Under the pieces are notes generated by a model. The model was not told the DNA's origin. It ran no database searches and worked only from the letters and a program-made list of their open reading frames with translations. DNA of 63,698 bases, counting the filler, from Nemertoderma westbladi (Eukaryota; Animalia; Xenacoelomorpha): assembly GCA_032718475.1 (NCBI GenBank). It is 3 parts of 3 records of this genome, joined end to end, with 100 filler letters (N's around TTAATTAATTAA, not from the genome) between each part and the next. Parts side by side here need not be neighbours in the genome. Positions count along the whole stretch, not along the records: positions 48,981 to 63,698 come from JAUCBJ010001102.1; 2 more parts are not named here. One strand, written 5' to 3'. A program made the translations under genes and the position numbers. Positions 1 through 63,698 of the stretch are shown here, piece after piece. Within the stretch, counting starts at the first letter, position 1; every line of letters begins with the position of its first letter.

Positions 1-129
1 TTCTAAAATAACATTCTACTAAATAAAATTAAAGAAAACGATTATAATAAAATTACATAATAATACATACATAAATATAAAACAAAACAAATATAAAATG
101 ATATAGTCACACACCCACTCCATATGTTA

Positions 130-3100
130 TTACGTTATGGAGTCCCTAGATATTTGTCGGATTAGGGAAGTGGTCGTAGGAAGAGTATCTTGCCTTCCAT
201 AGTTTCCGGACAGTTTTTGGTCTCTTTCCAGTAAACATAAACGACCAGCTGGGTGATTGGGTTGTCGTGTTACTTTCTCCGCTCCCTTGGCCTGTCTAAT
301 CTCAGTCGGGTTAAGGTGGGGAGGCCATTCATCTTCTTCTTTACTTAGGGAGTCGGGTCCACCTAACCAGCCGGGAGTATCTATCCGTTCTTGAGGAGTC
401 GCTCCTCTGGAAGCGATGTCGGCTAGATTAATCATCTCGGGGCGATGTCTCCATTGATCTTCATTGGAGTTAATATCGTCATTATCTGAGGAGTATGGTG
501 TTCCCTCAGTTGGGTCGTCCACATCACTGCTCTCCACTTCCCCCTTTACTTGGTATACCTGTTGTTGAGGTAATCTCTCTTTGAGAGTTCTACGGGAAGG
601 ACCAGTGAAGTACCAACCTACTCTAGTTCTTACAGCATAGGTTTGTAGTGGCTGTGGTTGAGCAGGCAGTTTCTCTAATGGCTCGAGCGCCTCATGCGCG
701 TTTTGGCCGATGAGCATTTGCACTCCAGGATAATCGGTTTGGAATCGAGGTATCTCAAGATGTTGGATGCACTCGTCCTCGTCCCAGTTATAAGGATCTG
801 CTTGAGTAATAGCAAAGTTCTTTATAGCCACCATTTTTACTGACCTTATCGCTTGTGTTCCTAACTTATCCTGGGGGGTGGACAACACACCTACATAGTA
901 ATCTGCCGTCAGGGTAGATTTCCAAACCTGCATAATTCCTGACATATTCAATTTAGTCCGGAACTTGGGTTGTCCAGCAAAGATATCTTCGGCTAGTTCT
1001 TGATCGATGAATGTTCCTGTGCTGCCGGAGTCCAGGAGGGCGTTCACTATGTAGCTTTTGTTAAGACCGTGAACTCTTACCTGAACTACAGGAAATTCTC
1101 TGATTCCTACGTTGGAAGCTGGAGCTTTCCAAGATGGTTGTTTGGCGAAAGTAGTTTGGGGAAACTCCTCGTTGATGTCTTTTTCGTAAGTAAGTGCTCG
1201 ATACACTGTGGTATTTATTAGATAACAGGATTCGTTGGCATCGGAGAATTCGTCTGTATAGAATCCTTCCCATTCAGAACTTTGGTCAGTGTCGTTCACA
1301 TCACTGAATTGGACATGTAGTTCGGGCTCACTTACCTGACTCGGGTTGTCTCGTTCGAACTCACTGTGTAACAAAATGTGATGTTTCGCGCCACACTTTG
1401 CACACTTTGCGTCGGAGTAACAGGTTCGCCGTTGGTGTCCTGATCTGAGGCAATTATAGCATAACCGCTTATTCCACAGGACTGTACGTCTGTCTACAGG
1501 GGATTTCTTTAGAAATTCAGCACACGCACTCAAACGGTGGGTCCCATCACACAGCGCACAATTAGGTTTTATGTTACTTACTTTCACTTGCGTAGTTTGC
1601 TGCACTCTCGTTCTTTCTTCGGGCTTCCTCCCGCGCGTTCTGTTGGGAGACTGAGGAGGGGTCTTAGCAACTTGTTCTCTCCTATTATTGGTTCGAGCTT
1701 TGTATTTACTTACGTCCTGGGAGGTTTTGTCAATATAATAAGACCGTTCGGTGTCTTTCCCGCTGTCTTCGTCTTGGGAAACTTGGCTTTCGCCGTCATC
1801 AGTGTAACACACTGGTGTTACTCTTCTCCTGGAAGTGGGTTTATCACTTACCTTATTTTCTGATGTTTTCTCTCTGGCTTGCTTGATGAGTTGTAGTCTG
1901 ACTTCACCATCCAAGAACGACATGAGATCAGCCATGGTAGGGCTTCGTCGTTGTTGGTCATTCATGTACAACACCTTCTTGTCCCAGCGTGTACATACTC
2001 CACCCTTTGGTAAAGTAGAGACTACGGCTCCAATAACCATGGAACTCTGGTATTCGTGCGACTTACCTAACCAGTCCAGTTGTCTACAGATCTCTTGTAT
2101 TTCATCTGAAAATTCTATAATCCCACTACTAAGGAAGTGTCGGGGGGCTACCAATTTTGTATACAGATACTTAGCGATGTTGTCTTTATTACCATACCTG
2201 ATGTTTAATGTATCCCAAACTTGTCTTAATCCATCTGGATGTCCAATAAACTTTAACGCCATTGACTTGGGAGGTCCTTCCAAACACTTGATGAGGAATC
2301 TAAGTTTCTCTCCGTTAGATAGTACAGAGTTCTGTATGCTATCTTTGTAATATTCGTTGAAAGGTAACCATTTCATCTCATCCCCATTGAATTTGACGAT
2401 CTCTCCCACTTTGACCGCTTGGCGGGCTTCTGTTCTAGCCATCTGACGCGTAAAGCTTTCTTGGGCCATCGTGTTATTTAATATCGAATTATCGGTATCC
2501 AAATTTCTCGGATCATTATCAGGTCTATAGGGAATATCATTAATAACAGGTCTATAATCACCCTTAATAGGGTTTGCTATAGGAGTTTCAACTTCACTAG
2601 CAGTATAGATGCGTGTAGGCTCCACACCTTGCGCATGTGATACTTCAGACCTAACGGGTTGACTCAATGTTACCGGGGGCATTGGTATGCCTTTTTGAAT
2701 ATTGACTAATTTGTCGCGTTCTAGCGCGATACTTTGCTGCACTTCTTGCAACTCTGCTCTACTTTCCCTCACTGTTCCCTTAAGTTGGTGGACGGTTTCT
2801 TGCATCTGTCCTAGCAGGAGATTCATCCCCCGCCGTCCCTCTTCCACCCACTCAACCGCCGAAGCGGGAGTCGCCAACATAGTAGCGGGCTGACGCGGGA
2901 CGACGGGAGACAAATTATTGATTTCTCTCTCTGCTATCTGGACAGGGGTGTTTGCATGGGCTGTTCCACCGGGTACAGGCAGTGTAGTGCTATGTAAAGG
3001 GAATTTAGAGTTAAGCTCTGGAAGTGTAGGGGTCTCTAGCACAGAAGTGACTTTGGGAATTACAGGCCTAATTATTTCAGGTTCATCGACTATAGTAGGG

Positions 3101-4731
3101 AGTCTTTTGACCTGGATAAATTGTTCTATGGGTTCTGCACTACCCAAATCTGTGCTAGTTAGCTGTCTTTTAACAGCTGGGGGCAAATCAGGCAATTTGC
3201 GACGGTAATATGTTTTTCTACGCCTACTTAGATGAGATCTATCTCCTCCGCCTTCAGGGTCTGTAGTATCGCCTTCCTCCGATGATGTGTACCCTTGGCG
3301 CTTGGGAGTAGATTTTCTCATCATCTGCATCTGATTAGCAGTATACTGTTTATTTATACTATCTTGTGTCTCTTGCAGATTTTCCAACTCCAGTTGGGTA
3401 ATCCGCTCAGATGCTCTCCTTTCTGCTTCTGCCACTGCCTTTGCCACTTTTCTTTTTGCTTCTACTTCTGCCGCTGCCACCGCCTTTGCTGCTTCACTTT
3501 CTGCTTCTGCATCTGCTATAGCCGCCGCCATATCCGCCGCCTTTTGTTCCTCTATCCTTCTTTTCTTTATTTGTTCTTCTCGGACTCTAGTGAGACGGAG
3601 TTTTTCATCACATTCAGCTTGATTTGCAGCTATCATTTCAGTATCGATCGCGTCCAGTATAAGCTTGGTTCCTTCACTATTAGGGGAAAGTCCATGTAGC
3701 CGTCTCCTCAACTCTTCGTCTCCTAGGAATCGCTGATAGTCGGACAAATAAATGTCGATAGCGTCTCTAGTTCGCGGTTTCTCGGCGGCCTCTTCGCTTT
3801 TCTCTTGAGTAAGGGTGACATCAGTTGGTTCGGTGACATCAGTTGGTTCCTCATAGATTGATCTCTCAGTCAGCTGGGATTTCCACTGTGCTGTTTCCTG
3901 TACTTTGCGATCTACTCGATGTAGCCAAGTTTTGACAGCAACCTGCAGCGACGTGTCCTGTCTTCTTTTGGAAGTTTCCTCAAAGGCTGAGAGGATTAGT
4001 CGAATGCGTAGAGTTCTTTCGCGTATTTGATATAGCAGTTCTTCCTGCTCTTGAGGTCCATGAGGTTGTCGAAACAGCTGCTCTTCCAATCGCTCCAAGG
4101 ATTCGAAGAATCCCTGCACATATCCTGCTGCCGACCTCTTCCAAACAGCTGGATCCATTGTATTTTGAGCCACTCCCATCCTATGTATATCTTCCCAAGT
4201 AGCCTCAGACAGGTCCAACGGGAGTCCGAGTCCGGGAAAGTTCCATTGTGATTCAACAATAGATATCAATTCTTCCCTGGCGTATCCCGCGTAATCATCT
4301 TGGGTCGCTTGCTTATTCTTCGCCCAGTCGGCTTGATGTTCTTCCACCGCAATGAGTATAGTAGTCAGCACTGTAGCAGGAAGAGTAAGAAGGGGGTCTG
4401 AGTAGACTGTATCAGCCATCTGCACTCCATGTTCGGGAGTCAACTCTACAGTGTCCGAACTGCTGGAGCTATCAGGTCTCTGGGAAGTAGGTTCTTGACC
4501 AAGATGTTGCTGCGATAGGACAGCTGCCTCTTGGTCCCGTTTTACCTGTGCCCGAGTGCCTATGATGGACCTATGGTGGACTAGCCTAGGGTCTGATACT
4601 ACGGGAGGGATGACCTTTTTTACAGTAGGAGGTGAGCCGAACTTCTCTATTATTCGCTCCACTCTCCTATCTGAATCACAGATAGTGGTCTCGATCAGAC
4701 TGTCCGACAGGTTTTGCTGAGTGTCAGACAT
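130..4731 (-). CDS. BEL/Pao retrotransposon Gag-protease polyprotein (1533 aa); RT, most of RNase H and integrase absent
   Basis: DUF1759-like capsid region (KFNGDEMKWLPFNEYY...EKLRFLIKCLEG...WDTLNIRYGN). BEL-type Cys/His knuckles (CALCDGTHRLSAC, CYNCLRSGHQRRTC, CAKCGAKHHILLH). Aspartic protease ALLDSGS, then TRVGWYFTGP. Then only the RNase H C-terminal remnant QWRH...NLADIASRG...WLGGPDSL...EWP before the stop. Confidence 0.93.
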   Translation of the reverse strand: MSDTQQNLSDSLIETTICDSDRRVERIIEKFGSPPTVKKVIPPVVSDPRLVHHRSIIGTRAQVKRDQEAAVLSQQHLGQEPTSQRPDSSSSSDTVELTPEHGVQMADTVYSDPLLTLPATVLTTILIAVEEHQADWAKNKQATQDDYAGYAREELISIVESQWNFPGLGLPLDLSEATWEDIHRMGVAQNTMDPAVWKRSAAGYVQGFFESLERLEEQLFRQPHGPQEQEELLYQIRERTLRIRLILSAFEETSKRRQDTSLQVAVKTWLHRVDRKVQETAQWKSQLTERSIYEEPTDVTEPTDVTLTQEKSEEAAEKPRTRDAIDIYLSDYQRFLGDEELRRRLHGLSPNSEGTKLILDAIDTEMIAANQAECDEKLRLTRVREEQIKKRRIEEQKAADMAAAIADAEAESEAAKAVAAAEVEAKRKVAKAVAEAERRASERITQLELENLQETQDSINKQYTANQMQMMRKSTPKRQGYTSSEEGDTTDPEGGGDRSHLSRRRKTYYRRKLPDLPPAVKRQLTSTDLGSAEPIEQFIQVKRLPTIVDEPEIIRPVIPKVTSVLETPTLPELNSKFPLHSTTLPVPGGTAHANTPVQIAEREINNLSPVVPRQPATMLATPASAVEWVEEGRRGMNLLLGQMQETVHQLKGTVRESRAELQEVQQSIALERDKLVNIQKGIPMPPVTLSQPVRSEVSHAQGVEPTRIYTASEVETPIANPIKGDYRPVINDIPYRPDNDPRNLDTDNSILNNTMAQESFTRQMARTEARQAVKVGEIVKFNGDEMKWLPFNEYYKDSIQNSVLSNGEKLRFLIKCLEGPPKSMALKFIGHPDGLRQVWDTLNIRYGNKDNIAKYLYTKLVAPRHFLSSGIIEFSDEIQEICRQLDWLGKSHEYQSSMVIGAVVSTLPKGGVCTRWDKKVLYMNDQQRRSPTMADLMSFLDGEVRLQLIKQAREKTSENKVSDKPTSRRRVTPVCYTDDGESQVSQDEDSGKDTERSYYIDKTSQDVSKYKARTNNRREQVAKTPPQSPNRTRGRKPEERTRVQQTTQVKVSNIKPNCALCDGTHRLSACAEFLKKSPVDRRTVLWNKRLCYNCLRSGHQRRTCYSDAKCAKCGAKHHILLHSEFERDNPSQVSEPELHVQFSDVNDTDQSSEWEGFYTDEFSDANESCYLINTTVYRALTYEKDINEEFPQTTFAKQPSWKAPASNVGIREFPVVQVRVHGLNKSYIVNALLDSGSTGTFIDQELAEDIFAGQPKFRTKLNMSGIMQVWKSTLTADYYVGVLSTPQDKLGTQAIRSVKMVAIKNFAITQADPYNWDEDECIQHLEIPRFQTDYPGVQMLIGQNAHEALEPLEKLPAQPQPLQTYAVRTRVGWYFTGPSRRTLKERLPQQQVYQVKGEVESSDVDDPTEGTPYSSDNDDINSNEDQWRHRPEMINLADIASRGATPQERIDTPGWLGGPDSLSKEEDEWPPHLNPTEIRQAKGAEKVTRQPNHPAGRLCLLERDQKLSGNYGRQDTLPTTTSLIRQISRDSIT

Positions 4732-4814
4732 GTTTAGTTATACAGTTGAATGTCTACTACTATAATTTCAGTTAAAGCAAATCTAGTAATTCAGTATAAC
4801 CACAAGCCTAGCGA

Positions 4815-5115
4815 TTTATCACCGGTACCGTTACTCAGTGGAACGTGATATATATACAATATATTAGAATACCGGTATGCTTATAATATATAAGTATTAT
4901 TACAGACTAGATTTGTCACAGAGTACCGGTATATAATTTTAGCACAAATATATATATATATATAGTAGGCCTATAATGAATACCGGTATACAGCTTACAC
5001 TTATAGTATATAAGTATAATTCTGGATTAGAATTAATTACAGAGTACCGGTATGATTTCAGCTCAAATTTATAGAAATAAATATAATAAGCCTATTGTAA
5101 GTACCGGTATGTCAA
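4815..5115. repeat. Degenerate repeats built on the TACCGGTA palindrome just upstream of the gag ATG
   Basis: Several taccggta copies with similar flanks (cttata-tatataagtat; acagagtaccggtat). Confidence 0.6.
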
Positions 5116-6094
5116 TTATTTTGAGAATAATTGAATTTCTGAATATTTTAGGGCTACTTGGTTACTTTAACTTACTTTGTTACCGTTGTTTAAGCAGTAG
5201 TCCAACTGATAGTGAGACCTAGTTTTGTATGACAGGCCTACTATTTATAAATCGTTTGATTTGATTTATAATATTTATATACCCGTTATATGGGTTTTTG
5301 TCAATATTTGAAATAAATGTTATTATTTCCGGGGGTTTACTACACAGAAACTGAACGCCTCTCAGTGAAGTGCTATTTATTTGACACTAAAACTGATAAT
5401 TCTAATTTACCTAAGTTACTTAATACTACAAATTACTTACGATACGGGTGAGATTAATTCTCTAATTAAACACAACAAAATATTACGGACGAAATTTTTA
5501 GGGTAATTTTACAGGAAGTCTACAAACCAGTCCAACAAAGGGTTAGATTTCTGGCTATTACAAAGGACAGGGTACTACGGTATTTGAATAATAAGTAGTA
5601 GTAAATATATTGTACTGTCCAGATAGGAAAATACCACCGCCTGACGACCTATAACCGTATCGCTATAGGTACAACGTTATGTATCACGGATTGTTCCTAC
5701 CCAGAAGTTAATAGAGCTAACGAATGTGCCTATCAACCACTTTACAACACAAATATACTGCCTACACTAATTACTTCGGAAGGCACTGTACTCTAAACCC
5801 TAAATTAGGTACAAGTACCGGTATAACAAATAATCAGTAGTTAAATATACTTGAACAGTTAAAAGAACCACGGCATCTGCTGGAGTGACCGAAGCACAAA
5901 GTCGTCAGTCTTTACCTACGCCAAGCAGCCCTGATGTAGTACCGGGGTTAGTTTAACTATAACGGTATGTATAACAAGCACAATTACTGTAGGAATAAAC
6001 TTGGGGACATGAATGTTGCGAATAATCGCATAAACTCTGAATAATAAATATTACGCTACCCGTACAGAATACTCAAACAAATACAAACCAAACG

Positions 6095-6607
6095 CTGGCA
6101 GACTACTATCAAGCCTAAACAAACTACTGTATGTGCAGATTCTGAAACTGTTAGTTAGTATGCGTGCTAACACGGTAGTACGACTTACTCTTTAAGAGGG
6201 GATTGACCTTACAGTGTTGACTGCCCCAACTTACTAACGGCGCTTGATCAGACCAACTCTACACACGCAGCAATCCCTTCAGACCCAAAAATAGCTAGAC
6301 AACAATCCAGCCTACAAAATATTTGAGTAATAACTATTACGGTACCTGAACAGACCACACAAACAAACACAGGCTAAAACACTGGCAGACTACGATCAAG
6401 CCTAAATAAACTACAGTATATGCAGACTCTGAAACTGTTAGTTAGTATGCGTGCTAACACGGTAGTACGACTTACTCTTTAAGAGGGGATTGACCTTACA
6501 GTGTTGACTGCCCCAACTTACTAACGGCACTTTATCAGACAAACTCTACACACGCCGTAATCTCTCCAAACCCAACCACAGTCAGACAGCAGCTCAGCCT
6601 ACAATTA
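6095..6607. repeat. Tandem duplication (period 287 bp) in the 5' leader of the BEL element
   Basis: ctggcagactac...gaaactgttagttagtatgcgtgctaacacggtagtacgacttactctttaagagggg... occurs at 6095 and again at 6382, nearly identical. Confidence 0.9.
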
Positions 6608-6924
6608 TCTGAACAATCTGAGCAGGGTCACACGCCTTCTGCTCAATATTAGCCTACTAGTAAATAAAACTGACAGAAATAAGTAAGCTCCAAAAGAAAC
6701 AAGGGGTGTACAGTCCCTAATCTCTTAAACAGCCTACCGGTATACAATAATCAAAAATCGAATAATACTAAAAGTACTTGTACAGCAGTACCGGTACCGG
6801 TGATGACAGTGATTCAAAGTACCGGCTTGCAACCTTATTGCTTACTGCAATAAGATTATAAACTGTTACTGTTCGACAGAACAGTATTAAACTGTATTTA
6901 ATACTTACACTGCAATACAAGATA

Positions 6925-6933
6925 AACTGTTAC
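6925..6933 (-). promoter_or_regulatory. Non-canonical primer-binding site G-TAACAGTT
   Basis: Lies immediately after the LTR CA end. It has no TGG start and is complementary to the LTR motif AACTGTTA (7223-7230, minus strand). Confidence 0.6.
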
Positions 6934-7250
6934 TGTTCGCGCTTTTGAAGACCTTTAGCAGTTTAACCCGCCAAAATTTATATGTCTTTTCGTTAATTAA
7001 AACCACTTTAGCATACGACAATAATTTATGCTAATACGCAAAACATTAGCCGAAGTCAGCCCATGCGCGATCATTCACCCGATGGATCTACACCCGGGAG
7101 ACTGAATTCGGATGCTTGAATTGTATTATTACAGTGTAAGGTTGTAGTGTATACCTAATGTATTATTCGATAGATCGTTAATAATTAATCTCTGACAGAT
7201 ATTATTGACTTTCGGGAAATATTAACAGTTCCTTTAGGACGTGGCGCTTT
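6934..7250 (-). ncRNA. Conserved structured RNA at the 3' (U5) end of the LTR, copy 1
   Basis: Strongly conserved with 58005-58292, with compensatory changes in predicted helices (see findings). Confidence 0.7.
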
Positions 7251-8178
7251 ACCTATTTAAACAGAACTAAGACTTATACTAAACGCAACGATACTGCTGC
7301 TGATTAAAGTATAAAACGTATTCTTTAGGAAATACTTTGTTACCAATCACAATCATACACACTATTCTGCCGACAGTCAGTATATTTGATCACACATAAA
7401 GAGAGCAGTAATTGACTCGCGTAGGGTCTGCTAAATAACATTGGATTCAATACACACCACATTAATATAAATCGCAATTGTTATATATAGCCGGTCTCTC
7501 TAACCTGTAGTGTTATCAAGAAAATTGGGAATTGGGTGATTTATCCGTATTATCCAAATAGCAATATTTCCATCAACAAATATTTACAATTAATAACTGA
7601 CGGTAAAATAACAGTACAAACAATATGATTAATGAGTTAGGTGATATTCGATTCGTGAGATTAGGTAACAGTTTATACTTTCGATAATTCAAGCAGTTCT
7701 GCAGTTCACGGTACAGCAGTATCTATCCAAAAATGCCGGTGTTTCTGGCTTAGACAGCAATAACAACAAAAGTAACAACTCTCTCTCTCTCTCCAGTCAG
7801 AGCGAACACTCTCCATGATTTCCAGGAAAGCTACACGTCGACAGGAAAAATCGCCCTGATTGGCCCAAGCCAAACAAAGAACCACGCTGCCAATGGCTGT
7901 TTCCATGTCAGCAACCAGCTGCTAGATGTCGTAATATGAATCATCACGGCTAAGCTGTGAAAGGTGGTTTGTGCATTACAAGTTTTTGTCTTACCATGTC
8001 CGCTAAAACACGTATATAGCAGAATGATTTTTATGTCCGTTAAAACACCTGTAAAGGTACCTTGCGGGCGAGGGGAATATATATACAGTTAGAAAACCTT
8101 TTTTAGAGTATTCCAGCGCCGGGGGGGGAACTGGCCAGCCAAGGCAAACGTATCAGTTATCCCACAAAAGCTTTTACA
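6934..8178 (-). mobile_element. 5' LTR (1245 bp) of the BEL/Pao element
   Basis: Minus strand starts TGTAAAAGCTTTTG at 8178 and ends AAAAGCGCGAACA at 6934. Both termini match the TSD-bounded solo LTR at 57112-58292. Shared internal blocks include GGTGTTTTAxxGGACATAAAA and CCAATCAG. Confidence 0.88.
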
Positions 8179-8899
8179 GATTGTACAGGCTGACCGGGGT
8201 GCATGATAGCAAGAAAATATCTGAATATTAAAATGTTAAATACTGTATTAAAACTTGTATATTAAGAAAAAGATTAAAAATAATTATTAATTAAGAATAA
8301 ATTTTATACAGTATAGAGCAGTAGAGTAAATAGTTTCTGTATCGTTATACTGTAGTATAAAAGGTATATTTTATAAAACTTTCAGTTTCGGATATAGTAC
8401 ACGTATTAATACTGAAAAAATATGTGCTTTGTTTGTCCCCAGGATTTCCCTGACTGCCTGAAAGACATACTGTAGTCAGATACTGTAGTCTCGTTTTTAC
8501 AGGTGTCTGACATTCTGACAGTAACATACTGTAGGGCAGTATGGACATCGCCTTTACCTCTAGCTCTGCCGTACACTCAGACCTGCAGACTCTGGATACA
8601 TGGATTACCGCACCTTTAAGGACAGACACAGCATCACACAGTAATTAATGGATTTATTTCATAAAACAATATGAATGGCACTGGACATAATATAGATCAA
8701 TTTTCTTTGCTTCAGATTATATATTATTATATAATCGACAATTCTAAAGAACTGATAACTTTGTACTAATTTACTGCTAAATATGGTCCCCAGATAAAAA
8801 AATATTCGGATTATTAGTAGCATAACTACAGTATATAATTATTATTTTACTCTCAGAATTTGCCGGATAAAACATAACATACAGTAACTATGCATAACT

Positions 8900-9456
8900 A
8901 AACAAAACTAAGCTAAATGATCCAACCTTCGAAAAGTCTACAAATTTATCCTTCGTTTAGAAGGTAATTTATCCTTCGAATATAAGGTAATTTATCCTTC
9001 GAATAGTAGCATAAATTATCATTCTAAACGCAGGATAGAAACTATAAATTCATCCACCCTTCGAAAAGTCTACAAATTTAGCCTTCATTTAGAAGGATAA
9101 TTTATCCTTCGAATAGCAGCATAAATTATCCTTCTAAACGAAGGATAAAAATTATCAATTCACCCACCCTTCGAAAAGTCTACAAATTTATCCTTCGTTT
9201 AGAAGGATAATTTATCCGGCGAATAGTAGGCATATTTATCCTTCTATTTGCCGGCTAAAAACTAGCTAAATCTTCAGAATCTTCGAATAGTCTTCGAATT
9301 TATCCTTCGTTTAGAAGGATAATTTATCCTACGAATTGTAGACTGAATTATCAGACAATTTAGACGGCGAAAATGCTGATAATTTCGAAGAAAATTTATT
9401 TCGATCAAATTAGCAGCATATTAGTAGCAATTTCGAAGGATGTGACTTTGCTGGGT
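8900..9456. repeat. Subterminal repeat array of a non-autonomous DNA transposon ending in TTTGCTGGG
   Basis: Many ttatccttcg/tttagaaggataa units and ~118-bp higher-order repeats. Ends ctttgctggg; a similar end ttgctggg occurs near 33648. Confidence 0.6.
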
Positions 9457-10659
9457 CGGTCTACTTTATCAGAATATTGTACATTAACGCGAATTTACAG
9501 TATTAATACTGTTTTTTCACCGGTCAGCCGGTAATATTGATTCTGGAATTTAGAAGACGTTTGTAGTTGCGATATTTGTAACATTGCCTTCTCGCGAACT
9601 TCAAATTTAAATAGATTCGGAATGTACAGTATATAACAAAGGAGTAGTCACAACATCAGGTCAAACAAAAACAAACAGATCTGTAACGTAGAAGTGCGAT
9701 GCTTTGGCTATCTCATATCACCTAAGAATGTTATTCATCCAGTTCGCACATTCGCACAACGCACATTCCTTAATTAATTTGTACGATACAAATAGTGTAG
9801 GCCTAGTGCCGAAATTTGAACAAGTGAAATTCAAATTTCCCGCGGGAGCCATTCAGCAATTAAATCTGTACTGGCAGACTGGACCCGCTTGTCTGTGCTG
9901 ATTTACAGAGACAACCTGTACCTGTAGGACTACCACAACTGTACTGCATACTGCTGTACTGGCTTTTATTACTGTATTATTTCCTTTCCGTTATTCCGGT
10001 ACACGGTACCGTACTTCATAGACCCTATAGCCACTAGGCCTTCAGTAATATAAGTCTGTAAGTCGGTTATGTGAGTGTGGGTAGCCTACCGGCAACGGCA
10101 ATTAAAATTTCCTTCAGTGTGCCGCTAAAGGAAGTGGGCCTATCCTATGTGCCAATCGTAACATGTCAACCTCTTTTATCTGTTAAAATCCTTACAACAA
10201 TAACTATTTAAGTGGTGGCAAAAAAAGTAGGCTTTTTTTGTCGATCGTTATTATTTGGCGATCGTCAGATCGTAGTGAGACAAATAAGAAAACAAGACAA
10301 AAAATGTTACTTTTTGCAGTTTTGCCACCACTTGCGTCGTTTTATTTGTAAGTCTTATCTCACTTTAATCTGGGCCTATTTCTGCATAAATATCGTCCAT
10401 CAAAGCTTCTTCCATAGTGCAGTAGTTAAATACGTGCATTACTACTGTACTATACCTTGGGTACCCAATGGGTACCCAAGCAAATTACATTTTTTTTCAT
10501 ATAAAAAGGCTTTTATCATGATGTTTTTTCTTTCTAGAACAAAATTTGACCTTCTGACAGTAGTATGGTAGGCCCTATTTTTTTTCCAAAAAATGTTCTA
10601 GAAAAAAAATGTTTTGTACTCTACCCCATTCATATGACGAGAGATTGATATGGTACATC

Positions 10660-11021
10660 CAGAAATGGTAACATATACAGTAGTCAGACTCATATTCAAC
10701 AGTAAATTCCAATGCCGGATGTTTAGAATTAAGGCTTCCTACATCGGAAAAACATACCATCATTATAAGGTACTTGTATATTAGCACCTTAGTGCTTAGT
10801 CTTTCAGCGCATACGGAACGGCCTCTTAAACCTCAGGGTCGCTCTGAAGTTAGAGAACGATGTTATCGCATTACGAGATGTCTCGAGACAGTTTCTCTAT
10901 CTTCAATGTCGCTGAGAACCGTAGACTTCTGCTTATTAATGAGAGCTTATCAATCAAGCCTTACAAGCCGTCTATAAATAAGCAGCATGAAGGGTCGTTT
11001 ACTCTTTACCTATTTGATTAA
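10660..11021. pseudogene. Penelope-like element remnant: inverted RT fragment plus GIY-YIG endonuclease C-terminus
   Basis: Minus strand encodes LNSKHPALEFTVEYE (Penelope RT C-terminal motif). Plus strand encodes LSAHTERPLKPQGRSEVRE and, after a frameshift, DSFSIFNVAENRRLLLINESLSIKPYKPSINKQHEGSFTLYLFD* (stop 11019-11021), matching the Penelope GIY-YIG tail. Confidence 0.75.
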
Positions 11022-11157
11022 ATTTATATTGCTGTGTAGTTCTTTAGACTTTCTGTCTATCAACTGTTGTGCTTGTACAGTTGTAGTAATTGTTGCTTAT
11101 GATGTATAGCTTTGCGACTGTTCCCTTATTTTGGCGCCTTTTTAAATTGTCATTTAG

Positions 11158-12428
11158 CTTATACTTATATTTACCGACTGATTACTGTTATTTATGCTTA
11201 TATTTACCGACTGATTACTGTCATTATGCTTATATTTACCGACTGATTACTGTCATTATGCTTATATTTACCGACTGATTACTGTCATTATGCTTATATT
11301 TACCGACTGATTACTGTCATTTATGCTTATATTTACCGACTGATTACTGTCATTTATGCTTATATTTACCGACTGATTACTGTCATTTATACTTATATTT
11401 ACCGACTGATTACAGTCATTTATGCTTATATTTACCGACTGATTACTGTCCTTTATGCTTATATTTACAGACTGATTACTGTCATTTATGCTTATATTTA
11501 CCGTCTGATTACTGTCATTTATGCTTAGTTATATTTACAGACTAATTACTGTCATTTATGCTTATATTTACCGACTGATTACTGTCATTTATACTTATAT
11601 TTACCGACTGATTACAGTCATTTATGCTTATATTTACCGACTGATTACTGTCCTTTATGCTTATATTTACAGACTGATTACTGTCATTTATGCTTATATT
11701 TACCGTCTGATTACTGTCATTTATGCTTAGTTATATTTACAGACTAATTACTGTCATTTATGCTTATATTTACCGACTGATTACTGTCATTTATGCTTAT
11801 ATTTACCGACTGATTACTGTCATTTATGCTTATATTTACCGTCTGATTTCTGTCATTTATGCTTATATTTACCGACTGATTACTGTCATTTATGATTATA
11901 TTTACCGACTGATTACTGCCATTTATGCTTAGTTATATTTACAGACTAATTACTGTCATTTATGCTTATATTTACCGACTGATTACTGTCATTTATGCTT
12001 ATATTTACCGACTGATTACTGTCATTTATGCTTATATTTACCGACTGATTACTGTCATTTATGCTTATATTTACCGACTGATTACTGTCATTTATGCGTA
12101 TATTTACCGACTGATTACTGTCATTTATGCTTATATTTACCGACTGATTACTGTCATTTATGCTTATATTTACCGACTGATTACTGTCATTTATGCTTAT
12201 ATTTACCGACTGATTACTGTCATTTATACTTAGTTATATTTACAGACTAATTACTGTCATTTATGCTTATATTTACAGACTAATTACTGTCATTTATGCT
12301 TATATTTACCGACTGATTACTGTCATTTATGCTTATATTTACCGACTGATTACTGTCATTTATGCTTATATTTACCGACTGATTACTGTCATTTATGCTT
12401 ATATTTACCGACTGATTACTGTCATTTA
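11158..12428. repeat. 33-bp tandem satellite (TTATGCTTATATTTACCGACTGATTACTGTCAT)n with some 32- and 37-bp variants
   Basis: Directly visible array. The YAYIYRLITVI ORFs are by-products of it. Confidence 0.97.
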
Positions 12429-12429
12429 T

Positions 12430-12880
12430 TGGACGGATCTAAGAAGTGGATGTCCTTATTTCTCACGCGTGTTTGTTTTGTTTGTTTGTTTGTACACACA
12501 ACTTCTTGCACTTAATGTTGATGGAATTGGATGAAACTTTGATGATAGGTTCATTATCGGACCTAGTTGTGTTTGCAAGGTTTTGGTTGCGAGGGACCTG
12601 TTGTTTGCCTAGCAACAGTGAAATTAATTCTAGAATGAGTGATCATAATCGTAGAATTCACTCAATCAAAATTCTATCGACACCCCATAGGGAGCACCTA
12701 TTGGACATGCTTTATGCAAAATTTCGCTTTATTTCATTTAGAATTGTTGGAGAAGATACATTTCTAACAAACAGTGTTTTTTTAACATAGGCCCTACAAT
12801 ATTATTTTATTATACTATACTATTATCATACTGGCTAGCCATTCCCGAATATCGTTGCCAAGACAACAACCTATTAGAGG
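12430..12880 (+). mobile_element. Probable Helentron-associated (HINE/DINE-like) non-autonomous element
   Basis: Short 5' hairpin ggac...gtcc followed by a (GTTT)n microsatellite. Architecture only; no coding evidence. Confidence 0.4.
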
Positions 12881-13194
12881 TTCACTGTGGAGGTAAGTAG
12901 CAGTAGCAGTGTAATTGAGAGAGCTGTCTGCTCCACATTTACAACTATTGGGTTCTCATTCGTTATTACTTAAGTTATTACAACAATATTGATAGCAATG
13001 GATCCCTCCATGTTGCCAGCTCTTGCTGGTAAGCTTGTTTCTTCATTTATAGCTTTTATTTATTTATGGAATAGATTTTATTCCAAAATTGTAACATTAC
13101 TCAACGCCGTTAGTTTTAACAGCGAGTTTTTATTTAGCAATTAACAACTTTAGAGGACATTACAGCATTGCATTGGCCTGTATATTTAGTATTG

Positions 13195-13990
13195 AATAGG
13201 GTTGGTGACACAAAAAAATATTTTTCTGTAAACACGTTCATAAAATGTAAAAAGGTGTGCTGATCACGAATCTGAAAACCGTTTTTAATTTCATCGAGTT
13301 CCGGCTGAGATTGACGGGTTTATACACCATCGCGGGAAAATCTGAGTTTAAACGTTCTGATTTACTGGTCCACTTTCTGTTCCACTTTATCGCTAGGCAA
13401 CGCCAACAACATTCACTAGCTACAGTAACAGCATACAGTTTACTATTGTTTGATGTAGGCTAATTTTAGTTATAAAGATTGAGATATTTATATTATTAGT
13501 TTGACACAACAATGTAATGTTCATTGTTTAAGATTATTTTTATTCTTTTGTAGCGGCTCTGTAGGGGTTGTCCTACCTAGTATTATAGCGTACTACCGTA
13601 CTGTAGTTACGAATGTTAGCAGCCCCAGCAGGGCTACAAGTTTTGGACCTTATTCTTTCTGTAAAAATGCTAATAAACCATCTCAACAGTTTTTTAACCC
13701 TGAAATTTCACATCGGATTTGAACGCATTTATGATAATAATATCACAGTGTATTGCGATTATGTTCTAGAACACGATCAAGCATCCCACTGCTGCGTTTT
13801 CTAACGCAATGCGTTTTTTTCTCACAGCTTGCATTAAAACCACCTTTTTTCCGAACACTATCCAATTCTGCGTTTTTTTCTTGAAATATAGAGAATATTT
13901 GTAAATCAAAACATGTAAACATATCCAATAATAATCCAATACTAATTCCATTTTTGTAAGAAGTAGCGTGTCTCTAAAGCTCCAATTTAA
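13195..13990. repeat. Dispersed non-autonomous repeat, with inverted copies near 22400-22650 and 17850-18240
   Basis: ctgatcacgaatctgaaaaccgtttttaattt...ccggct is reverse-complemented at 22520-22590. cacagtgtattgcgattatgttctagaaca is reverse-complemented near 17990-18020. Confidence 0.75.
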
Positions 13991-14582
13991 CACTAAGTAG
14001 TTAATGAGTAACTACTGAGTCTTAACTACTGTATTTAGTGATTGAACACGAACAGTATCATACGTAGAAACACGCTGAATCAGCAAAATGCCGTATAGTA
14101 TAACTATAGTCTAACATTTGACAGTGCCGTGTTGTCTGCAGAGTACAGGGCTGTCTCCAGGAAACGGAAAATTACGTTTAGAAAAACGAAATAAAGAAGA
14201 ATAACATGCCGACGCAATGCATGAGGCTACTGACAGCTCCTATTGGCATCTGCCAAAATTGTGGCAGGAATGTGGAATTTGTCTATTTATAGGTGAATGT
14301 TACTACTAAAGTGTGTTTACAGTAGCGAGCCGCAATTGTGAAAGTTATCCTACATCTGTAATAAGTACCTCCAGTATATTCGAGCCGTTGGGACGGACAG
14401 TAGAGTGACTCACGCTGGTTATTGTTGTTGTTGTGTGCTACTACGTTGGCGAGGGGCACAGTGACAGCAGTACATCAGCGCTGAGGATCTCAGGGCTGTC
14501 CAGGGGCAGTGGGGGGACAGAAAGGCTGCGGCACCCACTAGCCTTATTTATTTATAATATCAATAAACTCATATATATTTAA

Positions 14583-17316
14583 TATGACTGGGTTGATAGA
14601 AGATGATCTTGGTATCAGGGATCGATATACTCTACCTCTACAAGTGTTTGTTGATAGTTTGATAAGCGGCGACGCGAGTCAACATACGACTTAAGATGAT
14701 GGACGTTATATCAAACCGCCAATGTCTGAGGAACAGCTTAAGCGTGAATTGGACTAAGTTCACAGCTCAAGTTCACAACGAAAATTTACAGCTCGCTATA
14801 CACATCGTAAAGGTACATATATGGACTTCTTAACTACTGGTCATCCTATCGATTTACATGATACGGACGATGTTGATACAGAAAGGGATATGAATTTGTT
14901 TAAATATCATTCCCAGCGGAATCGGAACTGAGAATTGAACATGAAAATTCTATTTGAAACCGACTCGAAAGAGAAGATGTTGAAGAACCGGACAAGCGTA
15001 CTGACTTTTACGAATATTTAGAGTTCCTGAGAGAAACTTATCTCAATGTAGCTAGTCAACAAAATCTAGAAACTCGTTATCCTCAAGGTATACATCATAA
15101 CCCTATGATAGAACTCAAACGACTGTATTTTACTATGATGTATCCTACCGCCAATCAACCACTACCTGTTGTACCGGATAGCTTCGAACAGATGGAGGAA
15201 TATTGTAAAACTGGAGAAAGATCGCCAGCGTTTCCCTTACAAGACATGCGTCTTTGGTATTACTGCGATGAATGCCCTAGACCAAATCAACAAACGGAAC
15301 GACATAAACACCCGCGGAGACGTTGTGCTAAACATAGTTTTACTCACTATACTTACGGGAGTTTTGAGCGAAACTTGTTCGACGTACCACCTACGCTCGC
15401 TAGACTCAAACGATCCTTAAGTAAACCTATGATCGAGTTCCGGAATACTCGGTCAGACCTCCTCATTCCCCGGTGCGACTGCAGACTCTTGACCCTAATA
15501 GTATGACAGATCCTCCTGAGTTGTACTCATTGTTCAAAGATCTGGTGTTGCCCGAACAATTAGTCAGTGGCACTCCGGTTGTGGGCTCTTTGGATATTCG
15601 CCCATCCTACTTAGCCGGATCGGGACGTGGACATCTAATATCTCTGTTCAACCCGTATAATCGTCCCAGTTTGACTCCGATACAACCTGTCACCGAGGTG
15701 GAGGAAAGTGTCATACGGAAGGCACTGGACGCGATACGGCAAAAGAGCGGAAAGGGAACCTATGATTGTTTAGACAAACGTAGGTTACACCAACAAGTTC
15801 AAGCGGTAAAAGAATAAGCTTTATCTCAATTCGATCGCGAATTCGAGAAACTGGAGGGAGATATTGAACATGGACGTACATATTCGTTACAAGAGTTCTT
15901 GGACGATCGCTTTCAAAGACAAGCGGAGGAGAATCAGCTAGAGGAAAAACAATTCAAATTCAACAAATTCAAATGCTTTAGGCGCTTTCTGACTCTGTTC
16001 CGTAACGTTGATAGTCAGTTTAAAGACCGCGCATTAACCAAACTCAGCTTGAGAGATTCCGCCACTGAGAAGTTAGATAGCGCTGGATTTGCCATTTTTT
16101 AAGGACATTTGCTTACAAAATCTACATTCATCTGTCATGCAAAGACCCAGAATCCCCACAGGATACTCTATTGTGGAAGTTCAAATGGTGGGTTCCCTAG
16201 AGAAAATGGCTATGTCCGTCGAAGCTCTGCAAGTTGAAAAAGAACCAATTTGCTAACAATCTGAAGAAATTCAACCCATAACACCCAGGAGTAGCGATAA
16301 TGATTATGTGTTGGAATGGTATCAAGGTCCACAATGTCTCACGGCATATGATTATCGGCATGCCAATTACATTTCTAGGAAACATTCTCGATTATGTGCA
16401 TCACGTGACCACTTTACCCCTTTAGACTCCAACAAACTCTGCTCCTACTTTAAAGACCAACCTCCTATGGAAATTTATTGTGCTTATTGTCGACTTAACA
16501 ATCAGCATATTTTCGCTGTTTGTCCTCAATTCATGACTCAATTTCACTACTGCCAATTCAAAGGACACGCTAGTTTCGATTGCTCTTTCAACCGAGACCT
16601 AAAAAGTGTGGACGAAATAGTTACATTACGTTATATCAGATCTTGGGAAGCTAGTGCGGATCTCCATTGTGAATCACGCCACCGATATTATCCAGGACGT
16701 GCATATGAAGGAATTTATGCGTTTCACCCATACCTCTTTTCCTCAGTTGAACAAAAATCTCGCACTCCTAGTTATGAACTGATGAAAAGTGTTGGCGAGA
16801 GTGTTTCAACTAAATACATTTGTAAATATCTGAGAAATATCAATCCCAATAGCTTGGATTTTTATAATCTGATTAACTTCATTCGACAAGATCCTGAATA
16901 CGGTGAATTATTCATAAACGCACACCCCGAGTTACAAGAAGTTTATAGACGACCATATGAATACAAAGCCAGGGAACGTGAATTAGAAAAGGCGATTAAA
17001 CCGAGAAAATACCTCACTACATACGGTCAACCTACCGCTGTCGTACAAACAACCAATCAAGGACCAGTACGAGCTGCCGTCCTGAAACTAGCCCTAAAGG
17101 TTGTCCAATCCCAATCCACCGATATCGATAATCGATCAACCGGGTACCTCGACCGTCGGATACACCGACCGCAATCCTAACCCTTCCGATGCAATTGTAT
17201 TGCACCCTTCCCCCAGGAGTTATAGCCCTCCTAGTAAGGTGACTCGCCCCAAAGATAAGAAGACTCTCACCAGTCTTAAAAAACTGCGTAAACGCCATTC
17301 GCGAAAGACGGACTGA
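14583..17316 (+). pseudogene. Decayed long ORF(s) of unknown function with CCHC-like zinc knuckles, at the 3' end of an LTR element
   Basis: Coding-like sequence from ATG 14583, broken by stops and frameshifts; it joins ORF-track pieces 15105, 15473, 15899 and 16308. Contains YCAYCRLNNQHIFAVC...HYCQFKGHASFDC and a basic C-terminal tail. Confidence 0.65.
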
Positions 17317-17386
17317 TAGTTTAGAGTATTTTTATATATTAGAAACTGTGATTTTACCTATTTTATAGACTTAAATCCCATTTTCT

Positions 17387-17660
17387 GGGAGCGGTGTAAA
17401 AGCTTTTGCGGACAAAATAAGTCATTTTGCGCAATGCGCTAAATACTCTAAAAGGGCTAAGAATTGTACAACTACGTGTCTGTCAAAAACCCAGAGTTGG
17501 AATGACGAAATCTACCAGCTGTTCCTTTGTGTGAAGAATCGGCCTTTGTTGACATAGATTTAGCCAATCAGATCAGTACCGCTAGTCGGTGGGGTTGACT
17601 TGTTGACGAGATGCTATTTACAGGCGCATCGGTCAACAATTACTGACCAGGCTGGCATTT
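17387..17660 (+). mobile_element. PPT (GGGAGCGG) plus truncated 3' LTR of the same BEL LTR family
   Basis: TGTAAAAGCTTTTGCG starts at 17395. GCGCTAAATACTCTAAAAGGG matches GCGCTGGAATACTCTAAAAAAGG in LTR1. CCAGCTG and CCAATCAG are shared. Confidence 0.75.
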
Positions 17661-18289
17661 AATATAATATAATAATAAAATTTCAAGTTAAATACAGACA
17701 TATAAAACGCACATGTTTAAAGTCGACTCGGAATATCGATAACAACATCAGACAATATAATATATACACACACACCTCAAATATGTACGAAAAGAAATTC
17801 TCAAGTTTGGACCATTATTCTCTTTCAATTTCCTATTTATTTTTACTCTCATTACGTGCTCATGCTGTTTTAATATTTTTAAATATATCCGCATTCGTTG
17901 GTTACTTGTGGGTTTAATATATATAGCTAATAGTAATATGTTGCTATAAACAAACAAACATATTGTATGTGAAGATCTATATATCCATTGTGTTCTAGAA
18001 CATAATCGCAATACACTGTGATATTATCATAAAACTGTGGAGATGGTTTAAAGCATTTTAACAGAAAGAATAAGGTCCAAAACTTGTAGCCTACTAACAT
18101 TCCAAATTCCAAATTTACTAATAATTTCAATTATTATTATTATTATATTCGTAAATATAGTAGGCCAGTATAATACTAGGCAGGTCCACCCCATCCCCTA
18201 CAACCCCTACAGTGCTGCTACAAACGAATAAATATAATCTTAAAATAATTAAATATGTTAATTAATTATCTTAACCATCTTTGGAAAAG

Positions 18290-20760
18290 TTCCCCTCGCC
18301 ATCCGCTCCACCTTCTACAGTGCGAATCTCTTCGCGTGCACGAAGACAGAGGGTGGGGTGTGGCCGATTGAGTTGGCAACACTCTGCGACGATTGGCGGG
18401 GAAGTACTCAGGCTTCCTTGCCCAGGGACCCCGCACCTACTCATACGGCACTGTGCAGCTCGGGATTGGCACGAAACTCGGCGCCGAAGTGGCGGCCCAC
18501 TCAGCGAGGGCACTCTCCTCCTTCCCTAACTCACCTGGCTGCCTGGTAGTGTGCTGCTGAAACTCTACTTCAGCAACGCCTTTAACTCCATCCGGCGGAA
18601 TTCCATGCTCGAGACAGTGAACCAGCGTTATCCCAGCGTGTCCTCGAGGGAGATCGTTGCGGACTCAGGATTAACCCCTCCAAGTCTGAACTCTTCTTTC
18701 TTGGGGAGGAATCCCTGGAGTCCCATTTATCCATCCTTCACGGGTTCGATGAGGTCTGTGAGGGAATTAAGGTGTGTCCACTAGAAGACCTGAAGATCCT
18801 GGGCCTGGGGGCACCAATAGGAGACAACACCATCGTCTCCTGCTTCTCAAATAAACCGAATCCCTCTCCTAGACTCCCATCACGCCTTCCTCCTCCTGCG
18901 GTGCTCACTCACCATCCCGCGACTAACATACTTCCTCCGAACGGCTCTGTGTTTCGACTTCCCGGGGCTGCTGGAGGAGTATGATTCCATCCATTGGAGC
19001 ACCCTGCAGGAGATCTCCAAGACCCATCTGGATGACTCCGCATGGGCGCAATCCTGTTTGCCTGCGAGTTGCGGGGGTCTTGGACTGACCTCAGTTGTGC
19101 AGCTTGCACCTTCCGCCTTTCTGGCTTCCGCGGCTGCCTGCTCTGGTCTCTCCTACTCCCTCTTTGAGTCTCCAATGGATGCCCCTTCTCCCTGCTACAA
19201 CTGTGCCCTCGCTGCGTGGTTGATGATCTTCAACTCGCCTCCTAAGCCACCATCCACCACGCCACCATTGACATTGCCACCACCCATGACATCACCACCC
19301 ACGACGCCACCATCCACAACGCCACCCCACCACCCACGAAGCCACTGTCCGAGACGACACCACCCACGACGCCACCATCCGTGACGCCACCACAGACGAC
19401 GCCTCCGTCTGTGACGCCATCACCCACGACGCCAAAGGCACCGTCCCGCAACTCAACCGCCTCAACCTGCGACGCCACCGCCCCCTGCGACGCCACAGCC
19501 ACCGCCCGCAACACCACCGCCACAACCCGCGACGCCACTGCCACCACCCACGATGCCACTGTCCGTGATGCCACCACCAACGACATCACCACTCACGACG
19601 CCTCGGTCTGCGATGCATACCGTCCGTGACGCCACCACCTACGACGCCACCTTCCGTGATGCCACCACCCACGATGCCACCGCCCACGACGCCACCGCCC
19701 ACGACGCCACCGCCCACGACGCCACCACTCACGACGCCACCGTCTACCTTGACTCCACCACCCACGACGCCACCATCCGTGATGCCACCACCCACGACGC
19801 CACTGTCCGTGATGCCACCACCCACGACGCCACCACTCACGACGCCTCGGACCGTGACGCCACCACCCACAACGCCACCATCCGTGATGCAACCACCCAC
19901 GACGCCACCGCCCACGACGCCACCACTCACGACGCCACCACTCACGACGCCACCGTCTACCTTGACTCCACCACCCACGACGCCACCATCCGTGATGCCA
20001 CCACCCACGACGCCACTGTCCGTGTTGCCACCACCCACGACGACACCACTCACGACGCCTCGGACCATGACGCCACCACCCACAACGCTACCATCCGTGA
20101 TGCAACCACCCACGACGCCACCGCCCACGACGCCACCACTCACGACGCCACCGTCTACCTTGACTCCACCACCCACGACGCCACCATCCGTGATGCCACC
20201 ACCCACGACGCCACTGTCCGTGATGCCACCACCCACGACGACACCACCCACGACGCCACCACACACGACACCACCACCCATGACGCCACCACCCACGACG
20301 CCACCGTCGTCCTTGAAGCCACCACCCACGACGCCACCGACCGTGACGCCACCACTCACGACGCCACCGTCCGTGACGCCATCACCCGCTACGCTTGAGC
20401 CAATAGGCTTGTGTAGGGGGGACGGGATGCGAGTAGATGGCGTCCGCGAGTAGATGGAATCCGCTGGAGGCCGCACTGCAGAGGAAGCGGAAATTCTAAA
20501 GATCCACAAGTACCAGGAACTCTTGGACCGGAGCTACCTCTTCCACCCCGTAGCCTACGAGACCTTGGGCCGCCCCGGCCCTAAAACATCCGAGTTTCTG
20601 ACGGAGATCGTCACAAGACTCCACTCTGTCACCCAGGATCCCCGATCTCACCGCTTCCTCCTGCAGTGACCGGCTGTTGCCATCCTGGTTGGCAATGCGG
20701 CCTCCATTATGGGGACCGTGGACCCCTCACTTACTAACAACGAGGGACTCTACGAGGCTA
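18290..20760 (+). mobile_element. Degenerate CRE-clade non-LTR retrotransposon (RT and restriction-like endonuclease fragments)
   Basis: RT pieces LLKLYFSNAFNSIRR and GGLGLTSVVQLAPSAFLAS. RLE pieces EPIGLCRGDGMRVDG, KIHKYQELL..YLFHPVAYETLG and GNAASIMGT. GC-rich island with deletions and frameshifts. Confidence 0.82.
19245..20392. repeat. 15-bp-based C-rich minisatellite (GACGCCACCACCCAC-like) with higher-order units, inside the CRE element
   Basis: Visible array; gives the TPPPT/HDATT ORFs in several frames. Confidence 0.95.
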
Positions 20761-20919
20761 ATTTGTCATATTCATTGTTGATATTCAAATTTGTCATTAG
20801 TCATATTTGTAATTTCTTAATCTTTGTAACTAAAATTAGCCTACATCAAACAATACACGTTCGTGGGGACTTCGCGCAGCACGAGGCCTAGTTATTATAT
20901 ACAAATTAAAATGCAGCGA

Positions 20920-22398
20920 CTGTATCACAAAATCAGGTTTTGAGAAATTTACCCACACCACCAATCAATCAAAGAAAGGTGGACAGTACGTGTTCACCCC
21001 TTTTAATCCCCCCCCCCCCCCCCACCCTTCCCAACCACCAATACATAACCGCGACATCTACCACCCACGGAAGGGTAGCACGAACTTATTTCCAATCGCA
21101 CGTTAAATATGCAAAGCCAGGTGGTTTATAGGAATATAATAAACGCAGTACTCGTTTTCATTATAAGCCTCTTTGCGTTCGTCCTGTTTTGTATTTAAAT
21201 ATATTTCTTAAACGCAGGCTAGGACGATCTTTATAATAATAATAACTAGGGATGCGATCAATATGTGAAGCCAGGTGGTTTATATAATAATTTAGTCAAC
21301 GCAGTACTCGTCTTCATTATATGCCTCGTTGCGCTCGTCGCTTGTCCTGTTTTGTCATAAAATATTTTTCCTAAACGCAGACTGACGATCTTTATACAGT
21401 TATAACTATGCGAAGTTTCGAAACTGTGCGAGTAACTGTTGATACATCTATGTGGAGATGTGTGATATGTGGAGATGTGTGATACAACGCCAACGCATCT
21501 TATGCCGATGTAGTAATATGGGTATTGAAATAATATTAAATCAATGTACACTCTTAAAGCTGCAGCGAAAAAATGTAGCTAATTTCCTAGGTTACATATA
21601 AAATAATAATATTATTTTTAAGAACATTAATTTTACTACTTTGCAAAAATTCAATTAAAAAATAACCAGACATATACATTGTGGAATAAACTATTTCAGA
21701 TAAGCCTACACAACAGCCATACCATGGATGGTATTTATGTTATTATATCTGTCATTTAACTGAGATAGCAATAGTAGTAATAGTCGAACGGTTATGCGGC
21801 CCGTCCAGCCTATAATAAACACAATTCAGTGATTGGGCTGGAATAGCAATACTATGGTTGCCTCTATTACAATTCCTCTCAGGTTAGTCTACAGCCACAA
21901 CTCCCAGCAGCTAGCTCCACACCAGCAGAGACTTGACCAATAATGGGAAGGATTAAATTTGTACTCAATAATTGTGCGGTTTAATTACGTTTAGATCAAT
22001 TAAAGACACATTTATTAAAGCAAATCACTTAAACTAATTAAAAACTATAATAGAATGGCGTATGGGGATTATATCTGTATAATTTTTAAGTATAATTATT
22101 TAAATCTTATACTGTAAAACAATTAATTTCCTTTAAAAGGCAGGTTGAAAATGGCGTTTTCACCGCAATCAACTTAATTAACTAATTAACTGCTATTATC
22201 TTAGCTTCTCGAAGGCCACACGGAAATTCTACTTGGAAAATTTCTAAACTTTTGCCAAACAACATGTGTACCAAGTTTGGATAGATTTCATCAAAGATTG
22301 GCCGAGTTATTAACGTTTAAAATTGAACACGACAGAACGACAGGTTGATTAATGGTACCACTACGCTAAGGCTCACTCACTTCGTGGCTCGCCCCACA
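20920..22398 (+). repeat. ~1.5-kb repeat, near-identical copy at 31335-32840; partial copies near 59925-60420 and, inverted, 25290-25440
   Basis: Direct alignment. Shared end acgacagaacgacagg...cgtggctcgccccaca is Helitron/HINE-like. Confidence 0.85.
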
Positions 22399-22649
22399 GT
22401 AGTAAACTGTATGTTGTTAGTGTAGCTAGTGAATATTGTTATCGTTGCCTAGCGATAAAGTGGAACAGAAAGTGGAACAGTAAATCAGAGCGTTTAAACT
22501 AAGATTTTCCCGCGATGGTGTATAAACCCGTTAATCTGAGCCGGAACTCGATAAAATTAAAAACGGTTTTCAGATTCGTGATCAGCACACCTTTTTACAT
22601 TTTATGAACGTTTTATATAGAAAAATATTTTTTGAGTCACCAATCCTAT

Positions 22650-23143
22650 TGGGTGTTGTAATGTCCCTTGTTTATGTGGTGGTAACCAATGACGGCGAGC
22701 TGTAAAGTTACGGCGTCATTGGTTACCACGTAAACAATAGGTGGCATGTATAATTAATTTCCTGACAGCCAGATAGGCCTACTGCATTACCTACCGGTAG
22801 CTATTAATAACCAGTAGCTATAAACTATTAACATGGATCCAAACGCCACCATAAATATAAGCTAACTTATTTATAACATAATTTATGTCATTTTTACATT
22901 TATTTATACAGCAACTCATTAAATTTGTACAGTTTCTATCACTTATAATATATATACAATCATTTCGTAATGTTAAAATTTTGGAATAAAACTACATACC
23001 TACTTGTTGCAATGTATTTAACAGTGTTCTGATCCTCGTGGCTTAATTTTCACTCACTCACTAACGTTCGTTCTTTTAACAAAGCCACTCGGATCATCAC
23101 ACTGTAAAGTTCTACTTTACACACCAGTATGTAAATAGTTATA
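22650..23143 (-). mobile_element. Crypton-like non-autonomous element, family C copy
   Basis: Reverse complement of 43834-44452 (taactatttacatact...gatccgag...aacgttagtgagtgagtgaaa). Family assignment is tentative. Confidence 0.6.
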
Positions 23144-23182
23144 ACAGCGAAATACTTTTAAAAACTTATATTTTTTTACAGA

Positions 23183-26100
23183 ATGGCTGAAATCATTACC
23201 GATTTATCGGAATTGATAAGTCGACGAACTTTGTTAGAGGACCGCTATCTGGAAGCGAGGATATTACACGTGGTTAACTCCTCCAAAACTCTAAAAAGTG
23301 AAGAAAATACGAAAAAGTTCAGAGCATCTTATAATACTATGGTATTTCTAATGTAAGTATTTAAAGAAAATTAGAACAAGAAGCGGTATTCGTTTTCTGG
23401 TGAAGGGCCGGGTGTAGTTTTTTATTTCAACTACTGTAGAGGTAGTCTTTAAAAAGTAATCTGAAATTTTTCATATAGGCCTATAGGTGATTCACGAAAT
23501 GCATAATGCGGGGTTGTGTCTCATATCTGCCAAAAATTTTCTTAAATAGTTAATATCTTAAATAAATATTTCTTTTAAAATATCTTTTTAACGGTGTAGA
23601 AAAATTTCAATATAATTTATTAAAGTTGTTAATATTTATAACTATTTTTGGATAGTTGTAAAACCTGAAAATAAGAAAAAGGATGAAATTATCAATGACA
23701 ATATCGAATTAAACACACATTAAAGTAATCTACTAAATGTCGCTTTCTGTAGCTATTATTAGAAGGCACATTTTTTAATTATTAATAAAATTTGAAAATT
23801 TCGTCGTATTTTCGACCTTAAAAGTAATTTAATTCGAAATAATGTGTGCTTGTTGGTTGTTAGGTGTTGACCAATGGGGGCTTAGATGAATCCACTCAGC
23901 ATTAGCAAATTAGTGTGGGGCGAGCAATGAAAGTAAACAATTATAGGCCTACCTTTACAACGGCTTATGGTCAAAATGTCGAAAGAGCCAAAATGTCGAA
24001 AGAGACAAATTGTCGAAAAGTAGAGTCAAATTGTCGAAAAAGTTTTTGGGCATGTCAAAATGTCGAATTTTTTTTCGACAATATGGCGCACCCCTTTCGA
24101 CAATATGGCGCTTATCCTTTTTTAGATACTTTTGAATTTTGATACTAAATTGTTGAACCTGAGAAATTGGAAACCTGATAATTGATATGGCTAAAGAATT
24201 GTGTATAATATCTCAATAGCAATGGGCAATATAGGCCTATACAGTAAGAGTTATCTTGACTAGCTGACCATTGGGCATTACTCCTCTAAAGCCTGGGGTA
24301 CCAGTCCAATGTCCATCAAACAACGCATGTACATCTTACAGTCATTATAATAAATGTTATTAGGCCATGCAGCCATGTAGTTTGCGAATCGCCCCATCTC
24401 CTCAACCAAGCGTTGGTCCCGTATCTGGATATGTGGAGACTTTGGTTCTAGCAAGGCCTTCATGCGCTGCTGGGAAGTATGTTGATTTAACTGGAAAAAT
24501 TCCAAGATCTCTCCAAGGCACGGATGGAGGCTGGTGAGCCGGGAATGAAGCCCATTGTGGAAACCTTCAGCATAGTTGCTGGTCCTAGGGCCGGTATTTC
24601 CGAACTGTCCCCATCTGATGAATACATCCTGCCGAAGCCAAAATCCAATAAAATATTGTCGAAATTGGAAAACTTTATTGGCTGTTAAAGCGGACATGTT
24701 TGGTAGCTGTTCATTGATCAGAGTATAGGCAACCTGATAGCGATACCCATCAGGAAGGAATGGTAAAGAACGAATCTCTTTGAACCAATACTTTACAGTT
24801 TTACCCTCTGCTGTATCTTCAACACAAACACCTTTGAGGCCAAGGCTGTCTCGCTTCTCGTTTATGGCCTTAGCGAAATGAAAAGCGCATCCTAACACGG
24901 TCGCCATTGGGAAAACTATATTGCAAGCATTCATTGCTGCAAGTTCGAAATCGAAAAGCCACTTAGATGTATTAATTCTGCCACCTTCACCGCAAAGATG
25001 ATAAATGTTATCTCTTAAAGCAGTAAACATCCTGATGTAGCTTCCTTCCGATTGTCCCTTCATCAGAGCGTATCCTAAAACATGGGGCTCTCCACCCACC
25101 ACACCATGCACTGTATACATTTCACCCGGGTTGTGAAATTCGGGAGGCGTAAACTTAAAGTTCCCATCACAGATGACAACTTCGCAATTATTTAACAAGC
25201 GTAGATCATCGTCTGCTGAATAGAGCAGTATTTCTTCTCCCTCAATAATTTCAATTAATGTTGTGTCTACTGTATATAGATTTGTCATTTTGTCGTTCTG
25301 TAGGTGTGTTAGTATTTGGTAATGTTTTAAAACGTTAATAACTCAGCTAATCCTTGATCAAATACAACCAAACTTGGTACACATGTTATTTGGAAAAAGT
25401 TGAGAAATTTTTCGAATATAATTTCCGTGAGGCGTTCAGGATGGGCACAACAAGGCTAATGAACGATGCGAGAGTTGGGTTGATACTCAGTTAATTAATA
25501 ATGAAATCTAACGAAACTTGTTACAAATGTAGTTTGACAAAATTTTATAAATTTTGCGAATTTGCAAATATCATTCAAATTGAAATTGACAATAAAAAAA
25601 ATAGATGTTAGATATTCTTATGATATTAATATTATGTTATTATTATTATTATTAATATTGGTCTCTGCTGGTTGTACAACTGTACAAAATGCTGCAATGT
25701 GACCAGATTTCAAAGTATGGCAAACCTGCACGTCTGGACCTGTACTTCTATCGCATATTTCTGCGCCTCAATATTATTTTTCTGCGCCGTAGTCAAAAAT
25801 TCCGCGCTTGAACAACGTTTTTCTGCGCCTGATTCAATGACATTTTCAAAAAAAATCAAATATCATTTAATCAAATACTAATAATGGAATGTTGTAAGAT
25901 ATTGTTATTTGGTGACCAGGTTATACAGTAGGGCGAAAGCAAAGAGTTTTGCAGTGGATAAGAGTATCCGTTTGCTATAAATTAGCAGATATTTTTGTAT
26001 TTTCGAGACTCTGTATTATTTATAAGTTACGATAATTTTTTTTAGACAAAACCTGGAAGAGCGCATATTGTAAAACTTACTCAAATCATACGTAATTTAA

Positions 26101-29100
26101 TGAGCCCTCGTTACTACAGTAGGTTTACAAATAACAGTTAAAGCGTGTATGTGTGAAAATTGAAATGTATCTCTGTTTTTCACAACTTAAGCCAAACTGT
26201 TTAGCGTTTTCGTATACTGTATATACTGTAATAAAGATTAACTACATTTCAATACTATCGTGTTTGTGTATTGCAAGCATATAGTGTAGTGTACAACCTG
26301 AAAGAGTAAAGTTGAAGGAAGTCTTTAAACCATTACGCAACTCTGCAACACGAACTGCAAGTCAGAAATATCCTGTGCTAATCTTTGTTTACATACTTTT
26401 TAGCTTTTATATTATTTCGTTGATAACTTTTCATTATTTTGGTGTTATATAAGTATCTATCGTTCTATTTATTGCCAACAAGGGTGTTATTCACGGTGTT
26501 TTACGTGATTGAATTTTATTTTCGATATAGAGGAATATTAAATATTTTAAAGTACAGTAGTTAGGAATAATGTGAAAATAAAGTGTTGGATGTTACAATT
26601 AGGACAAATAATGGCTTTAACGATTATTTTATTAGAACTGCCCTAATTTTTATGGCTTAGAACTACTATGGCATTGAAATTTATATTATTAATGTTATAC
26701 TAAGAAGTAAAGAACTGATAATTAATTTCAGAATTGAAAATAATATTGGTGAACAATAAAGACAATTATTATGTGGCATTGAAAATAACTATTTTGTTTT
26801 GTTTTTATATTTGGTGTAGTGATCATTGATAAACTCGATTAATTTTTTAATTAAAATTTAATTTAATTTTTTAATTTTTTTAACTTATTTCATCGTAGGC
26901 CTATCGTTTCCACTGTCTGTATCTTTTCGTTTACATATTTCGTACAAATTTGTGTATTTAATATAAATATTGTATTTTTTGCAGGGATTTAATTTCGGGT
27001 ACAATATTTTGTGTTCTAAATAAGGGCCACAGTGATACGAGGAACTTTTTCGCAACCAATGTCGGTATTGGGGTAGTAGTACGCATAGTTGAACCAGCTT
27101 CTCGGGGAGACAAATGTCATTCGATTCCAATCCTAGCTGTGAGCGTTTCACCAATAGCATTGAACAATGCAACTGTAGATTTGCCTCAGATAGCTATTAA
27201 AGGAGTCACCGGTAGTGACGATATGAAGCCCTTTAGTATAACAATGGGGAATTTACAAATTCAAGGTGTAAGTTCATTAAATTATTTTACACGTTAACTC
27301 TTCAAGTAGTTTAAATTAATCATGAATAATTCTTGACAATATTGAATACATAACTACGTAGCCGATTAGCAATATAGACAAATATTTGATTTTGATTTAC
27401 GTAATTGGATAATTTGGGACTAAAAATATTAATTTTGTCAATAAAAATCAGACAGTAAAGTTACAATATAATTATAAATTACAAAAAATGTGAAAAAGTA
27501 TAACTTATTTCAATATCTTGAGCAAGGATGTTATTACGTTACGTTACGGTATATTTTCCGGAATACCGTAGCTCAATATTTTTCCGTAACGTAAACCGTA
27601 ACGTAATAGCTTTTTCAATACCGTAACGTAATATTACTGTATATGTTTTGCCGTAAACCGTAACGTAATAGCGTAATATTTGTTTTATCTACCAAGCAAT
27701 CATTTTGGACAAAAAAGTAAATCTTTCGACACAAAACTTTCACTTGAACATTCTAGCTATTCAATATAAAGCTAAATGCTTTTAGGTTTTGTTTGTCTTT
27801 ACACGGTATCCTTATCTCCAGTTATTTATGATGAAGTTTTAATTAATAATTAATTAATTAAGTTTAAATTAAACTTAATTAATAGTTGAATTAAGTTTAA
27901 ATTAAACATTAAGTTTTAATTAATGTTAAGCTAACTAGGGCTACTGACTGAACTATTTATACTGAGTTTCTGCTCTATCCTAGCTGTAGCCTATAACAAC
28001 GCAGTATGCTGTAATGGTATAGATCATAGATTTACAGGACAGGTAAGCAGGGTGTGCGGACACTTCCTCCCCCGGACAGTTCCCCCCCCCCCCCCCCGTT
28101 CAAGTAGGACACTTCCCCCCCCAGACACCCCCCCCCGGACACTTCCCCCCCAGACACTTCCCCACCGGACACTTCCCCCCCAGACACTTCCCCACCGGAC
28201 ACTTCCCCCCCAGACACTTCCCCACCGGACACTTCCCCCCGACTGTTCTTAACTTCGCACATTTTTATTTGTCATTTTGTAAGGTAAACGGACCGCTTGT
28301 ATCCAGACAAGTTGTATCAAATTTTCCTCTCTTAGCTCAGAAAGAGATCATTTGCTTTAAAAAGTTCAGTTTTTCAACCGTAACGTAACGTAAAACATCC
28401 TTGATCTTGAGGCAATTTATTTTTGGAGCACCAGTGATGTTAATATGCATAGTTCCGAAAGTTGACAATAAACCGAAAGTTAACGAACTTTATGGGAAAC
28501 TTATCGAAAAGTTTACGGTACTTAATTTATTTTTACATTGGTCTCAAAAGACTAATAATCGAATATTGCTAAATATTTAAGGAATAAAATTATTTTTTTT
28601 GGTTCAATTTATTTCGTTTATTTCAAACTATTTTGTAATATATTTAATATTAAGTAATTAAATAACAGAAAATAACTAATTTATGAAGATATTTAAAATC
28701 ATTTGTAATAACTATTTACATACTTGTGTGTAAAGTAGCACTTTACAGTGTGATGATCCGAGCGGCTTTGTTACACGAACGAACGTTAGTGAGTGAGTGA
28801 AAATAAAGCCACGAGGATCAGAACACTGTAAAGTACTTTGCAACAAGTAGGTATGTAGTTTTATTCCAAAATTGTTACATTACGAAATGATTGTACATAC
28901 AGTACAGGCCACCAGAAAACGCAGATTTGTACAATTGTGAACACATTTTATCAAATGTGTACCAGTGTAATGTAATGTTGCTGAACGGGACAATTGAACA
29001 TAATTGAACATAATTGAATTGGCAACAACCAAAATTTTTTCGCCAAAGGATACAATTGAATACTTTTGAAACGCTTAGTAATCTGGAAACTCTCTGTAGT

Positions 29101-30820
29101 TTGCCGCGAACTGTCACTCACTGCAGCTGGAAATGCGATAAGGATTTTGTTTACCTTTATAGTGTGCGGTTAATAGTGTCTAGTAGGCAGGCCTATAGTT
29201 AGTGATGTTAAGGCATCTTCTGGTGTTTCACTGTGCCCTCTCGGTGTCAGACTAATGGCGCGACATCTCCCTGCACTAAATTAATTATTCAATGGTCTAG
29301 GTTCCTCCATCCATATACCCATCCACTCCCATACACTCTATGAACTTCCATGTGGTCTTGTACAGTATGTACAGTAGTTCTCTCTCTACAAATACAGCCC
29401 ATGTCCGCAATGTTACGCACTGGGGGCTCTCTCATCAACCTGATATCAGACATACAGGCGCACCACACACAAAGCCTTTGTCGGTCCCAGCAAGTTAGCC
29501 TCCTGCTGTGTGATCTAGAAGATAACTCGCCAGAACCTGCCAATCAGATGACTTGAACAAATGTGTTCACATGTGATCACATTGGATGAAATCTGCTTTT
29601 TCTGGTGGCCTGTACTGTATAACATATAACATATACATTATAAGTGTTAGAAACTGCACAAATTATATTAGTTGCTGTATAAATAAATGTAAAAGTGACA
29701 TAAATTATGTATAAAAAAGTTAGCTTATATTTATGGTGGCGTTTGGAGCCGTGTTATAATAATAAAGCTAGGCCCTACTGGTTATTAATAGCTATACCCC
29801 GCCTACCGGTAGGTAATGCAGTAGGCCTATCTGACTGTCCTATCTGGTATCAATGGAAACCTTACCACGTAAACAATAACACCAAATATAATAACTAAAT
29901 GTACAGGCCAATACAATGCTGTAATGTCCTCTAAAGTGCTAAATAAGAACTCGCTGTTAATACTAATGGCGTTGAGTAATGTTACAATTTTGGAATAAAA
30001 ATAGTAATAGTAATCATACAGTAGTAAAGCTTTTTCCAATTTGGATTTTTCTAATAATGAAAAAGTTGTAGTTTGCGAATTATAAGAAATTAAGATTTGT
30101 TATAATAAAAAGTATAGCAATGAAGGAGTGAATGGATATTTACATCATTATGATATGACATTGATATAATTATAATATAATATAATAATATAATATAATA
30201 TATGATATAATTATATCTAATATAATTACATTATTTAAATTCCAGACGAACGTTATCTCGACGCATCGAGGTGTCGTATGCCAAGGGTTGTACGGTCTAT
30301 ACCATAAATGCCCTTGCTTCAACAGCAGTGTAGCCAGAGATAGTCGATGGGTCATTAAGACCGACATTGTCCTTCCGGAGGTTCCTATAGAGGATAAGGA
30401 GCCCCTGAGGCAGTCTACTTTTCATTCTAATGCCTTTACCAGGCTTTTTGTAGAGGAAGCGGCGATAAATGTTAGTTAATTATTTTATCTTCTTATTTTA
30501 AAAGGGAAATAAAATGTGAAAGTATGAAATTGAAATTAATAGTAGCTTATATTTTCCGTCATATGCACGTTATAACAATTTTAGTACTTTTTTTTCTTTA
30601 GTCATATATACAGATATTAACAAATGCTGCGGTCCGTCAACACCTTACTGAACAATTGGCGCAATATAATGGCGGATGGAATGTCTGTGGGTTGACAAAA
30701 TCCAGTACTTCACAGGTTGATGAGGAGGGGGAACAGATTTATAATTCCTCGAAAATTTACATAACTAGTGTGAAGCCAATTAATCACTTGCATCAGTTTG
30801 CTCTTCTTCAAGGTAATTAA
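23183..30820 (+). CDS. Four-exon gene encoding a ~294-aa uncharacterised protein (exons 23183-23352, 26985-27267, 30246-30470, 30614-30820)
   Basis: All three introns are GT-AG with matching phases (2, 0, 0). The spliced frame has no stop from MAEIITDLSEL to FALLQGN*. The ORF track captures only part of exon 3. Confidence 0.8.
23960..24130. repeat. MULE terminal region with AAATGTCGAA subterminal repeats
   Basis: Repeated aaatgtcgaa/aattgtcgaa units and inverted ttcgacaat copies downstream of the transposase stop. Confidence 0.65.
24278..25288 (-). CDS. MULE (Mutator-like) transposase, probably 5'-truncated; lies in intron 1 of the 4-exon gene
   Basis: ICDGNFKFTP, YTVHG, LGYALM, DFELAAMNA, GCAFHF (CxxH) and RTSNYAEGFH give the MULE DDE core. 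The 5' end abuts an inserted repeat at 25290. Confidence 0.9.
   Translation of the reverse strand: MTNLYTVDTTLIEIIEGEEILLYSADDDLRLLNNCEVVICDGNFKFTPPEFHNPGEMYTVHGVVGGEPHVLGYALMKGQSEGSYIRMFTALRDNIYHLCGEGGRINTSKWLFDFELAAMNACNIVFPMATVLGCAFHFAKAINEKRDSLGLKGVCVEDTAEGKTVKYWFKEIRSLPFLPDGYRYQVAYTLINEQLPNMSALTANKVFQFRQYFIGFWLRQDVFIRWGQFGNTGPRTSNYAEGFHNGLHSRLTSLHPCLGEILEFFQLNQHTSQQRMKALLEPKSPHIQIRDQRLVEEMGRFANYMAAWPNNIYYNDCKMYMRCLMDIGLVPQALEE
27523..28403. mobile_element. hAT-type MITE with 8-bp TSD ATCTTGAG
   Basis: TIRs CAAGGATGTTATTACGTTACGTTACGGT / ACCGTAACGTAACGTAAAACATCCTTG. TSD at 27515-27522 and 28404-28411. Confidence 0.9.
28050..28245. repeat. 15-bp C-run repeat (GACACTTCCCCCCCA/GG); G-quadruplex-prone on the minus strand
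   Basis: Visible tandem units nested in the hAT MITE. Confidence 0.9.
28709..30002 (+). mobile_element. Crypton-like family C element interrupted by a MITE
   Basis: Colinear with the uninterrupted copy at 43834-44452. Confidence 0.7.
28900..29617. mobile_element. Tc1/mariner-type MITE with TA TSD, nested in a family C element
   Basis: TIRs CAGTACAGGCCACCAGAAAA / TTTTCTGGTGGCCTGTACTG flanked by TA. The empty site is visible in the paralog near 44015 (tgtacatatacatt). Confidence 0.88.
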
Positions 30821-31234
30821 TTTATAATAGTTTAATAATAGTTTAGTAATAATTTCCAGTGTTGGGGAATTGGAATTGATGAAAATAACTCTTTCAGATA
30901 TTATGGTTGGGCATTCACTTTGTATCGCGGTAGAATAAGGTTTTATAAATTTAGGGATGAGCCGGATTGTCCATTTTAAACCGGCCAGGCCGGAGCCGGA
31001 GCCGGATTTGTAAAAAAATCCGGCCGGGCCGGATTGATTATATATCAACACTTTTTTCACAATCAGCTATGGTACCTGTATGTAGGGATGTCCCGGAATC
31101 GATATTTTGATTCCGGTCGGAACCGGAACCGGAATTCAACATGCAGGAATGTTCCAGCTGGAATTTTCTATAATTGTAGTGAAATACACTAAATGACCCA
31201 TGAAATTTTATAATTTTTTGTGAAACAAATGAAT

Positions 31235-31334
31235 NNNNNNNNNNNNNNNNNNNNNNNNNNNNNNNNNNNNNNNNNNNNTTAATTAATTAANNNNNNNNNN
31301 NNNNNNNNNNNNNNNNNNNNNNNNNNNNNNNNNN
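31235..31334. other. Artificial 100-nt gap/linker (N44-TTAATTAATTAA-N44)
   Basis: N runs around a 12-mer with stops in all six frames. Confidence 0.97.
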
Positions 31335-32840
31335 CTGTATCACAAAATCAGGTTTTGAGAAATTTACCCACACCACCAATCAATCAAAGAAAGGGGGACA
31401 GTACGTGTTCACCCCTTTTAAACCCCCCCCCCCCCCCCCCACCCTTCCCAACCACCAATACATAACCGCGACATCTACCACCCACGGAAGGGTAGCACGA
31501 ACTTATTTCCAATCGCACGTTCAATATGCAAAGCCAGGTGGTTTATAGGAATATAATAAACGCAGTACTCGTATTCATTATAAGCCTCGTTGCGTTCGTC
31601 CTGTTTTGTATTTAAATATATTTCTTAAACGCAGGCTAGGACGTTCTTTATAATAATAATAACTAGGGATGCGATCAATATGTGAAGCCAGGTGGTTTAT
31701 ATAATAATTTAGTCAACGCAGTACTCGTCTTCATTATATGCCTCGTTGCGCTCGTCGCTTGTCCTGTTTTGTTATAAAATATTTTTCCTAAACGCAGACT
31801 GACGATCTTTATACAGTTATAACTATGCGAAGTTTCGAAACTGTGCGAGTAACTGTTGATACATCTATGTGGATATGTGTGATATGTGGAGATGTGTGAT
31901 ACAACGCCAACGCATCTTATGCCGATGTAGTAATATGGGTATTGAAATAATATTAAATTAATGTACACTCTTAAAGCTGCAGCGAAAAAATGTAGCTAAT
32001 TTCCTAGGTTACATATAAAATAATAATATTATTTTTAAGAACATTAATTTTACTACTTTGCAAAAATTCAATTAAAAAATAACCAGACATATACATTGTG
32101 GAATAAACTATTTCAGAAGCCTACACAACAGCCATGCCATGGATAGTATTTATGTTATGATATCTGTCATTCACCTGAGATAGCAATACAACATTTATAG
32201 TGAATTTAAAGAATGCTGTCTGGGCTGGAATAGCAATACTGGTTGTCTATTACTATTCCTCTCTGGTTAGTCTTAGCAACAACTCCCAGCCAGCAGCAGA
32301 GACTTGACCAATAATCATTCCCAGCAACTGGGAATGACACACACATCCCATCTATGTACCAGCATGTTGGCCAATAAATGAGCAGTATTTAATGAGAATA
32401 AATTTTTTTTGCCGTTTTAATTACTTTAGATCAATTAAAGACACAATTATTAAAGCAAATCACTTGAACTAATTAAAAACTATAATAGAATGGCGTATGG
32501 GGATTACATCTGTATAATTTTTAATTATAATTATTTAAATCTTATACTGTAAAACAATTAATTTCCTTTAAAAGGCAGGTTGAAAATGGTGTTTTTACCG
32601 TAATAACTTAATTAACTAATTAACTGCTATTATCTTAGCTTCTCGAAGGCCACACTGAAATTCTACTTGGAAAATTTCTAAACTTTTGCCAAACAACATG
32701 TGTACCAAGTTTGGATAGATTTCATCAAAGATTGGCCGAGTTATTAACGTTTAAAATTGAACACGACAGAACGACAGAACGACAGGTTGATTAATGGTAC
32801 CACTACGCTAAGGCTCACTCACTTCGTGGCTCGCCCCACA
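31335..32840 (+). repeat. Second copy of the 20920-22398 repeat
   Basis: Direct alignment; starts exactly at the contig edge. Confidence 0.85.
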
Positions 32841-34937
32841 GTATCTCAGGTTACAGTACCTACAGTTGTTATACAGTAGTACAGACAATATGTACTGTAT
32901 TTAAATTTTCATTTGAACATTTTTGCAGTGAACAAAAAAAAATATTAAACTGTCAAAAATTAAACTGCATTTACATAAACAACCAACACCCCCCCCCCCC
33001 TTCGACACTACCTCAATTTGCAGAAAACTGAAATTATTGGATAGATATATGGTTTCTTGTCTTCGAATAATCGATTAGAAACAGTTTACAATTTATTATT
33101 TTTAATAAATTCATAATTATGAATTATCTAATATGATTGTAAATAAGATCAAATATATAGATTTTAATAATCGAATTAATATTTTTTGATGATCGCTTAA
33201 AGTTATATAGGATACTCCTAAGTCTTAATGCATTATATATTCTCTTATTTTACTCAAACGATTACATCTCAGTTTGTATAGAGTATTGTAGGTGTAGGGC
33301 CGTAGGTGTAGGCATAGGGTAGGTATGGTAGGCTAACCACTCCAGCCCCACCCCCCCCCCCCCCCTCCCCTCCCCTCCTCTATCCACAGAGTATGCACAA
33401 GGAACGCTATGTGATTGGACAAAGCTAATTTTTTTTAACCTGGGCAGCTACAAATGCCGCTAAATCCACGCTAAAGTGCCGCTAAGGAACCGCTAAAAAC
33501 CGGATAATTATCCCGCTAAAAACACCGCTATAGCGGGGACCACTTTTACGGCGATTATCCGGATATTATCTTATAAAAATAGCGGGATATTAGCAGGATG
33601 GTACATCCCGCTATTAGCGTGCTAATCGCTGGATATGTATTTGCTGGGATGTGAAAGACAACAAACCTTACGTCCAAGAGCGAATATTGGCAGTTTAAAT
33701 TATATTATTGGTGTCCCCCCTTCACGGCCATTGGCATTAACTCATGAAGAACATCAAGGAACAGTACATGCCTACTAGGCATGTACTGTTCCTTGACTGT
33801 GCTATTACCTGTACTGTTTGTCAATGTACTGTACCATTGCCAAGTTAAGTAGAACCTTCGCCCCCCATATCCATCCAATATTCACACAAATACGCAACTC
33901 CTGGTAGAGAGTACAAGCTTAGGAAATCCAGAGTTTATTCAACCCTGTTAATGATGCCAGGCAGAGGGGTGGATTCGATTCGGTAGGAACCGAAAATCTA
34001 CGAAGAAAACATCGCGACAACGCAACACCACGACGTATGATGACCAAACACGTGAGTTGAGAATACTTCGTAAACCTGATATTGAAGTTGATACAGGTGA
34101 AAGTTGGAATATTTCCCAGCATTCAGTATGGAAGCACTATTAATAACCACTGTGGTGAGAATTTAAAGGTGGCTTATCCACGAAACCGGCCGGTCTATTT
34201 TCAATGTTTAACTACAGCTCTCGAAGATCAAGACTCTGATTGTGATCAACCAAAACAAAGCAATATTCTTGAGCAATCTACCTCTGGTACAAATAATTCC
34301 GTCCCCAATACTTCCCCACTAACCCTATCACCCCACTACTAATAATGTTATAGATTGCAGTGAAACAGATGTTATTTAGTTTTATGTAGTTTAGCTTAGT
34401 TATTGTTATGTAGCTTATCTTAGATATTCTGTTTATTCGGAAACAATTATTGTGTTTAAAAAAAAGATAGAAAAAATATTTTTATTTCTTTACTTACAAA
34501 TACTTATTTATTACTTGCGAAAAAAGTAACTATTTTTCACTATTCTCGAGGAATTTTATTTGACTGTTATAATATAAATTACTTAATTTACGTTTTAATT
34601 TTAATAATTACGTAACTAGAGAACCAACCGCGTAACTAGGGATGTCCCGTAATTCCGTTCCGGCCGGAATTCCGGCGATTTTTTACAGATTCCGGTTCCG
34701 GCCGGAACGTGAGGTTATTTTAGAATGTTTTTTTTTGTAATTCAACTGCATCTTTGACCATATTTGGTAGGAAAACATTGAGTTCCGTCTCCTGAGACAC
34801 TAAAGTTGCAATAACATTTAGACTATTTAAGAAATTCCACAAAAAATTTTATTTAATTATTATTTACATCAAAGTGAAATCAATAATTAAAAAATCAATA
34901 TAATATTTATCAATAATAAATCAATATATTATTATTA

Positions 34938-36240
34938 TTACTGGTCTAGTTTTGCTAACACAAAATGTTTACAGTTTAAAAACATCTGCAATCCAAAATC
35001 GTTAGAAACAAGACTACGTGGCCCCGCGGTATTACCAAGGTATTGCCTAAGTTGGTGTAAATCGGAATCCGATAAGATATCAATATCGAATACGTCAACC
35101 ACGGATTCTTCATCTTCAGGGACAGGTCCCTGCCAGTCGATACCAAATTCTGTTACGCCAGCAGTGTTCAGGATAATATTGTCTATATCAGAGTTGACGA
35201 GACGACTGTTAATAAAAATTTGTTTGAGGCTCCAATTACTTTCAGTTCTCAGAAAATGAAAATTCCACGCTACTGAAAATTCCACAAGTGCTTTACTAAT
35301 CCGAGGTATATACACATAGTGCAAGGCAAATAGGTGCCCTTTATTAGTCGAATCCAGGTAATTATTAGTTTCCATCCAGTAAAATAAACGGTAATATGTC
35401 TGACTTACCACTCTAAAAACATCGCGCCACAGCCGCTCAATCCGCTGATTGTGGGTACTTGGACCCGCAATGAAACTACCCCTACCAGTGCCGCGAACCG
35501 ATACCATATAACAAGCAACGTCGCGATTTTCGCCTCCTTTTATCGCCTCGTACACGTGATGGGGTTCCATATAACGATATCGCTTCTTCAAATAGTTCTA
35601 GAACAGTTTGAGCGCAATTATTACTGCTGCATTTTAAGTATGTTATTAAGCGCGAGAACCCATAAATTCCGCCATTGAATAACTAAACCCCATCGAATTA
35701 ACTAATGGTGTCCAACGATGTGCCACAGCGAGTTGGCACCTCGTACGGAATACTTACGTCTTCTCACTAATGCCCCCCATCTCTGGCGCTGATAACACGG
35801 GGTCGATCTTCGTCAATAATATATGAATAGAACTCGAAATGAACTTTTCGTAAAGTAACATGAATGCCACGACTTTCTAAAATACCTTTGACTAAAACGA
35901 CAGCCAGCATGAACATAGTTTCTATGTATTTGTTCGATGATTGTTTGCAAATCAGAGTCACTAATATCGGTAAAGGTTAGCCGACGTTGAATTCAGAATT
36001 CAATCACGCGTCTAGTTATAGTGGCCCTACTAACTCCCACCATTTTACTAATTTGCACCCAGGTAAATCCAACATCTCTCATATATTCTAGCATATCTTT
36101 ATTTAATTCATAGGATGGTCGTCCAGATTCACCACAATGAAATGTACTTATATTCAGTGTTGAACGCGTACAACATGAACTTATATTACCATTTAATGGC
36201 GTAATACTGTTCATCCATGTAAGCCAAGGTCGTGTTTGCT
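34938..36240 (-). pseudogene. IS3EU-like DDE integrase-core transposase, frameshifted
   Basis: N-terminal HTH GRPSYELNKDMLEYMRDVGFTWVQISKMVGVSRATITRR. Decayed LIRWGLVI...[10 protein letters not shown] block. GGENRDVA...[26 protein letters not shown]. Confidence 0.82.
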
Positions 36241-36284
36241 GTTCTAGTTCTTGAATAGTATTATTTCCATTACTTTACTGTGAC

Positions 36285-36492
36285 AACGTTACTGCAGTAC
36301 GGTTTTGACTTTACTGCAGTAAGGTCAAACCTTACTGCAGTACGGTTTTAACTTTACTGCAGTAAGGTCAACCCTTAATGCAGTTCGGTTTTAACTTTAC
36401 TGCAGTAAGGTAAAACGTTACTGCAGTAACCTAAAAAGTTACTGCAGTACGGTTTTAACTTACTGCAGTAAGGTAAAAAGTTACTGCAGTAG
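36285..36492. repeat. Array of ~21-bp units with the palindromic core TTACTGCAGTA
   Basis: About ten units next to the IS3EU-like gene; likely subterminal repeats of a DNA transposon. Confidence 0.85.
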
Positions 36493-36610
36493 TTATTTAG
36501 TTATATTAATTAGTTACACACAAACCTCATACAGTACGTTAGTGCACAACCCCCACTGCTGTTCCTGTTATACACACCCTCAAGCGTTAGAGGTTTTGAG
36601 CCTAAAGAGA

Positions 36611-38648
36611 CGACGCCATAAGACTTAACCTCCTCCCTATCCATCCTGTATGCTAGTTCAAACATCGTCACTACAGTACCTCAAACTGATAAAAATTGTA
36701 CTCTAACCAAAGCGGACCGGTAGTATAAAAATCTGTTTAAAATAGGCCTAGGCCTACCACCTACCAGTAATGGATTGCAAGTAATTCCTGTAAGCAGGAG
36801 TAAGTCCAATCTGCCAAACTAGGGTTTAACAGAAGGCACTTTACGGGACCGATGCCGAATCGAATCAGGGCAAAGTCAGAAAGTTCGGGTCGAACCGAAC
36901 CGAATCAAAGCGAAGTTCAGAGAAAGTTGGCAAGTTGTGGTCGTAATTCAGGCTGCAAACCACCACTGAACCGCGCACAACGCCTGCGCACAATTTTTCA
37001 GCCGCGCAATATTGGACAATCAGACAATATACCGCGCATGCACCGAAAAAAACGCGCACACCACATTTTAACAATGTAAACGAAAAACATGCGCGAGCGA
37101 AGCGAGCAAAACTTTTTCATTAACATTGCAAAGTGAAAAAGAAACGTGAGCAAAACTCAAAGTGAACGAAATGTTTTCATTCTAACAGTGCAAAATGCAA
37201 AGAAACGTGAGCGAAGCGAGCGAAATTTTTTGTGGCAAATTATTTTTCTCACTTTTGAATGCATGTAAACTTTTTTACATCTCACCCAGTCATCCACCTG
37301 TACGCGCACTTTACGACTTTTGATCTTTTGCACAGATTACTGCGCACTTTTGTAGTCTTTCACATAATTTCGCGCACTTTTATTTCAATTCCGCGCGCTT
37401 TTACAGTACTGCGCACTATTTCAAATACGCGCACAACGCGTTGCGATTTTTGTACTTCATTTGAACCCTGGGTCGTAATGTCATATTTACGTCACTATAT
37501 TGGTATTTGGTCCGCGGACTGGAGTGCTGTATGTATAGTATAATAAAGTAGCTACAGTTATTTTTCAGGTCTACGTTTAAGATTCATGTTGAACACCCAA
37601 ACTAAACTGCCTGGCCATAATTAAACCATACGACGCCATAAGACTTAACCTCCTCCCTATCCATCCTGTATGCTAGTTCAAACATCGTCACTACAGTACC
37701 TCAAACTGATAAAAATTGTACTCTAACCAAAGCGGACCGGTAGTATAAAAATCTGTTTAAAATAGGCCTAGGCCTACCACCTACCAGTAATGGATTGCAA
37801 GTAATTCCTGTAAGCAGGAGTAAGTCCAATCTGCCAAACTAGGGTTCAACAGAAGGCACTTTAAGGGACCGATGCCGAATCGAATCAGGGCAAAGTCAGA
37901 AAGTTCGGGTCGAACCGAACCGAATCAAAGCGAAGTTCAGAGAAAGTTGGCAAGTTGTGGTCGTAATTCAGGCTGCAAACCACCACTGAACCGCGCACAA
38001 CGCCTGCGCACAATTTTTCAGCCGCGCAATATTGGACAATCAGACAATATACCGCGCATGCACCGAAAAAAACGCGCACACCACATTTTAACAATGTAAA
38101 CGAAAAACATGCGCGAGCGAAGCGAGCAAAACTTTTTCATTAACATTGCAAAGTGAAAAAGAAACGTGAGCAAAACTCAAAGTGAACGAAATGTTTTCAT
38201 TCTAACAGTGCAAAATGCAAAGAAACGTGAGCGAAGCGAGCGAAATTTTTTGTGGCAAATTATTTTTCTCACTTTGAATGCATGTAAACTTTTTTACATC
38301 TCACCCAGTCATCCACCTGTACGCGCACTTTACGACTTTTGATCTTTTGCACAGATTACTGCGCACTTTTGTAGTCTTTCACATAATTTCGCGCACTTTT
38401 ATTTCAATTCCGCGCGCTTTTACAGTACTGCGCACTATTTCAAATACGCGCACAACGCGTTGCGATTTTTGTACTTCATTTGAACCCTGGGTCGTAATGT
38501 CATATTTACGTCACTATATTGGTATTTGGTCCGCGGACTGGAGTGCTGTATGTATAGTATAATAAAGTAGCTACAGTTATTTTTCAGGTCTACGTTTAAG
38601 ATTCATGTTGAACACCCAAACTAAACTGCCTGGCCATAATTAAACCAT
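36611..38648. repeat. Near-perfect ~1020-bp tandem duplication (36611-37630 / 37631-38648) containing a MITE-like element (agggttcaa...ttgaaccctg)
   Basis: Both units start cgacgccataagacttaacc and differ at only a few positions; the ORF-track entries are duplicated. Confidence 0.95.
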
Positions 38649-39341
38649 CTGACAACAGTAAAATTATTTGTGGACAAAATCCGCGAAGGGGAACCAAATC
38701 TGCCGGAACCAGTTTTTGGTTGGTCCGGGGGGTCTAACTAAAGCAATATAATAGAGTAATTAGAGGGGGGGGGGGGGGGGGGGGCTCCCTTCCAAGTGGG
38801 CCCCGGCCCAGGCCTCCCACCTGTTTAATGCGGCCCTACATTAATGTGGGCCATGGAGGGAACATTCGGTATAATAGTAGTATCGCATAATAATGTGATC
38901 CCGGATATAAATCATTAGTGTATTACAGTACGTTCACGGCCTTTACCAGTTTACTCCATGCATTATCTAGTAAAAACAGCTCAACTACAATTAATTTTTT
39001 TTAAACATAGTCTAATCCACAATACGTTGGTTCGGGGTGCTAGGTGGAGGGCGTGATAAGTCGTCTCTTATTGCAGTATTGGTAGCTACAGTATGTAAGG
39101 TTTTACCACACACTCACCGTCATTTTGAGTGTGGATTATCACATGATTTGCACCTAATGAAATTTAATTTCGCGATATGTTGGGTTTTAATTAATTGTAA
39201 ATAATTAAAATGCTGTAGCTAGGCAAACCGCTTCTTACTTTCTGCAATTCTGTATGCAATTTCTGATCGAAATAATTAATATAATTACAGTATGTACATT
39301 AATTATTAAGAAATTAAAGAAATTAAGAAAAATTTATTCAT

Positions 39342-40014
39342 TAAGGTTGGATTGCATATAAATGCTACCAAGACCGAATTCATAACCTTTAATGTTGATG
39401 GAAACTTGACAACCATTGATAATAATCAACTAAGGCAGGTCGATGACTTCCAGTACCTTGGATCGTGGATAGAGAGTAGCAAAAAGGACATAGAAGTTAG
39501 GAAAGCAAAGGCTTGGGTAGCTCTATCAAAAATGGATACCATCTGGAAATCAGATCTCTCCAGGCACCTGAAGACCAAGTTCTTTCGAGCCACAGTGGAA
39601 AGTGTATTTTTATACGGGGGTGCGACCTGGACACTGACTAAATCACTTGAACAACGAATTGATGGTTGCTACACAAGACTACTAAGGGCAGCCCTAAACA
39701 TCAGCTGGAGACAACACATGACAAACGCCGAGCTTTATGGTACAATACCACCTGTATCAACCACCCTCCGTGAACGCAGATTAAGATTCAGTGGGCACTG
39801 CTGGCGAAGTAAAGACGAGGTCATACCAGATCTACTTTTCTGGCAACCAACTCATGGAAAGCGTAATCGTGGACGGACCGGCCATAACATATATAGATCA
39901 ACTTGAAAGGGATACTGAACTTGGGAGAAACGAAATTGCGACAACTATGGAGAATCGGGAAGCCTGGAAGGATCTCATTTCCACTGTCCGAGTTCGCTCG
40001 ACCTAGTAGTAGTA
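39342..40014 (+). mobile_element. RTE-clade LINE, 5'-truncated 3' end
   Basis: GLHINATKTE, DDFQYLGSWI, ESVFLYG..TWTLT and RRLRFSGHCWR, followed by a (TAG)n tail at about 40004. Confidence 0.9.
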
Positions 40015-41184
40015 TGTACATTAATTATAGCATACTTTCTGAATTATTCTTCCCATGCTTCTGTAGTCAGCCTGCAACACTACCGGTAGCCAGCTTCTAA
40101 CAATAGGAAGCATGGAGTAGACAGGTAGAGGCGCCGGGGACTGTAGGCCTAGGCCTACCTACCGAACGGACGAGGTGACAGACTACCGGGGGGTCAGATT
40201 AAACAGTTTTTGGCTATTAGATTAATTTGACAGACTGTAAGGACCTTTGATATTCTCGTCTAAAAAAATTCATCCAACTATCCAACCAATTCTGAACAGT
40301 CAAACCTACCAAACACTTATTTTATTTGTTATAAATTAGAACCAATCAGTTTCATCTAAATCTGTCATTACTACAGTATTTTTTGTGGAGCTGTGGAAAT
40401 GATTAGCTAAGACATTTACAATTTGATTTGTTTTATTAGTGGTTGTTGGATTAGGAGAGAGTTGATAGAGTTGAACTCAGGGATTCTCAATTCTATCTTT
40501 AGGGATATAGATTGACTGATGATGACGGAGTAGGCCTACTGTACGAAGTAATAACGCCAACACGGGTCTGTCTGTTAACACTTTAATTCCATATTGACCA
40601 ATATTTGAGCAATAATAATACAGATATTAGTTTTTTCGGATAAAAATTTAATAATGAGTCATTAGTCCACGCCCTTGCCCACACCTCGAAGTACCGATTG
40701 CTGGATTGTCAGCCATTGGCGAGAGTTTCTGTCCTTGGTAACAAAATTTCCTCCCTGAGAGACCGTAGCCTAGGGGTAGACTACAGTTCAGCGGTTGACC
40801 GTATTATCATTGGCTGTCTGTTCCTGGAAAGGAAGATTATTAGTTCTTCCGCTGTTTGTGTGTGGATTAGCAGTGTTTAGCGGATCCTAGAGGGATGGCG
40901 GCCAGACTAGACCCAACACGGGCGAATGAGACCGCATTTAGAACGGCTTGAGGTGTTCGACCTTTGGTATCTGGATCGAAACATACAGGGAAGAACTCCT
41001 TGCAGCCTTGTCCCTCGAGAACCAAAATAAGAACATTTGTGGATTCGGTTCCAATTTAATACTTTGTATATATGTTCTAGGTGTGTAGGTAGGCGTAGGG
41101 CGTGCTGAATTATCTCTACTAATTAAAGTTAGGTAGACTATTATGTAATCTGTGAAGATATTCCAGATTTGTAGATGTATTCTA

Positions 41185-43191
41185 ATGTGTGATCTTATGG
41201 ATACAGCTACTGTTATTGGTATATGGGATAAGATTTGTCCTGCTTGTAAAGAATTCTGCTACAATAGTCCAGGAGTTCTATTTTGCCATTTTTCTGAATT
41301 TCATATAAAGGAGGATACCTGTATACCGTGCAATTTATCTTTAAACGTATCAACACGAGAGGAACACATTTTACATCATGTAAATATTGTTTTTAACTCC
41401 TGCAATCTATGTGGGGTTTCATGTGACTCAATCCAGAGCCTTGCATCGCACATACGAGTTATGCATGGAGGTAAAATTCATACGAATTTTCAACCTGCTC
41501 TATGGAAAACAAGTCGAGTAAATACCAATACCCAACGAGAAGTTATACCAATGAATCAAACCACCATGCTGGCCAATTCAACTACCGGTACCAACTCCAC
41601 TATGGAAAATAATTTATCAATTATCTATGGAAATACTAAAGGTAGATGTAGCCAAGTTATTGCTGCCTCTTCACTAAATCAGAATGAGGATAAGGAACAG
41701 CCAATTATTTCTTCAGAAGATATTGTTAATTCAGGAAGGAGAGAAAGTGTCTCAGAAATTGGTTTGTGTAATTTAGACACACCGACTCAACTACAACCAA
41801 ATTATATGGATACGCCTAGTGGATCTGATCTCAGTGTAAGTTCAAGGGATGCTGATAAATGGAAACCTTTAACAAGTTATGGCGACATTGCTGCATTTAT
41901 TGATAAGACACACATCTATAAGTGTGCATATTATTATGGTTCTAACAGTTTAAAGCCAATTAATGCTTATGAAGCTAAAATCCCATGTTGTAATTGTGGT
42001 GAAATATGTAATGGTTATAAACTCTTAAAAGAACATTTTTATCAAGTACATACAAATAACATAAACAGTTGCACCATTTGCAACATTAGTTTTAATGATA
42101 TTTCTGCTCTTAATCGCCATATGTACAGGCATCTGGCTAAGGCAAGGTTTACATGCTCTGTTTGCAAAAAATCGTTTCCTGAACGATTGTATCTTTTGCA
42201 ACATTTGAAATCATTTCACAGGTTGTCAGAATTTGTAACTCAAGGTAATGAATTTATGGAGTGCAGTGATACATGTAATAATGGAACTCTTCATCATGAC
42301 TCAATAGTTTCAAATACCAAAACTCGGTTCATTGTTGCTTCACCAGGTATAGAACAAGATATCGAAGTTGCACTATTTGGCAAGGGACTGGAAAAGAACC
42401 CCAAAGGCCAACGCACTGAATTACTCCATGTTGTGGCTTCTAAATCGCCCCCTGTCATAGAATCATATTCACTTTTTACATGTTCTAAATGCATTATGGA
42501 ATTCCAAGACTACACGCAATTTGTTAATCACAAAGTAAATAACTGCGGTGATGCTAGCACAGATGCAATTTCTACAAATAGTTCTTTGGAATTGTCAGGA
42601 AATAAAGATAGTCTTGTGGATTCTAATTGTGCTACAATGGTACATAAGGTGAATGAAAAAATGGAATCTGTTCGCAACAACAACAAGGAAGAACACAAGA
42701 TAGTAAAAAAAATCATTCGTGATTTATATTGCCAACATTGCAAAATGGTTTTCAGTAATTTATCTATCTTGAAGCATCATTTGAACAATATGCACGAGTA
42801 CTCTAGCATTGAAAATATTGAACTGGAGCCGAGTATACCAGGACCAGCTTCTAATAATGTAATTGATTCGATATCCCCTCAACCAATGAATGCAGCCCAT
42901 GCTGATTCAATACGAGACGAATCATCGCCTGGTGGAATACCAACTCAAACATTCCATGGGTTCCATGTTGACCATTCGGTAGTTCAACCAGTTTATTCAC
43001 CAGAACCAAAGCGACGTATGTCTGCTTCACGTCTCAATGGTAGCCACTCCGACTCTGTCAATGTCAGTTATTTGAGGAGCATGATTCAGGCTAACTCTTG
43101 CGTTGGTCGAGGATTACAACCCCAAATACGATTGATTAAGTTCTCGCTTCCAGGAGGTGATGACGTGATTACTTACAGTGGGCAGGGATGA
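41185..43191 (+). CDS. C2H2 zinc-finger protein (single long exon; true start uncertain)
   Basis: Multiple CxxC-x12-Hx3-4H fingers, e.g. CNLCGVSCDSIQSLASHIRVMH, CTICNISFNDISALNRHMYRH, CSVCKKSFPERLYLLQHLKSFH and CQHCKMVFSNLSILKHHLNNMH, in a 679-codon open frame. Confidence 0.9.
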   Translation: MCDLMDTATVIGIWDKICPACKEFCYNSPGVLFCHFSEFHIKEDTCIPCNLSLNVSTREEHILHHVNIVFNSCNLCGVSCDSIQSLASHIRVMHGGKIHTNFQPALWKTSRVNTNTQREVIPMNQTTMLANSTTGTNSTMENNLSIIYGNTKGRCSQVIAASSLNQNEDKEQPIISSEDIVNSGRRESVSEIGLCNLDTPTQLQPNYMDTPSGSDLSVSSRDADKWKPLTSYGDIAAFIDKTHIYKCAYYYGSNSLKPINAYEAKIPCCNCGEICNGYKLLKEHFYQVHTNNINSCTICNISFNDISALNRHMYRHLAKARFTCSVCKKSFPERLYLLQHLKSFHRLSEFVTQGNEFMECSDTCNNGTLHHDSIVSNTKTRFIVASPGIEQDIEVALFGKGLEKNPKGQRTELLHVVASKSPPVIESYSLFTCSKCIMEFQDYTQFVNHKVNNCGDASTDAISTNSSLELSGNKDSLVDSNCATMVHKVNEKMESVRNNNKEEHKIVKKIIRDLYCQHCKMVFSNLSILKHHLNNMHEYSSIENIELEPSIPGPASNNVIDSISPQPMNAAHADSIRDESSPGGIPTQTFHGFHVDHSVVQPVYSPEPKRRMSASRLNGSHSDSVNVSYLRSMIQANSCVGRGLQPQIRLIKFSLPGGDDVITYSGQG

Positions 43192-43833
43192 ACCACATGC
43201 TATGGACGGAGGACAGTAGAAGCTGAAACACCCTCGTCGAAAAAAGAACGCATTAAATATATATTGGAGTAATTATTAGGGTGTTATAGTTCGTAAGGGG
43301 ATTGTGTGGAAGAAGTAAACCATTACATGCGGCACAGTTTACTGCGTCAAGTAAACTTATCCCTTCCTATAATAAATGTGTAAGTAAACTTATGTACACA
43401 TCACATAACTGCACTGCACAATTAATGTTGAAATATAATCGCTAAGAATTTAACAGTGGTTTAAATGACATATTGCAGGCCCCATCTCCCGTGCAACTTC
43501 TCTTACTCAACTTTTTTGGCTACATGTTTCTCATAAGGGTGGCTAAAAAAACGGCAACAATTAATCGTTTGTTTCTGAAACAAGTTATCGGAACAAATTT
43601 GCGGCAACATACAACTTATAGAAAAATAATTTAATCTTACGAGTAGTTGAGCTTGAGATGTGATTGAAATATATTATTAATTAATATGAATGATTATACA
43701 GAGGCAGGAGTGAATAACTACAGTAGTGAGTTGGATATTCACACAGTATAACAGTAGACCTGTTGGTATTGAATATGTGCTTTAAATGAAATCTAAATGT
43801 AGTTAATATATATTGGAATTAAAAATACTGTAT

Positions 43834-44452
43834 TAACTATTTACATACTTGTGTGTAAAGTAGTACTTTACAGTGTGATGATCCGAGTGGCTTTGTTACA
43901 CGAACGAACGTTAGTGAGTGAGTGAAAATAAAGCCACGAAGATCAGAACACTGTAAAGTACTTTGCAACAAGTATGTATGTAGTTTTATTCCAAAATTGT
44001 AACATTACGAAATGATTGTACATATACATTATAAGTGATAGAAACTGCACAAATTATATTAGTTGCTGTATAAATAATTGTAAAAATTACATAAATTATG
44101 TTATAAATAAGTTAGCTTATGTTAGCCATGTTATAATAATATAGCTAGGCCTTACTGGTTATTATAATAGCTATACACCGCCTACCGGTAGGTAATGCAG
44201 TAGGCCTATCTGGCTGTCAGGCAAACTTTCACCTATTGTTTACGTGGTATCCAATGACGGCGTTAAGTACTGTCCACTAGGGGGACATTACTTAACGCCG
44301 TCATGATTACCACGTAAACAATAACACCAAATACAATACTAAATGTACAGGCCAATACAATGCTGTAATGCCCTCTAAAGTTGTAAAGTGCTAAATAACA
44401 ACTCGCTGTTAATACTAACGGCGTTGAGTAATGTTTCAATTTTGGAATAAAA
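43834..44452 (+). mobile_element. Crypton-like family C non-autonomous element (uninterrupted copy)
   Basis: Homologous to 28709-30002 and 22650-23143. Related 5' ends near 49010-49130 and 61900-61995 carry gagcgnagcgag motifs. Confidence 0.6.
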
Positions 44453-46164
44453 TACTTTAACCTTAAGGCACGCAATGCTTAAACCAGGTTTACTAACGCT
44501 CAAAGATTTCCAGCTCATATGCACTGGACTTCTATGCGGCCAGTGCAGTGGCGCGGCGCTGTAAGCTGTATCCATTTTTGTTTTTTTGCATCTGATGCGA
44601 AAACGTGTAGCAAGTAGTACAGTAACAATTAATAGTTGAGATGTGCCTTAAGTACTAAAGTACAGTAACAATTAATAGTGGAGATGTGCCTTTAAGTACT
44701 AGTACAGTAACAATTAATAGTTGAGATGTGCCTTAAGCTTCTTATTTTATTATTAAATGTTTTACTAATTTTTATATTTGAAACCTTTTTGTAATATTTA
44801 AAAAGTTATTGTTATTTTTAGAATTGCTCGGGCTATAAAATATAGTAAAATATTGTATAGTTAGGATTATTACGTACAGTATTCTCATATTACAAATATA
44901 GTAAGTATAGCAAGTGTGTGTCTGTATCGTGTACAATAAAATGGTCGTTCGTTTCGTATATTTGGTTATGCAGTATTTCATTTATCGTTTATTATTGCGT
45001 GTCTAATTAATAGGCCAGGATACTAACTATTTAAATTTGCCGAATGGGGGCGGCCCGTTGCTTTCTATTAGTATTCAAATTAAATTCGTCTACTGTACGA
45101 TTGAATATTACAGTAATTATTAGATCGAACCATTATACATCTATTGATTACTAAACATAAGGCCTACATTATTTCATGAAATAAATCTATTATCTAATTT
45201 TTATGTAGATTATCTGGAAAAATTCACATTAATACTGTATTCTACCTTAATTTTGTACGTAGGGCCCAAACTCACAAAAAGTGGCCAAAAACGTTTCCCA
45301 CACGATTCGGCTTAATTTTAGAATGAATTTTTTTTTGGAACCTCGTAAAGTTATATATATTTTTGAAGATAATTTTATGGTCCAACAGATGCACAAAAAA
45401 TCATACTGCCACTCCGACTTTGATAGATTTTACAGACCTTTTAGTACTAAAAAATGAAGGTTTTTCAATTGTCGAAAAGAGTTCATTGCATTGTGGGGGA
45501 TGTATTTTGACATCTACTGGGTGTATTTCAACAAGTTATAGCTCATTTTAAAGCTAAATAATATAGGAATGCAATGGAATAACTCCCAAATTGTTTTATT
45601 GATATCATATTTAAATAAATCAATTGATAATATACCCCTATTTTTGACAATTACTTGTCCCAAACGGTAACAACTGAATTCACCAATAGGTTTTTATTTG
45701 GATTCTATAAACTAAATTCTTATTTGAAAGGGAAATCTTCAAGAAGTGGAATGTTCCAGATTTTACGAAAAAATACTATAACACAACCAGAGATATGGCT
45801 GGTTTTATACGTGCGAGTCGATTATGTCAATTAGGATTGTCCCATGTGTACAGTAACACCAAGTGCACTGCTTTACCATGCTCTAGAATCAGTTCTAACA
45901 AACTTGATATGAAGATTCAAATATCAGAAGATAGCCAAGTTCTTGGTCTTTTGCGTGAGTAATCATTTGTGGCAACAATTGACTATGGAATAGACTTTAG
46001 TTGCTTTTACATTTATCAGCATGAGCTTTGTCCGACCTGTAACAAAAGCCTGTAACACAAAAAACGTTACAAGGTGGGACGTCCCACTGATAGTAAATAA
46101 AAATAGGACTAATAATACTGATCTGTCTTATATGGAATGCGGTCCGTCTTAGATCTATCTTCTG

Positions 46165-47341
46165 CTATTGGGAGAGGGAGATTGGGAGCTCCGTGAGGGG
46201 AGCAGTTAGAGGTGGAGGGAAAAAATAGAGGTGCAAGGGGAGCAGTTGGAGGTGTGAGGGAAAAAGGTAGAGGTGCAAGGGGAACAGTTGGAGGTGCGAG
46301 GGGAACAGGTAGAGGTGCAAGTGGAGCAGTTGGAGGTGCGAGGGGAAAAGGTAGATGTGGAAGGGGAGCAGTTGGAGGTGTGACGGGAAAAGGTAGAGGT
46401 GCAAGTGGAGCAGTTGGAGGTGCGAGGGGGAAAAGGTAGATGTGGAAGGGGAGCAGTTGGAGGAGCGAGAGAAGTAGTTAGTGCGAGAGCAGTTGCGAGA
46501 GGAGAATGGGAGGATCTGTGGAGGGTGTGGGAGACAGGGTGAAAAGTACAGGAGGATCTGTGGAGGGTGTGGGAGACAGGTTGAAAAGTACAGGAGGATC
46601 TGTGGAGGGTGTGGGAGACAGGGTGAAAAGTACAGGAGGATCTGTGGAGGGTGTGGGAGACGGAGTGGGAAATACAGGGGGATCTGTGGATGGAGGGTGT
46701 GGGAGACGGAGTGTGAAGAACAGGAGGATCTGTGGAGGGTGTGGGAGACGGAGTGGGAAGTACATGAGGATCTGTGGAGGGCGTGGGAGACAGGGTGAGA
46801 AGTACAGGAGGATCCGTGGAGGGTGTGGGAGACAGGGTGAGAAGTATAGGATGATCTGTAGAGGGTGTGGGACAGGGTGAGAAGTACAGGAGGATCTGTG
46901 GAGGGTGTGGGAGACGGAGTGGGAAGTACAGCAGGATCTGGGGAGGGTGTGGGAGACAGGGTGAGAAGTACAGGAGGATCTGTTGATGGTGTGGGAGACA
47001 AGGTGAGAAGTACAGGAAGATCTGTGGAGGGTGTGGGGGGGAGACAGGGTGAGAAGTACAGGAGGATCAGAGGAGGGTGGGGAAGATGGAGTGGAAGGTA
47101 CAGGTGGATCTGTGGAGGGTGGGTATGAAAGTGATAATGAACAATTTACAGGTTTTGAAGGAGTGGGGGGGGGGGGGGGGGGGGGTATGGGAAGATCCGT
47201 GGCGGCTATACAAGATAACGTTTGGAATACAGGAGAATCTATGGAGGGTGTAGAAGATGGAGTGGGGAGTTCAGGAGGTTCTGTGGAGGGTGGAGATGAA
47301 ACTGATGAACAATTTATAGTTTTGACTAACTGCTCAGCCAT
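46165..47341 (-). repeat. GA-rich minisatellite (48-bp and 30-bp units) reading as a frameshifted Pro/Ser/Thr-rich ORF on the minus strand
   Basis: Units such as ggaggatctgtggagggtgtgggagacagggtgagaagtaca; reads STDPPVLxTLSPTP after ATG 47341. Confidence 0.85.
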
Positions 47342-48880
47342 AGTGATATACAGTTATAAACTCGGTAATGAACTTGTCATACTTTGTGAATTTTCATATA
47401 AATCGTCACTACAGTACCTAAAGTGGTTAAAATGTTTTAATAAACTCTTTATGTTTATTTGATAAACTATAATATTTTACAATTTTTCCAGAAATGGGGA
47501 CCGTAAAGATTTCTTATGATTGATTTTATTTTCAAATAGCTTTATTGGGAGGCGTTACTGGGATCAGGTATTGCTGCATAGCTCCCACTCAGAGACGAAA
47601 TCTAGGTTAATTTAACATTTCAGTGTAATTACAACTGGTGTTACATGGTGGGCCAAATTGTTACAGGCATCGGAAATCACAATTCAAGGGCTTTGATTGG
47701 CTGATATCGGGCGTTACATTGTGGGACAAGTGTTACAGGAATGGACATCTGTTTTTCTCAATTATTTGTTACCATGAGGTCGGGGATATTGGGAAATTAC
47801 CTCCGTTGAAATCAGCGCATCAAAAGCTTTCTGGTGATATATAATATTACATATTATACGGGTTTTTAGTGAAAACATGGTAGGCCCTATTCTTCATATA
47901 AACTGCAAAGTATAATATATCAGCAGAAAACATAAAATAATCAAATTCTATTAACGTAATGTACAAAATATATATTCTCATGGAGAAACCAATAACAGAA
48001 AACGAGGAGACCTAGATGGCATCTTGGGATCATAACCATTTATATGAGAAATCGATCTATCTACTCTTATTGCCTTTACACCGCCCCTATTATTCGTTAT
48101 TCACCAAAAAATAGTTAATTTCACAACAAATAAGGTGACTACAATAATTGTGCCCTAGCATACAAGTAAGTGTAGCACTGTATTACACATTGGCCCTACA
48201 ATATATGGTTCAGAACCACACGATAGCACCATTGCACATGAATTGCATTAATTTGAAAAAAGATTAACAACTACAGCTAGTAGCTAGTAAATGGCTTAAA
48301 TTGGAATTACAAACATCATAATTTTGTATATCTATGTTATACCTCGCCAGTTCAACCGAAATAATAAAACATCGTGGTGTAAACAATAAGTAATAAATAA
48401 TAAGGTAATTATAATTGAAAATGGCTCGAAATTCACATCACATTTGGGGTCATCCATAAATGACGTCACGCCGGACTGGATTGCTATTAGGTAGCACATT
48501 GAAAGTTTCCCCAATATCATTAAATAAATAAATATACAATAGTTTACTTTAGTTGTACTATCGGTAGTAAGAGTAATAGTACATTCACTATCAAGTATTT
48601 TACCCTGATTATAAAATTATTTGATCGTTCCGATCAAATAACATTATTTGTAAGACTTTTAATACTAATTTAATAAAGATTTTGAGTTATTAATTATATA
48701 TCGCATGGGGGGTGGGGGGCGTCAACAAATGTATCCAAAAATTAAAAGTCTTGACGCTATTTATGGATGGCCCTTGTACCACCTTGTAGAACCTTCCTAA
48801 AGTAACATAACGCATTACCCGATTGACAGGTAGTTGCAGTCTAATATCTATATATGATTATGATATAAATTGATATAGGC

Positions 48881-48980
48881 NNNNNNNNNNNNNNNNNNNN
48901 NNNNNNNNNNNNNNNNNNNNNNNNTTAATTAATTAANNNNNNNNNNNNNNNNNNNNNNNNNNNNNNNNNNNNNNNNNNNN
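48881..48980. other. Artificial 100-nt gap/linker with TTAATTAATTAA
   Basis: Same structure as 31235-31334. Confidence 0.97.
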
Positions 48981-49774
48981 TTTATTTAACTGATATTCTT
49001 GAAATACAAAACTGTTTACATGATTGTGTGAAAACTAGCACTTCTCAGAGTTATGACCCGAGTGTATTTATGTAACAAGCGAGTGGAGCGAGTGAGTTTT
49101 ACATAAATATAAACGCTGTTAACAGAACAGTGCCCTTATCACACAATGGCTGAATGATGTATTGGGTGCGTAATTTTGTTACATTATGTGAACTTGTCTG
49201 CGTTTTCAACGCTTAAAATTATTATATTTAAATATTGAAATGTTCACTCTCTATAGTGATATAAGTGAAATTGATATCCTTTTTAAGAAATTGCTTGCAG
49301 TTATTGTAACAAATGTAACGTAAATAATGTTACACTTACAGTACAATATGGCTCTCATCGATAGACTGAGAATAGTCAAGACGTTTAGGAATTTATTGCT
49401 ATTAAGTTGTGAATACTTTGCAGGGTTCCGGCCTATAGGCCGCAATGCTGTATATAAGTAGCGGAGATATCACCAGAACGCTGATAAGTTGTCATAATAA
49501 TGTAACAAAATACATAATATGTTCTAGAATGGTTTGTATTTTAAATAGTCCGATGGCAGAGGTATGAGAATGAAAATGGTGAGAATGGGCGTCGCCTAAG
49601 TCCTGAGTGCCTTGGAGTGAGTTTCACAAAACGGTAGATCCATCTCTTAGAAACGCTGACCAACCATTCTGCCAAATTAACTACAGCTGCGTCACAATGT
49701 ATCTATAATGTTCTCCTGTATCACCATATTAAGCAAAAACCCCCATGAGAGGATCAGCTTCACAGCCTAACTTG

Positions 49775-49859
49775 TAACTATTATTTCGTCCTCGGACGTG
49801 TTATAAGTCCTCGGCTTCGCCTCGGACGTTATAACAGTCCTTGAACGAAATAATAGTTA
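49775..49859. repeat. ~85-bp imperfect hairpin, probable Crypton-like element terminus
   Basis: taactattatttcgt...tgttataa-gtcc-tcggcttcgcctc-ggac-gttataaca...acgaaataatagtta. Confidence 0.7.
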
Positions 49860-50147
49860 CTCCTACAAAATATCCGTACAAAATAACAAATAACAGTTCA
49901 ATAAAGATAGTTATATTTATTTATTTATTTTGTAGGCCTATAATTATAATTATTTTGAAATTAATTGACATTGTATCAGGTCTAGTATATCCGACGTATC
50001 CAATGCCGGACACAGGCACAACCAGGACGACCGACCGATCAAAAAACGATAAGGCTGTATTCTGCAACATAAATATGGAGGACAGCCAACGAAGTTTCGT
50101 TTTAAATATTATTAAGACGCTATATATATATAGGCTTGTTTTCTTAA

Positions 50148-51011
<864 letters not shown>

Positions 51012-51166
51012 ACATTTATTAGGCCTATTACTCTTTTATTCCAAAGGAAGCTTTCATTTTATAACAAGTCTCACTCCATGGACATGGGCCCCTCCTGAAA
51101 CAATAGGATTGGTGCGCGGAAAAATTGTTGGACTAGATAATTTTCGAATAAGGGGTACCAAGGTGT

Positions 51167-51500
51167 CCTGAATCAAGTGGCGGGGTGTGTTTTATGTAAA
51201 AACACGAGGAAACGGTCGTAATGGCGGGTTTAAAGCCCGGGAAGCCAATTTTGAAAATCGGCTGTGATTGGCTGCTATTTGACGTCACTACGATGTGCTC
51301 TGATAATTTCTTATTTTGTTTTCTAAGGAGGGTGATAATAGATCCATTCAAATACGGTACACATTATTTAATCTCAATCATTTCACACGTGGCTTATATC
51401 AATTGAAAGCGGAGAGTCTTGCGCGTCTTTTAACACTACAATTCATTAAATTCATGATCATGAACATTGATAAATGCTGTTTGCAATTTTGCAAACTTGG
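51167..51500 (+). repeat. Repeat with an inverted copy at about 54300-54629
   Basis: cctgaatcaagtggcggggtg...ctgtgattggctgcta...tgacgtcactacg is reverse-complemented at 54300-54629. Confidence 0.85.
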
Positions 51501-52372
51501 TAGAATGCTTGACCCCGTGTGCGAGTTCAAACCACGTCTTCCTCTGCGTCGCATTTGTGGGTACATTGAGATATAGTTTTTCGGGTGTGCGTACTGTACA
51601 GACGTACTGTGGCATTCAGGAACAAAGCGCCATCTACCAGGTTCAGTTTGCAACGCCGCCATTATCGGTATCGCCTCGCCAGCCGAAACCATTTATGGAG
51701 TCCCCGCCCCCCGTTAGTGCGTAGTGCAGTAAGCCTAGTCCAGTAGTCTACTTGAATATTAAAAATTATAAATGAATACCAGTGTTGCAATACTACTGTG
51801 CTTCAATACTGCAGACAGCGACATGCTGATATGCAGGATGAGATCTGAGTGCATCAATCATCCCGGCCTGCCAGTCGTATATGTCAGTCAGGCGCGGATC
51901 CACAATAGGGACGCGTGGCGCAGCGCACCATAGATTTTTTGGGAAAGAAAATAAAAAGAGTACAAATTATAAAAAATACATTTTTTTTAGATTTACTATT
52001 GATACAGTAGTTACGATAAAACATACAAGGGCGAAGGGCCGTCATGTCATCACGGCCTTCGGTAACCCCAAGTGGAATCCACATTCACAACTTCCATCTC
52101 CATACCATCATCCCCAATATAAAATCGCTGTAAACCTTCCCAAGGGCGCGGCGCTCCATGTAGGCGGGAGGGGGGGTATCACCTTGGCGTAATTGATCAG
52201 TAGTATGGCTTTATGGGCTGGCTATACATTGTCGGAACAGTATGCATGGCCTGGGTTTACCTGAACTGAAAGACCACTACAACCTATGTAATGGTAAAGC
52301 ATCAACCATGGGGCTATTTGTAAAGTATATTGCTGTTATATTAGGTGGGTCGGGTCTATGCAAGCCAAACCA

Positions 52373-52572
52373 ATTATCTTTGAGTACCAACTACTAACTA
52401 CGTACTGGTACTACTGGGAGGGAATTCTTTGAAGTTTACCGTGTCTAGACACGGTAAACTTCAAAGAATTCCCTCCCAGTAGTACCAGTGTGTCTAGACA
52501 CGGTAAACTTCAAAGAATTCCCTCCCAGTAGTACCAGTATGTAAGTAGCTAGTAGATGGTTCTCAAAGATAA
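52373..52572. repeat. Foldback element with a perfect 86-bp palindrome (52404-52489) and a duplicated arm
   Basis: actggtactactgggagggaattctttgaagtttaccgtgtct|agacacgg...ccagt. Outer arms attatctttgag / ctcaaagataat. Confidence 0.92.
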
Positions 52573-52990
52573 TTTGGACATTAAAGCTTTAATGTCCAAA
52601 CCTCAATAATACATATTATCATAGGAGCGAATGAGGCTCAGGCTGCAAACCCTCCAGAGATTGGCTAAATGTATGGTCATATATCTAAGGCGCTACATTG
52701 GTAGCAACCACCTTGGCATTCATACACATGTGTTGCAGCCAGCCAAGCTCAGAACCACATTAATTGAACAGAAGAAAAGTTAAAACTTAAATCGATACAG
52801 ACCGCCCTAATTCAAATGTTTTATTCCAATGTTTTGTTAAACATTTTAAGTTTATTACTTTAATTTTTCTATTCTTATAAAAATGAAGCGCGCCCACGCC
52901 CAATCCAACCCCTTTAATTAGACTAGGTTAATATACGGTTGTTGTTATCACTCACAAATAGGCAATTATTAATAATTCTCTGAGATGAAA

Positions 52991-53580
52991 GGGTGATCTT
53001 CCACAGTAAACCCTTCTACTTCGTTTCCTAGGAATGCCTGTTCACCACCATGGGTGATCTTCCACAGTAAACCCTTTTACTCCGTTTCCTAAAGGAATGC
53101 CTGTTCACCACCATGGGAGATCTTCCACAGCAAACCCTTCTACTCCGTTTCCTAAAGGAATGCTTGTTCACCACCATGGGAGATCTTCCACAGTAAACCC
53201 TTCTACTCCGTTTCCTAAAGGAATGCCTGTTCACCACCATGGGTGATCTTCCACAGTAAACCCTTCTACTCCGTTTCCTAAAGGAATGCCTGTTCACCAC
53301 CATGGTTCATCTACCACAGTAAACCCATCCACTCTGTTTCCTAAAGGAATGCATATTGTTCACCACCATGGGTGATCTTCCACAGTAAACCCTTCCACTA
53401 TATTTCCCAAGTTACCTTGGTTCCCATTTACCGACTATCCCAAGGATGAAAGCCCCGGTTTTATTCTAGGCTGCAGCATTTAAGTCATCGTGCCAAAAAA
53501 GTGCTGCCCCTATCTAGGGATCGAACCAGGGCTTCCCTAATGGAAGCCCAGGAATGTCACCACTACGTAGACCAAGCTGC
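52991..53580 (-). mobile_element. tRNA-derived SINE whose tail has expanded into a 63-bp tandem array (52991-53398)
   Basis: Minus-strand head gcagcttggtctacgtagtgg...cttccat...ggttcgatccc (A/B boxes, Gly-TCC-like loop). Then gctttcatccttgggatagtcggtaaatggg, resembling conserved SINE central domains. Then six to seven 63-bp units. Confidence 0.7.
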
Positions 53581-54011
53581 TTATTAGTTATAGTAATTAG
53601 TTACTAATTATTATTTAATATATAGGCCCATGATTTGAAGAAATTATCATTATTTCATCTCCTAGAATTTATAACTGTCAATCCTTTAAATGTTCAATGA
53701 GTAAAATAAATATTTTAAAATTAAAAAAAATATTTTTAGTTATCGAAAATCATCAATAATCAATAGAAAATGTCAGATAATGATTGAAACATTTTATTAC
53801 TTTTGCATCAAAATTTTTATATTACAATCTAAATAAAAATCCGGGGTGTGAGTCCGTCCCCTTTACCCCCACCAGGGCAACAGGGGTTCTGCCCCCCGGA
53901 AACCGCTGGGGCAGCGCCCTCAGACCAAAATATTAACTTCACAAATTGTGCGCACCATATAGAAATTAAATTCCTGGATCCGCCCCTGATGTCAGTATAT
54001 GTTATGTATCG

Positions 54012-54286
54012 GGCTGTTAGGTAGCAGTAACAGGTACCGGTAATCTGGCTGTTAGGTAGCAGTAACAGGTACCGGTAATCTGGCTGTTAGGTAGCAGTAA
54101 CAGGTACCGGTAATCTGGCTGTTAGGAGCAGTAACAGGTACCGGTAATCTAGCTGTTAGGTAGCAGTAACAGGTACCGGTAATCTGGCTGTTAGGTAGCA
54201 GTAACAGGTACCGGTAATCTAGCTGTTAGGTAGCAGTAACAGGTACCGGTAATCTGGCTGTTAGGTAGCAGTAACAGGTACCGGTA
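54012..54286. repeat. 35-bp minisatellite (GGCTGTTAGGTAGCAGTAACAGGTACCGGTAATCT), about 8 copies
   Basis: Visible array with no spacers. Confidence 0.96.
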
Positions 54287-57111
54287 TCACCGTCTATCAC
54301 GTTTGCAAAATTGCAAAAAGTATTTTATCAATGTTCATGATCATGAATTTAAGTAATTCTTGTGTTAAATTACGCGCAAGACTCTCCACTTTCACTTGAT
54401 ATAAGCCACGTGTGAAATGATTGAGATTAAATGTGTATTTGAATGGATCTAAAATCACCCACCATAGAAACCAATGTAAGAAATTATCAGAGCACTTCGT
54501 AGTGACGTCAAATCTGTAGCAGCCAATCACAGCTGATTTTCAAAATTGGCTTCCCGCGCTTACTTAAACCCACCATTTCGACGGTTTCCTCGTGTTTTTA
54601 CAAAAACCACACCCCGCCACTCGATTCAGGGCTGTGACGGGATCCGAGTTGGCAAAGGATCCGGACCGGTGTGTGTTTCGAGTCGTATGGAATATACGCG
54701 TCGCCGCGTCTGCTTGGATATTGAAAGGCTGTCGAAGGGGCTGAAAGGCCGAAGGCCGTTATAATAACTGAGTTTATAGTTTGCGGTTATTGATAATATC
54801 AGATATATAAAGCACAATCAGAATAGTGTAATAATAGCAGTAACAACGACGACGGTTAAAAACCGTCTGACTTCTACACTCTACATAGCCAACTGAACCA
54901 CGATTAACAGAGTAACGGTTACATGGGAGATTACACATTCCTACCTATGTTTGACCTGCCAGTACATGCGCGCTAATTGATGGAAAGCCGCCCCGCTATT
55001 GGTTGATCTACTCCTTCGCCAATCCCTATTTTCCCCTGATGTGCTGGCATCTCTCTCTAGCTGGCAGTGTATATTGCCCCGTTGCCTTTAGTATGCAATA
55101 TTACATTAGTGATATTGCATATCTAATCGTGATTTGTAAATCACGACTTTCCCCATTCTCCGCTGGGTGGTGCAGCGAATTGGATCCGCTAACAAGGGCA
55201 CCTTGTTACCCCTTATTGGATAGTTATTTTTAGTTATATATTATACAGAACACACCCGAACACACTCCAAAAACTGCCGAACACAATCGAGCACAGACGA
55301 AAATAGAAAGAGCACAAAAAAATAACACCGGGTACCAACTTTTATTATTATCTGTGAGGGAGTGTGAGTGAGAGGAAAGCCAGCACGCTGCGCCACATCC
55401 TCCATTCTGCTCTGGTTATAAAGCAATCAAGGTGTCTATCTATCTGCAGTGCGCAAATTTAAATAATACAACAATCAATGGTTGATGACATATAGTCCTG
55501 AATACTCTATAAATGAGAATTATCTAACAATTTTCAAGCCCGTCGATTTAATACAATTATGATTTATAATTATTAATTTATAATTTTAATGTTCAGAATT
55601 AATAATCTAGACATAAGAATCGGCTATCTATTAGTATTTGTCCAATCGGTGGTTCATTATTTTAGGTGGGAATTTGAGACAGGGGGAGGGGGGATTTATT
55701 TATAAATTGAAACCTCACTCACCGAAAACACCAAGAACTAGTTTGTGTTTCGAAACGCAATGTGATATAGATTAGTAGAAAAATTTGGGTGGGGGGTGTG
55801 GGAGGGGGGAGGGGGGGGTGATGTCCGTGTCACCGGAAAATGACAATATTACGGGTGTAATGGTTGTTGGTTTGATAATTATTATTTTATTAGTTTTATT
55901 ATATAATCACATTATTGTTGTGTATATTATGGGCGTACTTAGACTTTGCCTGTCTGTTATATTGTTTGCACAGTAACGTTGCGCAGTTTCCCATAAGCCA
56001 TAAGCTCACCCATACACTACCTAATCTTACATTATTAACGTACAGACTGAATTACAGTTTCTACTCTACAGTTTCTACGAATATCTACTCTACCGGTGGA
56101 TATGGCGGATGTAGCACCGGTGAGGAATCTGCATACCGAATCACTCCAGAGGGAAAGAAGGTTTGCCTTATTGTCAACATCACTGAGTTTTATACTTCTG
56201 CAGATGCGCCGGCCACAGACCCAAAACAAAGTAGGCAGCAAAGATCAGGTACCGATGTGGAACACATAAAACGGGTATTTGGCAACGATCTGCGTTGTCA
56301 AATAATCGAGTTTGACACTATTATGACGGAGCTGAAGGCTCCATCCCGGCATGTGCCCGGAACAATAGATAGGGACAACCTTCGTAAAGGTTTACTACAC
56401 ATACGCGATGAGAAATTGGCGGACACGGAATGCCTGTTCGTCTTCGTTATGAGTCACGGAACAAAAGGTGTAATTTGCACCTCAACATTTGAGGAAACGG
56501 AACCTATTCGTAGCATTGCCGAGTTGTTCTCTAGCAGCTGTTTAGCCCTACGAGATCCCCCGAGACCCCGGGTATTATTCTTCGAAGCATGCCAGGAACA
56601 AAAGTCAAATGTAAAAACTGAAACGTTAATCCTAAGTGACACAATCTTTGATGATATGGCTCTTGTTTTGAGTGCTAGTACCGGACAAAATGCTCATGGT
56701 TATGATAGACAAGGAACCGCATTTGTTGTCCGCGTGTGCCAAACAATTAAAAATATCGTCAGCCGATCTGCGGCTAGCGATATTAGGATATTATTTCAAG
56801 AATTAACGAAGCGATCTTCTGTATATCAGGATAAGGAAGATGATATTCACTCTACCCATGTCGCCTTGGTCCGAACCCTTATTTATCCACTCTTTCTCGC
56901 TGATTTTATTAACCCGCCGCAGCCCCCTTTCGTTATTAAGTTACAGAAGAACCAGCACGAAATATCATCTCGTATTACTAATTTCAATGAAGTAGTTGTC
57001 GTGCTGAAAAGTAAATTCGTTATAAATGCAAACGAGGCGGAAGAAGTCAATAATCAAAAAACAACCATAGATAAAATGAATTTTCTAATTGATATTTTGA
57101 TAAAGAAGAAG

Positions 57112-58292
57112 TGTAAAAGCTTTTGCGTGATTAACCGGTTATTTTCCCCGTAAAGTACTCTGTAGTTGGTTTACCAGGCATAAAAAGGCCGTGTCCTTGC
57201 TGTACTGGTGTTTTAGAGGACATAAAAGTCATTTCTTCTGTATTTGTACTTTAGAGGACATAATCCGCAATCTCGTGACGCGATAAGCTAGATACTCTTG
57301 AAAACAGTGTCGCTACCATGACGACGGCTAACAGCTGATATTGCCACGTCGACATTTCTTTGTTTCTTTGTTCTCTCGTTGTTCGGTTGACCAATCAGAG
57401 CGTTTTTTGTCTCTGTGTTGGAGGTGGATACAGAAACTCAGTAGTTCAGTGTTATGTTTTTGCCCAGAGCCTAAGAACATCGGCTTTTGGCACCTCCGTA
57501 TATCAGCATTCTTTAGCTTTACATTAGTAGGCTTAATTATAGAACGTATATCTGTTATCTAACCTAACCATACCAATGCAAACGAGTTACCGAGTTAACT
57601 CACTCACTTAATAATCATTTATACCTTAACTTTACTGCTTTTACTGTCGGTTATTCATTATATTGGTTGATGAAATATTATATCGGAATACTGATCAATA
57701 ATCAGACACCCAACCTTCTTGATATACTAAAGGTTAGAGAGACCGGTTACAGATAAACGATTGCGACCTATGTTAAGTGGTTTGAAGTGAATCTAATGCT
57801 ATTTCATATGCCCGACATAAATTGTATGTTGCTCTCTTTATACGTGACCAAATTTAGTGAAGGTCGGCAGATTAGTGTGCAGTATTGTGCAGCATTGTGT
57901 ATGAGTGTAACTGATAACAAAGCATCTCCTAAAGAATGCGCCATATACGTGAATCTATAGCCTTTTCGTTGTGTCTAGTTTAAGTCATAACTCTGTTTAC
58001 ATATTTAGAGCGCCACGTCCTAAAGGAACTGTTAATATTTCCCGAAAGTGAATAATATTTGTCAGAGATTATATATTACGATCAGTCGAATAATACGGTA
58101 GGCTTACACCATCAATCATTAAGCTCCGAATTCAGTCTCCCGGGTATATCCAGCGGGTGAATGATTGCGCATAGACTGGCTTCGGCTAATGTAGTGTATC
58201 AAATACTCGTCATAGGCTAAAGACTATCTATCATCTAAAAGACATTCTAATTTTGGCAGGTTAAACTGTCAAAGGTCTTAAAAGCGCAAACA
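57112..58292 (+). mobile_element. Solo LTR (1181 bp) of the BEL family with 5-bp TSD AGAAG
   Basis: TG...CA ends. AGAAG at 57107-57111 and 58293-58297. Homologous to 6934-8178. Excision restores the caspase reading frame. Confidence 0.93.
58005..58292 (+). ncRNA. Conserved structured RNA at the 3' (U5) end of the LTR, copy 2
   Basis: Helices CCGAA/TTCGG, CAGTCT/AGACTG, TTTGGCAG/CTGTCAAA and AAGAC/GTCTT, plus pseudoknot TTGCGC/GCGCAA; several covary with copy 1. Confidence 0.7.
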
Positions 58293-59655
58293 AGAAGAGC
58301 TACGACTTCTTTCTACATTTCATCTCTGCGTTGAAAATCGCAAACCAGAGTTACCTTGCCGAGCTTTTAGAATAAATCTTACGAAGAAATTGTAATTTTC
58401 ATCAACTCTCTGATGAAAGACACTAATGTGGAACACAGATAACCTAGATCGGTTGCTGAAGATTTAAATGGAAAGTTTTCTCAATAAGTGCGGACAATAC
58501 CAATTTCCTAATTAATCATATAGAAATGTCAGATAGGGGGGAAACTGGACGCAATGAAATGTCATCCCTCTCCAGGGGAAATTCGACGCAAATAACAGAT
58601 GATTACTCTCAAAAATAAAACTGTAAGCTGTTCTACTGTGTTTAGTTTATTGTTTTGGTTAAAATAACGTGTCACTGTAACCTGCTCCTTTCCCTAAATT
58701 AAGAATTTAACATTGAGGCGGGATATTAATTCGCCAAGGCGGGTTTTGCGTCCAGTCCCCCCCCCCCCCCCCCCCCCCCTGTCTCAGAAATGTACTATGT
58801 TGTACAATCTTAGGAATTGTTTATTTTGTTTGTAAGACTTGATAATTATACAATATTGTTGAGAAGAGGAATAATTATTTATTGCATGGGAAAAAAGTAG
58901 GATTTTTTTTCACTATGCGAGAGATATAGATTAGAGAACATAAATAAAGATCAAGATAGTCAATAAAGATTTGAAAGCCTACGTTTTTTGGAAAATTGAA
59001 GATGCTGGTGATACTAAATATTCATGTACAAGTATTTGTAAAAAATTAGGAAATGATTCCTTATTTGCAGCCAACCAACGTAAAACGCTCTTCTCGTCCC
59101 GTTTAGTTGGGATAATTGACATATACTTACTTATCTACTTCTGAATTCATAATATTAATAAATTCAAATTCCTTATCATGACCTTGCTGTGTTGCTGATC
59201 ATGATCCAGCACGTTATCTATCAATGTAGGACCTAACGCCCAAAGGACCAAAAGACGTGGTGTGGTACTCTCCCTCCCTCCAGTTCTGTTCATGCATAAA
59301 GGTACCGTATAGCTGATTCAAGGAAAAAAAAAGTGGTGATATATAAAAAATCCGGCTTTGGCCAGAATTCCGGCCGGATTTTTTATACAAATCCTGCTCC
59401 GGCCTGGCCGGTTTGAAAATAGTCAATCCGGCACATCCCTACTGCAGATGAAGGCGGTTCTAATGGTATTTAGATTACATTCCAAAGACTAAAAATAAAC
59501 CAACACAGTTGGTTAAATATTTTAAATAAATAACACAGATTGCTAAATAGGCATTTATTTAACGGCTTTATGTATCTAAATAATTTTAAAATTAGATAAT
59601 CTGGCCATGCCAACAGTAAGAAAAGTTATCGAACTAGGTACGTATTTCCAAATAC

Positions 59656-61547
59656 TAGTGCTGCGAACTGAATCAATATTTGACTAGTTTCAGTTTCAGT
59701 TCGAATAAACCTATTTATTTCAGTTCCAGTTTCCAAAAAAAAAATAGTTTCAGTTTCAGTTCTAGTTTCAGTTTGAATGAAGCTGTTTATTTAAGTTCCA
59801 GTTTCAGTTCCAGTTCCGGAAAAAAAATAGTTTCAGTTTCAATTCAAGTTTCATAACAATAATAAGTAATAAGAAGGCCTACCGCTGTCATCCTATGGCA
59901 ACCACAATACTGTATATATATTCAATATTGACCAATAATGGGAAGGATTAAATTTGTACTCAATAATTGTGCCGCTTTAATTACGTTTAGATCAATTAAA
60001 GACACATTTATTAAAGCAAATCACTTGAACTAATTAAAAACTATAATGGAATGTTGTATGGGGATTACAGCTGTATAACTTTTAAGTATAATTATTTAAA
60101 TCTTAAACTAGAAAATAATTAATATCCTTTAAGGAGGCAGGTTGAAATTGATGTTTTTACCCTAATCAACTTAATTAACTAATTAACTGCTATTATCTTA
60201 GCTTCTCGAAGGCCACGCGAAAATTCAACTTGGAAAATTTCTAAACTTTGGCCTGACTATATGTGTACCAAGTTTGGTTAAATTTCATTAACATTTGGCT
60301 GAGTTATTAACGTTCAAAATTGGACACGACAGAACAACAGATCGACAGATCAACAGACACACCGATTGAGTTAGTGGTACCTGTATGCTAAACTCGCTTA
60401 CTTTCGTCGCTCGCCCCACAAGGAATATATCGGGGGTGGATGTGCACGGTAGGCCTAATTCAGTCTTCTGGTGCAGGGCCTACTTGCCAGTAAGTAACTT
60501 TGTATAAGGAGAGTTGACATTATTAGAATCGTTCTAGCTAAAACAACGTACCAGTGCTGCAGTAGAGTAGCTTGGTTCTTTCAACATTTTTTTTTACTTA
60601 ATTATTACTAAGTGTTAGTAGTAGTTTGTTGTATATTGAATTCTGAGCTGAAATGTTTAGGTTGGGTTATCTGTCGATTATGACATACATCGCGATACAT
60701 GTTGACGATATTCATCATAGAATTAATGTAGAAGTAAACTACTTTTTATTCCACCCTGAAATTGTTTGTTTGGCAAATTGGCATCCTACTGAATGTACTA
60801 GTCTGGCTTCCTTCGCCTTGCGTTCATAAATAAAATAATAATACAATGAGTCGGCCTACACAGTACATATACAGTACAAATTATTTGCATCGTTTGCACT
60901 GGCTTAATATATTTCCATTTCTCCGCAATGACTTCAACTAGCCAAGCCTGCACAACCGGCAGAAAGCAGACATCAGCCATTCGTTTATTCTACAAGAGGG
61001 AAGGTGACGTTTTTATTGTAATTATGTAAATGATGATGATCAACAGTGTGAGTTTCAGTCAAAGTGTGCCAACGGTCCAAGTAATTTAAAAAAACATTTA
61101 GAGAGGCGTCACCCAATACTATACGAAAGATTTAAATCGGCCGAGAAAGACATACTGTAATAAGTATAAAAGAAGCAGGGTAAAAAAAATCCAAACAACC
61201 GTAAAGAAGGCAAAAGTTTCAACTGGAGAAGGAGAATCTCTTGAGCCCATGTAGTTTCCAAATCAACAAAAACTTGTTTTGATATAGGCCTAAGTGACAT
61301 TTCTTTTTTTTTTATTTCCTGGGGGGGGGGGGGGGGGCAATATTGTAATTTATGTTTACATTTATTTTCAATTTATTACTTCCAGTTTTCAATTTTCAGG
61401 AATTCAGTTCTAGTTCCAGTTCCAGTATTTCAATATATCACGTTTCAGTTCTAGTTTCAGTTTAAAAAAAATTAAAGTTTCAGTTCCAGTTCAGAAAAAA
61501 TGCCAAAAACAATTTCAGTTCGATTTCAGTTTCAGTTCGCAGCACTA
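59656..61547 (+). mobile_element. Internally deleted hAT transposon with zf-BED remnant and 8-bp TSD CCAAATAC
   Basis: TIRs TAGTGCTGCGAACTGAA / TTCAGTTCGCAGCACTA. TSD at 59648-59655 and 61548-61555. TTTCAG subterminal repeats. MTSTSQACTTGRKQTSAIRLFY then frameshifted YCNY...QCEF...SNLKKHLERRHP from 60928. Confidence 0.9.
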
Positions 61548-62039
61548 CCAAATACCAAATATTTCCATACCAAATTAATTGGTTAAAATGGTTATGGTAT
61601 TTCCATACCATAACCAAGTATTTCCATACCAAATTTCGTAGCATTTTATTTAAATTTGAAAACAATAATTAGTAGAGGGAATGGGGTCTCCAACTTGCTA
61701 AAAATGGTTGCTGTATTAAGGGAGATGGTGTATGCATAACAAATAGGGTAAGATAATTTAACTATTATGTATGTTTAGTATTTTAATACTTATAACTAAT
61801 AATTATAATATTGAGGGTTACGACCCGGGTAGGCCCATTATGCCGTTATACCCTTAAATTTAATATTGATATTGTAGTTTGTATAAGAATGAAAAAATAA
61901 TTAACTATTTACATCATTGTGTGCAAAGTGGCCCATTGCAGCGTTACGACCCGAGTTAATTTATGTACCGAGCGAGCGCAGCGAGAGAGGTTATATTGAC
62001 ATATTCACAATATATGCATTGGATGATATATTGTGACAC

Positions 62040-62800
62040 ACTCAGGTACTCTCACCAGATAGTGAAACTGAGTTCTTCTCAATCCTGGCTGGGGTACTGC
62101 AAGGTGACACATTGGCGCCATTACTATTTGTAATTGTGCTGGATTATGCAATGAGGACGGCCACAAAGGGTGAAGTTCTGGGATTCACACCTCAAGAACG
62201 CAGAAGTAGTAGATATCCGGAAACAACAGTCACAGACACCGACTTTGCGGATGACATCGCCCTGCTCTCTAATACCCTAGCAGATGCACAGCTTCTACTA
62301 AATAAAGTGGAGATGGATGCTAAGGAGGTTGGATTGCATATAAATGCTACCAAGACCGAATTCATGACCTTTAATGTTGATGGGAACTTGACAACAATTG
62401 ATAATAATCAACTAAGGAAGGTCGATGACTTCCAGTACCTTGGATCATGGATAGAGAGTAGCAAAAAGGACATAGAAGTTAGGAAAGCAAAGGCTTGGGT
62501 AGCTCTATCAAAAATGGATACCATCTGGAAATCAGATCTCTCCAGGCACCTGAGTTCTTTCCTAAGTTCTTTCGAGCCACATTGGAAAGTGTACTTTTAT
62601 ACGGGGGTGAGACCTGGACACTGACTAAATCACTTGAACAACGAATTGATGGTTGTTTGCTACACAAGACTACTAAGGGCAGCCCTAAACATCAGCTGGA
62701 GACAACACATGACAAACGCCGAGCTTTATGGTACAATACCACCTGTATCAACCACCCTCCGTGAACGCAGATTAAGATTCAGTGGGAACTGTGGGGAAGT
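62040..62800 (+). mobile_element. RTE-clade LINE RT fragment, same family as 39342-40014, frameshifted
   Basis: GVLQGDTLAPLLFVIVLDYAMR, DTDFADDIALLS and FQYLGS; DNA nearly identical to the other copy. Confidence 0.92.
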
Positions 62801-63128
62801 AAACATGATGTCATACCCTCCCAACGTAGTAGACCCCGCTTACACGATCAATTTCGGTATGTTGCTACAACTGGAAGTAGCACAAACAACCCGCGTTACA
62901 TGTTTATTCAAAGTCCTGTTAAAAATTTTAAATTACATATGTAATTTTATTATTAAATAATGATGCGCACAATATTGCAAGGATTAAAGGAAATTATAAT
63001 AATAATACCCAGCACTAACTATATAATTCGTAGTATATTAATTAATTCTTAGCTTGGGAATATTAACAAATAAATACTACTTTTTTATTTAACTATTTAA
63101 ATTTTACTATTTAGTTATATTACATATT

Positions 63129-63686
63129 TTATGATTTCGGCGTGACAATAGATAATGAAGGAATCGACGACGTATTAACTGATTTAATTGATGAACCCAA
63201 ACTGGATGGAAGAATCAATGGATATGGAGGGTTGGGAGCGATGGCGATGTTGGTAGCAGCAGGTAGTTGCGAGGAATTAATTGGCAGGCTAAAAACTCCA
63301 CAATTCAAAATTCCTTGAACCTGGGGCAACTGAGTTCTAAAGGAATGTTTAATACCCCCCAGATTCGTGAGGGATAAAGAATTTATACAAAAACTTCCAG
63401 AACCGCCCTGATTGGTTGAATGAGTTTCATATGAAACGCCAACACTACTCTGATTGGTTAACGTAGTTCTATATAAACTGCCAACATCTCTCTCATTGGT
63501 TAAAGATGTTATTGGGGAATTGCCATCGCCTCGTTCATTGGTTAGCCCTCGAGTAATATTCATGAGTTCGGGCTGATTATAGATTGGTTGCATTTGCGTC
63601 ACTATGGGAACAGGGACACTCGTTGCTGCTGCACTAAGGGTTGGCATGGCTAGGAGTAGCAATGGGTCGAAAAAACGTCTCCCCAT
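63129..63686 (-). CDS. Possible low-complexity ORF or exon (185 aa) with LTNE/LTNQ repeats
   Basis: Open frame in an AT-rich background; no recognisable domain; at the window edge. Confidence 0.3.
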   Translation of the reverse strand: MGRRFFDPLLLLAMPTLSAAATSVPVPIVTQMQPIYNQPELMNITRGLTNERGDGNSPITSLTNERDVGSLYRTTLTNQSSVGVSYETHSTNQGGSGSFCINSLSLTNLGGIKHSFRTQLPQVQGILNCGVFSLPINSSQLPAATNIAIAPNPPYPLILPSSLGSSIKSVNTSSIPSLSIVTPKS

Positions 63687-63698
63687 TCTTTAAATTTT

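Follow-up and report, generated by a model that had tools for sequence, protein, structure and literature searches.

What primes minus-strand DNA synthesis in a BEL/Pao retrotransposon whose primer-binding site (PBS) has no TGG? The ICTV account of Belpaoviridae (PMC8742986, in its accessible text) assigns the family an 18-nt PBS for tRNA-Arg or tRNA-Gly and tRNA priming, and describes its replication as poorly understood. The element considered here lies in a 63,698-nt stretch of Nemertoderma westbladi DNA, which was analysed at its full length and is called the window below. Its PBS lacks TGG, a 12-bp complement of that PBS lies inside its own LTR in exact register, and the same self-match is found in relatives. 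We consider it likely that the element primes minus-strand DNA from its own RNA, with an internal LTR segment pairing with the PBS and being cut at its 3' end. An earlier note on this DNA had proposed tRNA-independent self-priming from within the LTR. That idea is supported by the 12-nt site, which is stronger than the one the note had chosen, and by nine relatives; the note's choice of 7223-7230 as the primer is not.

The long copy of the element lies on the minus strand. Alignment to a solo LTR with a target-site duplication placed its 5' LTR at 6934..8178 (1245 nt, TGTAAAA...GAACA); the start at 8178 and the length had been absent from the earlier note, whose reading of a TGG-less PBS after ...GAACA was borne out by the LTR end at 6934. 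The solo LTR (57112..58292, plus strand) represents a sister subfamily, with 73% identity over the 3' 696 columns, and is flanked on both sides by an AGAAG duplication. Contigs joining across its insertion point, that is, the empty site, were present in two of four sequencing runs. Thus, TG..CA LTRs and a short target-site duplication are shown on the solo LTR, the 3' LTR of the long copy lying outside the window. The family is of high copy number, as 8982 contigs of run X1 aligned to the solo LTR. Both AATAAA and ATTAAA are absent from the two LTRs (6934-8178 and 57112-58292), so the 3' end signal may be non-canonical or may lie inside a conserved block of the LTR.

N-flanked TTAATTAATTAA linkers occur at 31235-31334 and 48881-48980. 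Because the window consists of concatenated contigs, the long copy sits on another contig than the solo LTR. A reading frame with a caspase domain and a CARD occupies 55894-57153 (+). Taken from stop to stop, it extends 42 bases into the start of the solo LTR, and its end may therefore have been changed by the insertion. Additionally, fragments that belong to other elements or genes (MULE transposase, integrase core, C2H2 zinc finger and RT) were found at 24278-25342, 34938-35597, 41149-43191 and 62037-62624.

The coding content is of the BEL/Pao gag-pol type, not that of Ty3/gypsy chromoviruses (the Tf1/sushi group). Specifically, an open reading frame at 130..4737 (minus) contains a DUF1759 match (E 8e-13), zinc knuckles and a protease-like motif, and runs into a short late-pol remnant. 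Most of its 42 homologues carry the Pao domain PF05380. Protein searches found distant relatives only and no close ones. The homologue alignments cover gag and protease and then jump to the late-pol remnant, which indicates that the window's element is a deleted copy without the RT region. Most of RNase H is absent as well, and this copy lacks the full set of RT, RNase H and integrase. The leader between the LTR and the reading frame (4731-6933, minus) is long (2.2 kb) and contains a duplicated 287-bp stretch (6038-6604) as well as a degenerate repeat (4848-5110).

Directly adjoining the LTR end is the 12-nt PBS (6922..6933, minus). The sequence after the LTR end reads GTAACAGTTTAT; it contains no TGG, and no 18-nt PBS for the 3' end of tRNA-Arg or tRNA-Gly was found past the LTR. 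A perfect 12-nt complement of the PBS, the likely self-primer, is located at 7665..7676 (minus; LTR positions 503-514), and its 3' base pairs with the first base past the LTR (offset 0). A match of this length was reached in 0.04% of 5000 LTR shuffles and in one of 2000 in a second run. Along the leader, LTR complements of at least 12 bases start at 4 of 2173 positions: one at the PBS, two overlapping ones at its duplicate, and one at 6768. For self-primers, the accessible text of PMC6317226 gives an in-silico rule of at least 10 bp in the 5' LTR complementary to a region that starts 0-5 bp past the LTR; the 12-mer at 7665-7676 lies within this rule and the 8-9-mer at 7223 falls below it. In the solo LTR, the neighbourhood of the primer is recognisable at the same place (equivalent site, 57547-57558), with changes inside the 12-mer, and this site forms seven Watson-Crick pairs and one G-U pair out of 12 with the window's PBS.

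A second copy of the LTR end and PBS (6857..6875, minus) is located 64 nt downstream of the first and has a 13-bp match to 7665-7677. Directly 3' of this second unit is an 11-bp hairpin (6831..6857, minus; -11.6 kcal/mol). The tandem duplication of LTR end and PBS (6857-6940, minus) differs in unit number and make-up among contigs: among those covering 6845-6995, the PBS-hairpin unit is joined directly to the LTR end in at least seven X1 and at least five X3 contigs, and others are longer. Therefore, the second PBS unit of the window is a polymorphic duplication. The PBS itself also varies. Among the contigs listed, positions 10-11 differ in two X5 contigs, one X5 contig carries several changes from position 5 onward, and the first four bases are fixed across variants. 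Both variants pair 3/3 with the solo LTR site at PBS positions 9-11, compared with 1/3 for the window's PBS, the contigs being unphased. Such variation is not expected of a PBS that is recopied from a tRNA, so the PBS of the window's family appears unlike a tRNA-templated one.

The 8-nt complement on which the earlier note relied, AACTGTTA, is indeed present at 7223..7230 (minus) and at 58027-58034, letters and coordinates being correct, and it lies within the invariant block common to both LTRs. A G-U pair extends it to 9 bp at offset 1, as the note had said. The note's caveat that such a match could be chance proved justified: 12.8% of 5000 LTR shuffles gave at least 8 bp at offsets 0-3. With the 12-mer site masked, matches of at least 8 bp to the real LTR were found at 235 of 2090 leader positions, and the 220-nt conserved block alone gave 74 of 2090. 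Moreover, a local helix may form over part of the 8-mer, and in two X3 contigs the sixth base of the 8-mer is altered, which would break its pair with the PBS; among the contigs listed, the opposing PBS base is fixed across variants. Taken together with the comparison of relatives below, the sequences place the primer site probably at 7665-7676 rather than at 7223-7230.

The conserved, structure-prone block (7040..7250, minus) is situated within the 731 nt between the primer and the LTR end, 400 nt from the likely cut. Rfam searches of both LTRs at E up to 10 gave no group I, lariat-capping, HDV-like, hammerhead or twister match. Two crossing helices are possible in the block (minus): 7226-7220:7183-7177 (7 bp), which needs a bulge in the solo LTR, and 7192-7187:7103-7098 (6 bp), which holds there. 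In their order they are reminiscent of the P3-P7 pseudoknot found in group I RNAs, for which Rfam gave no match. The block was considered as a possible group I or lariat-capping RNA, an interpretation that was set aside because one of the crossing helices is imperfect in the solo LTR. A scan with a pattern of the conserved block returned 0 matches in viral contigs and 0 in prokaryote genomes. Two matches in metagenome contigs were discarded as chance because their flanks had no similarity. A BEL/Pao protein scan of viral contigs confirmed none.

Equilibrium folding of the 5' RNA, as modelled, does not favour either the 12-mer or the 8-mer duplex. The mean pair probability of 7665 with the first PBS was at most 0.028 in nine folds, and that of the 8-mer duplex did not exceed 0.001 in 10 folds; the 12-mer paired with the second PBS copy at a probability of 0.585 in one of six folds. 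Forcing the duplex cost 8.7-13.5 kcal/mol for the 12-mer versus 9.0-10.1 for the 8-mer, whereas the isolated duplexes were predicted at -16.3 kcal/mol (12-mer region) and -9.8 kcal/mol (8-mer). When the central duplex was forced, helices were predicted at 7042-7036:6942-6936 and elsewhere.

Relatives of the element were sought with a BEL/Pao alignment scan of prokaryote assemblies, which gave 17 loci; more were added by searches of 10 of those assemblies and by two further sequence retrievals. These prokaryote species-representative assemblies (G001-G010, loci L003-L079; 13 matches in G005) hold near-complete animal BEL/Pao elements, evidently host DNA carried in metagenome bins. A 5' LTR end could be read in 14 distinct elements, nine without TGG and five with TGG. 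Loci whose LTR pair was unreadable (L005, L006, L008, L010, L013, L014, L016, L017, L018, L063-L067, L072, L074 and L075) were left out, as was L069, a near copy of L068; L003, L004 and L007 come from one assembly.

Before junctions were considered, contiguous matches between LTR and PBS in the relatives were only mildly long. GT..AG introns were then predicted in the LTR texts, and their joined ends complete the match to the PBS. The matches were scored with a fixed rule (a GTRAG donor, a YAG acceptor with at least 7 pyrimidines of 14, and an offset of at most 8), in which the acceptor had been loosened from 9 to 7 pyrimidines of 14 after L015 and the offset limit had been set after L019; the stricter first rule had given six of nine matching, the window included. 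Under the fixed rule, seven of the nine TGG-less relatives have an 11-12 bp match to their own LTR, which crosses a GTRAG..YAG junction in six (L003, L004, L007, L015, L019 and L073) and is contiguous in L011, as is the window's 12-mer. Additionally, L009 matches at 11/11 bp with a GTATGT donor, outside the fixed rule, and L012 at 10/11 bp. The five TGG elements reach 4, 6, 6, 4 and 7 bp under the same rule. Among non-cognate pairings of LTR and PBS, only one of 225 reaches 11 and two reach at least 10.

The earlier note had named covariation of PBS and LTR across TGG-less BEL/Pao families as a check. Two sister families, L003 and L004, show such a change: the three bases before the donor and the three matching PBS bases change together in a compensatory way. 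For L007, the PBS was used to predict the exon end while the donor was still unseen, and the predicted end was then found; the LTR pair of L073 was found and scored after the splice-junction idea had been formed. In total, a spliceosomal intron (76-1022 nt) is predicted in the 5' LTRs of L003, L004, L007, L009, L012, L015, L019 and L073, and each exon junction complements the PBS of its own element. AATAAA follows the primer within 1-32 nt in seven of these eight intron-bearing LTRs and in seven of the nine relatives. The distance from primer to LTR end is 44-149 nt in the relatives versus 731 nt in the window, where this tail also has no AATAAA; the dissimilarity counts against the proposed priming. 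The matching segment ends in AC in 7 of 10 self-matching segments, the window's 12-mer included, and in AC plus one base in two more, whereas the 8-mer at 7223-7230 ends in TA.

A primer spanning a GT..AG junction was not found in the window, where the 12-mer is contiguous and no junction matches under the fixed rule. One GT..AG pair at window LTR positions 510/674 gave an 11-bp match and was rejected, because its donor is non-canonical and the match is trivial, given that GTTA begins both sides.

In an RT-RNase H tree of 30 rows, seven self-matching elements and five TGG elements were split at 100/100, with L019 and L073 left out of the tree and the query alignment favouring the self-matching clade. 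A quick tree of gag-protease placed the window on the self-matching side with an SH-aLRT of 95 and a long-branch warning. In the quick tree, the window became the outermost branch once four long rows were left out, on a long branch and with at most 26% identity. These placements are no more than compatible with kinship between the window's element and the self-matching clade.

Based on these data, the following route may be proposed. The LTR segment 7676-7665 would pair with the PBS at 6922-6933, and a cut after 7665, by analogy with Tf1, would free the 3' end of the primer. As the window's copy lacks RT, the cutting enzyme would be the RNase H of a helper element. The primer would then be extended into the LTR, giving a strong-stop DNA of about 730 nt. 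A CCAAT box at 7859..7863 (minus), common to the solo LTR, suggests a transcription start about 110-150 nt upstream of the primer, which would make the primer internal. During plus-strand synthesis, the PBS would be recopied from the primer, so each PBS would follow its own LTR and, in relatives, an exon-exon junction that is absent from the DNA. Since the primer of most relatives exists only across a predicted LTR intron, splicing would build it; the window's family would represent the contiguous form, as in L011. The LTR intron might survive replication if the upstream part of the new LTR were copied from the unspliced 3' LTR.

More broadly, we lean towards the view that a BEL/Pao lineage swapped tRNA priming for an internal self-primer that, in most families, the host spliceosome assembles by taking out an intron within the LTR, which would make reverse transcription dependent on splicing. 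The window would then be an intron-less, high-copy branch in which the primer is contiguous and 731 nt from the PBS, and the conserved folded RNA between them may serve to join the two.

Among the other explanations, the one that survives best keeps the element's RNA as primer and departs from a Tf1-like cut of the 5' LTR in cis: the primer would be supplied in trans, either by the partner RNA or by a short transcript of the LTR, or would derive from the copy of the segment in the 3' LTR. The primer sequence is present in both LTRs and cis folding over 730 nt is not favoured; moreover, the AATAAA soon after the primer in seven of nine relatives makes short LTR-only transcripts plausible. Sequence reads the same for cis and trans, and the cis route has a precedent in Tf1 (PMC7175516, as far as its accessible text goes). 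We regard this alternative as improbable, and prefer the cut in cis.

Somewhat less probable again is a primer supplied by the host, as a tRNA fragment or another small RNA, with the LTR match being incidental. The CUGUUA core resembles an anticodon loop of tRNA-Asn, and this was counted in favour of a host tRNA. ARAGORN found no tRNA in the window. The PBS has no TGG and differs between the subfamilies and all relatives, and each PBS fits its own LTR and almost never another's, all of which argues against a host primer. For their part, tRNA priming is the ICTV description for Belpaoviridae (PMC8742986), and half-tRNA primers are known in Ty1/copia lineages (PMC6317226), according to the accessible portions of these sources.

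It is very unlikely that the complement arose by chance, or that it serves a structural or regulatory pairing with no part in priming. The AT-rich LTR does yield other long matches: the leader segment 6757..6768 (minus) is also a perfect 12-bp complement, of LTR positions 7160-7171, and the two form a candidate LTR-leader duplex, for which two of three long folds gave a pair probability of about 0.97; its LTR side is nearly identical in the solo LTR. However, the register of the self-primer is exact at the LTR boundary, the match recurs in relatives, in part at junctions only, and it is absent in TGG elements.

Hardly credible, and the least likely of all, is a primer at 7223-7231 (8-9 nt) that a structured RNA would open by directing cleavage or 2'-OH branching: the 8-mer is real, kept in both LTRs, one base from the boundary and penalised by constrained folding no more than the 12-mer, but it is at chance level, forms the weaker isolated duplex, is broken by one PBS variant, has its sixth base changed in the two X3 contigs, and ends unlike most self-matching segments. 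The structured-RNA part of that proposal, in which the block would direct the cleavage or branching, finds no support either. Self-matching relatives have only 44-149 nt from primer to LTR end, so a ribozyme or 2'-OH route is unnecessary, and the window's LTRs had only short, weak blastn matches to the first 19 loci.

The earlier note's statement that self-priming is not known for BEL/Pao agrees with the open literature searched, in which no report was found. Term searches in the accessible texts of the BEL/Pao surveys PMC554778, PMC3118150, PMC6238403, PMC8556966, PMC2774666 and PMC12451622 turned up no discussion of the PBS. If the proposed route is true, it would constitute a further independent origin of self-priming, beyond Tf1 and the predicted Ty3/gypsy and Ty1/copia lineages, and a primer built by splicing would link host splicing directly to the start of reverse transcription. 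It also provides a rule for annotating BEL/Pao elements whose PBS has resisted assignment, and raises the question of how an LTR intron survives replication.

Several known systems can be compared with the window's element. Retrons prime from a 2'-OH, and what they share with the element is no more than the broad notion that priming can occur inside a folded RNA; no branching G or retron-like arms are in evidence in the window. With Belpaoviridae, the element shares the DUF1759 gag, zinc knuckles, protease-like motif, TG..CA LTR and 5-bp duplication, whereas it and its nine relatives are without the tRNA PBS of the ICTV description (PMC8742986, accessible text). The fungal GalEa Conserved Hairpin Site and bivalve TRIMs likewise have no tRNA PBS and carry a hairpin just past the 5' LTR (PMC5445492 and PMC6934838, accessible text); for GalEa, an LTR complement was not found by its authors in what those texts report, whereas the window has a perfect one and its hairpin lies 3' of the PBS.

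Self-priming is documented in Tf1/sushi and has been suggested in Tcn1 and TAR (PMC6317226; bioRxiv 10.1101/2022.12.06.519325; accessible texts). The predicted self-primers of TAR (Houba, Osr-1; Ty1/copia) and of Tcn1 rest on the same kind of evidence as ours (PMC6317226), but they belong to other superfamilies and no splice-junction primer is described for them in the accessible text. The closest parallel is with Tf1/Tf2 of Schizosaccharomyces pombe and the Tf1/sushi group, which also have no tRNA PBS and in which 11-12 nt of the element's own 5' LTR RNA complement the adjoining PBS. Tf1 RNA pairs with the PBS through its first 11 bases and is cut by RNase H between bases 11 and 12, as the accessible text of PMC7175516 describes. 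The three-duplex 'pretzel' of Tf1 (bioRxiv 10.1101/2022.12.06.519325, accessible text) was not clearly recovered in the window. Tf1/sushi elements are Ty3/gypsy chromoviruses, whereas the window's element is BEL/Pao; the Tf1 primer is the RNA's first 11 bases, whereas that of the window is probably internal, 731 nt from the LTR end, and that of the relatives spans a predicted splice junction.

Follow-up and report, generated by a model that had tools for sequence, protein, structure and literature searches.

In the retrotransposon Tf1, the cut that frees the primer is made by the RNase H of the reverse transcriptase (RT). Self-priming was described for the Tf1/sushi elements and, in the accessible text of one report (PMC6317226), is predicted for Tcn1 and TAR; it is also predicted for some plant lineages. 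According to the accessible parts of the respective reports, priming of Tf1 needs a central duplex and two duplexes adjacent to the primer-binding site (PBS) (bioRxiv 10.1101/2022.12.06.519325), and the Ty1 pseudoknot is required for reverse transcription, not for packaging (PMC3681743). Among the main texts of freely available papers, no paper was found on self-priming of BEL/Pao elements, nor did any describe a large structure in U5 or an RNA resembling group I in animal LTRs.

The window analyzed here is the whole stretch of 63,698 nucleotides from Nemertoderma westbladi (assembly GCA_032718475.1), in which an initial annotation had proposed a covarying, pseudoknotted RNA of about 290 nt at the U5 end of a BEL/Pao LTR. 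Both LTRs and all helices named there were found exactly where they had been placed. Copy 1 (6934..8178, minus strand) is the 5' LTR of a BEL/Pao element; copy 2 (57112..58292, plus strand) is a solo LTR flanked by a 5-bp target duplication (57107-57111 and 58293-58297). The assignment to BEL/Pao was confirmed. The LTR begins with TG and ends with CA, which together with the 5-bp target duplication is the pattern of BEL/Pao elements; furthermore, the copy-1 frame contains a DUF1759 Gag region (PF03564, E 8e-13), and the Pao domain PF05380 is present in 40 of the 42 homologues of this frame. The frame of 1535 aa (130..4737, minus) consists of BEL/Pao Gag (DUF1759) and protease, followed by a short match to the part located behind RNase H. 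A profile of the homologues matched it only at profile positions 101-677 and 1227-1281 of 1808, and no match to RT was obtained in the frame with the profile derived from 27 of the 42 homologues. Judged by its sequence, the copy-1 element, being without RT, RNase H and integrase, is a non-autonomous or deleted copy. Although RT and RNase H are gone, the reading frame at 130-4737 (minus) is unbroken, which suggests a family encoding only Gag and protease, not random decay.

The insertion of copy 2 is polymorphic, since exactly 1186 nt were skipped at this site in contigs from two of the four sequencing runs. Copy 2 interrupts a caspase-CARD frame (55894-57153, plus) shortly before the end of this frame, which has no introns, a C-terminal CARD match and look-alikes from animals. 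From the largest sequencing run, 8982 contigs were aligned to the window; the family is therefore large and diverse. Among the variants listed (40 of 203), 58166 T>C and 58132 T>C were majority variants in all four runs. The start of a third related LTR was observed at 17395-17630 (plus); it shares the first 16 nt, the preceding purine tract and CCAAT, and is apparently truncated ahead of the U5 domain. The leader of the copy-1 element comprises 2.2 kb (6908-4740, minus) and contains a tandem duplication of 281 nt at 6038-6604. About 25 nt past the LTR end, it carries a splice-donor-like GTAAGT, given which the Gag mRNA may be spliced. Additionally, the window contains a MULE transposase frame (24278-25342, minus), a multi-C2H2 zinc-finger frame (41149-43191, plus) and a near-perfect (99.7%) tandem duplication of 1020 nt at 36610-38648, which is possibly an assembly artefact.

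Two full LTR copies were compared (n = 2), and a leader is present only at copy 1. The identity of both copies was 49% at 57300-57640, 76% at 57640-58004 and 81% at 58005-58292. The end of about 290 nt singled out initially is indeed conserved above the rest of the LTR (81% vs 49% at 57300-57640), but it does not mark the border of conservation. Identity rises near 57640, and the conserved unit therefore comprises about 650 nt instead of 290. This R-U5 unit (57640..58292, plus; copy 1 approximately 7608-6934, minus), delimited by two-copy identity, is non-coding, as no coding frame common to both copies was found within the 650 nt. Its best conserved part (58005-58110) showed no local fold (z +1.3 and +0.95) and includes a run of 41 nt which is identical in both copies and likewise without local fold (58009..58049, plus). 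Sliding windows located a fold signal at 58068-58277 on the sense strand with z values of -1.7 to -3.6; it was absent there on the antisense strand. According to these folding models, the signal is confined to the last ~170 nt. Hence, a structured RNA was correctly recognized at this place, but it does not extend over 290 nt, the first ~105 nt being without local fold.

Helix 1 connects its extended 5' arm (58162..58170, plus; copy 1: 7073-7065) by 8 of 9 pairs to the 9 terminal nt of the LTR (58284..58292, plus; copy 1: 6942-6934), which in copy 1 are located directly 5' of the PBS. Helix 3 (58126..58185, plus) comprises 12 pairs with three one-sided changes and encloses an invariant hairpin (58139-58157) together with the 5' arm of helix 1. 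A terminal hairpin with 9 + 4 pairs (58240..58278, plus) reached z values of -3.2 and -3.9 in the two copies. In a core alignment of 181 columns, all 37 modelled pairs were kept in both copies. Seven of these pairs are changed, one by a two-sided change in helix 1 and six by one-sided changes via G-U wobble, and pairing is maintained in all seven. Substitutions thus preserve pairing as claimed, whereas the term covarying was too strong for a single two-sided change. The two-copy consensus fold was better than 500 of 500 column shuffles (z -4.9, for shuffles that do not keep dinucleotides). Helix 1 is the strongest helix common to both copies over 660 nt, and 2 of 60 shuffles equalled it with a two-sided change; the 9-mer at the LTR end has a single 8/9 Watson-Crick partner in each copy, the next best partner reaching 6. 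Blind tests gave weak results: the fold of copy 2 tested on copy 1 reached p ~0.04-0.05, and the fold of copy 1 on copy 2 was not significant. Taken together, the data support a selected and likely functional RNA structure in the terminal part of U5. Helices 1 and 3 cross each other, as the proposed pseudoknot demands, and the pseudoknot is seen only in this crossing. Nested folds containing just one of them scored equal or better, and folds with helix 1 or helix 3 were 1-6.5 kcal/mol apart, in opposite directions in the two copies. Since single-helix folds score as well, the two helices may be alternative states rather than a coexisting pseudoknot in these models.

No match at gathering score was obtained with Rfam in the window, and none that was meaningful at E<=10 in either LTR. 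ARAGORN found no tRNA in the window; the structure is thus neither a known Rfam RNA nor a tRNA-derived SINE by these searches, in agreement with the initial view. HDV, hammerhead, twister, pistol, RNase P, telomerase, IGR-IRES and group II RNAs were dropped by eye, and none of them gave an Rfam match. A covariance model of the core was built, as had been proposed, and identified both window copies, but no others in 23 sources, in any of 22 related loci or in the five genomes behind these loci. A metagenome scan with a 19-mer yielded six chance matches without flanking similarity, and viral contigs matched neither a second 19-mer nor either of two protein queries. A gapped P7-like pattern was found at six viral loci, none with an Rfam match, which is roughly the chance level by estimate; phage records gave no match.

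A TGG tRNA primer site was absent after the 5' LTR. The PBS, i.e. the first 12 nt after the LTR (6922..6933, minus), is exactly complementary to a predicted self-primer (7665..7676, minus) located 731 nt before the LTR end. The complement begins exactly at the LTR end, and its length of 12 nt was reached in none of 2000 shuffles; no splice junction was found across which the match would be extended. In copy 1, the start of the 12-mer lies within a TATA-like hexamer. At the aligned positions, copy 2 deviates from the primer of copy 1, and it has lost its own PBS. Extended helix 1 reaches the LTR end and thus the base that directly precedes the PBS. On the other side, leader arm 1 (6904..6917, minus) pairs with U5 at 7140-7127, just 5' of helix 3, and leader arm 2 (6873..6896, minus) pairs with a conserved U5 block at 7373-7348. 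The leader windows +12..36 and +37..61 scored 31 and 32 against U5, values obtained with 4 and 2 of 600 shuffles, respectively; the maximum of 267 deeper control windows was 28 and thus below both arms. A third leader match at +165 was weak (27 of 600 shuffles) and was left out of the duplex count. Predicted duplexes with LTR sequence downstream of the primer are present on both sides of the PBS, the leader side being known from copy 1 alone. Furthermore, a partial duplicate of the LTR end, the PBS and the first leader arm follows 64 nt downstream (6875-6840, minus), and the match of the duplicated PBS to the primer comprises 13 nt.

A scan of genome contigs revealed 22 BEL/Pao loci (L007-L028) inside bacterial genome assemblies, which are likely to represent contamination by animal host DNA; one of them, L020, is located in a 1.4-Mb Wolbachia contig. 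Six of the eight loci with a readable LTR-leader junction had a self-complement of 11-12 nt at the PBS (null <=1/100), the letters differing between loci. Five of these complements span a GT-AG junction, and one is contiguous (11 nt). Of the remaining loci, L023 is cut by the contig end and showed a complement of 8 nt (4/100 null), and L020 has a TGG site instead of a self-complement. One further self-complement was found among 12 single-LTR loci scanned; L014, which resembles a further splice-junction case by eye but did not pass the filter, was excluded from all counts. Three junction bases differ between L008 and L009, and the PBS changes accordingly. In L007, L008, L009, L018, L026 and L028, only the joining of a GT-AG splice junction within the LTR creates the primer; the intron of the 5' LTR would therefore have to be spliced and the 3' copy kept. 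The distance from primer to LTR end is 44-149 nt in the relatives as compared to 731 nt in the window element, which argues against the need for a large RNA at the primer cut in these elements. AATAAA follows the primer in five of six self-priming relatives, the exception being L010, which has a short U5; neither AATAAA nor ATTAAA was found in the two window LTRs. From the sequences compared, self-priming is common to the group, and the large U5 domain is particular to the window family.

We consider it about an even chance (probability roughly 0.5) that the conserved U5 domain is a priming scaffold which would hold the self-primer in place to be cut by the RNase H of RT. A ribozyme, an RT-recruiting scaffold or a packaging element had been suggested initially; among these three guesses, a scaffold for RT priming is best supported because the structure abuts the self-complementary primer site. 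The RNA would fold into a three-part knot similar to the Tf1 pretzel, with the primer:PBS duplex in the centre, one duplex on its 5' side (helix 1) and one or two on its 3' side (leader duplexes). RNase H would cut after the twelfth primer base and thereby create a 3'-OH; since the copy-1 element is without RT, the enzyme would be supplied in trans by an autonomous partner element. RT would then copy through helix 1 and U5 and jump to the 3' LTR. Helices 3 and 1 might coexist as a pseudoknot or alternate during RNA synthesis. Primer, PBS and leader duplexes come from the single copy with a leader and hence offer no within-family covariation to weigh. A plain scaffold leaves two things unexplained, namely the conservation of 650 nt as compared to less than 150 nt in relatives, and the unfolded invariant run of 41 nt.

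Alternatively, U5 could be a ribozyme derived from a group I intron, which would cut the element's own RNA and so provide the 3'-OH primer for reverse transcription; we regard this as a minority reading and as rather unlikely. Primer:PBS would correspond to P1 and helix 1 to P10, the LTR end and the PBS would form an internal guide on the 3' side of the core, and G58159 would serve as the terminal G, with the 133 nt behind it as the second exon. Helix 3 would represent an off state hiding the 3' strand of P7 until the LTR end is transcribed, so that only the 5' LTR could react, and the domain would take the place of the spliceosomal intron found in related families. No group I core had been seen by eye in the initial annotation, and neither Rfam nor a blind model gave a match, but candidate helices P3 to P9 can be placed in order. 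This hypothetical core (57767..58159, plus), assembled by eye and with a descriptor, comprises P3 (57767-71/58098-102), P4 (57778-83/58010-15, the 3' strand within the 41-nt run), P5 (57787-92/57995-58000, with a two-sided change), P6 (58016-17/58060-61, the strand 58016-17 within the same run), P7 (58065-70/58134-38) and P9 (58139-57), followed by the terminal G at 58159, all on the plus strand. G58067-C58137 and a bulged A58066 occur in both copies and would be the guanosine-site feature of P7 if the placement is right. The descriptor motifs were taken from the RF00028 consensus and 12 real introns, and the strict form was written post hoc, after the candidate had been seen. Applied to both copies, it returned a single placement, identical to that made by eye, with a score of 24/43, a value that none of 3072 column shuffles and one of 3157 block shuffles attained; among 106 overlapping windows of natural two-copy pairs, 12 passed with a maximum of 21 and none reached 24. 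The P7 motif with P9 and G was equalled by 17 of 6892 shuffles, and the P7 motif alone (15/23) by 153 of 6892. However, the loose descriptor was not significant (22/43, 107 of 560 shuffles; the 12 real introns score 29-36). On single sequences, the strict form passed 613 of 700 arbitrary windows, 66 of them with at least 24, and it placed its best hit elsewhere when each copy was analyzed alone; just 8 of the 12 real introns passed it. The core strands are identical at 59 of 62 positions as compared to 366 of 500 elsewhere, a comparison that is partly circular, and the invariant blocks 57736-41 and 57832-37 are mutually complementary. The 133 nt behind the candidate G are comparable to the 44-149 nt in relatives. 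Helix 1 begins three bases behind the candidate G and extends up to the base directly preceding the G of the PBS, which we take to be the register of P10. With GIR1, a precedent exists for a group I core with a new job and an off helix, according to the accessible text of PMC3679873. The Rfam group I control detected T4 td and nrdB, but neither LTR gave a group I or GIR1 match at E<=10, and the blind model derived from 12 real introns found nothing at the proposed P7. By eye, the candidate has five of the eight columns of P7 and J8/7 that are invariant in the 12 real introns and misses three, and the last P7 pair is mismatched in both copies. Moreover, nuclear group I introns are reported only from rDNA of protists and fungi, and the relatives self-prime without such a domain. 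At the primer end, the pair would be C-G instead of U-G, the pair described as critical at group I cut sites in the accessible text of PMC8395846. By the tests run, the candidate core is not a member of the group I family, but it could, with rather low probability, work like one. If this RNA does cut itself, an animal nuclear genome would contain a large ribozyme with a new task, namely the making of a replication primer.

The domain could also serve mainly as a packaging or dimerisation signal bound by Gag and kept because the family is non-autonomous, with the adjacency of the PBS being incidental. Such a role would fit a frame that retains Gag and protease and no RT, long conserved stretches without local fold, which suit protein binding, and the GC-rich, nearly self-complementary arms of helix 1. 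It predicts neither the register of helix 1 against the PBS nor the leader duplexes, and the Ty1 pseudoknot, in the accessible part of PMC3681743, acts on reverse transcription instead; we judge packaging to be quite unlikely as the main function. We give still less credence to a function at the 3' LTR, where the structure would form or protect the RNA 3' end and replace the poly(A) signal. The absence of AATAAA and ATTAAA from both copies, as compared to AATAAA in five of six self-priming relatives, and a fold that closes at the very LTR end point in this direction, but L010, with a short U5, has no AATAAA either, and leader duplexes form only at the 5' LTR. Finally, the helices could be chance pairings in DNA conserved as protein-binding sites or by gene conversion. 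The comparison covers two sequences with a single two-sided change, and one blind test out of two was not significant, which leaves some room for this, but the consensus fold was matched by 0 of 500 shuffles, the signal is biased to the sense strand, seven of seven changes keep pairing and the 8/9 end helix is unique. Chance appears to be the least probable of the explanations.

Retrozyme-type ribozymes leave ends unable to prime. Retrozymes, in which a hammerhead resides in non-autonomous LTR elements, resemble the window element by their conserved LTR RNA structure, as far as the accessible literature describes it; in the window element, no hammerhead, twister, pistol or HDV match was found in Rfam. 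Group I introns (RF00028) and GIR1 share with the candidate core, as placed, the order P3-P4-P5-P6-P7-P9-G of its proposed helices, the G-C pair with bulged A in P7 and a 3' helix able to switch the core off. The candidate differs by the missing profile match, three of eight invariant bases missing, the lack of U-G at the cut, a guide located 3' of the core and its position in an animal LTR and not in rDNA. The lariat made by GIR1 comprises 3 nt and branches at a U behind P9; in the candidate, the third base after G is U, and the first is A, not C. Among the BEL/Pao relatives, L007, L008, L009, L010, L018, L026 and L028 resemble the window element by a self-complementary PBS at the LTR end and a GT at or beside its start. 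Unlike the window element, six of these seven use a GT-AG-spliced primer, all have a short U5 and none matches the core model. The 5' long-range pseudoknot of Ty1 is likewise located near the PBS and tied to reverse transcription (accessible text of PMC3681743), but Ty1 is tRNA-primed and its pseudoknot reaches gag, whereas the window structure is located inside U5 beside a self-primer. The window family offers a compact, high-copy test case for an RNA that presents its own primer to RT. As far as the available descriptions go, the pretzel of Tf1 and Tf2 from Schizosaccharomyces (Tf1/sushi, Ty3/gypsy) is similar in having no tRNA site, a PBS complementary to its own 5' RNA, and duplexes that flank the PBS on either side and involve LTR sequence downstream of the primer. 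The window element differs from Tf1 in that it belongs to BEL/Pao, like its homologues, and not to the chromoviruses, in that its primer is probably not formed by the first transcript bases, as suggested by the position of CCAAT, and in that 731 nt separate primer and LTR end, where a multi-helix domain with crossing helices takes the place of a simple stem.
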